A DNA stretch of 61,512 bases from NCBI GenBank assembly GCA_046153505.1, contig JBJXDT010000095.1, forward strand, positions 1 to 61,512, read 5' to 3'. The position numbers and the translations under genes are program-made. Positions 1 to 61,512 of this stretch are shown here, one piece after another (positions within the stretch are counted from its first letter, which is position 1; each line of letters begins with the position of its first letter). This DNA comes from Methylophilaceae bacterium (GTDB lineage Bacteria > Pseudomonadota > Gammaproteobacteria > Burkholderiales > Methylophilaceae). The notes below the pieces were generated by a model that worked only from the letters and a program-made list of their open reading frames with translations, ran no database searches and had not been told where the DNA came from.

Positions 1-1128
1 CAAAGCAGATTCCGCTTGCGTGCAAGCATGCTCAGCGCCAGTTTTGACACTCTCTTTAAAAGCTTGCCAGCTTGACTTTTCGGAATTCAATTTTTTCTCA
101 GTTTTAGTTTCAGTCGACATAGTCTCAGCAGTCACTTGGTGTTTTTCTTTAGCAACGACTGTAGACATTTCTGTACTATATTTTTCAGGTTTTGTTGGGC
201 TGCTTGCGGCCATTTCAGGCTCTACAGCAGGTTTCTGCGTAATTTTTTTCTGCGCAACTTTTTTCTGCGTAGCTTTAACAGGCTCTTCTTCAGCCTTGCT
301 GGGTTCTTCTTGGACTGTCACAACCGCCGTATTATCTTTCTTTAAAGGCGCCGCAACTTGCACAGACTGCTTTTCGGACTTAGCTTCCGGTTTTTTAACT
401 TCCTCAGCTAACGTTGGTGGATCCATTACTATATTTGGCTCAATTGGCATGAGTATCCGCTTGCCCAACACAAATATTGCAACAAATGCCAATAAACCAA
501 TAGCTGCCTTCTTCCAGCCTATTTTGCTCGCTGTCAGTTGCCAATTATGCTTAGCAATCTCTTCTGCAACATCCGCACCTGAATCAATATTAGCTTGATC
601 TGCAAGTCGACGAACAGCATAAACCTCTTCATCATGAGCATGCATATCATAAGGCTCAAACATCTTAGCCATCTCTTGAGTGAGATTCGAGGCAATTTCA
701 TGGTACGCACGAGAAACCAAAATCTGGTTTGGATTGGCAAAGCTCATAATGCGATACGCCTCATCAACCCCATCACCAGAAATTATTTGCCGTTGTTTTT
801 TGTTTATCACGTTAAGCGCGCCTAAATTAAGACCAAATTGCACGTAAATAGGCTTTAAACTTTGTGTGTTGTTTTTTAGAATTTCGTCGCGAACAGTAAG
901 TGATACTAACAAGGCATCATCCAAGGCATCTTCAAGTTGTCCGGTAAATGCAATTAAAGCGCCTTGCTCGGTTTGTGTTATCACTCGGTCTAATTCTGGA
1001 ACATCAATTAATGCACGATTGATTAAATCATCCAATTGTTTTTTAATTTCACTTTGCTCAGCAATCGCTTTTTTTGAAAAATCGATAATTTCTAAGGCTA
1101 CGATGCTGCAAGTTAAATTTTTATCCAT
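1..1128 (-). CDS. Partial CDS with its C-terminus cut by the window edge. Membrane protein with an N-terminal class III nucleotidyl-cyclase-homology domain, one TM helix and a K/E/A/T-rich low-complexity tail.
   Basis: It is absent from the ORF track because it has no stop inside the window. The ATG at 1128..1126 opens a minus-strand frame that I read without stops down to position 1 (376 codons). The translation runs MDKNLTCSIVALEIIDFSKK...QFGLNLGALNV...SGDGVDEAYRIMSFANPNQILVSRAYHEI...WKKAAIGLLAFVAIFVLG...KKVAQKKITQK. The + strand ORFs 20..598 and 866..1147 are its antisense shadows. Confidence 0.7.
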   Translation of the reverse strand, partial: MDKNLTCSIVALEIIDFSKKAIAEQSEIKKQLDDLINRALIDVPELDRVITQTEQGALIAFTGQLEDALDDALLVSLTVRDEILKNNTQSLKPIYVQFGLNLGALNVINKKQRQIISGDGVDEAYRIMSFANPNQILVSRAYHEIASNLTQEMAKMFEPYDMHAHDEEVYAVRRLADQANIDSGADVAEEIAKHNWQLTASKIGWKKAAIGLLAFVAIFVLGKRILMPIEPNIVMDPPTLAEEVKKPEAKSEKQSVQVAAPLKKDNTAVVTVQEEPSKAEEEPVKATQKKVAQKKITQKPAVEPEMAASSPTKPEKYSTEMSTVVAKEKHQVTAETMSTETKTEKKLNSEKSSWQAFKESVKTGAEHACTQAESAL

Positions 1129-1210
1129 TTTTTCGTTAATATCTTGACGTTAGTCGCTTATCTTAATCATAAACTTTCAACAATTCAAACAAATATTGCA
1201 AATGTTACCT

Positions 1211-1236
1211 AATAAAAAACCAGCCGAAGCTGGTTT
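1211..1236 (-). terminator. Intrinsic terminator downstream of typA
   Basis: The minus-strand RNA reads AAACCAGC-UUCG-GCUGGUUU followed by UUUAUU. This is an 8-bp stem with a UUCG tetraloop and a U-tract, 6 nt after the typA stop. Confidence 0.75.
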
Positions 1237-1241
1237 ATTGT

Positions 1242-3050
1242 TTACTCTTTCAAAGCACGTTTACGTTCGTGCTCTAACAAATGGCGCTTACGAATACGAA
1301 TATTCTTTGGGGTAATTTCAACCAACTCGTCATCATCAATAAATTCTACTGCACTTTCAAGTGTTAATTGAATAGGTGTGATCAAGCGAACAGCTTCATC
1401 AGTGCCGGAGGAGCGAACATTTGTCAGTTGTTTACCTTTGATCGGATTCACAATTAAATCGTTATCCCTACTATGAATACCAATGACCATACCTTCATAT
1501 AACTTATCGCCTGGTACAGAGAACATTTTTCCACGATCTTGCAGTTTCCAAAGCGCGTAGGCCACAGCCTCACCATGTTCAGCAGAAATCAACACGCCAT
1601 TACGACGACCAGGCATGTCTGGTTTAATTGGTGCATATTCATCAAAAATATGTGCCATGAGCCCTGTTCCGCGGGTCATTGTTAGAAATTCTGATTGAAA
1701 ACCAATTAAGCCTCGAGCTGGAATTTTGTATTCCAAACGTGTACGTCCATTTCCATCAGACTCCATATTTTGCAATTCACCTCGGCGGCGACCTAATTCT
1801 TCCATCACAACGCCTTGGTTGTCATCTTCCAAATCAACTGTTAGCACTTCATATGGCTCACATTTTTCACCATTCACTTCTCGGTAAACCACCCGTGGTT
1901 TACCGACTGCCAACTCAAAACCCTCTCGGCGCATTGTTTCAAGCAATATTGTTAAATGCAACTCTCCTCGACCCGAAACTCTGAACACATCAGTATCTTC
2001 TGTGTCTTCTACACGAAGTGCAACATTTACAAGTAACTCTTTAGTTAGTCGGTCACGAATCTGACGTGTAGTCACGAACTTACCTTCAGTACCTGCAAGC
2101 GGTGATGAGTTGACCATAAAATCCATGGTTAAGGTTGGTTCATCTACGCCCATTACTTCTAATCCGACTGGATTTTCGCGATCCGCAATAGTAAAACCAA
2201 TACCAATTTCATCAATACCTGAAACAATTACAATGTCGCCTGCTTCAGCTTCATCTACTGGCACTCGCTCCAAACCAACAAAACCCAAAACTTGGTTAAT
2301 TTTACCTTGACCAACTTGCTTATCACCATTCATAACAGCAACTGATTGGCCTGGTTTAATACGGCCATTACGAACACGGCCAACTGCTAAGCGCCCTGTA
2401 TAAGTAGAATAATCTAGTGCAGAAATTTGCAATTGGAGTGAAGCGTTGCTATCACCTGCAGGTGGAGCGACGTGGCTAAGAATTGTTTCAAACAAAGGAC
2501 GCATATTGTCAGATTTGTCTTTCATATCCAACATAGCAAAACCATTTAGCGCTGATGCATATACTACTGGAAAGTCTAATTGCTCATCTGTTGCACCTAA
2601 ATTGGCAAATAAATCAAAGGTATGATTAATTACCCAATCTGTACGCGCACCAGGGCGATCAACCTTATTGATAACTACAATTGGTTTCAATCCAAGAGCA
2701 AGCGCCTTTTTGGTTACAAAACGTGTTTGTGGCATTGGGCCTTCAACCGCATCTACCAATAAGACAACCCCATCGACCATGCCTAAAACGCGTTCTACTT
2801 CACCACCAAAGTCAGCATGGCCTGGTGTATCTACAATATTAATTTTTGTACCTTCATAAATCACTGAAGTATTTTTGGCAAGAATAGTAATACCGCGTTC
2901 TTTTTCTAAATCATTAGAATCCATGACGCGTTCTGTTATTGCTTGATAGGCAGCAAATGTGCCAGATTGTTGTAAAAGCTTATCCACCATCGTTGTTTTA
3001 CCATGATCAACGTGGGCGATAATTGCGATATTTCTTAAATTACGAGCCAT
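1242..3050 (-). CDS. typA: Translational GTPase TypA/BipA
   Basis: The protein is BipA-like end to end, with G1 [13 protein letters not shown]3 [15 protein letters not shown]4 NKVD and C-terminal IRIRKRHL. The ORF is open up to a GTG at 3089. The ATG at 3050 gives [20 protein letters not shown], which is the usual BipA N-terminus; 3062 is a second possible ATG. Confidence 0.95.
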
Positions 3051-3107
3051 GAGTGCTGCCATTTGTTTGGAAGGGCGCGATTTTACCACAATATCTTGGT
3101 AATTAAT

Positions 3108-3135
3108 TTGACAATCTCAATTAAATGGTTATACT
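3108..3135 (+). promoter_or_regulatory. Near-consensus sigma70 promoter facing the DEAD-box helicase pair
   Basis: TTGACA (3108..3113), a 16-nt spacer, then TATACT (3130..3135). The predicted start near 3142 leaves a leader of roughly 235 nt before the TTG start at 3379. Confidence 0.5.
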
Positions 3136-3378
3136 GCGCGCAAGTTAAAACTTTTGCTTTATTCATTTAGTGAGTTTGAAGTTTTAGATTCATTGCCCTG
3201 ACCTATCGTAACTCGTGAAATTTTGAAGTTACATCTACTTTATCGGTTAGTGGCTATGCCCGTGCGCTGGTAAAGAAGTTTTAAAAATCAACACTTCTGC
3301 GTTTATATACTGCTCAATAGAGCATTAATTGCGTTATTGCTTGCGCCCTTTTTTGTTTTTATTAGAAAGGGACATACT

Positions 3379-5157
3379 TTGTCTTTTGAATCATTAAATT
3401 TACACCCATCCATTCTTCGTGCAATTGAAGAAGCTGGTTACACAACACCCACCCCTATTCAAGCACAAGCCATTCCAGAAATCATGGCAGGACATGACAT
3501 TATGGCCTCTGCCCAAACTGGCACAGGCAAAACTGCTGGCTTTACTTTACCTGCACTTAACTTATTAGCGACGCCGCACGCTTCAAACAGCCGTGGCCCA
3601 CGTATTTTAGTGTTAGTACCAACACGTGAACTAGCGGCGCAAGTGAACGAATCTGCTCGCAAGTACGGTAAGTATATCCGTGCACGCACAGTGAGCATTG
3701 TGGGTGGCATGCCTTACCCATTGCAAAACAAGTTGCTTTCGCAGCCTTTAGATATTTTAGTAGCCACACCAGGCCGTTTTATTGACCACATGGAACGTGG
3801 TCGTATTGATTTAACGCGTTTGCAAATGCTTATTTTAGATGAAGCAGATCGCATGTTAGACATGGGCTTTATGCCTGATGTTGAGCGAATTTGCCAAGCA
3901 TTACCAAAAGAGCGTCAAACATTATTATTCTCAGCCACTTTAGATGGCAACATTGGTCGAATTGCTCGCGACATACTTAAAAATCCAAAAACAATTCAAG
4001 TTGCGCAACAAAAAGAAAAACATGCCAATATTGAACAACGTCTGCATTATGTAGACGACATGACGCACAAAAACAAGCTGTTGGAACATTTGTTGATTGC
4101 GCCTGACATGAACCAAGCGATCATTTTCACTTCTACCAAACGCCATGCTGATTTGCTTGCAGAAGACTTATACGCCGCAGGCCACAAAACAGCAGCTTTG
4201 CACGGTGACATGACCCAGGGCGCACGCAACCGTACACTTACGAAATTACGCCATGGTGATGTAAAAGTACTCGTGGCAACCGATGTTGCCGCGCGCGGCA
4301 TTGATGTGCAAGGCATTAGCCATGTGATTAACTACGATTTACCAAAGTTCGCTGAAGATTATGTACACCGTATTGGCCGTACAGGACGCGCTGGGGCAAA
4401 CGGAATTGCTATTTCCTTCGCTTCAAATATGGATCGCCATATTTTGCGCAAAATCGAACAATTTACTGGCAACCGGATGGAGCCAGCAGTGATTGAAGGT
4501 TTTGAACCAAAACGTGCTTTTAACAAAGATGCCCCAGAAGGCAAGCGTGGCACAAGCCGTGGTGCTGGTCGTAATGCACGTAACGAACGTTCGCACCAAC
4601 CAGGTGGTACTGGTGGCTATCAGCCACGCGGCAATGCTAGCAGTGACCGTGGTCGCAGTTTTGGTGACCGCGCTGCAAGCGATCGCGCGCCATCCTCACA
4701 CCAGCCTAGTGACCGTAACTTTGGCAGCCGCACCGAACGTAGCTTTGGTGACAAACCAAGATTTAACGATGGCGCGAGAGGTTTTTCAAACCGTGATTCT
4801 CGCCCAAATGAGCGCAGCACAAATACTGCAACTAACATTCCACGTGATAGCGCAGGTGAGATTAATGGTAACAGCCGTAGCTATACGAAAGATACCGACA
4901 TGCAGTTTGCACGTGAATTAGCGCGTGGATTTGGCAGTGCACGACCAGCTCGAAGTGGTGAAGCTCGCAACAGTGATGTGCGAAACAAATCACCTCGCAA
5001 TAGCGATGCAAAAATATCAGATGAAAAATTTGGTAAGCCACGTGCATCACGCGCAAGCCAAAATGACCGAACATACCCAGGCAGCACTCCTTCGGGCGAC
5101 CGAGCACCACGCCGTTCAAACGTAGATGCGGCTAAACGTCCACGTAACTTCGCCTAA
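3379..5157 (+). CDS. rhlE: DEAD-box ATP-dependent RNA helicase (RhlE-like) with a ~200-aa R/S/N/G/D-rich disordered C-terminal tail
   Basis: Motifs present: Q-motif TPTPIQ, AQTGTGKT, DEAD, SAT and HRIGRTGRAG. The track ORF starts at a TTG at 3337. The in-frame TTG at 3379 sits 7 nt after AAAGGGA (3366..3372) and gives MSFESLNLHPSILRAI, matching the RhlE N-terminus. Confidence 0.93.
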   Translation: MSFESLNLHPSILRAIEEAGYTTPTPIQAQAIPEIMAGHDIMASAQTGTGKTAGFTLPALNLLATPHASNSRGPRILVLVPTRELAAQVNESARKYGKYIRARTVSIVGGMPYPLQNKLLSQPLDILVATPGRFIDHMERGRIDLTRLQMLILDEADRMLDMGFMPDVERICQALPKERQTLLFSATLDGNIGRIARDILKNPKTIQVAQQKEKHANIEQRLHYVDDMTHKNKLLEHLLIAPDMNQAIIFTSTKRHADLLAEDLYAAGHKTAALHGDMTQGARNRTLTKLRHGDVKVLVATDVAARGIDVQGISHVINYDLPKFAEDYVHRIGRTGRAGANGIAISFASNMDRHILRKIEQFTGNRMEPAVIEGFEPKRAFNKDAPEGKRGTSRGAGRNARNERSHQPGGTGGYQPRGNASSDRGRSFGDRAASDRAPSSHQPSDRNFGSRTERSFGDKPRFNDGARGFSNRDSRPNERSTNTATNIPRDSAGEINGNSRSYTKDTDMQFARELARGFGSARPARSGEARNSDVRNKSPRNSDAKISDEKFGKPRASRASQNDRTYPGSTPSGDRAPRRSNVDAAKRPRNFA

Positions 5158-5166
5158 TTTAAAGCT

Positions 5167-6552
5167 ATGACAACAGAAGTAAGTACTTCAGTAGTAACTA
5201 GTTTTGACGAACTTGGGCTTGCAGCACCTTTGTTGCAGGCCATTAAAGCGACTGGCTACACAACCCCTACGCCCATACAAACCAAAGCTATTCCATTAGC
5301 TTTGGAGGGCAAGGATTTAATGGCTGGGGCACAAACAGGCACGGGTAAAACTGCGGCGTTTGCGCTACCTCTGTTGCATAAGCTTTTACCTTTAGCTAGC
5401 ACAAGCACATCACCAGCTAAACACCCAATTCGCGCCTTAGTGCTAACGCCTACGCGCGAACTAGCTATTCAAGTTGAAGAAAGCGTCAAAGTGTATGCTA
5501 AACATACCGCTTTGCGCAGTTTGGTTGTATTTGGCGGAGTCGACATTAAGTCGCAAACACCACATTTAAAAACGGGTGTGGAAATCTTGGTCGCTACGCC
5601 GGGCCGATTATTAGATCATATTGAGCAAAAAACCTTAAGCTTAAGCCAAGTGCAAATTTTAGTACTAGATGAAGCCGACAGAATGTTGGATATGGGTTTC
5701 ATGCCCGATTTAAAGCGTATATTGGCGCTTTTGCCAAAACAACGTCAAAATCTGATGTTTTCTGCCACTTTTTCTAATGAAATCAAAAAGTTAGCTGATG
5801 ATTTTTTAACAAATCCTACCTTGGTTGAAGTCGCTCGTAGCAATGCCACCAATGAAAACGTGATGCAAAAAGCCTACGCGGTGGAACAAAGCAAAAAACC
5901 AGTATTTTTGTCTCAGCTATTAAAAAGTGAGGCTGCGAATCAAGTTATTATTTTTACCAAAACCAAAATTACAGCCAGCAAGCTAAGTCGCGCTTTACAA
6001 AAAGAAGGAATATCAGCAGATGCTATTCATGGCGATAAAAATCAAAAAGAGCGTATCGAAGCTTTAGACGCGTTTAAATCTGGAAAGATTACAGTGCTTG
6101 TGGCCACCGATGTTGCTGCTCGCGGCTTGGATATTAGCGATTTGCCAATGGTGATTAACTACGAAATCCCTAGCGCCCCTGAAGATTATGTACACCGGAT
6201 TGGTCGTACTGGACGCGCTGGTGCTAGTGGTATCGCGATTTCTTTGGTTTCTGAGGATGAGGAAAAATACTTCACAGAAATTGAAAAGCTAATTAAAAAA
6301 AGTATACCTCGGGAAAGCTTGCAGATATTGGCTTCCAGAGCAGATAGCGCACGAATCACGAAGCAAGCAAGTGGTCATTCGACTGCGAACACCCATACTA
6401 GAACAACCCAAAGCCATTCTCAAAAAAACAAAGACCCATGGTTTGACAAACCTTACGAGCCTTTACAAGCAGCAGCTCAAACAAGAACAATTGTAACGAC
6501 ATCCCGCAAAGCGCCTTTGGCGGCCTTGTTGGGTGGCTTAAAACGAAATTAA
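5167..6552 (+). CDS. Second DEAD-box ATP-dependent RNA helicase (RhlE family), 9 nt downstream of the first
   Basis: Motifs present: TPTPIQ, AQTGTGKT, PTRELA, DEAD, SAT and HRIGRTGRAG. It has a shorter (~80 aa) polar tail. Confidence 0.93.
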   Translation: MTTEVSTSVVTSFDELGLAAPLLQAIKATGYTTPTPIQTKAIPLALEGKDLMAGAQTGTGKTAAFALPLLHKLLPLASTSTSPAKHPIRALVLTPTRELAIQVEESVKVYAKHTALRSLVVFGGVDIKSQTPHLKTGVEILVATPGRLLDHIEQKTLSLSQVQILVLDEADRMLDMGFMPDLKRILALLPKQRQNLMFSATFSNEIKKLADDFLTNPTLVEVARSNATNENVMQKAYAVEQSKKPVFLSQLLKSEAANQVIIFTKTKITASKLSRALQKEGISADAIHGDKNQKERIEALDAFKSGKITVLVATDVAARGLDISDLPMVINYEIPSAPEDYVHRIGRTGRAGASGIAISLVSEDEEKYFTEIEKLIKKSIPRESLQILASRADSARITKQASGHSTANTHTRTTQSHSQKNKDPWFDKPYEPLQAAAQTRTIVTTSRKAPLAALLGGLKRN

Positions 6553-8693
6553 GCTTTCTTTTTTAGCCAAGTTTGCATCTCGGTTGCTGAAATTGGTAGT
6601 GAATACAAATAACCTTGCATAATTTTACAGCCGTTTTCTGCAAGAATATCAGATTGCAATTGGCTTTCTACACCTTCACCTACTAAATTCAAGCCTAACG
6701 CGTCACCTAGCGCAATAATGGCTTTTACAATCAAGCGATCATCTTCGCTGCTGACAATGTTTTCTACAAAAACACGGTCAATTTTAACCTCGTCAACCGA
6801 CCAGCGTTTAAGGTAAAGCAAGGATGAATGCCCCACGCCAAAATCGTCTAAGGATACTTTATAACCGTTGTCCTTGATATGGCGCATATTTTTCTTCACA
6901 GCATCTGCATATTCCAGTAAAGCGTGCTCAGTGATTTCTATGCAAATCAACTCAGGCGGGACTTCATATTTTGCAGTAATAGCAGTAAGGGATTTACTTA
7001 AATTCACCGAGCGCAAATGTCGCGCCGAGATATTTACTGAAACGCGCGGCACTTGATAACCTTTATCTAACCAATCACGTATTTGCTTGCAGCTTTCCTC
7101 TAGGACAAACTCCCCGATATCATTAATCAGTGAAGATTGTTCGGCAATTTTAATAAATTCCATAGGTGGAATTAAACCGCGCTCAGGGTGACGCCACCTT
7201 AATAAAGTTTCCATGCCAAATAATTTCTGAGATTTGTGATCCACTTGCGGTTGAAACACAACAAACATCTGATTTTCTTTAAGTGCCTTGCGGATATCAT
7301 GCTCCATATCCAACCACTGATGCGCAATATAGTTAAGTCCTATTGTATAAAACTCAAAGTCATTGCGCCCATTTTGCTTGGCGCGGTACATGGCCAAATC
7401 TGAATACAAAAGTAAAGTTTGTGGGTCGGTCGTATCATCCGGATAAACACTCACCCCAATCGACACAGTGCTATATATACGTTGCTCTTTAAGTTCAAAA
7501 GGCACAGCAAAGGCCGCAATAATATCGCGCACCAAGCGGTGCCCATCTTGCGGAGATGCGTTCTCCATGACCATCACAAATTCATCGCCGCCCAGTCGGC
7601 ACAAAATATCTGTTGAACGCGCACGTTCGGCAATGCGCTTTGTAGCTAACACTAGCAGCTGATCACCAGCATCGTGACCTAAGGTATCATTAATCTGTTT
7701 AAAATGATCTAAATCAAAAAATAGCAGCAAAACCTGACTGTTTACGCGCTCTGCCTTGGCAATGGCATGTTCTAAGCGTTGCCTGAACATGCTGCGATTA
7801 GGTAACCCTGTCAATTCATCGTGTGTTGCCAAATACTCGACCCGACGGTTTAAAGAAATTGTGTCTGTCACATCGCGGCCAACACCACGATAGCCAATAA
7901 AGGCATTTTTATTATTAAAAACTGGTTTACCAGATATGCGTGTAAAGGTCGGCTTGCCTTTTCCATTTGTGGTATGTACCACCAAATCTGTAATTTTTTG
8001 ATGTGTTTGTAGCGCTTTAAGCACTTCGTTCGAGGTTTGATTTTGGCAAATGTTTGCCAAGTCCTCTAAGTTGCTTAGATTAAACCATTCGTTACCACCT
8101 GTTAGTGCTTCAATTATTAGCTGGTCATTGGTCTCCCAGAACCAGTCTGCAGAGGCTTCAGCGAAATCTCGAAGGCGCACCTCGTTTTCTATCAGTTTTT
8201 TTCGTTCTTCATTCAACTCTACTATTTTCTCATCAAGCTTCGCTCTTACTCGGTCTGCATGTTGCTTATCAAGTTTTGATGGGCTTGATCGATACAATCC
8301 ACGACCTTTAACAGGCTTAGTGTATAAATTAGCTTGAAGTGTTTCAGCAACAATAGTTAACAACTCTTCCATTAACATAGGCTTAATCAAAAACTTGTTT
8401 GCACCTAATGCTAATGCGAAACGTTCATCCTGTGATGATGTATAGGTGGCGGTATAAAAGATAAAGGGGATTTTTTGTAAGTTGATATTTTGCTTAACAG
8501 CTTTACATAACCCATAGCCATCCATTTCAGGCATCAGAATATCCGAAATTATCAGATCGACCCGTGCCGACTCCAAATACTCCAATGCCTTAAGCCCGTT
8601 TTCAAAACTTACGACTCGGTAGCCTTGTGCGTCAAACACCGTTTCGAGTAGTTTTCTAGAGTTTTCATCATCTTCAGCAACCAAAATCTTCAT
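6549..8693 (-). CDS. Response-regulator receiver - PAS - GGDEF - EAL protein (c-di-GMP turnover)
   Basis: The REC domain shows DLIISDILMPEMDG. The GGDEF domain shows RSTDILCRLGGDEF, which includes an RxxD I-site. The EAL domain shows METLLRW (an ETL variant), VNIS, EITE, LDDFG, KID, EGVES and QGY. Confidence 0.92.
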   Translation of the reverse strand: MKILVAEDDENSRKLLETVFDAQGYRVVSFENGLKALEYLESARVDLIISDILMPEMDGYGLCKAVKQNINLQKIPFIFYTATYTSSQDERFALALGANKFLIKPMLMEELLTIVAETLQANLYTKPVKGRGLYRSSPSKLDKQHADRVRAKLDEKIVELNEERKKLIENEVRLRDFAEASADWFWETNDQLIIEALTGGNEWFNLSNLEDLANICQNQTSNEVLKALQTHQKITDLVVHTTNGKGKPTFTRISGKPVFNNKNAFIGYRGVGRDVTDTISLNRRVEYLATHDELTGLPNRSMFRQRLEHAIAKAERVNSQVLLLFFDLDHFKQINDTLGHDAGDQLLVLATKRIAERARSTDILCRLGGDEFVMVMENASPQDGHRLVRDIIAAFAVPFELKEQRIYSTVSIGVSVYPDDTTDPQTLLLYSDLAMYRAKQNGRNDFEFYTIGLNYIAHQWLDMEHDIRKALKENQMFVVFQPQVDHKSQKLFGMETLLRWRHPERGLIPPMEFIKIAEQSSLINDIGEFVLEESCKQIRDWLDKGYQVPRVSVNISARHLRSVNLSKSLTAITAKYEVPPELICIEITEHALLEYADAVKKNMRHIKDNGYKVSLDDFGVGHSSLLYLKRWSVDEVKIDRVFVENIVSSEDDRLIVKAIIALGDALGLNLVGEGVESQLQSDILAENGCKIMQGYLYSLPISATEMQTWLKKKA

Positions 8694-9067
8694 TATCGGC
8701 TCCCTGTGCCAATGACCTGCTCTATTTGCCTTATAACTAGCATTGGATCTATGGGTTTTTCAATATATCCAGTACAACCAGCATCCATAAGTCTTTCCTT
8801 ATCTCCAGACATTGCATAAGAGGTCATAGCTATCACAGGAATATTTTTACCTACAGGATGCGCACGAATTCGTTTTAATACTTCCAGTCCATTTATATCT
8901 GGCAATTGTATATCTAAAATAACAAAGTCGGGGGGAATGGTTAGTGCCTGCTGCACGCCAGCCATGCCAGTCATAACAAAGCGCGTTTTATAATTCGCTT
9001 GTTCCAGAATAAACTTGATTAACTCTAAATTATTTTCGTTATCTTCAATTATTAAAGCAGTCTTCAT
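8693..9067 (-). CDS. Single-domain CheY-like response regulator
   Basis: 124 aa with DNENN, DFVILDIQLPDINGLEV, AMTSYA and EKP. Its TAA shares one nucleotide (TAATG) with the ATG of the downstream GGDEF-EAL gene. Confidence 0.9.
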   Translation of the reverse strand: MKTALIIEDNENNLELIKFILEQANYKTRFVMTGMAGVQQALTIPPDFVILDIQLPDINGLEVLKRIRAHPVGKNIPVIAMTSYAMSGDKERLMDAGCTGYIEKPIDPMLVIRQIEQVIGTGSR

Positions 9068-9078
9068 GTTTGCTTTCT

Positions 9079-11403
9079 TTATAAAATGGAAGCTGCTTCA
9101 TGGAGATTCATTTCTGGAACAATCACCGGTATTTTAACAGTAAAAACACTGCCTACTTCTGGTTGGCTTTGTGCTTCAATCGTACCCCCTAACAACTGCG
9201 TTGCAATCTTTTGAGTCAAATACAAGCCCAAGCCCGTGCCTAGTATCCTAATTTTTAAGCGTGACTCCACCCGCTCAAAGGGAGTGAATAGCTTTGCTAA
9301 TCCTGCACTATCAATGCCAATACCCGTATCGATAAATGCAATAGAAACTTGACCCTTAAACTGTGTCACCTTGACTTCAACCGAGCCTCTTTCGGTGTAT
9401 TTCACGGCATTACTTAGAAAATTCAAGACGACTTGATAAAGCCGTTTCCGATCCGTTTCCAGCATTAAATTACTGGCGCAAGCAATTTTTACTTTTAACT
9501 CTTTTTCAGTTGCAATATGCCTTACCACCTGTTCAGCCTCTTCTAACAAGGGTAACAAATCAAATTTCTCTTTATGCACCTGCAAAAAGCCTGCCTCTAT
9601 TTTAGAGATGTCAATAACATCAGAAATTAGTGCAAGTAAGTGCTTGGCCGAGTGATAGGCACGATTCAGTTGATCGCGTTGTTTAGGATTAATGTCACCC
9701 GACATGCCCTGAATCACCACACTTAAAAAACCAATAATGGAATTAAGCGGGGTACGGAGCTCATGCGACATAGATGCAACAAACATAGATTTAATGCGGT
9801 CAGCGGATTCCGCAGCTTCGCGCGCCTTTAATAGCTCAGACTCAATCGCCTTTTGGATACTCATATCCTGCGCAATTGCAAGAATCACCGGGTTGCCATC
9901 CTTGTCATAATCTAAGCTAGCAGAAATCGTATATTCCCGCACATCGCCATCAGCACGTCGCATCTGCAACTCGTGTCCTTGCAGTTTCTCTCCTGAGATG
10001 ATTCTTTTAAACAAGGTCAAATGTTGTTTTCTGATATTTTTGTTCGAAAATAGCGCGTAGAAAGTTTTGCCAATTGCGTAATCATATGAGTAACCAGAGA
10101 TGCTCTCAATTTCTGGATTCATATCAATCACTTTTGTGGTTTTATCCATATATAAAATGGCCGCAGGAACACGCTGCAACACAAATCGGAATCTTTCCTC
10201 GCTTTGTTTTAATGCCAGCTCTGCTGCTTTTTGCTGAGTCATGTCTTGGGCAATTGCCAGAATAAAAGGGTTGCCATTGGAGTCAATTTCTAAACTTCTA
10301 GAAATTGAAAGGTCGATTAATGAACCATCTGCACGCTTTAGCTGGGCATCTTGGCCATACATTTTTTCTCCTGCAACCAGCCTAGCAAGAACATGCTTCG
10401 CTTGATCCTCGAGACCTGGTGGCACAAATAGATCAAGATAAGACTTACCAATCACGAACTCTTTACTATAGCCAGAAAGCCTTTCAGCCTCGTGATTTAA
10501 GTCCAGCACAACACCCCGCGTATCCATATACAAAATTCCTGCAGGTGCACGGGCCACCAAAAACTCGAACATTTTTGCGTTGTTCTCAAGGGCATTGGTG
10601 CGCAATTGCACTAATGCCTCTAGCTGCTCTTGGTGTTCAACTAACTCAGCTTCCGCAATACGACGCCGGTGCGTCTCAATAGTTAAGCTGCCTAAGTCTG
10701 CCAATGATCCTACGAAATTTTGCTCATCCAACGTCCATTCACGTGCGCCACCTATGTGTTCGTGACAAACCACACCAACGATTTTGTCATTTAACCATAT
10801 CGTACCGTCCAATAACGCCCCAATTCCCTGCGCAGGCAGATATTCAGCTACAAACTCTTTTGTGGCTTCGTGCGTCATGGCATCGTGCGCTGCAATAACT
10901 CGACTCTTGGCAAGCTGCTGAAAGTAAACAGGGAATTCTTTAGCGCGCAGCACTTCGCCAGCAAAATGCAATCCCGAACTACGATGATAGATGTCTGCAC
11001 AATGTAAAATTTGCTGATCGTCTGAGAACAACCAAAATGCAACACGCTCCACTTCTAATGTCTCTGCAGAGAGTTGCGTAATTTGTTGAAACACTTCTTC
11101 AGGGGTGCGCCAATTTTTGAGTTGATTGGCGGTAAGCTTAGCTAAAACCTCTTGCTGACGTATGAGGCGAAAATCCGTTTGTTGAAGCTTTTCTTGCGCG
11201 GATTCTTTATCTTGAATTTGTTGTTTAAGATTATTTACCAAATGCCAAACTTGTTTATCTCGGCGTAAACTGCCCAAAATAAAACCCAGCAAAACGGCGA
11301 ACAGAAATAAACTTAGCGCATATAAGCCGACTAATGCATTTTTTGAAATGAGTTGAGGTTCAAAATATTGGACTAACAGTAAACATGCAATAGAAACAAG
11401 CAA
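9079..11403 (-). CDS. Membrane sensor histidine kinase (2 TM - coiled coil - GAF - PAS - PAS - HisKA - HATPase_c)
   Basis: H-box SMSHELRTPLNSIIG and G-boxes DTGIGI / GTGLGLYL. Two PAS-like repeats share ...ILAIAQDM(T/S)(Q/I)QKA... It starts with TTG and has no receiver domain. Confidence 0.9.
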   Translation of the reverse strand: MLVSIACLLLVQYFEPQLISKNALVGLYALSLFLFAVLLGFILGSLRRDKQVWHLVNNLKQQIQDKESAQEKLQQTDFRLIRQQEVLAKLTANQLKNWRTPEEVFQQITQLSAETLEVERVAFWLFSDDQQILHCADIYHRSSGLHFAGEVLRAKEFPVYFQQLAKSRVIAAHDAMTHEATKEFVAEYLPAQGIGALLDGTIWLNDKIVGVVCHEHIGGAREWTLDEQNFVGSLADLGSLTIETHRRRIAEAELVEHQEQLEALVQLRTNALENNAKMFEFLVARAPAGILYMDTRGVVLDLNHEAERLSGYSKEFVIGKSYLDLFVPPGLEDQAKHVLARLVAGEKMYGQDAQLKRADGSLIDLSISRSLEIDSNGNPFILAIAQDMTQQKAAELALKQSEERFRFVLQRVPAAILYMDKTTKVIDMNPEIESISGYSYDYAIGKTFYALFSNKNIRKQHLTLFKRIISGEKLQGHELQMRRADGDVREYTISASLDYDKDGNPVILAIAQDMSIQKAIESELLKAREAAESADRIKSMFVASMSHELRTPLNSIIGFLSVVIQGMSGDINPKQRDQLNRAYHSAKHLLALISDVIDISKIEAGFLQVHKEKFDLLPLLEEAEQVVRHIATEKELKVKIACASNLMLETDRKRLYQVVLNFLSNAVKYTERGSVEVKVTQFKGQVSIAFIDTGIGIDSAGLAKLFTPFERVESRLKIRILGTGLGLYLTQKIATQLLGGTIEAQSQPEVGSVFTVKIPVIVPEMNLHEAASIL

Positions 11404-11546
11404 TACTGCAAGCAGGCAATTAGTGATGAAATTTTTCTTATTAAAAATTCTAGTGCTCCCAACACGTTAGCACAAAATCAAAACCACACAGTATGTGTTC
11501 AATTCGAAAATAACTATATCACCAAACAACCTATCAAAACAGCAAC

Positions 11547-11975
11547 TTATGCATCTTGATTGCGCATAAAATCAGCAACTCCATACAATTGTTCAGCCAG
11601 TTTGGTCATCAGATTATCTTCAATCTTTAAATGCACCATTGCTTGAACCATGCAGTACATCCATTGATCACGTTCGCTCTCACCAATGGCAAACGGCATA
11701 TGCCTTGCACGTAAACGCGGATGTCCATAGCGCTCAATATAGAGCTGCGGACCGCCTGTCCAGCCCGTTAGAAACATAAAGAGTTTTTCGCGCGCTTCGG
11801 TTAAATTTTGAGCATGATAAGCACGTATTCCAGCAGCTTTTGGGTCGTTATCCATAATGTCGTAAAATGTCTCGACTAACGCACGAATATTGGCTGTGCC
11901 ACTAATTTCGCCTCCAAGAAGCTGGTAAAACGTGGCTTTACTGCTTCCTACTTCTTCAGTTTTATCTAACATCAT
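11547..11975 (-). CDS. glbO: Group II (O-type) truncated haemoglobin
   Basis: 142 aa with TFYDIMD (B9-B10 FY), IRAYHAQ, FLTGWTGGPQLY, GHPRLRARHMPFAIG (proximal His) and ERDQWMYCM (G8 Trp). Confidence 0.85.
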   Translation of the reverse strand: MMLDKTEEVGSSKATFYQLLGGEISGTANIRALVETFYDIMDNDPKAAGIRAYHAQNLTEAREKLFMFLTGWTGGPQLYIERYGHPRLRARHMPFAIGESERDQWMYCMVQAMVHLKIEDNLMTKLAEQLYGVADFMRNQDA

Positions 11976-11985
11976 TTATTCAAAT

Positions 11986-13191
11986 TTAAGCTTGCGGTTT
12001 TACCAAACTTGCTGCCAACTTAGCGCGACTTCTTGCTTCATCCGTGTCAATGCCCGTTGCTAGTGCCACGCCCATGCGTCGTTTCACAAAAGATTCAGGT
12101 TTTCCGAATAAGCGAACGTCGCTGCAAGGCACATCCAGAGCGGCTTCCAGACCAGTATATTTGAGATTTTTGCTTTCTACCCCGCCATAAATCACAGCGC
12201 TAGCGACTGCACTTTTCATGCTCATATCCACTGGCAAACCTAAAATTGCACGTGCGTGTAATTCAAACTCACTCAAGCGTTGCGAACACATCGTGACCAT
12301 ACCCGTGTCATGCGGGCGCGGACTGACTTCCGAAAACCAAACTTGGTCGCCCTTCACAAACAATTCAACGCCAAACAAGCCCAAGCCACCAAGAGCATCT
12401 GTGATTTTTTTAGCCACATCCTGCGCAGCTTTTAACGCATTCAGTGTCATGACCTGTGGTTGCCAACTTTCCACATAATCGCCACTTTTTTGCACGTGAC
12501 CGATTGGCTCGCAAAAGTAGGTTTGAATTTCACCCTGTGCATTTTTTGCACGCACGGTTAGCAAGGTAATTTCATAATCAAAATCAATTTGACCTTCTAC
12601 TATCACCACACCTAGATTGACTCGCCCACCTGTTGCGGCGTAATTCCAAGCTTTTTTAACCTCGCTTTGTTGTGTGACACGCGACTGCCCTTTACCTGAG
12701 GAGGACATGGTTGGTTTAATAAAACATGGGTAACCAATACCCGCATCGATGCTGGCTTGCAGCTCGGCTTCTGAGCGCGCGAATGCATATGGTGAAGTTG
12801 GTAACTTGAGTTCTTCAGCAGCTAACCGGCGAATACCTTCTCTGTTCATGGTGAGTTGCACAGCTTTAACAGTGGGGATGACAGTGATGCCTGATTGTTC
12901 TATATCTGCAAGCGCATCAGTATTGAGCGCCTCGATTTCAGGCACAATTAGATGCGGCTTTTCTTTAGCTACCAACGCCTTTAATACGGTAGCATCTGTC
13001 ATATCAATGGTGTAAGCACGGTGTGCGACTTGGTGACCGGGAGCGTTGTCGTAACGATCAACCGCTATTACCTCTACGCCTAAACGCTGCAAGGCGATGA
13101 TAACTTCTTTCCCCAGTTCGCCGCTTCCCAAAAGCATGACTTTAGTGGCAGATGGACTAAGTGGTGTGCCCAAAATAAGTGATTGTTGCAT
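11986..13191 (-). CDS. purT: Formate-dependent phosphoribosylglycinamide formyltransferase (GAR transformylase 2)
   Basis: PurT-like over the full length: [66 protein letters not shown] and RRMGVALA. Confidence 0.95.
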
Positions 13192-13281
13192 GGGAATTCC
13201 ATAGATGTAGGGATTCCCTAAATTCTAACATGAAGCCATGTGAATTAAGCATGCCCTATGTGAAGGTCATGTCTGCAGACG

Positions 13282-13311
13282 AAAAAAAAACGGCTCAAAA
13301 ATGAGCCGTTT
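13282..13311 (-). terminator. Intrinsic terminator after the TonB-dependent receptor gene
   Basis: The minus-strand RNA reads AAACGGCUCA-UUUU-UGAGCCGUUU followed by a U-run (A9 on the + strand). The stem is 10 bp. Confidence 0.85.
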
Positions 13312-13330
13312 AAACTAAGGAGAACTACTT

Positions 13331-15592
13331 TTAATCCAAGTCTGCGCTTGATGATTTTTTTGTACCAAATTCATACGTAACGCCAATCCAACCAGCACGC
13401 GGCGCAGCTGGTGAACGGAATTGCTCTGGTGTCGGGTTATTCAAAGTATCTAAGTTAAAAATATTACCACCCAATACGCCAAAGGTTTGATAATCTTTAT
13501 CGAACAGATTGTTTACTTTAGCGAACAATTTCCAATTTGGCGTAATGCTGTAATGCGTGTCTAGATTAACTACAGCATAGCCTGGCACTTTACCATTTTT
13601 ATCTTGGTTGTTTTCGTCGCCACGCGCATATTGGCCAGAAGATAAAATCAGATTCGAACCAACATTCCAACTTGGGGTAATGTCGTAAGCAGCACGTAAT
13701 TTAAGCGTCTGATGAGCAATACCAGGAATTTTATTGCCTTTGGTAACTTGAATTTGATCAGCCCCGTCCTTAGTGCTATTTGCTGGGGAGCCCACCGTAA
13801 AATCTGATTGGTAAGTCGCATCAACAAAACCATAATTGACAGACAATGTTAATGCCTCATATTTACCGTTTAAGCCAAGCTCTAAGCCTTGGCGACGTGT
13901 GTCACCGACATTTTTAAAGTATCCTGTACTTGCCAAATTGCTCGCGATGAATTGAATGTCGTTGCTGTTCGTTGTGGTATAAAGGCCTGCATTCCAACCG
14001 ATATCCTTCGTCAATTTACCACGCACCCCACCCTCCCAAGTTTTAGCGACAACTTTTTCAAGATGTGGGTCAGCAGCAAAGGCGTTTGGTAATGAACATG
14101 GCCGCGTTTCATCCGCACAAGATAGCTCTACAGGGGTTGCAGCACGCATGCCCTCGTTGTAGCCACCATAAAAACCCAAATTTTCACTTGGGTTATAGTT
14201 AAAACCTATCGCGGGGTTAAAGCGGCTGTAACGATGATTACCATTTAAATCACCTTGAGCACTTCCGTCTTGCAAATCACTAAATCCAGAAAGCTTAACT
14301 TTTGCAATGTTGTAACGTCCAGAAAGTGTCATGTGCAACTGATCCGTCCAAGAGAACGTATCCGTTGCATAAAAACCATAGTAATCATTTTTAGTTTTCA
14401 ATCTAACGATACCGTTACCTACCAAAGGGTTATCGGTCACTGTTTCGCGTCCAACCACAGAAGCAACAAAAGAGTCGCTTATAAAATCGGTACGGCCTAA
14501 ATCAACACTAGTACCAACGGTAAACTGGTTTTTGTGACCCCTTAAATCACCCAAAAGGGTAAGTTGCAAAGCAGCACCATAGCCATCTTGGTCAGTAGTA
14601 GTGGAAATATTGCTTGAGTCCGCAGGATCGGCAGTTTCAGCATTACTGTTAAAGCCTTTGCTTTTGTTTTTGCGGTAATAAACATTACCCGCAATCAATT
14701 TATCATCTGATAAGAAGTGGCTCCCTTTAAGGTTAATTAAAGCCATGCGGTTACCGATTGAATCGGGGTAAGTGTATGGTTTTTTTGGATTATTTAGCTC
14801 AGACAATGGGACAGCCTGAGTGCCTTCCATATCAGTATCAGCAAGGGCAACAGATATATCTAAATCACTGGTGTCATCTTGCCAGCCCACTTTACCAAAA
14901 ATTTGCTTTACGTCTGAGCTTGAATGTTCGCGCCAACCATTTTCTTTAAAGATATTACCTGCGACAAAATAATCCAGATTATTTTCTTTGCTTACACCAC
15001 CTGCCTCAAACTCAAATGCACGACGCGCCCATGAACCGCCATACACTGTCGCTTTAAAACCTGGGAATTGCTCACCGCTCTTGGTATGCACTGCAAGCGC
15101 ACCACCCAATGTGTTTAAGCCAAATAGCGGGTTTGAACCAGGGATTAAATTGATGTTGGCAATTGCATTGGTAGGTATTAAATCCCAGTTCACAATATCA
15201 CCAAAGGCTTCATTCACGCGCACACCATCCATGTACACTGACAGGCCTTGTGGCGTACCAAGCAGTGGCGACGCTGTAAAGCCTCGGAACTGCACATCAG
15301 CTTGGTATGGGTTTGCTACGGTGTTCGTGGTGTTTACCGAACCTAGGTTGTTATCCAAATACTCAGACAAATCCAGTGATTGTTGCTGATCAATGCTTTT
15401 TGCAGAACCCGTTTGCACATTCGACGGTACTTGATTAATCGGTGTTCCGATGCTTGGTAATGGGGTAGTGCCGACCACCTCAATCGTGCTGGTCTCAAGG
15501 ACTTCTGCTTTATTCTCAGCCTGAGCAAACTGCGCATAAAAAAATACGCTAGCTACTGCAAGTGTAATGGGCTTAATAGAGTTATTTTTCAT
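13331..15592 (-). CDS. TonB-dependent outer-membrane receptor, substrate unknown
   Basis: It has a signal peptide (...FAQA), a plug region (IEVVGTTP...QFRGF...VYMDGVRVN) and a long beta-barrel ending ...GWIGVTYEF plus an 11-aa extension. The ATG at 15592 is preceded by GAGGAA. The track ORF begins at 15613. Confidence 0.9.
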   Translation of the reverse strand: MKNNSIKPITLAVASVFFYAQFAQAENKAEVLETSTIEVVGTTPLPSIGTPINQVPSNVQTGSAKSIDQQQSLDLSEYLDNNLGSVNTTNTVANPYQADVQFRGFTASPLLGTPQGLSVYMDGVRVNEAFGDIVNWDLIPTNAIANINLIPGSNPLFGLNTLGGALAVHTKSGEQFPGFKATVYGGSWARRAFEFEAGGVSKENNLDYFVAGNIFKENGWREHSSSDVKQIFGKVGWQDDTSDLDISVALADTDMEGTQAVPLSELNNPKKPYTYPDSIGNRMALINLKGSHFLSDDKLIAGNVYYRKNKSKGFNSNAETADPADSSNISTTTDQDGYGAALQLTLLGDLRGHKNQFTVGTSVDLGRTDFISDSFVASVVGRETVTDNPLVGNGIVRLKTKNDYYGFYATDTFSWTDQLHMTLSGRYNIAKVKLSGFSDLQDGSAQGDLNGNHRYSRFNPAIGFNYNPSENLGFYGGYNEGMRAATPVELSCADETRPCSLPNAFAADPHLEKVVAKTWEGGVRGKLTKDIGWNAGLYTTTNSNDIQFIASNLASTGYFKNVGDTRRQGLELGLNGKYEALTLSVNYGFVDATYQSDFTVGSPANSTKDGADQIQVTKGNKIPGIAHQTLKLRAAYDITPSWNVGSNLILSSGQYARGDENNQDKNGKVPGYAVVNLDTHYSITPNWKLFAKVNNLFDKDYQTFGVLGGNIFNLDTLNNPTPEQFRSPAAPRAGWIGVTYEFGTKKSSSADLD

Positions 15593-15701
15593 ACATTCCT
15601 CATGAAGATTCAATTTCTTTGATTTTGTTGATTGGAATATACAAAATAACGCAGTTTAAAGCATTAGGAAAAGTTCCCGCAAAACGCCTTGTCTTAAAAA
15701 A

Positions 15702-16343
15702 TTAACTGCTAATGATGCCAGCCCGCATAGCAAAGCGCACCATCTCAACTGGACTATTGATACCAAGTTTTTGCTTGAGGCTTGTTTGATGGTTTGATAC
15801 CGTTTTACTACTAATATTGAGTACCTGGGCAATCGAATCACAATCGCCGCCTTCTGCCAGCAAACGAAAAATCTCGAACTCCCTGGGTGAAAGTTGTTGC
15901 AGAGGATTAGTTTCGTCATCCAAGTTGTCTAGCGCTAATATCTTCGCCAGCGAAACATCTATGTATATTCGCCCTGCCAGCACCGCCTCCATTGCGTTTA
16001 TTAGCTCATCCGCCAAACCACTCTTTGGTAAATACCCCTTAGCACCAGCTTTCAGTGCTTGTCTAGCAAACACAGCACTCTCGTGCATACTGAGGACTAA
16101 AATTTTTGCTGTAGGGTAGCGCATTACAATACGACCAATAGCCTCTAACCCGCCTATACCGCGCATGGTTAAATCCATCACTGTTAAATCGGGCAGATGC
16201 TCGCCAAACAACTGATATGCCAGCTCACCACTTTCTGCTTCTGCAACCACACTAAAACCCGCTCGTTGTTCGAGCAAACGGCGAATTCCTGCGCGAACCA
16301 CGGAATGGTCATCAACTAATAAAATACTAACTGGGGCGCTCAT
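15702..16343 (-). CDS. NarL/FixJ-family response regulator (REC + LuxR-type HTH)
   Basis: ILLVDDH, DLTVMDLTMRG, VLSMH, SPREFEIFRLLAEG and IAQVLNISSKTVSNH. It overlaps the upstream kinase gene in ATGA. Confidence 0.92.
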   Translation of the reverse strand: MSAPVSILLVDDHSVVRAGIRRLLEQRAGFSVVAEAESGELAYQLFGEHLPDLTVMDLTMRGIGGLEAIGRIVMRYPTAKILVLSMHESAVFARQALKAGAKGYLPKSGLADELINAMEAVLAGRIYIDVSLAKILALDNLDDETNPLQQLSPREFEIFRLLAEGGDCDSIAQVLNISSKTVSNHQTSLKQKLGINSPVEMVRFAMRAGIISS

Positions 16344-17671
16344 GAATGAAGTGGCAATGAAGCCATAATTTCTGTGCCTCTTTTGTCGGAATGGATAGCA
16401 ATAACACCCCCCAAACCCTCAACACGCTCGCGCATACCCAGCAAACCGAAGCCACCCAAATCTTCCATTTCAAAACCTTTGCCGTTATCTTTTACGTAAA
16501 TATTCAATTGATTTCCTTCCATTTTTAAATCAATTGAAACTGCGCTAGCCTCAGCATGACGTGTTACATTGGTTAAACACTCTTGCGCCAATCGATAAAC
16601 TGTAACACGCTGCGCTTCGTTCATTACATCAGGTAATTTTCCCTCAATATTCAAGGTGCAGTAACAACTTTCGTTGCGCGTTTGCCAAATGACTGTCAAT
16701 TCCTGCAAGGCATCTTCCAAACCAAGTTCATCCAGCGCACCAGGGCGCAAACGTTGCAATAGTCCGCCTACCATTTCCATTAAGTGTTTGGAAAGCTTTG
16801 CAATGGCAGTTGCACTGTCTTTGAGCTCAGGATACTTTGTTTTCGCCAATTGTAGCACTACGCTGGCATCTGCATGAATTGCTGTTAAACTTTGAGCAAA
16901 CTCGTCGTGCAAATCACGCGCAAGATTTTTACGCTCAGACTCCTGCAAGTTAATGAGCTGCTGCGATAGCTGATGATTACGACGAATACTTTGCTCAAGC
17001 GTTTCAACCATGTGATTGAATTTGTCGCCAATACGTGCCAACTCAGGTAATTTAAAGGCTGGCAAACGTGCCTGCATGTCTCCACCTTCAACAAGATTTA
17101 GCGTGTGCAAAATACTTAAAGTAGGTTCAAGCGCTTTACCTAGCGCCCAGAAAATAACCAAATTAATAGCAATAAAAAATAAAGCAAGTAGCAAAAGCAA
17201 ATCCATCATTTGCTTCCAAATTTCAGCATACTCATAGGTTGGGTCAGGCGTAATCACTAAGTCACCAAGCAACTTATCTTGATACAATACAGGCCGCTTG
17301 AGCGATTGCCAGCTTGGTGAAAATGAATCTAGCGCGCGCTTAAACCATGCTGGCGGCGCATTGCTTTGTACAACGTCCAACTGTCTATTGCTGTCCACAA
17401 GTCTGTGCTCAGCATCATAAAACTCAATGCGCACATGCCGCATATGCTTAAGACTTTGCAAGCGTAATGGCTTGCTGGAAGCTTTGTTAAATGTTGTGCC
17501 AATATTTTGTAGAACGCCAGTATCAAACAAGTACAAAGCCAGTTTTTCTGTTGATTCAACTTCAGCGCGTACGTTTTGTCGAGCATTGATAATATTAAGC
17601 ACAATGCCTGCCAGAAACACGAAGCCAAGCAACAATGTAATGATAAGGTTTAAGCGTAATTTAAGACTCAT
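16340..17671 (-). CDS. Sensor histidine kinase, HisKA_3 (NarX/UhpB-type), with TM - periplasmic domain - TM - HAMP
   Basis: H-box DLHDEFAQSLTAI, NVTRHA, DNGKGF and GFGLLGMRERV. The ATG at 17671 (MSLKLRLN...) forms an ATGA overlap with the tilS stop. The track ORF starts at 17689. Confidence 0.88.
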   Translation of the reverse strand: MSLKLRLNLIITLLLGFVFLAGIVLNIINARQNVRAEVESTEKLALYLFDTGVLQNIGTTFNKASSKPLRLQSLKHMRHVRIEFYDAEHRLVDSNRQLDVVQSNAPPAWFKRALDSFSPSWQSLKRPVLYQDKLLGDLVITPDPTYEYAEIWKQMMDLLLLLALFFIAINLVIFWALGKALEPTLSILHTLNLVEGGDMQARLPAFKLPELARIGDKFNHMVETLEQSIRRNHQLSQQLINLQESERKNLARDLHDEFAQSLTAIHADASVVLQLAKTKYPELKDSATAIAKLSKHLMEMVGGLLQRLRPGALDELGLEDALQELTVIWQTRNESCYCTLNIEGKLPDVMNEAQRVTVYRLAQECLTNVTRHAEASAVSIDLKMEGNQLNIYVKDNGKGFEMEDLGGFGLLGMRERVEGLGGVIAIHSDKRGTEIMASLPLHS

Positions 17672-19020
17672 GACGCGTGTGCCATCCATTGAATGACATA
17701 GCCAGACTCATGCGCTTTTGCCTGCAACTCTGCGGCAGCGCCAAGGTTGGGAATGTAAGCCAAAGTTTCATCCATAAATACAAGAGGTAGCTTTTCACGC
17801 TGCCAAGGTGGCATAGCGCTTGTCTGCAAAACAACCTTCAAGGTGCGTGATGGACGCCCAAGTTCCGGCCTAAAACGTTCTCCACCTTCACGATTTTTAA
17901 TTCGTAATTTAACGCCTGGAGATAAAACAATGCCTTCGCCTAGCTTTTTGGTAAAAACCAGCATCGAGCTATCGGGTAACGCCATTTCCGACTCACCTTG
18001 CCATAGTAAATTGATAGGCGCTGATTTAGCCAATTCTTTAACCAAATAGATATTGCTTTGAAAGCGGCGTATATATTGGCTCTCAGCCACTTTAATTTTG
18101 ACCAATGCGTCGGATTTTGCATATAACACTTGTTGCAGAATTTGCTGCAACTGCTTTGCGCTAGGCATGCCAATTTGATTTTGGGCTAGCCAAAAACGCA
18201 TTAGATTTGATTGGCGAGGCACGCTCAGGAGTTTAAAAGCTTCTAAACTGATTTTTTGGTCATGTATAAAGGTTTTCGCATCAAGCTGAGCCAAATCATC
18301 TAACAGCTCACTAGCATCTGCCAAATTTTCCGCGGCTCTACTTAGTGTTTGAGTAATTGCAGGATAGCGCAGTTGCAACGCAGGCAACACCGAATGTCGT
18401 ATATAGTTGCGATCAAAGTGAGTGTCATCATTGCTTTCATCCTCGATCCACTGTAAACGATATTGCTTGGCGTAACCTTCTAGCTCAAGTCGACTGAAAT
18501 TGAGCAAAGGTCTTAATAGTTTTCGTCCGTAATCTTGTTGAGCCATCCCCGCCAGGCCTTTTACACCAGCACCACGCGCAAGTTGCAATAGTAATGTTTC
18601 TGCTTGGTCGTTTTGATGGTGCGCAAGGCAAACAAAATCAGCATTTGTGCTACTCAAGCAGGCGTAGCGAGCTTTACGGGCTGCGGCTTCTATGCCTAAG
18701 CCGCTAGTTTTATCTAGCGTAACCTTATGAACTTTAATGGGAATATTTAAATCATCACAAGTTTTTGTACAAAATGTCGCCCATTCATCTGCATTCTTAC
18801 TCAAACCATGATGTACATGCATGGCACTCAACTGAAATGATAAATCTGAACGTAACTTAGACAAGAGGTGCATTAAAACCGTTGAATCCAAACCGCCGCT
18901 AAACGCGATGAGTAGGTGCGCGTTTAATTGCTTTGGCTCTGAAAAAACATCGGCTAAAAACTGCTGAACGTAAGTGGAGATTGTGTCGCGCTTATTTGCT
19001 GGCTTCTTTAAATTTGCCAT
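17668..19020 (-). CDS. tilS: tRNA(Ile)-lysidine synthetase
   Basis: PP-loop [14 protein letters not shown] and [12 protein letters not shown], with a C-terminal substrate-binding domain. It sits in the conserved dnaE-accA-tilS position. Confidence 0.92.
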
Positions 19021-19987
19021 AGCTCATCAAACGCTCATACCTTGTTGCCAAAAGTTTGTCTGTGGATTTCTTCTGCAAACTCAATATATTATCTTTTAAT
19101 GCACGATGTACCGACTCTATTGCTGCTACTGGGTTACGATGAGCTCCACCAAGTGGTTCTGAAACGATTAAATCCACCAATCCCAAGGCTTTTAATCTAT
19201 CAGCAGTAATCGCTAACGTTTCTGCAGCTTCTGGGGCTTTGCTTGCGCTTTTCCACAAGATAGAAGCACATCCTTCTGGTGAAATGACAGAATAGGTTGA
19301 ATATTGCAACATGATGAGTTGGTCAACCACGCCCAATGCAAGTGCGCCTCCCGAGCCTCCTTCGCCAATAATCACGCCTATAATAGGTGTTTTAAGCTCG
19401 CTCATTACATACAGATTTCTTGCAATCGCCTCGCTTTGGCCGCGCTCTTCAGCACCAATGCCAGGATAGGCGCCAGGCGTATCAATAAGCGTGATAATGG
19501 GTAACTTAAATTTTTCAGCCATGCGGAATAGTCGCAAGGCTTTTCGATACCCTTCTGGGCGGGGCATACCAAAATTGCGGTATTGACGCTCTTTCACGTC
19601 GCGCCCCTTTTGATGCCCAATCACCATGACAGGTATATCATCCAAGCGCCCAATACCGCCTACAATAGCTGGGTCGTCAGAGTATGCACGGTCGCCGTGT
19701 AACTCTTCAAAATCGGTAAACAAATGTTTAATATAATCTAAAGTGTAAGGCCGTTGCGGGTGTCGTGCCACTTGAGATATTTGCCAAGCAGTGAGCTTTT
19801 GATAGGTTTCCTCTAGCAGCTTTTGGTTCTTTACCTGCAACTGCTGCAACTCTTTAGAGATGTCTAAATCATCGTGTTCGTCATGCGATACTTGAAGTGC
19901 CTCTATACGCTTTTCAAGCTCGGCAATGCTTTGCTCAAAATCCAAATAACTCACTTTTGCATCAGTCGCTCTTCTTAAACTCATCAT
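18992..19987 (-). CDS. accA: Acetyl-CoA carboxylase carboxyltransferase alpha subunit
   Basis: [59 protein letters not shown] and PLGGAHRN. Confidence 0.96.
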
Positions 19988-20008
19988 CTCACCAATTAAC
20001 TAATTACA

Positions 20009-23000
20009 TTAATTATAAAGGATTTTTACGTTTTCTTCTGAAAGCCAAGCCTGCAAATGATGGATTAAATCATCTTGTAACTCCACACGCCATTTATCGC
20101 CCAACATTAAACTGGCCTGACCTTGCGCATTATGGTATTCAATTTTAACCGGACACATCTTTTTATCGCCACTTTTAGTGCGATATGGGCTTAAAATCGT
20201 CGTCAATTTGCCTGCGTCGGATTGCCCATTACAAGAAATTTTGAGCATGCTGGCATACGCACTGCGCGCCGATGGCAAATCGTATAATTTTCTTGCGCTG
20301 ACACGAATGCCGCCAGAAAAGTCATCGTTACTCACTTTACCTTCAATCACCAACAGCTGGTCCTCTTTAATTAACTGTGCGTGCTGGTTTAACAACTCAC
20401 TACCCACCACCACTTCAGTGCGCGCAATGGCGTCATCTAGGGTTACTATCGCCATTTTGCCGCGCTGCGTCATGCGCACGCGCACACCCATCACCACGCC
20501 AGCAATCAGTTTGGGCTGTTCTTGGGGCGCCAAGTCCGCAAGTGTGCCGCGGACAAATTGTGCAATTTCTGCTTTATAACTTAAAAATGGATGTCCGCTA
20601 AAATAAAAACCTAGCGCGGCTTTTTCTTCCAATAAAGTTTGCTCAGGCGACCATGCGGGCACTTGGGGCAAGGTGTGTTGGTTAGAACTGCTTTCGCCAA
20701 ACAAACTATTCTGCCCCGCATGGCTGTTGGCTTGCTCGGCAGCCGCAACCGCTAGCCCCACACCCGCGAGTAGCGCTGCGCGATTTGGCTCTAGCTTATC
20801 AAACGCACCAGCACGAATCAGCGATTCAATCACGCGGCGATTGACCTTGCGCAAATCTAAACGTGCACAAAAATCAAACAAATCAGTAAATGGGCCATCT
20901 TGCTCGCGCGCCGCTAAAATCAGCTCTATCGCTGCCAAACCAGTACCCTTAACAGCGCCTAGACCGTAAACAATTTCTTTATTATTTAATGGCTTAAACT
21001 GAAACTCACTATGATTAATATCAGGCGGTAACACTTCCACATTATTGGGCGCGCAGTCATCAAAAAAGATATGCATATTGTCGGTATTGTTCATATCCGC
21101 CGACATGGTTGCAGCTAAAAATGCAGCCGGATAATGTGCTTTTAAATACGCCGTTTGATAGGCTACCAGCGCATAGGCTGCAGCGTGTGATTTATTAAAA
21201 CCGTAGCCAGCAAACTTCTCTAACAAATCAAACAATTCTTTAGCTTGCCGCTCGTTCAGGCCATTCTTTTGTGCACCTTCAGTAAAAGTGGCGCGCTGCG
21301 CGTCCATTTCTTCTTGTTTCTTTTTACCCATGGCGCGACGTAACAAATCAGCGCCACCTAGACTATAACCCGCGACCACCTGCGCGATTTGCATGACCTG
21401 TTCTTGGTAAACTGCAATACCGTATGTTTCTTTAAGAATACTTTCTGTTGAAGGGTGTGGATACTCTACGCGCTGTTGGCCGTGCTTGCGACGGCAATAG
21501 TCTGGAATCAAATCCATCGGGCCAGGGCGATACAAAGCAACCAAGGCGATAATATCCTCAAAGCAATCGGGTTTTGCCTGCTTTAGCATGTCTTTCATAC
21601 CGCGCGACTCTAGCTGGAATACGGCGGTCGTATTAGCTTTTTTAAGTAACGCAAAAGTCGCCTTGTCATCCAGAGGCAATGTGTCCAAACGCAAGGCTTG
21701 AAGCGCCTCCTGAGCACGTTGTCTATTCGCATTGTTTATCGCCAAATTCAAAATAGTAAGCGTGCGCAAGCCCAAAAAGTCAAACTTAACCAAACCAACC
21801 GCTTCAACATCATCTTTGTCGTATTGGCTGACCAAACTGGCGCCATCAGGCTGGCAATAAATAGGGGAGAAATCTGAGATTTTACCAGGCGCAATCAGCA
21901 CCCCACCCGCATGCATACCTACATTGCGCACCAAGCCTTCCAAACGAAGAGCAAGCTCAAGCAACTCAGCAACTTCTTCTTCTTTTTCACGACGCTCGGC
22001 AAGCTGCGGTTCTTTTATAAGTGCGTCTTTAAGGGTAATGCCGAGCTCAAGCGGAATCAGTTTTGCAATGCCGTCTACAAAATTAAACGGTAAATCCAGA
22101 ACACGCCCAACATCGCGAATGACCGCCTTAGCCGCCATGGTACCGAAAGTCGCAATCTGCGAAACCGAATCTAAGCCATACTTTTGCTTAACGTAATCAA
22201 TGACGCGGTCACGACCTTCCTGACAAAAGTCAATGTCAAAGTCAGGCATAGATACGCGGTCTGGATTTAAAAAACGTTCGAAAAGCAAATTGTACTCAAG
22301 CGGATCCAAATCAGTAATGCCCAAGCTGTATGCTACTAAAGAACCAGCACCAGAGCCCCGGCCAGGACCCACAGGCACACCATTGTTTTTTGCCCAGTTA
22401 ATAAAATCGGCCACAATTAAGAAGTAACCTGCAAAACCCATTTGGTTGATAATTTTGCATTCAAAAGTTAGGCGGTCTTCGTAAGTTAGACGCTTGTTTT
22501 GTCGTATGACTTCATCAGGATAAAGTTGCGCTAAACGTGAATCTAACCCAATCATGGATTGTTGGGTTAAATAAACATCTAGGCTTTCTTGATTGGGCGT
22601 AGGGAAATCTGGTAAATAATTTTTGCCTAAAGTGAGCGTTAAATTACAGCGTTTAGCAATTTGCACAGTGTTGGCAAGCGCCTCGGGAATATCTGCAAAC
22701 AACGCTGCCATTTCCGTTTGGGATTTAAAATACTGCTGCCCAGTAAAGTTTTTTGGGCGACGACTATCCGCTAACATATAGCCCTCAGCAATGCAGGTAC
22801 GGGCTTCGTGCGCCTTAAAATCATCGGATTCGATAAACTGAATTGGGTGCGTCGCCACCACTGGCAAATCTAAACCTGTTGCTATATGAAGTGCATTTTG
22901 GATAAGCGCTTCTTGTTGTAAGGGTTTGCTGTCATCTGGTCGTTGTAGTTCGATATAAAAACGATTTGGAAAACGTGCTGACCATGTTTTAGCAAGGCTG

Positions 23001-23467
23001 GAGGCAGCATGGATATTGGCTTGCAGCGCAGAAGCTCCAATATCACTTTGCGCGTTACCTGAAAGCAGTATCAAGCCATCTGTACCCGCATCAAACCATT
23101 CTGGTTTAAGTTCCGCACGCCCACGATACTGATTCTCGAGATAAGCGCGACTTAGCAATTGGCATAACAGTAAGTAACCTGCGTGCGATTGCACCAACAG
23201 CAAAGCGCGGTGAGCTTGATCTCGATTTTTAGGATTTTCTAGCCAAATATCGCAGCCAATGAGTGGTTTAATACCGTTATCTCGCGTCGCTTTATAGAAC
23301 TTAATCGCGCCAAAAAGATTGCTTAAATCGGTGAGCGCCACTGCTGGCATGCCGTCCTGTTTGGCTCTAGCCACATAATCGTCAATGCGCACAATGCCAT
23401 CTACGATTGAATGCTCGCTATGGCAGCGCAGGTGAATAAAAGATAGGTTGTTGCCAGAATCTTGCAT
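20009..23467 (-). CDS. dnaE: DNA polymerase III alpha subunit
   Basis: 1152 aa with a PHP domain (FIHLRCHSEHS), GVPVGPGRGSGAGSLVAY, DIDFC, HAGGV, FNKSHAAAYA and an OB fold near the C-terminus. Confidence 0.97.
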   Translation of the reverse strand: MQDSGNNLSFIHLRCHSEHSIVDGIVRIDDYVARAKQDGMPAVALTDLSNLFGAIKFYKATRDNGIKPLIGCDIWLENPKNRDQAHRALLLVQSHAGYLLLCQLLSRAYLENQYRGRAELKPEWFDAGTDGLILLSGNAQSDIGASALQANIHAASSLAKTWSARFPNRFYIELQRPDDSKPLQQEALIQNALHIATGLDLPVVATHPIQFIESDDFKAHEARTCIAEGYMLADSRRPKNFTGQQYFKSQTEMAALFADIPEALANTVQIAKRCNLTLTLGKNYLPDFPTPNQESLDVYLTQQSMIGLDSRLAQLYPDEVIRQNKRLTYEDRLTFECKIINQMGFAGYFLIVADFINWAKNNGVPVGPGRGSGAGSLVAYSLGITDLDPLEYNLLFERFLNPDRVSMPDFDIDFCQEGRDRVIDYVKQKYGLDSVSQIATFGTMAAKAVIRDVGRVLDLPFNFVDGIAKLIPLELGITLKDALIKEPQLAERREKEEEVAELLELALRLEGLVRNVGMHAGGVLIAPGKISDFSPIYCQPDGASLVSQYDKDDVEAVGLVKFDFLGLRTLTILNLAINNANRQRAQEALQALRLDTLPLDDKATFALLKKANTTAVFQLESRGMKDMLKQAKPDCFEDIIALVALYRPGPMDLIPDYCRRKHGQQRVEYPHPSTESILKETYGIAVYQEQVMQIAQVVAGYSLGGADLLRRAMGKKKQEEMDAQRATFTEGAQKNGLNERQAKELFDLLEKFAGYGFNKSHAAAYALVAYQTAYLKAHYPAAFLAATMSADMNNTDNMHIFFDDCAPNNVEVLPPDINHSEFQFKPLNNKEIVYGLGAVKGTGLAAIELILAAREQDGPFTDLFDFCARLDLRKVNRRVIESLIRAGAFDKLEPNRAALLAGVGLAVAAAEQANSHAGQNSLFGESSSNQHTLPQVPAWSPEQTLLEEKAALGFYFSGHPFLSYKAEIAQFVRGTLADLAPQEQPKLIAGVVMGVRVRMTQRGKMAIVTLDDAIARTEVVVGSELLNQHAQLIKEDQLLVIEGKVSNDDFSGGIRVSARKLYDLPSARSAYASMLKISCNGQSDAGKLTTILSPYRTKSGDKKMCPVKIEYHNAQGQASLMLGDKWRVELQDDLIHHLQAWLSEENVKILYN

Positions 23468-23497
23468 GCAGATATTTTACCCGCAAAATCCAAGCTT

Positions 23498-23531
23498 AAA
23501 AAAAAAACCATGCTTTAAAACACGGTTTTTT
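23498..23531 (-). terminator. Intrinsic terminator closing the pil-chp operon
   Basis: The minus-strand RNA reads AACCGUG-UUUUAAAG-CAUGGUU (with one G.U pair) followed by U10. It lies 21 nt after the chpA stop, and the + strand side also carries T6. Confidence 0.75.
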
Positions 23532-23551
23532 GTTAAGTCTTTCTTTTCAAA

Positions 23552-26500
23552 TTACTTTTTAATTTGAAGCAATTCTTTCATCTTGCCGATGAGTTCTTCA
23601 TCTTGCACAGGTTTACCAAAGAATGCGTCTACGCCAATTTCTTTTGCTAATGTTTGGTGTTTGTCAGCAGTGCGCGAGCTAATCATAATAAGAGGCGTTT
23701 CTTTGGTGCGAACATCATCACGAATGTTTCGTGCTAGACCAAAACCATCCATTCTTGGCATCTCGATATCGGTAAGGATGATATCTGGTGTAGATTCCTG
23801 CAGCACCTGCATCGCATCCATCCCGTCTTTTGCCACAAGCACTTCATAACCTTCACGCTCTAGTAAGCGTCCAAGCACTTTGCGCATGGTGAGTGAGTCA
23901 TCCACCACCAGTGCGCGTACTTTCGTAACCACCTTAGCCGCGCTGCGTTTAACTGCTTTAACTGAGACATTACCCGCTGAAAGTATTTCGCGGTTAGCAA
24001 TTTGCACCGGATTTATAATCAACACAACGCTACCATCACCAGTAACTGTAGCGCCCACAATACCCGGCACACGGGCTAGCTGCATGCCTATTGGCTTCAT
24101 GACCACTTCCTGATTGCCAATCACCTCATCAATGTGTAGCGCAATGCTGTAAGTGCCGCTTCGAAGTAGCAATATCGAGGCATAAGCACTTTCTTCAACT
24201 TGATGATCTTGCTGGTGAAGTAGTTTTGCAAGGTGGTGTAAAGGATAGCGATTATCTGCCCAAAGCACTTCACCAGCATGATAAGCCACTATCAGATCTT
24301 TATATTTAATTTTTTGTGCCTGCTCAATCAGCGCTACTGGCACTGCATAAACATCGGCACCTGCGCGAACAAGCAGTGTTTGTGCCACCGATTGCGTCAC
24401 TGGTAAGTAAATATTAAACACTGCGCCTTTGCCATATTCGCTGGTTAAATCGACGCGGCCGCCCAAGCCGCTAATATCATTTCGCACCACATCTAAGCCA
24501 ACACCACGACCAGAAATTTGCGATAACTTTTCACTTGTAGAAAAACCTGGTTCAAAAATAACTGATAAAAGAGCTTGCTCGCTAACCACGGCGTCTGCAC
24601 CTAACAGTCTGTTTTTAATGGCGATTTCTTTAACTTTGTTTAGGTTGACACCTGCCCCATCGTCACTAACTGTAATGCGTATTTCATCATTCTGAACACG
24701 TAAATTTAGACGCACAGTACCTGCTTGTGGCTTACCGTGCATTTTACGTTCGCCTGGTAGCTCTATGCCATGCGCTACCGCGTTTCTGAGCAAATGTTCT
24801 AAAGGCGCCCCAAGCTTATCCAACACACTACGGTCAACTTCAACTTCTTCACCGACAATTTCTAATTCAGCAGATTTTTTAAGTTCACGCGCAGTTTGTC
24901 GCACAATGCGTTGCATACGGTCAACAATTTGCCTGAATGGCAACATGCGCACGCCCATTAAGCTTTGTTGCAAATCGCGATTCATTCGATTCTGTTGTTG
25001 TAATGCCGCTTCTGTTTGGTTTAAGTTGGATAGTAAACCACCTTGAATGGTGCCCACGTCATTAACGCTTTCAGCAATCATGCGGGTTAATTCTTGCAGG
25101 CGCGTAAAGCGGTCAAACTCAAGCGGGTCGAACGTTTCGTTAGTTTCTTGCAGCACGTTCATGCGCGATTGCATTTGTGTTTCCGCCTCAATTTCCAGCT
25201 CTCGCAAATAGCTGCGCAAGCGCACCAAGCTCTCGGTCAAATCATTTGATGATTGCTTAAAGCCAACCAACTCTCTGTCCATACGTGAGCGGATAATCGA
25301 AATTTCACCAGCTTCGTTAATCAGCCTATCCAAAGTATCAGCGCGCATGCGTAAAAATTGCGATTTTCGGTCTTTAACACGCCCAGAAACTTGCGGGTCG
25401 ACGTCATTCTTAGTTCTGTTAGTATCTTCAGGAACTTCATCCACTGTTTTTTCAAAGAAGCTACCGATTTTGTCTAGCTCAATGAACATATTTTCGAAAT
25501 CATCAGGCATAGGCGTCCGCTTGACCACACGCACCACTTGCGCCTCTAACCCGTGCGCAATATCACCAATAGCCACTTGGCCAGCCATTCGTGCACTACC
25601 TTTTAATGTGTGTAGCGAGCGCTGCATGGCTTCAGGATGTTTTTTGGTTTTAGGATTTGCACGCCAGGCACGCAACTCAGAGCCAATTTCTGGCAGTATC
25701 TCATTTGCCTCATCAATAAACATGGTGAGTAATTCTTGGTCTACATCTGTACTATCACGATTAAATTTCCTAGACTCTGTAACCAGTTTTAGTTCAAAAT
25801 CGGCCGTTTCAACTAAAGTTGGCTCAGCTTCAACTTCAGTTTCTAGAAGTGGCGCGTCTTCATAATCCACATCCAGCGCTTTGTTTTGTTTTGCTTGTTC
25901 TGTGGCTTCTTTTAGCACTTTAATCAGCGTCTTGGCAGCCCGAGGATTTTTAAACTCAGATATTTTTTGCCACATATTTGCAACGGTTTTAACGGTGTTA
26001 CCGTACAAATCTAAATGTTGCGCAGACCAATGACCCTTTGTTTCATCCAGCCAACTTTCCAGTGCACGACAGAGTTCACCCATTGCCAAAAATTCCGCCG
26101 CTAGCGCATTGCTGGCTAAAGTATGCACTGCGTGACGCGCTTCACGGGCTGGTTGCGTGGCTTTATCCTCAGCAAGTTTGGCTACATCCTGCTCTAGCTT
26201 GGTCAGATTTTGCATGCTTTCATTCAAGAATATGTCATACAGTGCGCGACTCAATTTGCGTGTGCCGCCAATTAAAATGTGTTGCTCTGCTTTTTTGCTT
26301 GGTATATTCGGCTCGTCTTGCTCGGTATCTAAATTCTCATTAGTCGAGCTAAGCGCAGCAACTTTTGCTAGCCAATATGACTGATGAATATAAACTTGGT
26401 CATTCGCCCGCAAGTCTGCAGCCCATGTAGCAAATGTGCCTGTAATTTCCTCTAGTTTTGTGATTTGTGTTACATCCAAACTGCCTTTTTTGTCTAAAAC

Positions 26501-28594
26501 GCCATTCAGAAAAGTTTCGACTTTTGCTGCCACCTCACCAATCCCAACCAAACCCACAGTTCTGCCACTACCTTTTAGTGTGTGATAGCTTCGTCTTAAC
26601 TCTACAAGCGCTTCACCGTCAGTATTGTTTACGCGCAAGGCTTGCAAGTTTTGCGCAATATGCGCCAACACCTCTTCTGCTTCTGTGAGATAAATGTCTA
26701 ATAATTCTGCATCGAAAGCTTGGTCAAGTTGCTTATCTTCATCATCAATCAAGCGTTCTTGTGGCTGATCAGAAATCGCTTCAGTGCCTTCTTGTTTAGG
26801 AGCAACCTTAGCTATTGGCGTTAAGTCTTGTTTTTCTTGTGGTATAACTTCTGCCCCAGCAGCATTCAGCGTGCTAATTAAGCGTGCAAGCGCTCCTTCT
26901 AGCGCATCCTCTGACTCTGGGCGCACCTTTGGCATTTCATCTGCATATAGACCAATCATGCTCAAGCTTTCAGCCAACAGTTCAAAATCTGACTGTTTAA
27001 CCTGATAACTATCTTCTTGAAAGTATTGAATAAAACGATTACTTTCATTTGCGATACTCATCGGTGTTGGCAAGCTAAGCATATCGAAAATGGCGGCGAT
27101 TTGCTTAATGGGTTTATGCGCCAAAGTCAGTGGTGATTTTTCATTTGGATTACGGAAGAAAGTATCGAGCGCTTGCTCAATTACTTTAAGTGACGCGTTA
27201 ATGTCTTTGACCACCGCATTCAAGGTATCACGGTCGAGTTCGCCTGTGCGCTCGCTCTCAAACTGGTCATAATTCAATCCAGAAGAAATCGCCTCTAAGC
27301 GTGTAATCTCCGAAAGCAAATTTTGCACACCATCGGCATCCAAATGTTCGTAATTAGTGTAAGCGCTATCCAGTATATGCAAAGCTGCAGCAATTTCGAT
27401 GAGTGCAGCGTGGTTTGCCTTGGTCTTATCATCACGCAAAATGCTGCTTGCTTGGTGCAAGGCAACATATAAATCAACCACAACCACTTGGCTTAATTGG
27501 TTCACTAAATCCTGATTACTCTGCAGCTTATCGGCAAACTTGGTTATGAGCACATTATCCAAATTGACCAAAGTAACATCTGCTTCTACATCCACTTTAT
27601 CGAAATCAATGCTGTTGGAGACTTCATCCCAAATCTCGCGCAAGATTTCCAGCTCCGATTTTAATTGCTCAATAATTTTGAGTTCATTGGCATCCACCAT
27701 CGCAGCATTTACGCGAACAGTAGATTTTTTATCGACATACTCATCAAGCTCAAATACTTCCTTTACTCTTTGAACCGTAGCTTTATCAATTTCACTAATC
27801 GCAACAAAATACAAAATATCGCGCAATAGGTTCGTATGTGGTTTATCGAGGCCTTCTGCAAGTTGTTTCAGTTCTTGGTCTAGCTTCCTGCAAAGCCTCT
27901 TGGCTGCTGGGTTGTCGGCAATTGCTGGCAGCTCTAAAGTTTCAGTAAAAGCGCTGGCGGCCCACCACAACGTTTTTGTCCTGTTTTTATGCTGGGCGAA
28001 ACTCACATTGCTAATCGCCTCATACATACTATCCACCGCGCTGCTTTGCTTGGTTTGTAGCCAGGTTAGCAATGATTTTTGATATTGCTGACGTTGTTCA
28101 ATAATGAATTTTGCGTAATCTGTATCGCTAAACTCTTTGCTCGGCACATCCTTAGGCGCGCCGTTGCTTGTGTCTGGAAAGAATAATTCACTTTCATCAA
28201 GCGTTTCACCTTGCACAGCCATAATTGGATTAAGCACTGAATGTAGGCGTAGCGGAATATCTGGCGCGCCATTAAGCAATTCTTGAATGTAATATTTGAG
28301 GGTTTTAACCGCCTTAGTAAAGGCGTCCACCATTTCAGACGTAGCGGCGAGTGATTTACTTTCTAGCTTAGAGGCGAGCTTTTCCAATTCGGTACAAAAA
28401 CGCTTACAACCAACTAAGCCCACCATATCCAAAGCACCACTGACTTGGTAAAGATAAGTGCGCGAAAAACGCAACACCTCAGTTTCGCTGAGATTGCTCT
28501 GCACGCTAGCTAGATTCTCAAGCACAGAGTCAAGTGATTGATTTATCTCATCTTTCACCCATGTTAACGGGCCTATGTCAAAATTTTCTGGCAC
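23552..28594 (-). CDS. chpA: ChpA/PilL-type multi-Hpt CheA-like hybrid histidine kinase of the type IV pilus chemosensory system
   Basis: 1680 aa starting at GTG. The N-terminal Hpt-like module lacks a His (YLYQVSGALDMVGL). Three His-containing Hpt motifs occur: RSYHTLKGSG (aa ~671), AVHTLASNA (aa ~824) and SLHTLKGSA (aa ~995). These are followed by a dimerisation/HATPase region (GRGVGLDVV), a CheW-like domain and a C-terminal REC (VVDDS...DIILTDIEMPRMDG). Confidence 0.93.
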   Translation of the reverse strand: MPENFDIGPLTWVKDEINQSLDSVLENLASVQSNLSETEVLRFSRTYLYQVSGALDMVGLVGCKRFCTELEKLASKLESKSLAATSEMVDAFTKAVKTLKYYIQELLNGAPDIPLRLHSVLNPIMAVQGETLDESELFFPDTSNGAPKDVPSKEFSDTDYAKFIIEQRQQYQKSLLTWLQTKQSSAVDSMYEAISNVSFAQHKNRTKTLWWAASAFTETLELPAIADNPAAKRLCRKLDQELKQLAEGLDKPHTNLLRDILYFVAISEIDKATVQRVKEVFELDEYVDKKSTVRVNAAMVDANELKIIEQLKSELEILREIWDEVSNSIDFDKVDVEADVTLVNLDNVLITKFADKLQSNQDLVNQLSQVVVVDLYVALHQASSILRDDKTKANHAALIEIAAALHILDSAYTNYEHLDADGVQNLLSEITRLEAISSGLNYDQFESERTGELDRDTLNAVVKDINASLKVIEQALDTFFRNPNEKSPLTLAHKPIKQIAAIFDMLSLPTPMSIANESNRFIQYFQEDSYQVKQSDFELLAESLSMIGLYADEMPKVRPESEDALEGALARLISTLNAAGAEVIPQEKQDLTPIAKVAPKQEGTEAISDQPQERLIDDEDKQLDQAFDAELLDIYLTEAEEVLAHIAQNLQALRVNNTDGEALVELRRSYHTLKGSGRTVGLVGIGEVAAKVETFLNGVLDKKGSLDVTQITKLEEITGTFATWAADLRANDQVYIHQSYWLAKVAALSSTNENLDTEQDEPNIPSKKAEQHILIGGTRKLSRALYDIFLNESMQNLTKLEQDVAKLAEDKATQPAREARHAVHTLASNALAAEFLAMGELCRALESWLDETKGHWSAQHLDLYGNTVKTVANMWQKISEFKNPRAAKTLIKVLKEATEQAKQNKALDVDYEDAPLLETEVEAEPTLVETADFELKLVTESRKFNRDSTDVDQELLTMFIDEANEILPEIGSELRAWRANPKTKKHPEAMQRSLHTLKGSARMAGQVAIGDIAHGLEAQVVRVVKRTPMPDDFENMFIELDKIGSFFEKTVDEVPEDTNRTKNDVDPQVSGRVKDRKSQFLRMRADTLDRLINEAGEISIIRSRMDRELVGFKQSSNDLTESLVRLRSYLRELEIEAETQMQSRMNVLQETNETFDPLEFDRFTRLQELTRMIAESVNDVGTIQGGLLSNLNQTEAALQQQNRMNRDLQQSLMGVRMLPFRQIVDRMQRIVRQTARELKKSAELEIVGEEVEVDRSVLDKLGAPLEHLLRNAVAHGIELPGERKMHGKPQAGTVRLNLRVQNDEIRITVSDDGAGVNLNKVKEIAIKNRLLGADAVVSEQALLSVIFEPGFSTSEKLSQISGRGVGLDVVRNDISGLGGRVDLTSEYGKGAVFNIYLPVTQSVAQTLLVRAGADVYAVPVALIEQAQKIKYKDLIVAYHAGEVLWADNRYPLHHLAKLLHQQDHQVEESAYASILLLRSGTYSIALHIDEVIGNQEVVMKPIGMQLARVPGIVGATVTGDGSVVLIINPVQIANREILSAGNVSVKAVKRSAAKVVTKVRALVVDDSLTMRKVLGRLLEREGYEVLVAKDGMDAMQVLQESTPDIILTDIEMPRMDGFGLARNIRDDVRTKETPLIMISSRTADKHQTLAKEIGVDAFFGKPVQDEELIGKMKELLQIKK

Positions 28595-28627
28595 CTAAAT
28601 CAAACTCCAAATTTAGCTTAGTAAAAA

Positions 28628-30358
28628 TTATGACAATTTAAATCCGGCAACCGAATGACGTAACTCAGCTGCCAGCGTTGTTAACTGCCCTACGGAATCT
28701 GCTGTTTGTTTAGTACCCTGCGTTGTCATTGAGGTAATTTCCTGAATATCCTGCATGTTTTTGGTCACTTGCGAAGCTGCATTCGTCTGCGCCTCGGTTG
28801 CTGCCGAAATCGACTGAATCAAGCGCGCCAAGTTGTTGGTAACTGTTTCAATTTCTGTCAGCGCCTGACCAGCGGCGTCAGACAGTTTTGCCCCTTCCAC
28901 CACACCTTCGGTAGATTTCTCCATCGCTGCCACCGCACTGTTCGTATCGGTCTGAATCGTCTTCACAATCGCGCTAATCTGTTTCGTCGCTTCAGATGAG
29001 CGTTCTGCTAGACGTTGCACCTCTTCCGCAACCACCGTAAAGCCGCGTCCTGCTTCACCTGCAGAGGCCGCTTGGATTGCGGCGTTCAACGCCAGAATAT
29101 TAGTTTGCTCAGTAATATCAGAAATCAGCTCCACAATTTCACCAATCTCTTGCGAGCTTTCGCCCAATCGTTTAATTCGTTTTGATGTTTCTTGAATCTG
29201 CTCACGAATGCCGTTCATACCCGCAATGGTATTTTGCACCGCTTGCGAACCTTGAGAAGCCGCTTGTAATGAGCGCTGCGCCACTTGTGCAGCCTGGTTC
29301 GCATTGGTCGCAACTTGCTGAATTGAAGTCGACATCCCATTTACAGCTTGCGTCGTATCTGCAATTTGTTGCGATTGCATTTCTGCCGCTTCTAGCAACG
29401 CAACTGAGGTACTTTGCGCAGCACCTGTTGCTGTATTCACCTGCTCTGATGCTCGGTTAATTTCCGTCACCACACTTCTCAAGCTTTCAATCGTATAGTT
29501 AATCGAGTCTGCGATCGCGCCAGTAATGTTTTCTTTCACTTGCGCCTGTACGGTTAAATCACCTTCAGACAAGTCACCCATTTCATCGAGTAAATCTAGA
29601 ACTGCAAGTTGGTTCTTTTGCCCGTCTTCTTCCAGCAAACGCATTGCACTTGCTGTTGCAGTGGCTTGACGCTTACCAAACAGATAAATAGCCACAGCAA
29701 TAAGCAAGGCCAGCAAACCTAAACCTATTAAGAAGAAACTCAACAAATTGTTTGTTTTGTTGACGGTTTCTTTTGAAATTTCTTCCAGCTTAAGCGACAA
29801 AGAAACCGTCACATCGTGACTCACCCCATAAGCGCGCTCCAAACTAATTAGGCCTGTTAATGCAGTTGTTGTGTCCACCTCCTTAACTGAAGGTAAAAAC
29901 TCTTTGTGATAGATATTAAAAAAGTTCTTGCCTGCAGCAGCAACAGCCTTGTAGGAACCCTGCAATTCTTTTGGTAAATCAGTCGAATCCCAACGCGCCG
30001 TTGACTGATTAAAAGCTTCCTCAAGCTTTATGATGTCTTTCTGGCTTTTTACCAAGCGCACCGAATCTCCAGACTGTAATGACGTATAGATTTCCTGCAC
30101 TTTTGCAAAAGGCTCAACCATAAACAAAGGTGGCGGCAACATATCAGCGCGCAGGTCATCGGCTGTTTTAATTTGATTAAACAAAGGCCCATTAACCCGC
30201 ACTTGCTGAATAGCGTAGAAAGCCCCTAGCACGAACAATAGCAAACCTAAAATTGGGCCAATAACCTGCCCCAATCCAGCAACGCCACTCGAGGTGGTAG
30301 CCGAGCCCGAAAACATCGATGTAAATTTGCTTACTAATTCTTTCATATTTAGCGCCAT
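28628..30358 (-). CDS. pilJ: Methyl-accepting chemotaxis protein PilJ
   Basis: Two TM helices flank a periplasmic domain, and the MCP signalling hairpin reads [38 protein letters not shown]. It lies between pilI and chpA. Confidence 0.9.
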
Positions 30359-30445
30359 GCTAATTCCTTTAACTCATTATCTTTAACTATTATGTTAAAT
30401 ATTAAGTCGTTGTTTAAACATCGATTAAATTTCATTTTTATTTTA

Positions 30446-30970
30446 TCAACCTACATAAGGCACGGTGAACTCTTTAGATTGCGCCAGTTTGACGCTGTCT
30501 AATATATGCCAAATGCGCTTTTCTGCGTCCTCGTATGTTTCTGCCTTGAGACAAATATTTTCCTGAAGTTCTACATCTCGCTTTGTTAAAGTATTTAAGT
30601 TACGCAAACCAATCAATTTATCAGCCAAAAATGCGACATTTGCCGCAACGCTATCGCTCATTAACAGCAGACGCGTATTGGACGACACTTTTGTGAACTT
30701 ATTATCGAGAATTTGTGCCAAATCATTGATGGCATACAACACGCCACGCACGTTTGAAACACCCAAAAACCAAGGTTTTACCAATGGAACGGGATGAATT
30801 TCTGACACCGGCAAAGTTTCTGTAATTTCCTGTAAATCTACCAATACGTTTTTATCGCCTATCTGCACGCCCAAATAGCCTGCTGGCGCCTCGGCATCAG
30901 CATTTTTTACACTTTCTAGCCTTGCTAAAATACTAGATTGATAATCGCGTAGTTTGTTTTCTCTTGCCAT
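30446..30970 (-). CDS. pilI: CheW-like coupling protein PilI
   Basis: A 174-aa CheW-like domain (YLGVQIGDKNVLVDL...PWFLGVSNVRG) in the cluster position of pilI. Confidence 0.85.
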   Translation of the reverse strand: MARENKLRDYQSSILARLESVKNADAEAPAGYLGVQIGDKNVLVDLQEITETLPVSEIHPVPLVKPWFLGVSNVRGVLYAINDLAQILDNKFTKVSSNTRLLLMSDSVAANVAFLADKLIGLRNLNTLTKRDVELQENICLKAETYEDAEKRIWHILDSVKLAQSKEFTVPYVG

Positions 30971-30985
30971 CGGTTTAATTTTTCT

Positions 30986-31348
30986 TTACAGCTTAGAAAG
31001 ACGATCTTTTAAGTCTGCCAAAGAAATCGGTTTCTGAATGCAATCTTTAGCACCCATTTTGGCCGCCCAAGAAAGGTCGGTTACCTGCAACTTGCCCGAG
31101 CATAAGATAATCGGAATATTAGCAGTTGCTGGGTCTTTACAAAGGGAGCGAGTCGCCTGAAAGCCGCTTAATCCTGTCATGATAATATCCATGATTATGA
31201 GATCTGGTTTTATGCTAGCAGCCTTCTCCACACATGCCTCGCCGCTTTCTAGCGCAACCACATTATAGCCCGCACCTTCTAGCATTTCAGTTAAATAAAA
31301 TCTGTCTGTTGACGAATCGTCAACGACCAAAATTTTACTAATTGCCAT
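30986..31348 (-). CDS. pilH: CheY-like response regulator PilH
   Basis: ILVVDDSSTD, DLIIMDIIMTGLSGFQATR and QKP. It sits in the pilH position. Confidence 0.9.
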   Translation of the reverse strand: MAISKILVVDDSSTDRFYLTEMLEGAGYNVVALESGEACVEKAASIKPDLIIMDIIMTGLSGFQATRSLCKDPATANIPIILCSGKLQVTDLSWAAKMGAKDCIQKPISLADLKDRLSKL

Positions 31349-31396
31349 AATATTCTCCTAAAAAACTATTAAATTTTATTGTTACTTTTTAACCTG

Positions 31397-31804
31397 CTAC
31401 TTAGCACTTTTACCCTCATTAATATAATTATTAACTGCTTCAACTAAACCTTCTTGTGTAAATGGCTTGGTTAAATATTGATCAGATCCTGCCATGCGCC
31501 CGCGTGCACGGTCAAACAAACCGTCTTTACTGGAGAGCATAATCACTGGAGTGGATTTAAAGCGGGCGTTACGCTTAATGAGGGCGCAAGTTTGATAGCC
31601 ATCTAGACGCGGCATCATAATATCTACAAAAATCACTTGCGGGTGTTGGTCAGCTATTTTAGCCAAGGCGTCAAAGCCATCTTCAGCAAGTATCACCTCA
31701 CAGCCAGCCGCTTTCAAAAACAGCTCTGCGCTGCGACGAATGGTGTTGCTATCGTCGATTACCATCACTTTTGTGCCAGCAACATTCGCCTGAGCTTGTA
31801 CCAC
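31397..31804 (-). CDS. pilG: CheY-like response regulator PilG
   Basis: KVMVIDDSNTIRR, DGFDALAKIADQHPQVIFVDIMMPRLDGYQTCALIK and SSKDGLFDRARGRMAGSDQYLTKPF closely match Pseudomonas PilG. The start codon is GTG. Confidence 0.93.
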   Translation of the reverse strand: MVQAQANVAGTKVMVIDDSNTIRRSAELFLKAAGCEVILAEDGFDALAKIADQHPQVIFVDIMMPRLDGYQTCALIKRNARFKSTPVIMLSSKDGLFDRARGRMAGSDQYLTKPFTQEGLVEAVNNYINEGKSAK

Positions 31805-31902
31805 TAAATTTCCCCTTCAGGACAATTACGCCCAATGCTTTAATTTAATATACGCTAAAGAAATAGCCCCATAACGTTGCATTACTGATGCGATTTGCAC
31901 TC

Positions 31903-31920
31903 AAATAATGCAAATAATGC
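31903..31920. repeat. Perfect tandem duplication of the 9-mer AAATAATGC in the pilG/FIST divergent intergenic region
   Basis: AAATAATGC occurs at 31903..31911 and again at 31912..31920. TTGCATTA (31877..31884) forms an 8-nt inverted repeat with TAATGCAA (31906..31913). A TATAAT lies at 31927..31932. Confidence 0.6.
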
Positions 31921-32087
31921 TTTACTTATAATACCTATATTGTAATAATTTGCAATACCTTAGCAACTATTTGTGATAAGGTACTTTAATAATACAAAAT
32001 AAAAACAAGAAGTATTTTTAAGTTTTAAGCAAAACGCACTCATAATTTTTATGTTTGCGTAACTTTCTTAAAGGTCCAAAAAAACAA

Positions 32088-33242
32088 ATGATTATTGCTC
32101 AAGAATCTGTCGACGCTAAATCGACGTTAAAAGACTTACCAGGTTTATCCCCGCTTGCTGCAGCAAACTTGGTACTGGTATTCGGGTCAGTCAAAAGATT
32201 TAATGAAGGTAAGTTACAAGGCGCACTTAAAGCGCGCTATCCAGTCGCACAAATAGTGGGGTGCACCACATCCGGCGAAATTAGCCCTTCAGGCGTTTAT
32301 GACGATAGCATCCAAATTACCGCCATTCAGTGGCAAAAAGTCATACAGCGCGTAACGCAGGCCAAATCATCAAATATGCAGGATTCGTTTGACACTGCTG
32401 TTGGCATTGCTAAGCAGCTAAAATCGGACACATTGCGCACGGTGATTGTGATTTCTGACGGCTTAAACATTAATGGATCTGAACTGCTAAAAGGCTTTCA
32501 AGCCATATTGGGTGGAGTGCCGATAATAGGCGGCCTAGCGGGTGATGGTGGTGCATTTGTAAAAACGCTACAACTGTATAACGATACTATTTCTAGTCAC
32601 ATGGTGATTGCGATAGGCTTGTATGGCGACGCACTTATCACATCAAGTGGGGCGCTAGGCGGATGGAAGCCTTATGGGCCGCCGCGCAAAATTACCAAAT
32701 CCATCAAAAACGTTGTGTACGAAATGGACGATAAGCCAGCATTGCCACTATATAAAATGTATATTGGCGAGGCGTTTGCAAGGGGCTTGCCTGGCTCAGG
32801 CTTAAAATTCCCATTAGCGGTTATAGAAGATGGTAAGCGCGATGTAGAAAAAATCCGCACCTTGCTCGCAGTTAATGCCAAAGACAACAGTCTAACTTTT
32901 GCTGGTAACGTAGACGAAGGCGAAACCGTTCGCTTATGCCAAACCAACCACGGCAGATTAGTAGAAGGTGCTGGCGCGGCTGCGCATTTGGTACTAGATG
33001 GCTTAAGTGACCACAAAACCAATCAACCTGGCTTAGCTTTGTGTGTTAGCTGTGTTGGCCGAAAAGGGGTAATGGCTGAACAAGTAGTAGACGAAGTAAA
33101 ATTGGTTCGACAAATTCTTGGTCCACAAACCAGCGTGGCAGGATTCTATTCATATGGTGAATTAGCACCAAGACCCAATACTACAGATAGCGTGCTGCAT
33201 AATCAAACCATGACGATTGGTTATTTAAGCGAAACATTGTAA
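32088..33242 (+). CDS. FIST-domain (FIST_N + FIST_C) signal-transduction protein
   Basis: ~385 aa with the typical FIST pattern: LVLVFGS, GCTTSGEI, VISDGLNINGSELL, GGLAGDG, PLAVIEDG and GFYSYGEL. The ATG is at 32088, and an upstream in-frame TTG at 32055 is also possible. Confidence 0.8.
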   Translation: MIIAQESVDAKSTLKDLPGLSPLAAANLVLVFGSVKRFNEGKLQGALKARYPVAQIVGCTTSGEISPSGVYDDSIQITAIQWQKVIQRVTQAKSSNMQDSFDTAVGIAKQLKSDTLRTVIVISDGLNINGSELLKGFQAILGGVPIIGGLAGDGGAFVKTLQLYNDTISSHMVIAIGLYGDALITSSGALGGWKPYGPPRKITKSIKNVVYEMDDKPALPLYKMYIGEAFARGLPGSGLKFPLAVIEDGKRDVEKIRTLLAVNAKDNSLTFAGNVDEGETVRLCQTNHGRLVEGAGAAAHLVLDGLSDHKTNQPGLALCVSCVGRKGVMAEQVVDEVKLVRQILGPQTSVAGFYSYGELAPRPNTTDSVLHNQTMTIGYLSETL

Positions 33243-33271
33243 GTAATCATTATTCAGTTTTCGCATTTTTT

Positions 33272-33306
33272 AAAAAGCACCTATTCAACTAGGTGCTTTT
33301 TGTTTT
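33272..33306 (+). terminator. Intrinsic terminator after the FIST gene
   Basis: AAAAAGCACCUA-UUCAAC-UAGGUGCUUUUU followed by GUUUU, giving a 12-bp stem. Confidence 0.85.
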
Positions 33307-33352
33307 ATGATAGGCGTCTCGCGCATTGGCAAATATTAGAAAAGGAAGAATC

Positions 33353-33856
33353 ATGTCTAGTTCAGTTACGCTCAAGGGCAACCCAGTTGACGTTGCAGGC
33401 AATTTACCAAAAGTTGGCACAACAGCGCCAAGTTTTATTCTAGTAGATAAAGCGCTTGCCGATGTGACTCTAGACACTTTTGCTGGCAAACGTAAGGTGC
33501 TGAATATTTTCCCTAGTGTCGACACGCCTACTTGCGCCATGTCTGTTCGGGCTTTCAACCAACGCGCAGCCAGCCTAGAAAATACTGTGGTGATTAACAT
33601 TTCTGCAGATTTACCATTCGCACAAACTCGTTTTTGTGCGGCAGAAGGTATCGAAAATGTGGTGAATTTATCTAGTATGCGTGGACGTGACTTTTTAATG
33701 AATTATGGCGTACTCATTTACAGCAGCAAACTTGCGGGACTTTGCGCCCGCGCTGTTATCGTTATGGATGCTGACAACATAATCAAACACGTTGAACTTG
33801 TGCCAGAAATCGCAAACGAGCCTAATTACGACGCGGCTTTAGCAGCGCTTAAGTAA
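33353..33856 (+). CDS. tpx: Thiol peroxidase (atypical 2-Cys peroxiredoxin)
   Basis: [12 protein letters not shown], peroxidatic Cys in [10 protein letters not shown], resolving Cys in RFCAAEG, and a C-terminus [11 protein letters not shown]. The Shine-Dalgarno AAGGAAG lies 7 nt upstream. The track ORF starts earlier, at 33326. Confidence 0.93.
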
Positions 33857-33861
33857 ATCTC

Positions 33862-35088
33862 ATGAAAATAGACACAATGCGCAAAGTAGATTACTTTGCA
33901 GGTATTCCATTGTGTTTTTTTGCCACTATTTTCGTGTGGCTCTCAAAGCTATTTAGCTCAAAAAATCAAAAAATCTCCAAAGTGTTATTCGTTGAGCTAT
34001 CAGAAATGGGTAGCGCGATATTGGTTGACCCAGCCATGCGAAAAATGCAGACCAAAGCCAATGCCGAGTTATTTTTTGTGATTTTCAAATCGAATGCTGC
34101 TAGCTTACGTTTGCTAGACACCGTGCCTGCAGCCAACATTTTCACCATCAGGGAAAACAGTCTACTCAATCTCGCAATTGATAGCCTTCGTTTTCTGTAC
34201 TGGGCACGCAAAAACAAAATTGATACCTCGATAGATTTAGAGCTTTTTTCTCGCTATAGCGCCCTTCTTACAGGCTTATCTGGGGCAGTCCGCAGGATTG
34301 GCTTCCACGCTTTCCATAATGAGGGTCTGTATCGTGGCGCAATGCTCAGCCACGCCGTTGCCTACAATCCACACATGCATATCGCCAAAAATTTTATTGC
34401 ATTAGTAAATGCTGCATTGTCGGATAAAGTCGAACTACCGTATTCCAAAACCTTGATTGAAGATAGCGAAATCAGGCTGGCAGCCGCACCAATAAATGTG
34501 CTTGCCATTGCGGATATGCATCGCCGCATACGTGAAGACTATCCTAATTATGACGAGAAAGTGCACCGCATCATTTTAATAAATCCAAACGCCAGCGACT
34601 TACTGCCGCAACGACGCTGGATGCCCGAGCATTTTGTTTCTGTCATGCAAAATCTTCTGCAAGTAGACAAGAATTTTTTAGTGTTAATTACAGGTGCACC
34701 AGCCGAAAGGGCGCAAGCCGCTTTGCTAAAAGACCAAGTTGCAAACGAGCGATGCATCAATTTTGCAGGTCGACAACTTTTAACCGAATTGCCTGCGCTT
34801 TATCAAATCGCCGAAATCATGCTCACAAATGATTCAGGTCCTGGCCATTTTTCGTCCGTTACACAACTAAAAACCTTCGTGTTGTTTGGCCCAGAAACGC
34901 CAGCCCTATATGGCTCGCTGGGCAATAGCACTCCAATTTACGCGGGACTTGCCTGCTCTCCTTGCGTGAGTGCAGGCAACCATCGCAAAACACCTTGTTC
35001 CGACAATGTGTGCTTGCAGGTCATCAAACCAGAAATGGTCACCAAGCAATTGCATGCTGCACTGACTAAAGTAAGCGCTAAACTATAA
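33862..35088 (+). CDS. Glycosyltransferase family 9 (heptosyltransferase-like)
   Basis: The GT9 C-terminal signature is LLTELPALYQIAEIMLTNDSGPGHFSS...LFGPE...C(S)PC. It starts 5 nt after the tpx stop. Confidence 0.8.
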   Translation: MKIDTMRKVDYFAGIPLCFFATIFVWLSKLFSSKNQKISKVLFVELSEMGSAILVDPAMRKMQTKANAELFFVIFKSNAASLRLLDTVPAANIFTIRENSLLNLAIDSLRFLYWARKNKIDTSIDLELFSRYSALLTGLSGAVRRIGFHAFHNEGLYRGAMLSHAVAYNPHMHIAKNFIALVNAALSDKVELPYSKTLIEDSEIRLAAAPINVLAIADMHRRIREDYPNYDEKVHRIILINPNASDLLPQRRWMPEHFVSVMQNLLQVDKNFLVLITGAPAERAQAALLKDQVANERCINFAGRQLLTELPALYQIAEIMLTNDSGPGHFSSVTQLKTFVLFGPETPALYGSLGNSTPIYAGLACSPCVSAGNHRKTPCSDNVCLQVIKPEMVTKQLHAALTKVSAKL

Positions 35089-36992
35089 TGAAACGTAGTG
35101 ACCTTTCTTTTGCCTGCAATGGCCGATTTCTTAGCATTAGCTTGCTATGTATTGGTGTGGATGTCGCGCTATTTTTAGTGCTTTTCAAACAGCCAGATAT
35201 ACTTGCTTCGGCGCACATCATTAGTTTTTTAAGTGCGGTAGCATTCGGTTTTGCTGTATTTTCATATATCGATAAAACGCCGCTCAGTTTTAATCGCACT
35301 GCAAGTTTCGCTTTACTCACATTACTTGCACTGTTTTTGCATGGCGGCATACTTGCTTCTTTGCTACAAATACTATCTGCGCCTACTTTCTTGGCGATTG
35401 TTTTAAGTGCTACCTTCTGCGTTTTTGCCCTTTTTTTAGCTTTTCATTTCACGCAAAAAGGTCTTAACGGGAACACAATTTGCCTTGCTATAGTTGGCTA
35501 CATTGCTCTGCTTAAACTGTTTTACTTGGGAGTACCAGAACTATTATTTGAAGAGGCTTATTACTGGAATTACGCTCAACATTTGGATATCGGCTATCTT
35601 GACCACCCGCTTATCGTTGCATGGACAATTAAACTATTTACGTTGTTACTCGGCAACAATGAATTCGCAGTGCGGCTTGGTGCATTTTTTTACTGGTTTG
35701 TGACCGCGTTTTTCACTTTCAAGCTGACTGTAGAAGTTTTCAACAAAGCGACTGCTTACCGCGCACTTGTACTTATAACACTGTTACCAGTGTACTTTTC
35801 TTTTGGCTACTTTATGAGCCCAGATGCGCCTCTTACCGCATGCTGGGCAGCGGCGGTTTACTATATTTATCAAGCACTTATTAAAGAAAATACTAAAGCA
35901 TGGATATTCTTTGGCATCGCACTTGGTTTGGGTATGAGTTCAAAATACACCATCCTATTACTTGCAGCCGCCATCGCACTATTTATGATTTACGATAAAA
36001 ATGCGCGCCAGTGGTTTTTTCGCCCACAACCTTATATCGCTGCGGTAATTACGCTTGTGCTTTTTTCGCCCGTGATTATTTGGAATGTCCAACACGATTG
36101 GCTTTCGTTCACGTTTCAAAGCACTGGTCGCTTAGAAAGTGAGCATCATTTTTCTTTGCCACGCTTTATCAGCAACTTGCTAATTACGCTCACCCCAATT
36201 GGTCTAATGTCGGTTTTTGCCGTGACGTGGTGCCATCAGTCAATTTTTGCGCGCTGTAAAGAGATGTCTGAGCACTTCGAAAATCGCAGTTATTGGTTAC
36301 TGGCTTGGCTTAGCTTGTTTCCCGTTGGCGTATACGCTACGCTAAGTTTAATTCGCGCTAGCAAACTTAATTGGACTGGGCCTTGCTGGCTGGCATTGAT
36401 ACCATTTTTGGCATTATTGCTTACGCAAAAACCGGCTTTTTCCAAGCCTAGATTACTGAATTGGAGCCAGCGAGCATGGCCAACCACGGCGGTCATTTTG
36501 CTGCTAATTTATGGTGCAGGATTTCACTATCTTGGTATCAGCTTTCCAAATACACCTTTCCCAAAAAACACGCATTTACTGGGCTTTCAAGGACTTGGAC
36601 GCGAGGTTGAAAACATCAAAAACCAGATAGAAAATGAAACTGGTAGAAAGATTTTAGTTGTCGGCATGGATAGAAATAAAATCGCCAGCGGCTTGGCATT
36701 TTACCGTGCAAAATACATAGGCCACTCACCCAGTAATAATCCGGCCTTTGATACTGCAAGTGAACATTTATTTGGTGATGTTGGGCTAATGTACGAGCTT
36801 TGGTTTCCTGTTACCGCACAACAAGGTAAAAGTATGCTGCTGGTTGGTGAGAGTGCGCACGATTTAAATAGCCAGGCCGTTATATCTCGTGTCGAAAATG
36901 CGGGGGAAATTAGATTGATTGAGGCTTATAAAGATGGAAAATTGGTAGGACGCTACCACTATCGCTTGGTTGAAGGCTATCATCAACCTTAA
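35088..36992 (+). CDS. Polytopic ArnT/PMT-like glycosyltransferase (GT39/GT83-type) with an apparent N-terminal GtrA-like four-helix module
   Basis: It overlaps the GT9 gene in TAATG. The first ~115 aa form four hydrophobic helices (FLSISLLCIGVDVALFLVLF...). Next comes the periplasmic-loop motif EEAYYWNYAQHLDIGYLDHPLIVAW, then ~10 further TM helices and a soluble C-terminal domain. Confidence 0.7.
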   Translation: MKRSDLSFACNGRFLSISLLCIGVDVALFLVLFKQPDILASAHIISFLSAVAFGFAVFSYIDKTPLSFNRTASFALLTLLALFLHGGILASLLQILSAPTFLAIVLSATFCVFALFLAFHFTQKGLNGNTICLAIVGYIALLKLFYLGVPELLFEEAYYWNYAQHLDIGYLDHPLIVAWTIKLFTLLLGNNEFAVRLGAFFYWFVTAFFTFKLTVEVFNKATAYRALVLITLLPVYFSFGYFMSPDAPLTACWAAAVYYIYQALIKENTKAWIFFGIALGLGMSSKYTILLLAAAIALFMIYDKNARQWFFRPQPYIAAVITLVLFSPVIIWNVQHDWLSFTFQSTGRLESEHHFSLPRFISNLLITLTPIGLMSVFAVTWCHQSIFARCKEMSEHFENRSYWLLAWLSLFPVGVYATLSLIRASKLNWTGPCWLALIPFLALLLTQKPAFSKPRLLNWSQRAWPTTAVILLLIYGAGFHYLGISFPNTPFPKNTHLLGFQGLGREVENIKNQIENETGRKILVVGMDRNKIASGLAFYRAKYIGHSPSNNPAFDTASEHLFGDVGLMYELWFPVTAQQGKSMLLVGESAHDLNSQAVISRVENAGEIRLIEAYKDGKLVGRYHYRLVEGYHQP

Positions 36993-36996
36993 ATTT

Positions 36997-37929
36997 ATGC
37001 GTCACTTATCTCTCAAATTTCTGCTACGCCTCACTATTACCATGACTATTTTGGCAGTGATTCTACGCGCTACCGACATCAAACAATCTTTGCAAATTTT
37101 ACAACACGCGCAGCATGACTTGCTGGTTCTGGCAATTTTGTTGCAGTTTGGTAGCACAGCGGTTTCTGCTTATCGCTGGCAAATCATCATGCAAAACCTT
37201 GGTTTTGGACAATCTTTTTCGTTTTACTGGCAAAGTTATTTTAAAGGTATGTTCTTCAACCAAGGCCTGCCCACCAGCATCGGAGGCGATGCCGTACGTG
37301 TGCTAGATGTAGCTGTTCATGGTTTCCGCAAACGCGATGCGCTGTATGGCGTAATGGTCGACCGCGCAGTTGGTCTAGGTGCCTTGATGCTATTGAGCTT
37401 GCTTGCTTACTTGTTAAAACCTGACTTGTTGCCAATGCATGTGTATCGCCCTATGTTGATGCTCATCATCGCCGGTCTAACTGGCTTTTTAACCTTATTC
37501 ATCATAGGCAAAATGCAGTGGCTAAACCAATATCCTAAACTGATTTTTTTAAAAATCATCGCAGAACGTTTGTACCAAGTCTTCCACACGAAGCGTATAC
37601 GCTTAATTGCCCTATCTCTGCTTATCCCGCTACTTGCACTTATTGGCTTTTTTGTCACTGGCTGGGCGTTGGGATTGCGTTACGACCTGATGATTTATTT
37701 CGCCATCGTGCCTGTCGCCATCATTCTTACCATTATTCCAGCATCCATTGCAGGTTGGGGCGTGCGCGAGGGCGCCTTAGTTGGTCTGTTTTCGCTGATA
37801 GGAGCAAACAAAGCTGCAGTGCTTACCATGTCGATTTTATATGGCCTCACGCTAATTATTGTAAGTCTGCCTGGTTTGGTGACCTTTTTAAAAGGGCGTC
37901 AGGTATTAGCGGCTGGAAGACATACTTAA
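36997..37929 (+). CDS. UPF0104 / lysyl-PG-synthase-TM-like ('flippase-like') membrane protein
   Basis: 8 TM helices with the family hallmark GLPTSIGGDAVRV. The ATG is at 36997, and the track ORF starts at a TTG at 36970 inside the previous gene. Confidence 0.72.
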   Translation: MRHLSLKFLLRLTITMTILAVILRATDIKQSLQILQHAQHDLLVLAILLQFGSTAVSAYRWQIIMQNLGFGQSFSFYWQSYFKGMFFNQGLPTSIGGDAVRVLDVAVHGFRKRDALYGVMVDRAVGLGALMLLSLLAYLLKPDLLPMHVYRPMLMLIIAGLTGFLTLFIIGKMQWLNQYPKLIFLKIIAERLYQVFHTKRIRLIALSLLIPLLALIGFFVTGWALGLRYDLMIYFAIVPVAIILTIIPASIAGWGVREGALVGLFSLIGANKAAVLTMSILYGLTLIIVSLPGLVTFLKGRQVLAAGRHT

Positions 37930-37968
37930 ATTGATCACCTTAATCCAAACCAACATTAAAGGCTTAAC

Positions 37969-38751
37969 ATGTTTTCCTCGCGCTGGAACCTGAAAAAACT
38001 TGTTATTTGCAACATTTCCGCATTTATCCTGCTGGCAAGCTGGCTATGGCAACCCATGCGCACTTTATGGGATGCACTCGATAACGCCATGTTTGATGTA
38101 TTTAACGCTCCGTTAGCTCTAAATGGGTTTTATGCCACCATCGCTGCCATTGCCAATATGCGCCCAGTCGATATGGGTGTTGGCCTAATCTTGGTTGGTT
38201 TGTTAATTAAGCGCGGTTTTATTGTAAAAGCCGCTCAGCTACGCCAACTTCTTTTTGCCTTTTTGGTTTTGTTGATTTTATTGCTATTAGCGCGATTTGG
38301 ATTTAATGCGGTATTAAAAGCGCTGGAATGGAAGCGCGCAAGCCCTTCCCTGGTATTGCCAGAGGCAATCCGTTTAACGCAATTATTCCCTGATTGGCAA
38401 GCCCATCTCTATCTAAAAGATAGCTCTGAACAATGCTTTCCAGGGGATCACGCTTCAGTGTTGTTGATATGGGCGATGCTTTGCTCTACTTTTATCACGG
38501 GTCGGGAAATGGTCATTGTGTGGATATTAACCGCCCTCTTCATGTTGCCACGCCTGATAGCAGGGGCGCATTGGGCTTCGGATGACTTTGTGGGTGGGGT
38601 ATTTCTAGCGTTAATTGCATTTTCTTGGGGCTTTTACAGTCCCATTTTAGAGAAGGCCAGCAACTGGTTAACGCGTCTATTTAAACCAATTTTGAACACC
38701 ATTGGCAGATGGCCTTTGTTCAAGAGCTTGAGCGTATTCTCGCAGGCCTAA
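37969..38751 (+). CDS. PAP2-superfamily membrane phosphatase (lipid phosphate phosphatase-like)
   Basis: The three acid-phosphatase motifs are recognisable: KALEWKRASP, PGDHAS and PRLIAGAHWASD. The protein has multiple TM helices. Confidence 0.72.
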   Translation: MFSSRWNLKKLVICNISAFILLASWLWQPMRTLWDALDNAMFDVFNAPLALNGFYATIAAIANMRPVDMGVGLILVGLLIKRGFIVKAAQLRQLLFAFLVLLILLLLARFGFNAVLKALEWKRASPSLVLPEAIRLTQLFPDWQAHLYLKDSSEQCFPGDHASVLLIWAMLCSTFITGREMVIVWILTALFMLPRLIAGAHWASDDFVGGVFLALIAFSWGFYSPILEKASNWLTRLFKPILNTIGRWPLFKSLSVFSQA

Positions 38752-39104
38752 CTTTCATACTGTGTATATTTAGCATTACTACCCCGCGCTTTTTCAACGG
38801 GGTACTTTTTAGCGTTTAGTACAATTTTTTGATTCGCTGCTTTAATCAAATCAATTTCCAACACTTCAGCCAAACGTAGCAAATAGACAAAAGTGTCAGC
38901 CAACTCATGGCTTACAGCCTCACGTTTTTCTGGTGTTAATGTCAAACTTTCTTGCGGCGTATCCCATTGAAATTGCTCGACTAACTCAGCCGCCTCTACT
39001 ATCATTGCCATGGCTAAGTTTTTAGGCGTATGAAATTGTGCCCAATCGCGTTCTGCCACAAAGTGGTTAATCTTCGCACGCAATTCAAGTAAAGAGTCAC
39101 TCAT
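38748..39104 (-). CDS. MazG-like nucleotide pyrophosphohydrolase
   Basis: FVAERDWAQFHTPKNLAMAMIVEAAELVEQFQW and ELADTFVYLLRLA are the EExxE/D metal motifs of all-alpha NTP-PPases. The ATG at 39104 overlaps the upstream gene by 8 nt. The track ORF extends to 39149. Confidence 0.82.
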   Translation of the reverse strand: MSDSLLELRAKINHFVAERDWAQFHTPKNLAMAMIVEAAELVEQFQWDTPQESLTLTPEKREAVSHELADTFVYLLRLAEVLEIDLIKAANQKIVLNAKKYPVEKARGSNAKYTQYES

Positions 39105-40251
39105 TCGGCTTATCCTTTCTATTACTGCCAGCCACCATCCGAATTTCAAATAATCGACACTCTAATGGGCCGTTAAATAGTAGCGTTTTTTTGCTGGGCG
39201 CCAAACGCATCAGTTTTGGCATACGTAAATCGTTAGTTAAAAAGTAAGCATTCCAACCCGCAAACTTCCGCTTGAGTGCCTCTCCCAATTTAGGATAAAA
39301 CGCCGCTAGCTCCTCATCCTCACCGATACGCACCCCGTAAGGTGGGTTTGCCACAACTACCCCGTTCTCGGCTGGCGATATTGCTTCCAACACATCTGCA
39401 TGCGCCAACTGCACCGCCTCGCCTAAGCCAGCCTCGGTCAAGTTTTGCTTGGCCACACGCACAGCACGTAAATCCAAGTCACTGCCATAAATCTTTTGAA
39501 AGGTAGCTGGTTTAACCGCTTTTTGCGCACTGTTTTTAATTTTTTTCCACGTGTCCGATTCAAAGTTTTTAAGTTTTTCAAAACCAAACTCGCGTTTTAA
39601 CCCTGGCGCAATATTAAGCGCCATCATCGCGGCTTCTAATAAAAACGTACCACTACCGCACATTGGGTCTAGCAAGGATTGCCCAACTTGCCAGCCAGAC
39701 AACTGCAAAATACCGGCGGCTAAATTCTCGCGCAAAGGTGCCTCAATACTGGCTTTGCGGTTACCACGCTGATACAGCGCATTGCCAGAAGTATCGACAT
39801 AATAGATGTACTCATCTGTTGTTAAATAGGCGTGAATGCGTACTGCGGGTGTCTTAGTATCAATGTAGGGACGAGAGCCCACACTTAGTCTAAATTTATC
39901 GCAAATGGCATCTTTGATTTTTAAGGTGGCAAACTCTAGGCTCTTTAAAGGGCACTTCACGCCCGTCACTTTCACCATAAAATCGTGTTTTACGTCAAAC
40001 CAATTAGGCCAATTGACCTTATAAGCCGCATTAAATAGGTCTTCTTCGTTCAGATATTTTCCACGTGTAACCTGCCACATAATCCGAGTTGCAATACGGG
40101 AGTATAGATTAGCCTGGTAGCAAACTGACACCTCGCCCAAAAAGCTTACCCCGCCGTCTGTCGCTTTAATACTTTTGGCGCCACATTGATGTAACTCATT
40201 GACTAATAGAGCCTCTAAGCCCCTAGGGCAGGTTGCAAAATACTGATTCAT
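39097..40251 (-). CDS. THUMP-domain class I SAM-dependent RNA methyltransferase (RlmL-like)
   Basis: An N-terminal THUMP-like region precedes DPMCGSGTFLLEA and the catalytic VVANPPYG. Confidence 0.85.
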   Translation of the reverse strand: MNQYFATCPRGLEALLVNELHQCGAKSIKATDGGVSFLGEVSVCYQANLYSRIATRIMWQVTRGKYLNEEDLFNAAYKVNWPNWFDVKHDFMVKVTGVKCPLKSLEFATLKIKDAICDKFRLSVGSRPYIDTKTPAVRIHAYLTTDEYIYYVDTSGNALYQRGNRKASIEAPLRENLAAGILQLSGWQVGQSLLDPMCGSGTFLLEAAMMALNIAPGLKREFGFEKLKNFESDTWKKIKNSAQKAVKPATFQKIYGSDLDLRAVRVAKQNLTEAGLGEAVQLAHADVLEAISPAENGVVVANPPYGVRIGEDEELAAFYPKLGEALKRKFAGWNAYFLTNDLRMPKLMRLAPSKKTLLFNGPLECRLFEIRMVAGSNRKDKPNE

Positions 40252-41039
40252 TTTGATTCCAGTGCATGTTGAAGCGCATCGTAGCTATTATGCACCTGTA
40301 ATTTATCTAAAAATTCGGAGAACTCAATTTTATGGTCTTTTTCCAACTGCTTAGCACGCTCGCGTAATTTTTTCTCGGTGGTTCTTAACGCGTTTTGGAA
40401 GCCAAACACAATGATATTCCCCGGTTTTCCCGTTGGCATCATCAGCACACAATCAGAAAAAGTTTGCTCAATACGATGCATGTATAAATCAAAGTTTTTA
40501 TCTGAGCCCCATAAGTTAATGACAAATATGCCATTGTCTTTTAGCGCCTCAAAGCAACTATCAAAAAAATCCTGCGTGCAAAAATTTTCTGGAATTCCAT
40601 GAGAATCAAAGCCGTCAATAATCACGCAATCGTGGCTGGCACGGTTATCTAGTAGATACTGCACGCCATCACCCTCAATCAAATTTAAACGTGCATCGTT
40701 TTCTGGCACATAAAAATGGCTTTTGGCAACCGTAATCACTTGGGTATTAATTTCCACCACGTTTTGTGCAATTTCTGGGCAATATTTGTAAATGTATTTA
40801 GTGACGGAACCGCCGCCCAAACCAATGGTAAGCACTGTTTTAATCTGGCTAGAAAACAGCAAAAAACACATAATGCCACGTGAATAATTGAGCGCTAAAG
40901 CGAAGGGGTCTTTAACAATCATGCTACTTTGAATGGTGTCAGAACCCAAATGCAAATTGCGCATATTATCAAGCTCGGTCACTTCTACCGTGCAATCTTG
41001 CGCCACACTTTTATGAATTTTGCGATTAAATATCCGCAT
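40248..41039 (-). CDS. Spermidine-synthase-fold (PABS-like) SAM/dcSAM-dependent transferase, function unclear
   Basis: VLTIGLGGGSVTKY, VVEIN and DCVIIDGFDSHG. It lacks the GGGDG acidic residue of bona fide aminopropyltransferases. The ATG is at 41039 and the track ORF extends to 41090. It overlaps the downstream gene in ATGA. Confidence 0.65.
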   Translation of the reverse strand: MRIFNRKIHKSVAQDCTVEVTELDNMRNLHLGSDTIQSSMIVKDPFALALNYSRGIMCFLLFSSQIKTVLTIGLGGGSVTKYIYKYCPEIAQNVVEINTQVITVAKSHFYVPENDARLNLIEGDGVQYLLDNRASHDCVIIDGFDSHGIPENFCTQDFFDSCFEALKDNGIFVINLWGSDKNFDLYMHRIEQTFSDCVLMMPTGKPGNIIVFGFQNALRTTEKKLRERAKQLEKDHKIEFSEFLDKLQVHNSYDALQHALESK

Positions 41040-42930
41040 CACTTTGTTCCATTTCTTTCGCGTCCACTTGCTCTGCTGTTGATGTCTCAATTACTTGCTT
41101 AAACTTACAATGAAGTTCCATCAACAAAGTATCAATATGCTTAATCTCTAACAATACTTTCGTACCCACTTTTATTTCGGGCTGACCTGTAGGAAGGCTA
41201 GGCACTTTGGTAATAAAAAACATGCCATCGATACGCACCAAATTCTCACGCCACACCGTTGCGGTAACTTCTGTTAGTTGCTCTTGAATCAGATACTGCA
41301 AGCACCAATATCGCTCCATCCGCGTTTGAAACTCGTTGTAAGCGTTATAAGTTTGGTCAAAATTGCGAATAATGACATTGAGTTTGCCATCTTTTGCGTT
41401 GTAGGGCGCGTCTGTATGATTCAACATCGCCACCAATTGGCGTTGATTCACCAAATCCACCGCACGTCTTAAGGGTGAGGTTGACCAAGCATATTGCGCC
41501 ACACCCAAACCTTGGTGCGGCGTCGCTTCTGATGTCATAAACACTTTTCCGCCTGTTTGTGCACGGTACACCCCTGCCAAGCCAGCATCTTTTAACATTC
41601 CGCCCCACGTGGCATTGGTGTAAATCATCAATTCAGCCACCAATTTATCCATGGGCGATCCACGCTCACGCGGCACGATATTAACGATGCCATCCACCAC
41701 ATAGAAATTATAGTCAATTTGCGGAGCGCGGTTAGGGTCTGCCTTGCCGCGCGCTACTTCGAGCGATTCTGCAAACCCGTACAAAAACTTCAGCTGCAGC
41801 CAATACGGGTGGCCACTATTTTCCGCCAAGGTATGTTCATTAAAATAGGGTTCTAGACTATCATGACGCAAATTCTCTGCCACTTCGATGAGCTCAACCA
41901 AAGTTTCAACACCAAGCACTTCAAACGTCGGAGTTACTTCGCAATATAAGCTTAATGCTGGTTTTGTTTCACCTGCATTTAGGCTAAAGGGCTGTACGAC
42001 TTGTTCGGGCAGCATGGTGATTTTATTGCCCGGCATATAGACGGTTGAAAGGCGTTTCATGACTTCAACATCCAAGGGTGAATCAACCGTGACCCCCAAG
42101 GCTGGTGCGGCAATGTGAATGCCAACACGCGTGTTGCCATTACTTAGCAGCTCAACACTAAACGCATCGTCAATTTCGGTGGTAGTGGCATCGTCAATAC
42201 TAAAGGTTTTCGCGTGTGCTTTTGGCAAAACGATTGGCGCTTGTATGGGTTCAAAGGATGGAAACTCGGTGCCCTCTTTAAACATCTCGCGCAAAAAAGC
42301 ACCTAAATGGTAATCATGCGCGCTTTTAATTAAGCCTGCTTCAAACATCACGCTCAGCGCCAATCTGCCAGAGGAATGTGCTGCTTCCTCAATCGCTTTC
42401 CACTGCAAGCTATTTTTATCGGGGTTGTAAATAAGACTATCTGCTTTTGCTGCAAACCCTTCTGGCAACGTTTTATTGTTAAGTTGCTCCACCCATTCAG
42501 TCATTTGCAAGGCTTGCAGCTTTTTACGTTCTACCGCAGCCAGCGCAAGCTTCAGTGTTTCTGCAGGCGCGGCTTTGTAACGGCCTTTGCCCTTGCGGTA
42601 AAAATACACGGGGGCGCTATGCACTTTAATTGCCGTGGCGGCAGATTGGATGCTGTTGGGCTTGCCGCCATAATACTCGCTTGCCAAATCCTCAAAACCA
42701 AATTCTGGCTCACCACAACACTCCCACAAAAAATCAATGTCTAAGGTTTCCGCCTCCATATTGGCGGCTTCCATAAAGCTTGCGAGAGCGCCATCAAAGC
42801 GTAACAAAACGTTAGCCGCCTTAATTTTGATGCGTTTGCCACTGGACGATTCCACTTGTAACGAGGCATCCGTCTCGCTCATTACGCTAGCGACTTTGAA
42901 GCCGCCATCTTCTTCATAAAATACGTTCAT
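41026..42930 (-). CDS. RNB-domain exoribonuclease (RNase II/R family)
   Basis: 634 aa with the RNB core: IDDATTTEIDDAFSV, HIAAP, MLPE, YRAQ and WSTSPLRRAVDLVNQRQL. Confidence 0.85.
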   Translation of the reverse strand: MNVFYEEDGGFKVASVMSETDASLQVESSSGKRIKIKAANVLLRFDGALASFMEAANMEAETLDIDFLWECCGEPEFGFEDLASEYYGGKPNSIQSAATAIKVHSAPVYFYRKGKGRYKAAPAETLKLALAAVERKKLQALQMTEWVEQLNNKTLPEGFAAKADSLIYNPDKNSLQWKAIEEAAHSSGRLALSVMFEAGLIKSAHDYHLGAFLREMFKEGTEFPSFEPIQAPIVLPKAHAKTFSIDDATTTEIDDAFSVELLSNGNTRVGIHIAAPALGVTVDSPLDVEVMKRLSTVYMPGNKITMLPEQVVQPFSLNAGETKPALSLYCEVTPTFEVLGVETLVELIEVAENLRHDSLEPYFNEHTLAENSGHPYWLQLKFLYGFAESLEVARGKADPNRAPQIDYNFYVVDGIVNIVPRERGSPMDKLVAELMIYTNATWGGMLKDAGLAGVYRAQTGGKVFMTSEATPHQGLGVAQYAWSTSPLRRAVDLVNQRQLVAMLNHTDAPYNAKDGKLNVIIRNFDQTYNAYNEFQTRMERYWCLQYLIQEQLTEVTATVWRENLVRIDGMFFITKVPSLPTGQPEIKVGTKVLLEIKHIDTLLMELHCKFKQVIETSTAEQVDAKEMEQSDADI

Positions 42931-43018
42931 GCATCGTCAATTTAACTGATAAGCTTCTATTTTACCTTGCTTTGGCAAAAGCGCTTGGTTGCTAATGTGT
43001 CTAACGTTAAAATAAGCT

Positions 43019-44041
43019 ATGGATAACCGCATTCCCGTGACACTTTTAACTGGTTTTTTAGGCAGTGGCAAAACAACGTTGCTGAACAAGCTATTAACAA
43101 ACCCAAGTATGAAAAATACAGCGGTGATTATTAACGAGCTGGGCGAAGCTGGATTAGACCATATTCTGGCGCAAAATGTAGAGAGCAGTTATGTGGCAGA
43201 TAACGCCGTGTTGCTGCAAAGCGGTTGCTTGTGTTGCACCTTAAGTAACGAGCTTGCTGATACCATGCGCGATTTGTTTTTTAAGCGCGCAGTGGATGCG
43301 ATTCCGCAATTTAACCGCATTATTATCGAAACCACAGGCATGGCCAACCCTGGCCCGATTATGGCCAACTTAATGAACGAGCCAGTGATTGAAAGTGTGT
43401 ATCGCTTAGATGCAGTGGTGGTGACAATTGACGCGGTGTATGGCTTGCAACAAATAAATGAACACGTCGAAGCGCGCAAACAAGCAGCGGTTGCGGATGT
43501 GCTACTATTCACCAAAACAGATTTAGCCACGTCCGAACAAGTGAGCGAACTAAAGGAGAAGCTGATTAGCATTAATCCTGGCGCTACCCAACATAAAATT
43601 CTGCATGGTAAAATTGACCCCGAGTTTATCATTGATGTGGGGCTTTTTGACCCCACAGGCAAACGTGCAGAGCCTGAGCGTTGGTTGCGCGAGCCATTTA
43701 GGAAAACAAACAGCCAAGTAAAAGGGATGCTTACGAAAGGTTCGCATAATGATGAAATTATGAGCTTTACTGTGGCTATGCCCAAGCCTTTGAATTGGAA
43801 AGACTTAAAGCCGATTATTCTGAAGCTTTGCCAATCTTATGGCGAAAATTTACTGCGCTTAAAAGGCATTATCCATGCAGAAGATCAACCTGCGCCATTG
43901 GCGATTCACGCGGTGCATTTTACACCTTACCCCGCCACCCTACTCACAGGTTGGGATGAAGATGAGCCAATTAGTCGCATTGTGTTAATTGGCAAAGGGC
44001 TGGACGAAGCGGCGATTAGAAAAATGTTAACGCAGTTTTAG
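43019..44041 (+). CDS. COG0523 (CobW/YeiR/ZigA-like) metallochaperone GTPase
   Basis: Walker A GFLGSGKTTLLN, metal-binding GCLCCT, ETTGMANP, switch motif FTKTDL and a CobW_C-like C-terminus. Confidence 0.88.
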   Translation: MDNRIPVTLLTGFLGSGKTTLLNKLLTNPSMKNTAVIINELGEAGLDHILAQNVESSYVADNAVLLQSGCLCCTLSNELADTMRDLFFKRAVDAIPQFNRIIIETTGMANPGPIMANLMNEPVIESVYRLDAVVVTIDAVYGLQQINEHVEARKQAAVADVLLFTKTDLATSEQVSELKEKLISINPGATQHKILHGKIDPEFIIDVGLFDPTGKRAEPERWLREPFRKTNSQVKGMLTKGSHNDEIMSFTVAMPKPLNWKDLKPIILKLCQSYGENLLRLKGIIHAEDQPAPLAIHAVHFTPYPATLLTGWDEDEPISRIVLIGKGLDEAAIRKMLTQF

Positions 44042-44140
44042 TATCAAGCGTAATTTTAATTTGTTACCCAGCGCGCGATAAACTAAAATATCCAGAGTGA
44101 ATAAAAAGCCTGCTTGAATGCTTATTAGAAAGCCCGCCAA

Positions 44141-45043
44141 ATGAAATACCTTATTTTTGCTTTATATGTGGCCTGCATTTTATATGTGCATTTTCGCGGT
44201 AAAGCCAAGTTGCCGTTTTTAAGGCAAATTTTTGACCACTCCTCTGTGGTGTCGCCCATCAATATTTTTATTTATTTATTCTCTAAAACTTCGCCCACTC
44301 TTACTTATGTGCCCGTGAGTGATTTTAAAAACTTGCAAATTTTGCAAGATAACTGGCAAACCATTCGCGATGAAGCCTTGGCAATTGAACGTTTGGACAA
44401 AATTAAAGCAGCCGAAAAAAATAATGATGCTGGTTTTAACTCCTTTTTTAAGAAGGGTTGGAAGCGCTTTTATCTTAAATGGTACGACGCTAGCCACCCT
44501 TCTGCATTGCTATATTGCCCCAAAACAGTCGCGCTACTTAAACAAGTACCAGAAATTAAAGCCGCTATGTTCACCGAGTTACCGCCTGGAGCAAAGCTTA
44601 ACCCGCACCGCGACCCTTATGCAGGCTCGTTGCGTTACCATTTAGGGCTTTCTACTCCCAACGATGACCGTGCCTTTATTAACGTGAACACCCAGCCCTA
44701 CAGTTGGCGCGATGGTGAGGGTGTGATTTTTGATGAAACCTATATCCATTGGGCGCTAAACGACACCGATAAAACGCGCATTATTTTACTGTGCGATGTA
44801 GAGCGCCCAATGATATTCGGCTGGGCACAAGCGGTAAACCGCTTGCTGGGGCGCGTAGTGCTAACAGCTGCGGCCAGCCCCAACGAAACAGGCGACCAAG
44901 AAGGCGGTATAAGCAAAATTTTTGTGCTTTTTTGGGTAATTGGACAATACAGACGTAAGCTTAAAAAATTCAGCAAGCCGCTTTATTTGCTAGTTAAATT
45001 CAGCTTAGTGGTGGGTGTAGCTTACTTGATTTATCGCTGGTAA
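44141..45043 (+). CDS. lpxO: Fe(II)/2-oxoglutarate-dependent Asp/Asn beta-hydroxylase-family membrane protein, LpxO-like lipid A hydroxylase
   Basis: VHFRGKAKLPFLRQ, NNDAGFNSFFKKGWKRFYLKWYD, CPKTVALL, LNPHRDPYAGSLRYHLGLSTPN and FDETYIHWA, with TM helices at both ends as in Salmonella LpxO. Confidence 0.8.
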   Translation: MKYLIFALYVACILYVHFRGKAKLPFLRQIFDHSSVVSPINIFIYLFSKTSPTLTYVPVSDFKNLQILQDNWQTIRDEALAIERLDKIKAAEKNNDAGFNSFFKKGWKRFYLKWYDASHPSALLYCPKTVALLKQVPEIKAAMFTELPPGAKLNPHRDPYAGSLRYHLGLSTPNDDRAFINVNTQPYSWRDGEGVIFDETYIHWALNDTDKTRIILLCDVERPMIFGWAQAVNRLLGRVVLTAAASPNETGDQEGGISKIFVLFWVIGQYRRKLKKFSKPLYLLVKFSLVVGVAYLIYRW

Positions 45044-45080
45044 ATTACTAAATTAAAAGTAATCTTTAACAAGAAAACTA

Positions 45081-45632
45081 ATGGAAAATTATTATTCGTT
45101 TATTGGTGGAAATAATGGCAAATGGCTTGTTACTAGCAACACTGCTATTGTTGGTTCGCCTATGGAAGACGTAAAAAACATCGAAGTCATCAATCTACCC
45201 TCGGCCTGTATAAATGACCAAGGCACTTGGATTCTACAGGGCTTTACAAGCAATGTTCGTTATGCTGACAGAAATGAGATTACTAAATTGCGCGCAAAGC
45301 AAGAAGTATTGAATAGACCAGATTCGATTTGCGCTGCCCTTATCCCTATTAAAAAAACTGCAGAATGGTGGAATTTAAGTCAAGATGAGCGCCGCGCAAT
45401 CTTTGAAGAGCAATCGCATCATACTGAAATTGGGCTAAGATACCTACCTCAAATTGCTCGACAACTACACCACAGTAGAGACCTTGGCGAACCATTCGAT
45501 TTTTTAACTTGGTTCGAATTTTCCCCAGATTACATATCGGATTTCGAAAAACTACTCTCAAATTTACGTGCGACAAAAGAGTGGGGTTATGTTGAGCGTG
45601 AAATTGATATTAGACTTAAAAAAATCGGTTAA
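45081..45632 (+). CDS. cld: Short (clade 2, dimeric-type) chlorite dismutase
   Basis: 183 aa that lines up with the Nitrobacter winogradskyi-type Cld as I remember it. Shared segments are AALIPIKKTAEWWNLSQDERRAIFEEQSHH, YLPQIARQLHHSRDLGEPFDFLTWFEF and RATKEWGYVEREIDIRL. His and Arg are 13 residues apart (SHH...IARQL), like the proximal His and distal Arg of active Clds. Confidence 0.85.
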   Translation: MENYYSFIGGNNGKWLVTSNTAIVGSPMEDVKNIEVINLPSACINDQGTWILQGFTSNVRYADRNEITKLRAKQEVLNRPDSICAALIPIKKTAEWWNLSQDERRAIFEEQSHHTEIGLRYLPQIARQLHHSRDLGEPFDFLTWFEFSPDYISDFEKLLSNLRATKEWGYVEREIDIRLKKIG

Positions 45633-48600
45633 TTCAAATCACTCCAAATTTTCTCTAGCCGCTTAATCGACACAGGGAATGGCGTTTTAAGCTCCTGCGC
45701 AAAAAGGGAAACGCGCAATTCCTCGATTAACCAACGATAATCGATGAGGGCTTGAGACACCTTATCAGATTTACGTTGTTTATCTATGGCAGCCTCCCAG
45801 TTTTGCCATAACAAGCCTACACTAGCTGCATTTTTTCCATCGCGGTCTGGATTAGCAGGTTGCTTTTCAATGCGTAATCTAAGTGCTTTTAAGTAGCGCG
45901 GGAAATGGGTAATTTGTTCCCAAGGGGTTTGGCTAAAACAGCCTTTAAATACCAGCAAACCAATTTGGCTCTCGACATCGCGCTTTAAACGATTTACCGT
46001 AGCGGGCATTTTGGCTTGCTGGTTAACCAACAAGGTATATTCTGTAGCAATGCTATTCACCATGCGGCATAATGCCTCTGTAACGGCTGGCAAACGCGTT
46101 CTAGCGCGCTGTTTTAGTTTCATAAACTCATCGTTGTTGCGCGGTAACTCATCTTCGCCTACAAATGCGCGATCAGCAATGGTGGTGAGCATATCTTCCT
46201 TCAAACCTTCTACGCTCACCGCATTGCGTAATTGCATCGCGTATTGGTTAAAATTGGGTAGACTTTTTTCTAGTTGCTTCATTTGCTCTTTAAGCTCAAA
46301 ACGCATTAAACGGCGCACACCAGCACGATGCGAGGCGGTTGCAGCTTGTTCGGTATCAAACAATTTTACCGCCACGCTTTCAATGTTATCTTCTAGCGCA
46401 GGATAACCAGTGAACTGATGCCCGTCTTTGCTGAACGTTAGCGTAGCTGGTAAATCGCCAAAATCCCATTGTTTAAGACCTGTCTTTTCAATGTCTGGCG
46501 AGGTGTTTCTAAACGTGAGTTGCGCTGCTTGCCCAAGCTGTTTTTTAAGCGAAATCCAATCGCGGCTCATGCCTAACTCACGACCTTTTTCGTCTATCAC
46601 GCTAAAGTTCATAAAAGCGTGGGGCGGCAAGTTGGCTAAATTAAAGTCATCTACACCTAATTTAAGCGTGGTTTTAAGTTGAATATACTGGGTTAAGGCC
46701 TGCAACAAAGGACTTGCTCCAACGTTGGCTTGCTCTAAAAAGCCTGTCACAAATTCGGGCACGGGTACGCATGCATTACGATATTGTTTGGGTAAGCTCT
46801 TAATAAGGTTCGTGAGTTTTTCTCGTAACATGCCTGGCACCAACCATTCGGTGCGTGTGGCGTCTAGCTGATTAAGCAAGGCAAGTGGCACGGTAGCAGT
46901 TACGCCATCTAAGAGGTGCGTAGGTTCAAAGCGATATTTAAGCGACAATTTGGCACCATCTACCAAAAAATATTCTGGAAACTGCGCCTCGGTCACGCTA
47001 GCTGCGCCATGTCGCATTAGTGCTTCTTTGGTTAAATATAGCAGGCGTGGATTAAGCTTTTCAGCTTCTGAGCGCCATTTCTCGAAACTTGTGCCACTAA
47101 AAATACCCGCAGGGATAATCGCGTCATAAAACGCAAACAATTGATGCTCATCTACCATAACATCTTGACGGCGAGATTTATGTTCTAATGCTTCTATTTC
47201 GGCTATCATGCGGCGATTAGCCTCAAAAAAGCTCGCTTTTGTGTCAAACTCCATATTAGCAAGTGCTTCACGAATAAAAATTTCGCGCGATTCTTGCGGA
47301 CTAATTGGTCCATAATACACGCGGCGCTTAGGAATCACTGTCAGGCCGTACAAGCTCACGCGCTCCCATGCGTTGACCATTGCCATTTTTCTATCCCAGC
47401 GCGGGTCACTGTATGCGCTCTGGGTTAACCCCCGCGCAAGTGGCTCTATCCAGTCTGGTTCAATTTTGGCAACACAACGCGCATACAGTTTGCTGGTGTC
47501 CACCAACTCTGCAGCAATCACCCATTTTGGGCGGATTTTCTTAAGTGCGGAACCTGGCGCAATATGAAAGCGGATGCCTCGCGCACCCGCGTAAGATTCG
47601 CTTTCACCATCCTTAAAGCCGATATTACCTAGCAAGCCTGCGAGCAAGGCTTTATGAATTTGCTCATAGGATGGCTCTTTGTCATTAAGCCTAAATTCCA
47701 TTTCCTCAACTATTTCAAGCAACTGGGCGTGTAACTCGCGCCATTCTTTTAAGCGTAAAAATGAAAGGAAATTGGCATGACACTGACTGAGTAACTCCTT
47801 GTTAGATTTTTTGGTTTTAAGCGCTTGCTCGTACCAATCCCAAATTTTAAGAAAGCTTATAAAATCAGAGCCTTCACCTGCAAATTTGCTATGGGCATTA
47901 TCAGCCGCCTCGCGTTTATCCATGGGTCTTTCACGCGGATCTTGAATGCTTAATGCGCTGGTAATAATCAAAATTTCTTTTAAACAAGCCTCACGTTTAG
48001 CCGCCAATATCATGCGCCCCACACGTGGGTCTAGTGGCAATTTGGCAAGTTGCAAACCTGTTTCGGTAATTTCGCGCTTATCATTCACTGCACCCAATTC
48101 TTGCAACAACAAATAGCCATCGGCAATTAAGCGCGAACTTGGCGTCTCAATAAACGGAAACGCCTCGACATCACCCAATCTAAGTGCCGCCATGCGTAAA
48201 ATGACGGCAGCTAGCGAGCTACGCAAAATTTCAGGCTCGGTAAATTCTGGACGATTGTTAAAATCCTCCTCTGAATACAGCCGAATACATATGCCGCTAG
48301 AAACGCGCCCACAACGTCCAGCGCGTTGTTTAGCAGCTGCCTGCGAAATTTTTTCAATTTGTAATTGCTCAACTTTGGCCCTTGATGAGTAGCGGTTTAC
48401 ACGCGCCAAACCTGCATCAATGACATATTTGATGCCTGGTACGGTCAAAGATGTTTCTGCCACATTAGTAGCCAGCACAATGCGGCGCCTGCCACCTGTG
48501 CGGAATATTTTTTGTTGGTCTTCAATGCTTAAGCGCGCAAACAGCGGAAGCACTTCTACATGCTTAAGCTTGGGCGATCGGCCTTGATATTTGCGCAGGT

Positions 48601-49657
48601 GGTCAGCCGTGTCGCGAATCTCGCGTTCCCCTGGCAAAAACACCAAAATATCACCATCTCCGAGCCGCAATAAATCATCAGCCGCGTCTAAGATGGCTTC
48701 TTCAATCGCCTCTTCTTCATCATCTTCAGCGAGCCAACGAGCCTCTGTTTTAGCATTGCGCTTAATGCCTAAAATATTTTTAGGCACAGCCTTATTAGAT
48801 AGTTCATCTTCATCAATATCATCTTCTGGTGCGATTTCGTGTGAAATGAATCCCGCTTTACCTAGTGGGCGATATCTAACTTCAACGGGATAGGTTCTGC
48901 CAGAAACTTCGATCACTGGCGCGCCATTAAAATGTCTTGAAAATCGGTCAGCATCAATCGTTGCAGAGGTCACAATCACCTTTAAATCTGGGCGTTTGGA
49001 CAATAACTGCTTAAGGTATCCCAGCAAAAAATCGATGTTGAGACTGCGTTCATGAGCCTCATCGATGATAATGGTGTCGTATGCATTTAAAAACTTATCA
49101 CCTTGTGTTTCGGCTAACAAAATGCCGTCTGTCATTAACTTAACGTAGCTTGTTTCTGACAGCTTATCGTTAAAGCGCACTTTGTAGCCTACCACCTCGC
49201 CTAAAGGTGATTTAAGTTCTTGCGCGATACGACTTGCCACTGAACGTGCAGCAATACGTCGCGGTTGTGTATGCCCAATTAAGCCAGCCACACCACGACC
49301 TAACTCAAGACAAATTTTAGGCAACTGTGTAGTTTTACCTGAACCAGTTTCGCCACACACAATCACCACTTGATGTTGTAGTATGGCTTGTGCAATTTCA
49401 TCTTTGCGCAATGAAACGGGTAAATCGAGCGGATAGTCGGGCTTGGGTAGTGCATTTTTACGTGCTTGCAATTTAGCGCTTGAAGCACGGATTTTGTATG
49501 CAATCTCTTGCAGAGCCTTATCAATTGGTTTGAGTTGGTTAGCAAGTTCGCGCGCCTTTTGCAAACGACGGTACAGCAGAAAACGATCTGCCAGCATACA
49601 TAGCGGCAATTGTTTTTCTAGCTGGGAAATAAGTTGGGGTGGTTGCGTGTCACTCAT
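45629..49657 (-). CDS. hrpA: ATP-dependent DEAH-box RNA helicase HrpA
   Basis: 1342 aa with GETGSGKTTQLPK, DEAHERS, TSAT, TNVAETS and QRAGRCGR, followed by HA2/OB domains and a long HrpA-specific C-terminal region. Confidence 0.95.
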   Translation of the reverse strand: MSDTQPPQLISQLEKQLPLCMLADRFLLYRRLQKARELANQLKPIDKALQEIAYKIRASSAKLQARKNALPKPDYPLDLPVSLRKDEIAQAILQHQVVIVCGETGSGKTTQLPKICLELGRGVAGLIGHTQPRRIAARSVASRIAQELKSPLGEVVGYKVRFNDKLSETSYVKLMTDGILLAETQGDKFLNAYDTIIIDEAHERSLNIDFLLGYLKQLLSKRPDLKVIVTSATIDADRFSRHFNGAPVIEVSGRTYPVEVRYRPLGKAGFISHEIAPEDDIDEDELSNKAVPKNILGIKRNAKTEARWLAEDDEEEAIEEAILDAADDLLRLGDGDILVFLPGEREIRDTADHLRKYQGRSPKLKHVEVLPLFARLSIEDQQKIFRTGGRRRIVLATNVAETSLTVPGIKYVIDAGLARVNRYSSRAKVEQLQIEKISQAAAKQRAGRCGRVSSGICIRLYSEEDFNNRPEFTEPEILRSSLAAVILRMAALRLGDVEAFPFIETPSSRLIADGYLLLQELGAVNDKREITETGLQLAKLPLDPRVGRMILAAKREACLKEILIITSALSIQDPRERPMDKREAADNAHSKFAGEGSDFISFLKIWDWYEQALKTKKSNKELLSQCHANFLSFLRLKEWRELHAQLLEIVEEMEFRLNDKEPSYEQIHKALLAGLLGNIGFKDGESESYAGARGIRFHIAPGSALKKIRPKWVIAAELVDTSKLYARCVAKIEPDWIEPLARGLTQSAYSDPRWDRKMAMVNAWERVSLYGLTVIPKRRVYYGPISPQESREIFIREALANMEFDTKASFFEANRRMIAEIEALEHKSRRQDVMVDEHQLFAFYDAIIPAGIFSGTSFEKWRSEAEKLNPRLLYLTKEALMRHGAASVTEAQFPEYFLVDGAKLSLKYRFEPTHLLDGVTATVPLALLNQLDATRTEWLVPGMLREKLTNLIKSLPKQYRNACVPVPEFVTGFLEQANVGASPLLQALTQYIQLKTTLKLGVDDFNLANLPPHAFMNFSVIDEKGRELGMSRDWISLKKQLGQAAQLTFRNTSPDIEKTGLKQWDFGDLPATLTFSKDGHQFTGYPALEDNIESVAVKLFDTEQAATASHRAGVRRLMRFELKEQMKQLEKSLPNFNQYAMQLRNAVSVEGLKEDMLTTIADRAFVGEDELPRNNDEFMKLKQRARTRLPAVTEALCRMVNSIATEYTLLVNQQAKMPATVNRLKRDVESQIGLLVFKGCFSQTPWEQITHFPRYLKALRLRIEKQPANPDRDGKNAASVGLLWQNWEAAIDKQRKSDKVSQALIDYRWLIEELRVSLFAQELKTPFPVSIKRLEKIWSDLN

Positions 49658-49700
49658 AAGCGCATCATTTTAACACGCGAGCATCTTATAAAAACGTGAC

Positions 49701-50432
49701 TTAAACTCTACGCTCACGTAAAAAATTGGCAAATTTAGGCTTACCTGTTTTTGTAATATCGCGATAGTTGTAAGTAACCAAGCTACCGATGGCTGGCGGG
49801 TGTGCACATTGCACATCAATAAAGCCCTTGCCTAGTTTAAAGCTAATACTGTCTGGTGTTTCTACCAACAATGCACCCATTTTCCCTTGATTTTTACCCT
49901 TACCCCCAATGTGTTCAATCACATTGACTTCTGCATCTAATTGTAGCTTTAACTTTAACAACACATCACTGCGCCCAGTTAAATATGCGGCATCGGCAAG
50001 GAGCAACATCAACCCTTTACTACCCGCCGCAACCACTTGTTTTAACTTGGCTTGCAGAGCATCGGCATCTTTTAACTTAAACTGTTTAATCGCATGCAAA
50101 TAAGGCGGAAACGCTTGTTTTACCAGTGCCTGGATTTATTGAGCACGACTTTTAAAATCACCAATGGTTAGCGGCAACTCAAATATTTGTGGTAAAACCT
50201 TTGGTAAACCAAGTTTGTGCATGGATAGGATTAGCTTGCCGGGTCACTAGGCGGTTGTCATCCCATATTGCACGCACGCCATCCAGCTTTTCGCTCACCA
50301 AATATGCGTTTAGATCCACACCGTCATGGTCCACATGCGCAAGTAGAGTATCGGGGGGGGGTAGTATAGGCGAATGCTGGCAGAAATAGCGTTAATGCAA
50401 GCAATAGCGAGCGGTAAAGCCTGTGTAATCAA
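49701..50432 (-). pseudogene. Decayed periplasmic ATP-dependent DNA ligase (LigE-type)
   Basis: Three out-of-phase pieces can be read. First, a TTG at 50432 opens a signal-peptide-like frame (ITQALPLAIACINAISA...) that runs into a C9 run (G9 on the + strand, 50353..50361) and stops ~13 codons later. Second, the next frame carries ...LLAHVDHDGVDLNAYLVSEKLDGVRAIWDDNRLVTRQ..FTKGFTTNI* (adenylation motif I KxDG at 50289..50278, stop at 50181..50179). Third, another frame reads IFELPLTIGDFKSRAQ-TAA(50138..50136)-IQALVKQ... and continues into track ORF 49701..50099 (GSKGLML, LLKLK, GKGKNQGKMGALLV, KPKFANFLRER). The segment that should hold motif III (DGEL) is missing. Confidence 0.8.
50353..50361. 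repeat. Homopolymeric G9 tract inside the ligase remnant
   Basis: It is read directly as tcGGGGGGGGGtag. G10 or G7 would join the signal-peptide frame to the KxDG frame. I noticed no other G/C run of this length in the window. Confidence 0.9.
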
Positions 50433-50436
50433 GCTT

Positions 50437-51531
50437 TTACCAATTTAAATCTTGCGGAATAGTGGTTTTATTTTGCGCATGGCGATAATCCGAACTCGCG
50501 GCATACACCCATCTACGCGCACGGTTTAATGCGCCTACAGGTTGCTCATCAGCAAGCGCGTTCCATGGGTTAAACGATAAATTCTCGCAAAATTGCTGTT
50601 GTTCTGGCGTATCAAAGGTTTGCTGGATAATATCAAGCGTTGCAACAGGCACAAATGACACTTCTGTCTCTTGCCATAATACGGTGGCATCTTCAATTGG
50701 CATGGTTTTGCTGGTGTCTTGCACTTGCACCATGAGTAGCATACAGGCGTTTTTCTCAGCCAATTCTGTTGCAAGTGTATGCTTTAAAAAATCAGGGTCT
50801 TGCGAGACATCTGCTTTAATTTTAGAAGGCTCAGCGCAAGAACGCATTTTAAATTTAATGTTGTGTGGCCCAAGCTTATATGCAGTATTACTAAAATACT
50901 CTGTCCATAATGGACTTTTGGGCGGTGGCGAGTATGCCGTGATTAATTGCCATAACTCACGCAAGCGCCATTTAAAAGGGTTGTAGCCTTGCACAAAGTA
51001 AGCTGGGTCACCTTTAGTGTCAACAAACTTGTTGTAATCAGCCACACTGGTCACAAAAAATGCAGGGCTATTGTGCGCAATAAACTCTTGCGTAGTGCCG
51101 CCATTAATATTCTGCCCAACATTAAGCACCTTAATCGCCATGCCACGCGCATCTTTTGCGCGGTCATCGGCATTGGCCATGTTAGAGCCACTATTTGAAA
51201 AACGTATCCAAGATTGATATTGCTTGCCTGGCGTTGAAAACACACCGTAACGCAATTGTGCATCAATGACTGGGCTGACCGTAAAAAACGCCTTCACACA
51301 AGCGTGGCCTTTGGCATGCACCCCGCGCGCGGCATAGCTGGTTTTTAGCGCTTTAATAATGCCTACAGCGCTTTGCGCCGCCACTTTAATATCAGCAGAC
51401 TCATTTGCTGGCACCACCTCTTTTGCAGTGATATCTGCATGGATTTGCATGTGGTAGGCGATAAAGGCGACCAGTATTAGCGCCAATGCCAGCAAAGCCA
51501 AACCTAATCTTTTAATATAGCGCTTAAGCAT
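50437..51531 (-). CDS. Membrane-anchored small catalase-related haem protein ('mini-catalase')
   Basis: An N-terminal TM helix (LGLALLALALILVAFIAY) precedes a catalase core with distal His in ARGVHAKGHACV, IRFSNSGSN and proximal Tyr in RRWVYAASSDYR. The catalytic domain is only ~340 aa. Confidence 0.75.
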   Translation of the reverse strand: MLKRYIKRLGLALLALALILVAFIAYHMQIHADITAKEVVPANESADIKVAAQSAVGIIKALKTSYAARGVHAKGHACVKAFFTVSPVIDAQLRYGVFSTPGKQYQSWIRFSNSGSNMANADDRAKDARGMAIKVLNVGQNINGGTTQEFIAHNSPAFFVTSVADYNKFVDTKGDPAYFVQGYNPFKWRLRELWQLITAYSPPPKSPLWTEYFSNTAYKLGPHNIKFKMRSCAEPSKIKADVSQDPDFLKHTLATELAEKNACMLLMVQVQDTSKTMPIEDATVLWQETEVSFVPVATLDIIQQTFDTPEQQQFCENLSFNPWNALADEQPVGALNRARRWVYAASSDYRHAQNKTTIPQDLNW

Positions 51532-52818
51532 TTACCTTCTTAAGTTCATAATAGGTTTTTCAATAAACAAGTACATCAATGAGGCAATAAACATGCTTAA
51601 TATGGTGCTGATGACAAAGCCATATAACAATATTTGCCCCATCGACCAAGGATAAGCCTCTGGCATAGTCATGGTAAGGTGCAATATGGCAGGAATAACA
51701 ATGACCATCACCACCAGATGAATTAAATACAAAGAGTAAGATAAAGTGGCAATTGGGTACCAAAATGGTAAGGAAAAAAACCACCTAAATGTCGCCGCGA
51801 GACGATGTTGCTGCAATAGCAGGGCAATAATTAAAATGCCAACGCCCACTGCAAACAGAGTGTGGTTAAAAATATAATACAAAATATGCAATGTCTGATT
51901 AGCATCATAATGTGGCAAGAACACTGGAAAGCTCATGAAAAAACCAATTAAGGTGAGGCCTACGACTGTCATGGCCACACCAAAACCTGAGTTAGCGACT
52001 TGCGAGAGTTTTTCTTTGTGAAAGTGCATCGCATAAGCCGCAAGACAGCCAACCACCAAACCGCCAAACCGCGTATGCAAATTGTCATACATGACGGTAA
52101 AAAAGTGATTTAAATAGGCTTCGTTTAAATAAATTGCGCTACTTGGTGTTGTTCTTATGGTGTCGTCTGTGAGTACAATTAAGGTATTAACCACAATTGA
52201 AATAAAGAAAAGCCAAATTAATACAACGCCCGGACTTTTGCTCCATTTTAAGATGGCGATTAAAATGAGTGGATAAATAAAGTAAAACTGCTCTTCAACT
52301 GCCAAACTCCATGTCCAGCCAGCAGCTTGATTTTGATACTCTAAAAAATTGCTCACATAAAGAAAATTAGCCCACACTGAATTGCTGTTATGCGCAGCAA
52401 GCGCCCAATACAAAATCAGCATAAAATAATAGGCTGGCGTTAACCTTAAGTAACGGCGTATATAAAAGTTTTTAAGGTTTAAATGACCTTCCTTGCTATA
52501 TTGTCGCAACAAAATTCCTGAAATTAAAAATCCACTCATGACAAAAAACACATCTACACCTTTATCTCCATTCCACGCCCATGCCCACCCCGAGCCAAGA
52601 ACATCTAACATGCTGGCAATATTTTGGTTTGGATTTGCGTTGTCATAAACGATAAAGGTGTGATAGACCAATACCAAAATAATGGATAAGGCACGGATGC
52701 CGTCAATGGGTGCAAAATTGCTGGCACGTCGCTGATAAATAGACTGGAAATTCTCCCTAAAGGAAAATGCTCTTTGCCATGCACTTTTGCTCATTGCGAT
52801 ATCTTCTGTCATGTCCAT
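51532..52818 (-). CDS. Acyltransferase family 3 (OafA/NolL-like) integral membrane O-acyltransferase
   Basis: ~10 TM helices with IDGIRALSIILVLVYH, VDVFFVMSGFLI and WSLAVEEQFY. A start at the internal ATG at 52794 is possible. Confidence 0.85.
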   Translation of the reverse strand: MDMTEDIAMSKSAWQRAFSFRENFQSIYQRRASNFAPIDGIRALSIILVLVYHTFIVYDNANPNQNIASMLDVLGSGWAWAWNGDKGVDVFFVMSGFLISGILLRQYSKEGHLNLKNFYIRRYLRLTPAYYFMLILYWALAAHNSNSVWANFLYVSNFLEYQNQAAGWTWSLAVEEQFYFIYPLILIAILKWSKSPGVVLIWLFFISIVVNTLIVLTDDTIRTTPSSAIYLNEAYLNHFFTVMYDNLHTRFGGLVVGCLAAYAMHFHKEKLSQVANSGFGVAMTVVGLTLIGFFMSFPVFLPHYDANQTLHILYYIFNHTLFAVGVGILIIALLLQQHRLAATFRWFFSLPFWYPIATLSYSLYLIHLVVMVIVIPAILHLTMTMPEAYPWSMGQILLYGFVISTILSMFIASLMYLFIEKPIMNLRR

Positions 52819-52830
52819 TTCCCCAAATGT

Positions 52831-54546
52831 TTATATTGTTTTTAAGTATTCAATTAATGCCCAGCGCTCTTGCTCTGTCAGCATCGGCAGTTTGTTATAA
52901 CCAGCACCAGTGCCATATTCGTGCCCTGCATTGCTATTGCCTGGCAAAGTGGTATCAAACAAAAAATACTCTTTGACAGGCGCCATGTCAAAACCCACAT
53001 TTTTGGTGTCAAATTCTAAAGAACCCAAATTAAACTGTTTTACACGGTCTTTTGCGGGCAAGAGCAATTGGTATAAATTAGGCACTGAACCATTATGTAA
53101 AAATGGTGCGCTACTCCATACTCCATTGAGTGGTCGCGCTTTATATGCAAGCAACGCCTTTTGTGAGACTTCTTGTCCCGTTGCGATGATTTTGCCATCC
53201 ACATATTTGGGCGGGTGAATCTCATCCCCATGACCAAAGCTACTGGCATCTTTACCCGCCAAATAGGCCTGTAATGGATTATTTTTAATCACACCAACCA
53301 TCACATTGTTAGCAATATCAATCGCAGGCGCCACTTTAGGCAAGGGATCTCCTGCCACATAATAGCGAGGTTGCCCTTCTAGCTTGCCTGATTTTCCTGT
53401 ATTTAAAATAGCATTTTTCGCCATCATCGGGTCGGTTTTAATTTCATCTAAAGTGCTCATGCGCACTTTTATCATGCGTTTCGGATCAGCGCGATTAATA
53501 TCCACATGACACTCCATGCAGTGCAACTCGTACAACTTGCGACCCTGTTGAGCAAGCTTAATATTTATCTTTGGAAAATACGCTGGCCATTGTGGTGAGT
53601 GCAGTTTGCTCACTGTTTTTTCGAGCTTGCGCAATTCAGACGCTTGAATAGATGAGGGATAGCCACCATCAATAAAACCCAACCAATATTGAGTTTGTGG
53701 TGTCACATCACCAAACACGCCAATCACCTCGCCAATATTGCGGGCAAACGCGCCAATATTTGAGTTAGCTTGCGCGCCATTCCACTCAACATAATCGTGT
53801 TGTGGCGTATCCCATAAATAAGGGTAGCTGGTGGGCGCATTAGCAGGATTGGCATTTTTATCGAGGCCTGTAGCCTCTAAACCTCGGTTTAAAATCGCAC
53901 CAAACGCATCTAAACGACCATAGCCATAATGCACATCTGTGTGGTTTTCATTGGCATAGGTAACGCGCTTTTCGTATTCTTTTTGCAAAGATTTTTTTAA
54001 TGCCACTTTAGCGGACTCAGTCACCTGCTTGCCCAGCACATTGGCTTGAAAGCGATTAAATTTATCCGCATCATCCAAGGTAGCTTTCAGCGACAACGTC
54101 ATCTCAGTTAACATTTTTTGTAAATCAAACAAAGGTTGTCCGCCATCTATCATAGTGATTTTGTTTTGATAGCTGATTTGCTGCGTGTGACAAGCAGCAC
54201 AAGTTAAACCCATTTTGTCTTTGTTGCGCGTAAAGCCAATCGGGAAACCATCGGGATTATTTTTGCTTTTTTGCGCAGGAATCGCCCCAAATCGCAACAT
54301 ATTTTCATCGCTCCGGAAAAGTTTGGCTTGATTGGCTTGCTCTAAATACAAAAAGTAATCGTAAGGTACAAGGCGTGATCCCTGGTCTGCAAAATAAAAA
54401 TATTCACGGTCTTGCGACGTCCAGTTTTGCTCAAGATACTGCCCTGCTTGCGCAGTATTTATTAACGTAGTGGAGATCAATAAAACTAATGCAAATAAGG
54501 GACTTGTTTTATGCGGTTCATTTAATTGCATGTTCATCCCATTCAT
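52831..54546 (-). CDS. Secreted large di-haem c-type cytochrome, possibly a RoxA/MauG-like oxygenase or peroxidase; family not verified
   Basis: A signal peptide (...LINTAQA) and two CxxCH sites, CAACH (aa ~117) and CMECH (aa ~345). At 571 aa it is much larger than a canonical bacterial di-haem peroxidase. Confidence 0.6.
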   Translation of the reverse strand: MNGMNMQLNEPHKTSPLFALVLLISTTLINTAQAGQYLEQNWTSQDREYFYFADQGSRLVPYDYFLYLEQANQAKLFRSDENMLRFGAIPAQKSKNNPDGFPIGFTRNKDKMGLTCAACHTQQISYQNKITMIDGGQPLFDLQKMLTEMTLSLKATLDDADKFNRFQANVLGKQVTESAKVALKKSLQKEYEKRVTYANENHTDVHYGYGRLDAFGAILNRGLEATGLDKNANPANAPTSYPYLWDTPQHDYVEWNGAQANSNIGAFARNIGEVIGVFGDVTPQTQYWLGFIDGGYPSSIQASELRKLEKTVSKLHSPQWPAYFPKINIKLAQQGRKLYELHCMECHVDINRADPKRMIKVRMSTLDEIKTDPMMAKNAILNTGKSGKLEGQPRYYVAGDPLPKVAPAIDIANNVMVGVIKNNPLQAYLAGKDASSFGHGDEIHPPKYVDGKIIATGQEVSQKALLAYKARPLNGVWSSAPFLHNGSVPNLYQLLLPAKDRVKQFNLGSLEFDTKNVGFDMAPVKEYFLFDTTLPGNSNAGHEYGTGAGYNKLPMLTEQERWALIEYLKTI

Positions 54547-55979
54547 TGCAGCATATCTCTAGAAAGCAAGGTATTAAGTAAGTTATCTTGAAAATTAAGG
54601 TTCCCAGTTAAACTCTCGTGTGACTCACACAGAAAAAAAGATTGCTCAACAGGCAAATGGATAAACTTATGGCGCTGCACGCTAGGGTCAAGTACATTAC
54701 GGCCTAAAAGAGAAGCTTTTGTCACCGAACCATCACCTGGCTCTAACAGCAGCGCATCATAATCAACCCCTTTAACATGCTGAGTGACTTCGCTCGGATT
54801 CATTCTAACCACGGATTCGCCATTAACTTCCTCTACCAAAATGCGCGCTGGCGTTAATGTACATCCACCGCCAAATACCACAAGCTTTGGTTCTGGCATG
54901 GGCGTCGCAACACTTAAAGACCACATAAAGCGTCTTGCACGCTCAAGATTCTTTTCAAAATATTTTTCGAATGTTGCAAGATGTTGTTCACCTTCTGCTT
55001 TGTTCTCATACTTTGATAGTATTCTTTTTCTCACTTTAGGGTCAAAAATCGACCATTGAAAACTTCGCCAAATTTCCACATCAAACAAATCGCGGTCTAG
55101 TGGCGTGCCGTCGCTTGTCACTATCCAATTATTGAGTGAGTGCGGGAATAATTGATATAAACTTGGCATACTAGCTAGCGTTTCCGTTCCAATTTGATTA
55201 ATACCAATATCTAGACCGCTGATAAACAGATTGAGTGTTCTGATTGACCCTAAATTTGGGGTGCCAAGCAAGATGACACGCCTGACGCGTGATGCGCCAT
55301 ACATAGTGCACTTTTCTCCAAAGTCATTGTCGTTAATGACGTCTTGTTTGCCATAACGAATATAGTAACGGGTAATCAAGCCACCCATGCTGTGGGCAAC
55401 AATATCAACTTTGAGTTTAGGGTTGCTGTAATCCAGCCTTACTTGCTCAATAAAGTCTGCTAGCTGCGCCGCAGTTTTAACATTGTCTTGGCGCCAATCA
55501 TACAAAAATACATAGTAATTTTTATGTTTAGGGTCAACTTTCTCACCCGCATGATGAAGTTGATAGCCCCCAATTTCAGATAAAGTATGGACAATTTTTC
55601 CATAAAAATCTTTGCCAGCCGCACCATCAAAAATATCATACGGAACCGCATTGCTTGGCTTTGGCTCTAAAGTCACTGGGTCAATCTCGTAAGCTGCGTC
55701 CGAATAATCATGAATTAACAAACGACTCACCGCGCCCGGCCACACATCTTCTTTGGTCTTGGTATCTTTAAGCCGGCTACCCAACACGCCATGAATAAAA
55801 ATCACGGGAGGTTGATCGGTCACCATCATTGATTCCATATAAAGGCGGTGCAAATCTGGCGCAAAAATTTTACTATTGGCGTATATGCCAGCAAAAAAAA
55901 CACTTGCCAGCACTAAGCAAGCAAAAATGTATCGATTGAAAAGTCCTCTTCGCAAGGCTCTATATGTTGATTTAAGCAT
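54543..55979 (-). CDS. LCAT-like (lecithin:cholesterol acyltransferase family) alpha/beta-hydrolase lipase/acyltransferase
   Basis: An N-terminal TM/signal anchor, PPVIFIHGVLGS, YDWRQD, nucleophile elbow IVAHSMGG, and GDGSV / SHESL as candidates for the rest of the triad. Confidence 0.75.
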   Translation of the reverse strand: MLKSTYRALRRGLFNRYIFACLVLASVFFAGIYANSKIFAPDLHRLYMESMMVTDQPPVIFIHGVLGSRLKDTKTKEDVWPGAVSRLLIHDYSDAAYEIDPVTLEPKPSNAVPYDIFDGAAGKDFYGKIVHTLSEIGGYQLHHAGEKVDPKHKNYYVFLYDWRQDNVKTAAQLADFIEQVRLDYSNPKLKVDIVAHSMGGLITRYYIRYGKQDVINDNDFGEKCTMYGASRVRRVILLGTPNLGSIRTLNLFISGLDIGINQIGTETLASMPSLYQLFPHSLNNWIVTSDGTPLDRDLFDVEIWRSFQWSIFDPKVRKRILSKYENKAEGEQHLATFEKYFEKNLERARRFMWSLSVATPMPEPKLVVFGGGCTLTPARILVEEVNGESVVRMNPSEVTQHVKGVDYDALLLEPGDGSVTKASLLGRNVLDPSVQRHKFIHLPVEQSFFLCESHESLTGNLNFQDNLLNTLLSRDMLQ

Positions 55980-56075
55980 AAGTGAAAAGCAAACCTACTA
56001 GTTATATTTGTGTTGTTGCAAGCAAGGCTTGTCGGTATTTATTCAAAAAATCTTACTCCTTTTAAACCTTACTAT

Positions 56076-56894
56076 TTAACAATTTACAGCAAAACGCACT
56101 CGCATACTTTCTAAATTAAATTGCTGAAGAATCGCATCTATTCTTTCTTTAGCATTTTTACGGGGCTGACCTGTATATTTAGCAATGATCAGCTCATTTT
56201 TCATAGAATGCTCCCAACCAACCAGCTCTGTTACCGTTACGCTGTAACCAGCCGCCTCAAGTTGCAAACAGCGTAACACATTGGTGATTTGGCTACCAAA
56301 CTCGCGTGTGTGAATGGGGTGACGCCAAATTTCACTTAACGGCGTTTTAGCAAAACTATCGTTTTTATGTAGTCGCAACATTTCAGCAACTTCGGCCTGA
56401 CAACATGGCACCAGTACAATATACTTGGCCTGTTTTTTTAGCCCAAATTGTATCGCATCATCCGTCGCTGTATCACATGCATGTAGCGCTGAAACAATAT
56501 CCACAAGGCTTGGCAAAGCATCCGATAGCGTAGATTGTTCAACGGTTAAGTGCTGAAAATCCATGCGTTCAAAGCCACAATCCATTGCTAATTGCTTTGA
56601 TTTTTCCACCAAGTCTGCACGAGATTCAATACCGATAACGCGCGCACTTTTACTTTCTTTCATAAGCAAATCATACAGAATAAACCCCAAATACGATTTT
56701 CCAGCGCCATGATCCACCAGCGTCACTTCACCTTCAAGCGTCGCGTATAGCGGTGCGATAAAATTGACCAAATGATTCACTTGCTTGAGCTTGCGACGAC
56801 TATCTTGGTTAAGCTTGCCATCGCGCGTCAGAATATGCAGCGCTTTAAGTAAAGCGATAGATTGATTTGGTTTAATTTCAGGGATGTTTTGCAT
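56076..56894 (-). CDS. Class I SAM-dependent methyltransferase (Methyltransf_32-like)
   Basis: LVDHGAGKSYLGF, VIGIES, ALHACDTATDDAI and LVPCCQ. Confidence 0.75.
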   Translation of the reverse strand: MQNIPEIKPNQSIALLKALHILTRDGKLNQDSRRKLKQVNHLVNFIAPLYATLEGEVTLVDHGAGKSYLGFILYDLLMKESKSARVIGIESRADLVEKSKQLAMDCGFERMDFQHLTVEQSTLSDALPSLVDIVSALHACDTATDDAIQFGLKKQAKYIVLVPCCQAEVAEMLRLHKNDSFAKTPLSEIWRHPIHTREFGSQITNVLRCLQLEAAGYSVTVTELVGWEHSMKNELIIAKYTGQPRKNAKERIDAILQQFNLESMRVRFAVNC

Positions 56895-57018
56895 ACCCCA
56901 TTCTAATTGAAAATACTTTTTTCTGTAGCTTGAATGAGCAAATTGATATGGCAGATTATTGTCACTTCCATTTAATATCTGACAATTTTTTACATACCTT
57001 GTAATATTGCCTTAGCTT

Positions 57019-57095
57019 TATACCAAAATAACCCTAGTCAAGCCATTTAAAATAGAGGATTACCTATAAAAAAGGGTTATGACTTTTTTGGTATA
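57019..57095. repeat. Imperfect inverted repeat in a 412-nt AT-rich intergenic region
   Basis: TATACCAAAATAACCC (57019..57034) faces GGGTTAtgacttTTTTGGTATA (57074..57095). This gives 10-bp and 6-bp helices with a 6-nt bulge and a 39-nt loop. Confidence 0.55.
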
Positions 57096-57128
57096 GATTT
57101 TGCTTGATATTCCAGCTAATGATAAACA

Positions 57129-57236
57129 ATTTACTAAATGATAATACTTTATAGCCATCTGCAATATTTGTAGGTGCTTAGAATGAGCTAGGATGTTTAG
57201 CAAATCCTGCTCAAATTTTGACCCATTTACTAAATG
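57129..57236. repeat. Perfect 12-nt direct repeat ATTTACTAAATG, two copies 96 nt apart
   Basis: The copies lie at 57129..57140 and 57225..57236, upstream of the GGDEF-EAL sensor gene. Confidence 0.6.
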
Positions 57237-57333
57237 CAAGGATAATGGATTTAATTCACTTAAGATTATGCTGTTAAAGATGAAACTAATTTTGACTTAA
57301 TATTGATTGACCCTAACAAAAAACTATAAAATC

Positions 57334-60186
57334 ATGGACATATCAGGTACATTTCTAAAAAGCAAAGTTGCCCAGCGGATTGCAATTTTACTTTTGCTAG
57401 CGGCATCTATCCCAGCCGCACTGATGTCTGGCTTATCTCGTCATACAACTTTCGAATTAGTAAGTAACTACGAACATAGCTCGCTTGTTGATAAAAGTAA
57501 AAACTATGCACTTACCGCATCTTCAAATTTGGCATTTTCAAAAGAAAAGTTACTACAATATTCCGAGCTTTTAAACACTGGAACACTACAAAAGCATCAG
57601 GCCGATGCAATAATTCAGCCAATTTTTAGCTCCATAACTGAGATAACAACTGATGGAAAAGTTATTTCGCAATATGGCAATGAAGTGCAAATGCCTATCG
57701 ATTTCGATACGATTGTTCGTAAGATTGCTTTTGATAACATTCCTAATCGCACCCAACTCATTGTTCTACCAGCCAAAAATGACAATGAATATGGCTTAAT
57801 TTATCTCACTTTGCCACAGAGAAAAAAGAATAACGCCCCAACGCTTCTAATTGCCCAAATTAACCCCAGCTTTCTTTTTGGAAGTAGAGACAATTACCCA
57901 GCCAATCTTAATGTATGCGCTTATCAGCTTGAGGACAAATCAAAAAGTAGAATTTTTTGTTCTGCAGATGTCACTATTTCCAGTAATGTCAGCAACAGAG
58001 AAAATATTGACTTTGGCTCATATACGATTCAAATTAACTCAGAACTCAATGACAAGGCTTGGCTATTCGACACACGCAACCTCGACCCGATGTCAGCTGA
58101 TAAATTCAGCACGCTTATTAGCGACAATAATTACATTTGGATAATATCTCTTAGCCTACTGTTAATCGGCCTATTAGGTTTATTTCAAGTCAGAAAAACC
58201 ATGGTACCTCTAGTTAACTTGATTGACGGCACAAAAAAAATTGCCACAGGTGATTACGTTGCAGTAAAAGTAACTGGGTCTTCTGAGTTTTCTGAACTAG
58301 CAGACGCCTTTAATAGCATGTCATCGCACATTAAAAAGCAAGTTGAAACCCTGCGTTCACTTTCATCTATTGATCGTGAAATCGTAACGAATTTAGACGT
58401 CACTGAACTTATTCGCCAAGTGATGCTAAGAATGCAGCAACTTAAGCCAGAAACAACTTTATATCTATTTAGACTTGATGAAAAAACAAATGCCGAGGTA
58501 CAGTGTAGCGTCCAGATTCTAGGCAACCCAGCAATGTCATCCACGCGCATAGCCGTGTCTAATCGTGAAATCGCTGCTATCGAAGTCTATGATCATGGCC
58601 ATATAAACCATTGCACTATGGAAAATGAATTTGTGCATGAAAGCCTGGCTGCAGAACTCGGGGATAATTTTATATGGACTTTACCCATCTTTTGGCAAAG
58701 AGAATTATGCGCTTTTTTAGTAGTTGGTAGCAAAACTCCACTTGTCGAAAACGATGCGGATTGGCCAGAGTTCAGAGAACTGGCAAGTCGAGTAGGTATT
58801 GTAATTTCTGCGCAGGCACGCGAAGAACAACTATTGCTTCAAGCACAATATGACACTTTGACTGGCTTACCTAACCGAATTTTACTGCAAGACCGCTTGC
58901 GACAAGCGATTGACCACAGCGATAGAACTGGTAATCCTTCATGGGTGCTTTTTATAGATCTAGATCGCTTTAAATATATTAATGACAGTTTGGGTCACCA
59001 CATTGGGGATGAACTGCTCGTGCAGGTTTCCAAGCAGTTGCAGGCAGGCGTGCGCGAAACCGACACCGTAGCAAGGTTTGGGGGCGATGAGTTTATTGTC
59101 ATACTGCAAGGCGACATGGGTGAGGACTCGAGACTAAGCATTTTAAATCGCTTAGTAGACTCTGTAGCCATGCCGATCAAAGTCAATAAGCAGGAACTTA
59201 GCACCACTTGCAGCATTGGCATTGCAATCTATCCAAATGATGGCAACAACCCAGAATCACTGATTAAGCATGCCGATATCGCCATGTATCGCGCGAAAGA
59301 AATTGGCCGTAACAACTTTCAATTCTTTACTCAAAACATGAATGATAAGGCCGCTGAACGTATGCGCATGGAATCTTACCTGCGTAAAGCCCTCGAGCAA
59401 GATGAATTTAGCCTGCAGTATCAACCTAAAGTTGATTTAAACTCTAAACAGATTGTGGGTGTAGAAGCCCTATTACGTTGGAGCAATACAGACTTAGGCA
59501 GTGTTTCACCTGATAAATTTATTCAACTAGCCGAAGAGACAAACTTAATATTGCCTATTGGAGAATGGGTACTGCGTAACGCTTGCAAGCAAGCAGTGGT
59601 GTGGCAAAAAGCAGGACTTGGTGAGCTATTGATGGCGGTTAATCTCTCCGCTCGTCAGTTTAAACAAGAAAACCTAATCGAATCTATTAAAGCGATTCTC
59701 GTTGAAACGGGACTAAAAGCAGAGTTTTTGGAACTTGAGCTTACCGAGAGTCTATTTATGAATGATAGCGGCAATGCACTTAAAATTCTGCATGAAATTA
59801 AATCATTGGGCATCAAACTGTCTGTCGATGATTTTGGTACTGGCTATTCCAGTCTTTCTTATTTAAACAACCTACCGCTAGACACACTTAAAATCGACAA
59901 ATCTTTCACTGATGATATTATTCTTAAAAACAAGCGCGTGCCTATTGTTGACACCATCATTGCCTTAGGTAAAAACTTGAATCTGCAAATCGTTGCCGAA
60001 GGCGTAGAGTCAGCCGAGCAAGTTGCCTATTTAACAGCCCATGGTTGCGACCAAATTCAAGGCTATTATTTCAGCCGTCCTGAATCTGCAGACAAGATTG
60101 AAGCAATGCTGGCAAGTAATAAAAAGCTAGTCACACCAAGCTTAAAACCAGTTGCTGTCACCAAAAAGCGTACGAGCTCTTATTAG
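57334..60186 (+). CDS. Membrane sensor: periplasmic domain - TM - HAMP - GAF/PAS-like - GGDEF - EAL
   Basis: Two TM helices flank a ~250-aa periplasmic region. The GGDEF domain shows [14 protein letters not shown], which includes an RxxD I-site. The EAL domain shows VEALLRW, VNLS, ELTE, VDDFGTG, KIDKSF, EGVES and QGY. The ATG is at 57334 and the track ORF starts at a TTG at 57307. Confidence 0.9.
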
Positions 60187-60263
60187 TTAAATCTTCGTCA
60201 TTTAACTTAGTCGCAGGCGAGTAAGCCATGTAAAATAGCTAAAATTTACTTTATTGGCTCAAC

Positions 60264-61151
60264 ATGGCAATTCAGTGGTACCCAGGACACATGACTTCTG
60301 CCCGCAAAAAGGCGGAAGAAACGATGGAATTCGTCGATATTGTTATCGAAGTATTAGATGCGCGACTACCTGCCGCCAGCCACAACCCAATGATTGATGA
60401 AATGCGGTTATTTAGGCAAAGACCAAACCTAAAAATCCTGAATAAAGCTGATTTGGCAGACCCTGCCGTAACGCAAGCTTGGCTTAACTATTTTAATGCG
60501 CAACCAAACACAAAAGCAGTTGCCCTTTCTTGCAAAAAAGCTGGTGATGCAAAGAAAATTCCTGCGCTTGCCAAGAAATTAGCCCCGCACCGAGGCTCAC
60601 ACTTAAAGCCCTTGCGCATGATGATTATGGGCATTCCCAACGTAGGCAAATCCACACTTATGAACGCATTACTTAACCGCCGTATTGCAAAAGTTGGAGA
60701 TGAGCCCGCTGTGACTAAAAGTCAGCAGCGATTCGACTTGGATGACACCATGAGTATCATTGATACACCCGGGATGATGTGGCCAAAAATTGAGCATGAT
60801 TCCGATGGCTACATGCTTGCTGCCAGCCACGCAATAGGCAGAAACGCAGTTATTGATGAAGATGTTGCATTATTTTTGGCAAATAATCTACTAAAAAATT
60901 ATCCTGATTTGCTAAAGTTGCGCTTCAAAATTGATGTATGCAATATGGATGGCGTAGATTTATTGGAAGCTATTGCAAAGCGCAGAAGTTACAAACGACA
61001 CGATGGCTTATGGGATATGGAAAAAACTGCGGTAATTTTTTTAACGGATTATCGACATGGAACAATTGGCCGTGTGAGCCTAGAAACCCCGCTGAGCAGA
61101 GCTGAAATGATTAAACCAATTACAGAAGAAACACCCGAGAGCCAAGATTAG
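60264..61151 (+). CDS. rbgA: Ribosome biogenesis GTPase A (YlqF/RbgA, circularly permuted GTPase)
   Basis: MAIQWYPGHM, G4 LNKADL placed before G1 GIPNVGKST, and DTPG. Confidence 0.92.
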   Translation: MAIQWYPGHMTSARKKAEETMEFVDIVIEVLDARLPAASHNPMIDEMRLFRQRPNLKILNKADLADPAVTQAWLNYFNAQPNTKAVALSCKKAGDAKKIPALAKKLAPHRGSHLKPLRMMIMGIPNVGKSTLMNALLNRRIAKVGDEPAVTKSQQRFDLDDTMSIIDTPGMMWPKIEHDSDGYMLAASHAIGRNAVIDEDVALFLANNLLKNYPDLLKLRFKIDVCNMDGVDLLEAIAKRRSYKRHDGLWDMEKTAVIFLTDYRHGTIGRVSLETPLSRAEMIKPITEETPESQD

Positions 61152-61512
61152 CTGACTTGCAGGGATTTTTTTCTAGGTTTTTGCGGTAGTTTCTTATCTG
61201 TGGATAACTGTGAATATCGCATTACACGATTACGTCCTGCATTTTTTGCAGCATATAAAGCACCATCAGCAGCAGCCACTAAACCTTTAAACTCATAACC
61301 AGCGCGCACCGAATCCGCAATGCCCACGCTCACCGTTACAACTATCGTCAATTTATAGTCCACGAAGGGCGCTGCTTCAACCCCTGCACGAATACGCTCC
61401 GCCAGCACGCTCGCATCATTCTCATTGGTATTGGGCATAAATACGCAAAATTCTTCACCTCCATATCTGCCAACCACATCACCTGTACGCAAAAGTTTTG
61501 AAATGCGTACAG
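61148..61512 (-). CDS. Partial CDS with its N-terminus beyond the window end: C-terminal part of a GGDEF-domain diguanylate cyclase
   Basis: ...LRTGDVVGRYGGEEFCVFM...TVSVGIA...ADGALYAAKNAGRNRV. The frame stays open from 61492 to the window edge. Confidence 0.85.
   Translation of the reverse strand, partial: VRISKLLRTGDVVGRYGGEEFCVFMPNTNENDASVLAERIRAGVEAAPFVDYKLTIVVTVSVGIADSVRAGYEFKGLVAAADGALYAAKNAGRNRVMRYSQLSTDKKLPQKPRKKSLQVS

Follow-up and report, generated by a model that had tools for sequence, protein, structure and literature searches.

A haem-protein pair encoded beside an LCAT-like lipase in Methylophilaceae: a candidate envelope lipid-oxygenation cassette

The window, the whole 61,512-nucleotide stretch of Methylophilaceae DNA that was analysed, carries on its minus strand, between 50437 and 55979, four co-directional genes that encode an LCAT-like lipase, a 571-aa di-haem c-type protein, an Acyl_transf_3 protein (AT3) and a 364-aa catalase-related haemoprotein, referred to here as the mini-catalase (Table 1). 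An earlier note had described these genes as a tightly packed unit, and direct reading of the four open reading frames and their junctions confirmed this, with a spacing of −4 to 12 nt. The lipase gene ends in a TGA that shares nucleotides with the earliest ATG available to the di-haem gene (ctgcaATGAatg), the di-haem and AT3 genes are separated by 12 nt that contain GGGGAA ahead of the AT3 ATG, and the TAA of the AT3 gene is joined directly to the ATG of the mini-catalase gene (aggTAAATGctt), the TAA of which lies 4 nt from the start of a ligase remnant. The ATGA overlap depends on the start chosen for the di-haem protein, because the public gene call begins at Met6 (coordinate 54531, 566 aa), a start that leaves a gap of ∼12 nt. 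Identical gene order occurs in dozens of genomes with differing flanks, and the arrangement is therefore far beyond chance. The sole sizeable gap in the unit lies upstream of the lipase gene and is presumed to hold the promoter and leader of the cassette; an Rfam search of this region gave no match, and promoter and terminator scans of it were no better than for shuffled sequence.

Table 1. Features of the cassette and its upstream region.
Feature	Coordinates	Strand	Length	Role	Evidence
Upstream intergenic region	55980..56075	−	96 nt	Presumed cassette promoter and leader	
LCAT-like α/β-hydrolase (lipase or acyltransferase)	54543..55979	−	478 aa		Pfam LCAT, 1.8e-12
RoxA-related di-haem c-type cytochrome enzyme	52831..54546	−	571 aa	Core partner 1	NCBIfam NF040606, 3.3e-174
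Acyl_transf_3 integral-membrane acyltransferase	51532..52818	−	428 aa	Accessory	Pfam PF01757, 1.1e-25, profile 4-321 of 326
Membrane-anchored catalase-related mini-haemoprotein	50437..51531	−	364 aa	Core partner 2	Pfam Catalase, 2e-12, partial

Pfam and NCBIfam profile searches upheld the family assigned earlier to each of the four proteins, and all of the motifs on which that description drew are present. The di-haem protein spans the NF040606 model in full (1-524 of 524) and is matched by Pfam RoxA-like_Cyt-c (2e-16), while a Pfam search returned no match to CCP_MauG (PF03150). Its haem motifs, CAACH (residue 116) and CMECH (residue 343), are 227 residues apart (∼230 in the earlier note), a spacing that ranges from 227 to 243 across non-fused members of the family. 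Thirty diverse members all conserve C116/C119/H120, C343/C346/H347, W245, H484 and H542. RoxA (4b2n) is the sole solved relative of the protein, and the N-terminal haem domain has no detectable relative in the PDB. The two proteins are collinear at four landmarks (including GNSNAGHEYG, aligned with GNDNGGHDF), sharing with RoxB and RoxC the two CxxCH haems and the PF21419 motif (APFLHNGSVPNLY), and with RoxA a C-terminal GGHDF-aligned segment followed by ERWALIEYLKT. The likeness is limited to those landmarks: the RoxA, RoxB and RoxC equivalog models score 55-68 bits against cutoffs of 900-1000, reflecting the conserved motif only, the haem spacing in RoxA is 199 residues, and the cassette protein is ∼100 residues shorter. 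The RoxA GGHDF segment presumably holds the second His ligand of the bis-His haem of that enzyme. Canonical cytochrome c peroxidases (CCPs) use His/Met ligation, and inspection by eye found no Met at what we take to be the corresponding ligand position. The AF2 model (pLDDT 53) is too poor for the distal pocket to be read. The N-terminus resembles a classical signal peptide (...LFALVLLISTTLINTAQA/G), and export to the periplasm is implied by the attachment of c-type haem. Judged from its sequence (the full-length NF040606 match, PF21419 motif and GGHDF-aligned segment, with no PF03150 match), the protein is RoxA-related and not a canonical CCP.

The mini-catalase contains the motifs VHAKGH, IRFSNSG and RRWVYAASSDYR behind a single N-terminal hydrophobic segment (residues 9-27 in a hydropathy scan). 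It matches PDB 3e4w over nearly its full length (phmmer 4.5e-5, residues 67-350), and its AF2 model (pLDDT 76, pTM 0.77) identifies 3e4y/3e4w as the best Foldseek match (TM 0.66, E = 4e-13), with coral AOS (1u5u) at TM 0.63. All 138 family representatives retain H72, R339, Y343 and R350; thus the distal His and the proximal Tyr/Arg are kept. The distal Asn of catalases is not, as the Asn148 position is occupied by H153, which is His within the clade and hydrophobic across the family, and ∼150 further residues of true catalases are missing. These data support its assignment to the catalase-related mini-haemoproteins as opposed to the full catalases. In the cassette protein the distal His follows a Val, a position filled by Ala, Val or Gln in the family as a whole; a Thr-His pair, according to Brash-lab work, reportedly marks catalase-related enzymes that act on fatty-acid hydroperoxides.

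The LCAT-like protein scores 47.7 bits against a Pfam LCAT cutoff of 21, with additional matches to Lipase_2, PGAP1 and DUF676, and among PDB entries matches Bacillus LipA at the AHSMGG nucleophile elbow. VAHSMGG and YDWR are both found, and 45 homologues show no variation at S197, D416 (PGDxxV), H454 or YDWR. A single N-terminal hydrophobic segment (residues 14-39, hydropathy scan) is predicted to anchor the protein in the membrane with its catalytic domain facing the periplasm. AT3 displays eight hydrophobic segments in a hydropathy scan and the motifs IDGIRALSIILVLVYH and WSLAVEEQFY, read directly; PDB and NCBIfam searches found no relative. Active-site residues are conserved in every component of the cassette, and the hydrophobic segments of the lipase, mini-catalase and AT3, together with the signal-peptide-like start of the di-haem protein, are consistent with the envelope targeting proposed previously.

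Comparison of related loci revealed that the core of the cassette is the pair of haem proteins. Of 72 related loci for which at least 2 kb of sequence upstream is available, 67 have the di-haem gene directly upstream of the mini-catalase gene. The pair is distributed over the Beta-, Gamma- and Alphaproteobacteria, Acidobacteriota and Gemmatimonadota, with differing flanking genes, and was found in Methylophilaceae, Methylophagaceae, Arenicella, Colwellia, Cellvibrionaceae, Woeseiaceae, Nevskiaceae, Fluctibacter and Dongiaceae. In addition, the two proteins are fused as catalase-then-di-haem (P0227 and P0264) and as di-haem-then-catalase (P0259), both domains being matched at full length. Adjacency kept across phyla and fusion in both orders support a functional coupling of the two haem genes. 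By contrast, the four genes do not form a fixed unit: although their order recurs in dozens of genomes, the LCAT-like gene (in 37 of the 56 related loci whose upstream flank reaches 5 kb or more) is limited to one clade, and AT3, present in 22 of the 37 cassettes that combine LCAT, di-haem and catalase genes and missing from 15, is an accessory member. Where the cassette occurs, the identity levels of its four proteins co-vary across loci (r = 0.76-0.83; 0.80 for AT3 with the di-haem protein), which argues that it has been inherited and transferred as a unit.

The lipases beside the haem pair belong to three unrelated families: an LCAT-like lipase in 46 loci, on pNGR234a a patatin-like one that carries GASAG and DGG motifs, and a Lipase_3 member in loci L081-L083 of Pseudomonadales-type MAGs. 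FA_hydroxylase genes lie near the pair in three lineages. This non-orthologous swapping of lipases and the recurrent FA_hydroxylase neighbours back a lipid substrate. The y4iL-region of pNGR234a from Sinorhizobium fredii NGR234 (NC_000914.2, 410107-416160), likewise uncharacterised, encodes in order a catalase-family protein, a 232-aa hypothetical protein, an NF040606 di-haem protein (491 bits) and the patatin-like phospholipase. It thus also places both haem families beside a lipase, although the gene order is reversed, the lipase family differs, AT3 is absent and the small hypothetical gene is additional. The lipid pathway proposed in the earlier note is therefore partly supported, by the coupling of the haem proteins, the lipase swaps and the FA_hydroxylase neighbours, but not as a fixed four-gene unit.

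No paper describing the paired di-haem protein and mini-catalase was found. The statement that no comparable system has been characterised does not stand, however, as there are two partial precedents. In P. aeruginosa, PA2077 is a periplasmic fatty-acid (oleate) 10S-dioxygenase of the RoxA di-haem group, and PA2078 is a 7,10-diol synthase that isomerises the hydroperoxide; these ∼65 kDa 'FadCcp' proteins have haem motifs 245 and 235 residues apart and are described as essentially limited to P. aeruginosa (PMC4496055). Set beside that published description, the cassette shares a periplasmic RoxA-group di-haem protein of similar size and CxxCH spacing (227 against 235-245), RoxA similarity confined to the haem core and, as proposed here, a two-step operon in which a hydroperoxide of an unsaturated fatty acid would be made and then converted. 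It differs in that a catalase-related b-haem protein stands in for a second di-haem paralogue, in that a dedicated lipase and sometimes AT3 are added, and in that its di-haem family is widespread. In Nostoc punctiforme, according to PMC13049297 (citing Brash et al. 2014), the hydroperoxide from a 10S-DOX is converted by a separately encoded catalase-related lyase. The Nostoc pair and the coral and cyanobacterial AOS-lipoxygenase fusions (1u5u, 3dy5) have in common with the cassette a catalase-core haemoprotein of ∼35-40 kDa, equipped with a distal His and a proximal Tyr, that is genetically linked or fused to an oxygenase of the haem or iron type; the resemblance of the mini-catalase model to 1u5u and the An_peroxidase fusions of its family extend the parallel. 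The oxygenase partner in those systems is a lipoxygenase or COX-like peroxidase instead of a c-type di-haem RoxA-like protein, and the cassette mini-catalase is membrane-anchored and periplasmic, with Val-His in place of Thr-His and His at the Asn148 position.

We propose, with about an even chance of being correct, that the cassette is a periplasmic or envelope lipid-oxygenation (oxylipin-type) module, for which we infer the substrate, the order of the haem steps, the product and the role of AT3 as follows. The core would comprise the periplasmic RoxA-related di-haem c enzyme and the membrane-anchored catalase-related b-haem protein, which probably work on an unsaturated acyl chain in successive steps, with one enzyme introducing or rearranging an O-O or oxygen function and its partner converting the hydroperoxide that results. 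By analogy with the characterised systems, the di-haem protein may oxygenate and the mini-catalase convert. Substrate would come from the LCAT-like Ser-Asp-His hydrolase, which would release phospholipid acyl chains, or transfer them, on the periplasmic face of the inner membrane, while the optional AT3 may O-acylate the hydroxylated product or an acceptor; the sequence of di-haem hydroperoxide formation, mini-catalase conversion and AT3 acylation is conjectural. Several observations count against such a module. The mini-catalase has Val, not Thr, before its distal His. In Rhizobium phaseoli a mini-catalase::An_peroxidase fusion is followed by a RoxA-like di-haem protein, so that the role of primary dioxygenase does not have to fall to the di-haem protein. 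The mini-catalase family, members of which are fused to or adjoin An_peroxidase (COX/LDS-type) proteins, is also fused to DyP peroxidases, a context that fits peroxide-consuming chemistry equally well as oxygenation. Finally, each haem family occurs without the other (NF040606 members in Methylobacterium, Rhizobium and Ruegeria; the mini-catalase alone in Acinetobacter baumannii), and loci L030, L034 and L041 keep AT3 and the mini-catalase but are missing the di-haem gene.

Some of these features would be accommodated by repair or detoxification of oxidised lipids, a live rival that we nevertheless consider rather unlikely. Here the lipase would cut acyl chains that have become peroxidised out of the envelope phospholipids, the mini-catalase would reduce ROOH to ROH, the di-haem protein would deliver electrons from the periplasmic cytochrome pool or serve as a second peroxidase, and AT3 or the LCAT-like transferase would help to re-acylate the lysolipid. 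The closest solved relative of the mini-catalase, the 33-kDa catalase-related protein of M. avium subsp. paratuberculosis (MAP-2744c; 3e4w, 3e4y), is a peroxidase preferring organic hydroperoxides and is similarly small, with a catalase core only, although identity is just ∼20%, the mycobacterial protein is soluble and we know of no di-haem or lipase partner for it. Animal LCAT-family lipases prefer oxidised or short-chain phospholipids. Repair is also consistent with Val, Ala or Gln before the distal His, with fusion to peroxide-using DyP and An_peroxidase proteins, with the NCBI family name of the di-haem protein (a peroxidase) and with the position of the Methylophagaceae cassette beside Hsp33, HtpG and a YaaA-type peroxide-stress gene. 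These stress genes, however, lie on the opposite strand in one lineage only, and no peroxide-responsive regulator is linked to the cassette. Moreover, the partner is a 63-kDa RoxA-type enzyme, without a CCP_MauG match, whose GGHDF-aligned segment falls where the second His ligand of the RoxA bis-His haem presumably lies, in contrast to the His/Met ligation of canonical CCPs, and a simple electron donor would need neither ∼570 conserved residues nor fusion to its acceptor in both orders.

General periplasmic H2O2 defence by an ordinary CCP and a small catalase, with the lipase and acyltransferase as unrelated neighbours, is highly improbable. It would agree with the database names ('di-heme-cytochrome C peroxidase' and 'catalase family protein') and with the catalase-type Val-His pair and proximal Tyr/Arg, but not with the missing PF03150 match and CCP ligand Met, the replacement of Asn148 or the truncated catalase fold; furthermore, the recurrence of three unrelated lipase families argues that the lipase linkage is not incidental. 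Improbable, too, is a RoxA-like oxygenase that cleaves or oxidises a hydrophobic compound other than an acyl chain, such as a polyisoprenoid, a carotenoid, a hopanoid or the side chain of a quinone; a peroxide intermediate would then pass to the mini-catalase, and an ester cap would be taken off by the esterase. The rubber oxygenase RoxA is the only solved di-haem relative and the RoxA, RoxB and RoxC models do match; in Methylobacterium radiotolerans the neighbourhood of the di-haem gene contains a P450 instead of a lipase, and Arenicella-type, L063 and L068 loci have SMP-30/strictosidine-synthase-like genes alongside the pair. The low Rox scores nevertheless reflect a shared motif, the gene context of the cassette contains no signs of rubber degradation, and the recurring neighbours are acyl-lipid enzymes (LCAT-like, patatin-like, Lipase_3 and FA_hydroxylase), not isoprenoid enzymes. 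A conserved, sometimes fused haem pair accompanied by varying lipases points to an uncharacterised bacterial route for the oxidation of membrane-type lipids.

ORF listing confirmed the four co-directional minus-strand genes that had been described as a tightly packed envelope operon, and their junctions read directly as reported. The TGA of the gene for the LCAT-like lipase overlaps the earliest ATG at which the di-haem gene could start. Between the di-haem gene and the gene for AT3, an Acyl_transf_3 membrane acyltransferase, lie 12 nt that include GGGGAA, and the stop codon of the AT3 gene abuts the start of the gene for the mini-catalase, a membrane-anchored catalase-related haemoprotein (TAAATG). 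The public gene call for the di-haem protein begins at Met6, giving 566 aa, and therefore the ATGA overlap hinges on the choice of start. A hydropathy scan identified one N-terminal hydrophobic segment each in the lipase and the mini-catalase and eight in AT3, while the N-terminus of the di-haem protein is signal-peptide-like. Covalent attachment of c-type haem implies a periplasmic location.

Features of the cassette and its surroundings in the window
Feature	Positions	Strand	Length	Basis
LCAT-like lipase	54543-55979	minus	478 aa	ORF listing, Pfam
Di-haem protein	52831-54546	minus	571 aa	ORF listing, NCBIfam/Pfam
AT3	51532-52818	minus	428 aa	ORF listing, Pfam
Mini-catalase	50437-51531	minus	364 aa including TM anchor	ORF listing, Pfam
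DNA ligase pseudogene	49701-50432	minus		NCBIfam PRK09125
HAMP/GGDEF/EAL protein	57307-60186	plus	959 aa	
GGDEF fragment	61148-61492	minus		

The cassette is flanked by methyltransferase and ligase genes. The ligase remnant, which starts 4 nt past the mini-catalase stop, is a true pseudogene of a periplasmic-type ATP-dependent DNA ligase, with a frameshift close to a C8 run, a stop codon in frame (RAQ*IQ) and a deficit of ~34 residues relative to the intact 280-294-aa orthologues found at the same position in five of the loci fetched for comparison (L025, L016, L012, L007 and L023). The HAMP/GGDEF/EAL gene lies divergently, ~1.3 kb upstream of the cassette, and the second GGDEF fragment is located at the window edge; GGDEF genes also adjoin the di-haem and mini-catalase genes (the haem pair) in L069 and L081-L084. 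Rfam returned no match within 49500-57400, and promoter and terminator scans gave results no better than those from shuffled sequence. An anti-phage defence system was ruled out, as PADLOC produced no matches.

The conservation of the gene set was explored through a species-level genome scan with the mini-catalase, which identified 329 relatives of its clade among species-representative genomes. Eighty loci were fetched, the four window proteins were run against them by tblastn, and all ORFs were clustered. The di-haem gene lies directly upstream of the mini-catalase gene, on the same strand, in 67/72 loci with at least 2 kb of upstream sequence. This adjacency is retained in distant loci where the mini-catalase is 36-43% and the di-haem protein 27-32% identical to those of the window, in lineages that include Arenicella, Colwellia, Cellvibrionaceae, Woeseiaceae, Nevskiaceae, the isolate Fluctibacter corallii, Dongiaceae, Acidobacteriota and Gemmatimonadota. 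Among the 56 loci with at least 5 kb of upstream sequence, 22 contain all four genes, 15 the LCAT-like, di-haem and catalase genes without AT3, 15 the haem pair only, two AT3 and the catalase without the di-haem gene, and two the catalase alone. The four genes do not form a fixed set: AT3 is often absent, and the haem pair is the most constant element. The identities of the four proteins co-vary among loci (r = 0.76-0.83), and therefore the cassette moves as a unit, while the flanking genes vary by lineage, being RecC and Hsp33/HtpG in Methylophagaceae. The ancient, obligate component is the di-haem/mini-catalase pair; the LCAT-like gene is restricted to one large clade, and AT3 is an accessory that is missing time and again. 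A stand-alone glycan O-acylation pair, composed of AT3 and the LCAT-like hydrolase, was rejected, since 15 loci keep the LCAT-like, di-haem and catalase genes but have no AT3.

Several loci depart from the arrangement seen in the window. The di-haem gene is absent, and AT3 and the mini-catalase are present, in L030, L034 and L041, related gammaproteobacterial loci in which AT3 is directly upstream of the mini-catalase gene. In L041 a short piece of the di-haem gene survives, at 41% identity over residues 12-99, with the LCAT-like gene on one side and AT3 on the other, which suggests a recent deletion. Arenicella-type loci (L059, L070, L073, L075 and L078) share a different, conserved five-gene order comprising a TM/TPR protein, an SMP-30/gluconolactonase-like protein, the di-haem protein, the mini-catalase and a small Ion_trans_2 channel-like protein; some of their di-haem proteins carry a third CxxCH. 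Strictosidine-synthase/SGL-like genes occur near the haem pair in L063, L068 and L072. In the Methylophagaceae loci L001 and L004 the cassette sits between recC and the Hsp33-HtpG pair, and a peroxide-stress gene of the YaaA type (H2O2_YaaD) lies at a distance of a few kb, a setting that may reflect coincidental synteny or provide a weak hint of oxidative stress.

The association of the two haem proteins extends to gene fusions. The mini-catalase family contains 3624 clusters at the 50% identity level (E <= 1e-3, exhaustive representative search) and the family defined by the NCBIfam di-haem model NF040606 more than 5000 sequence clusters. Long members of the mini-catalase family are fusions. 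P0227 and P0264, which are 31-34% identical to each other, comprise an N-terminal catalase and a C-terminal RoxA-like di-haem module, P0259 displays the reverse order, and each of the three matches both window haem proteins over essentially full length. Further fusions join the mini-catalase to DyP peroxidases or to An_peroxidase, a member of the COX/linoleate-diol-synthase superfamily; An_peroxidase also adjoins a mini-catalase on a Methylobacterium currus plasmid. The mini-catalase is coupled to putative oxygenase partners, as befits a catalase-related mini-haemoprotein, through the 67/72 adjacency, the fusions in both orders and the An_peroxidase fusions. A Rhizobium phaseoli plasmid (L093, NZ_CP013550.1 22470-26967) encodes a mini-catalase::An_peroxidase fusion of 942 aa and, 10 nt further on, a RoxA-like di-haem protein of 552 aa (NF040606, 164 bits) annotated only as 'cytochrome c', the locus forming a cluster of three haem modules.

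Pairing is not universal in the wider family, since the mini-catalase of Acinetobacter baumannii (L091, NZ_CP104448.1 3144980-3146143; 387 aa, 39% identical to the window protein) is solitary, no di-haem partner being found at its locus. A PLD-like gene lies ~2.5 kb downstream of it, and the record itself is a 4-Mb chromosome entered as a plasmid in PLSDB and almost devoid of annotation. Conversely, NF040606 genes occur without a mini-catalase in Methylobacterium radiotolerans (beside a P450), R. brockwellii (beside peptidases) and Ruegeria (alone). In the M. radiotolerans locus (L087, pMRAD01, NC_010510.1 209409-213864) an HTH regulator and the cytochrome P450 come after the di-haem gene, and the P450 may take the place of the mini-catalase as hydroperoxide-converting partner. 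R. brockwellii and Ruegeria pomeroyi have a similar HTH regulator beside their di-haem genes.

Profile searches confirmed the four family assignments, LCAT, RoxA-like, Acyl_transf_3 and Catalase. The di-haem protein matches NF040606, named 'di-heme-cytochrome C peroxidase', over positions 1-524 of 524 (580.9 bits against a cutoff of 150, E = 3.3e-174). The name is a label, and literature searches found no tested function for NF040606. The protein also matches Pfam RoxA-like_Cyt-c (PF21419, 2e-16), and its sole relative in the PDB is the rubber oxygenase RoxA (4b2n), with which it shares four landmarks in collinear order. These are the first CxxCH, the helix that leads up to the second, the PF21419 motif and, towards the C-terminus, a segment with GNSNAGHEYG against GNDNGGHDF in RoxA and then ERWALIEYLKT. 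Both haem motifs, CAACH and CMECH, are present; they are 227 residues apart, compared with 227-243 in non-fused family members. Both CxxCH motifs, W245, W320, W477, H484 and H542 are invariant in 30 diverse members of the family. By our own placement, H641 of RoxA is the His of the GGHDF segment. H641 has been named as the haem-2 residue of RoxA (PMC4496055), and the His of GNSNAGHEYG, also invariant in the 30 members, is a predicted second ligand of haem-2 in the di-haem protein.

The earlier note would have failed had the di-haem protein proved to be an ordinary cytochrome c peroxidase (CCP), and this is not the case. PF03150 (CCP_MauG) does not match it at E <= 0.01, and the family profile retrieves no CCP or MauG chains from the PDB at E <= 1. 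Neither the window nor the fetched loci contained a CCP or MauG sequence that could serve for a profile comparison. In these enzymes the electron-transfer haem is ligated by Met (CCP) or Tyr (MauG) ~14 residues after a PYxHxG motif; after H484 the di-haem protein reads NGSVPNLYQLLLPAK, and by eye no Met was seen at the canonical CCP ligand position. NAPTSYPYLWD and RNIGE resemble the CCP consensus (RNAPT...FWDGR, NPxEM) by eye only. The NCBIfam equivalog models for RoxA, RoxB and RoxC score 55-68 bits against cutoffs of 900-1000, with the conserved motif alone aligned. The absence of a CCP_MauG match, together with these low scores, shows that the protein is neither a canonical CCP/MauG peroxidase nor a RoxA/B/C rubber oxygenase orthologue. 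In RoxA the distal pocket of haem-1 is hydrophobic and contains an essential Phe317. The N-terminal haem domain of the di-haem protein found no match in the PDB even at E <= 10, and the AF2 model, for which 34 sequences were used, was of poor quality (pLDDT 53, pTM 0.41), rendering its Foldseek matches meaningless.

The mini-catalase matches Pfam Catalase (2e-12) at profile positions 44-141 of 383 only. Its AF2 model (pLDDT 76, pTM 0.77) most closely resembles the Mycobacterium avium 33-kDa catalase-related protein MAP-2744c (3e4y and 3e4w were the best Foldseek matches), with a TM score of 0.66, compared with ~0.45 for full catalases when the score is normalised to these. The anticipated similarity to coral allene oxide synthase (1u5u) was borne out at a TM score of 0.63, normalised either way, the M. 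avium protein being the better match. The model thus points to a catalase core fold of the ~33-43 kDa cAOS/cHPL/MAP-2744c type. Of 138 representatives, 137-138 have R339 and Y343 and 135 have H72, while R350 is essentially invariant; the H72 and Y343 regions align with the distal His and proximal Tyr regions of catalase, and the distal His, the proximal Tyr and its Arg partner are thus retained. In the HMM alignment AHNSPAFF is opposite GNNTPVFF, so that Asn148 of catalase (human numbering) corresponds approximately to H153, with a one-residue shift to N154 possible. This column contains His in the window clade and, for most of the family, Ile, Val, Ala, Met or Leu. True monofunctional catalases have subunits of ~480 aa or more, with a wrapping loop and a C-terminal helical domain; the mini-catalase has neither the distal Asn nor this size and is not a full catalase. 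A Thr-His distal pair is associated with fatty-acid hydroperoxide chemistry, the Thr being seen in allene oxide synthases. The mini-catalase has Val71-His72 at this position, and across the family the residue preceding the distal His is Ala in 71, Val in 22 and Gln in 22 of 138 sequences.

The LCAT-like protein matches PF02450 at 47.7 bits (cutoff 21; E = 1.8e-12), over profile positions 91-203 of 392 only. S197 (AHSMGG), D416 (PGDGSV), H454 and Y160-D161-W162-R163 are invariant in 45 homologues. The AHSxG nucleophile elbow, the GDG-type Asp motif and YDWR are LCAT hallmarks, and the protein is a predicted Ser-Asp-His hydrolase of the LCAT/PF02450 family. Other lipases accompany the haem pair elsewhere. 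On the symbiosis plasmid pNGR234a a catalase-family protein is followed by a hypothetical protein of 232 aa, then by a di-haem protein of NF040606 (491 bits) and a patatin-like phospholipase, the last with weak HMM support and with GASAG nucleophile and DGG Asp motifs that were read directly. A class-3 lipase (PF01764, 6e-17) is encoded directly upstream of the di-haem gene in L081 and L082, and a homologue of it nearby in L083. One haem pair is therefore found with three unrelated lipase families, LCAT-like, patatin-like and Lipase_3, a non-orthologous replacement which argues that acyl-ester hydrolysis belongs to the function. In the Gemmatimonadota locus L045 an FA_hydroxylase gene (PF04116) separates the LCAT-like gene from the di-haem gene, and in L081 and L078 such genes are found no more than 3 kb from the haem pair. 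AT3 matches PF01757 over profile positions 4-321 of 326 (1.1e-25; 90.9 bits against 31) and contains the N-terminal D/R/H motif and WSLxxEExFY, read directly. This full-length match and the multi-spanning topology identify it as an Acyl_transf_3 protein.

Very few bacterial systems for the synthesis of oxylipins are known. The best studied is the oleate-diol synthase of Pseudomonas aeruginosa, whose products act as quorum-sensing signals. It consists of PA2077, an oleate 10S-dioxygenase, and PA2078, a 7,10-diol synthase. These FadCcp proteins are periplasmic, belong to the RoxA group of di-haem proteins, have a mass of ~65 kDa and a haem-motif spacing of 245 and 235 residues, and were described as nearly confined to P. 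aeruginosa (PMC4496055). PA2077 and PA2078 are thus characterised di-haem enzymes in a lipoxygenase-like role, and the window di-haem protein resembles their published description in its size (571 aa) with a signal peptide, in its haem spacing of 227 and in having RoxA as its nearest structure. PMC13049297, citing Brash et al. 2014, reports that the hydroperoxide produced by a Nostoc 10S-dioxygenase is converted by a separately encoded catalase-related lyase. The window cassette combines one element from each of these precedents and adds a dedicated lipase. A bacterial dioxygenase acting with a hydroperoxide-converting haem enzyme is a kind of system already known; the literature searched yielded no published description of di-haem protein, mini-catalase and lipase together.

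The earlier note had proposed a sequence of lipase, haem oxygenase, mini-catalase and O-acyltransferase. The haem pair and the lipid context of that proposal are real and conserved, whereas AT3 is peripheral, the reaction order is unproven and partial precedents exist. We tentatively propose, at somewhat less than an even chance of being correct, a widespread bacterial lipid-oxygenation pathway. A RoxA-like di-haem c oxygenase and the anchored catalase-related mini-catalase would form an obligate unit of two haem enzymes, encoded as a fusion in some bacteria and fed by interchangeable lipases (LCAT-like, patatin-like or Lipase_3), and methylotrophs, marine heterotrophs and legume symbionts would make oxylipin-type products in their periplasm. 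The R. phaseoli An_peroxidase cluster complicates a role for the di-haem protein as primary dioxygenase; like PA2078, the di-haem protein may work after or beside another dioxygenase. A live alternative is that the cassette is a peroxidase or a periplasmic lipid-peroxide repair system, consistent with the DyP fusions and with the resemblance of the mini-catalase to MAP-2744c. Such a dedicated repair system would likewise be new for bacteria.

If the lipid-oxygenation pathway is correct, it would be a third enzymatic way to make and convert lipid hydroperoxides, next to the di-haem pair of P. aeruginosa and to LOX or COX acting with P450 or catalase-related enzymes. The data suggest that RoxA-type di-haem enzymes acting on acyl lipids are far more widespread, and the cassette adds to them a genetically obligate partner in the catalase-related haemoprotein. 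The NGR234 symbiosis-plasmid cluster and the cultured isolate Fluctibacter corallii are targets for study. The proposal offers a first functional hypothesis for two large unannotated families, NF040606 and the 'catalase family protein' mini-catalases, which, labelled as peroxidase and catalase, would gain a testable lipid function.
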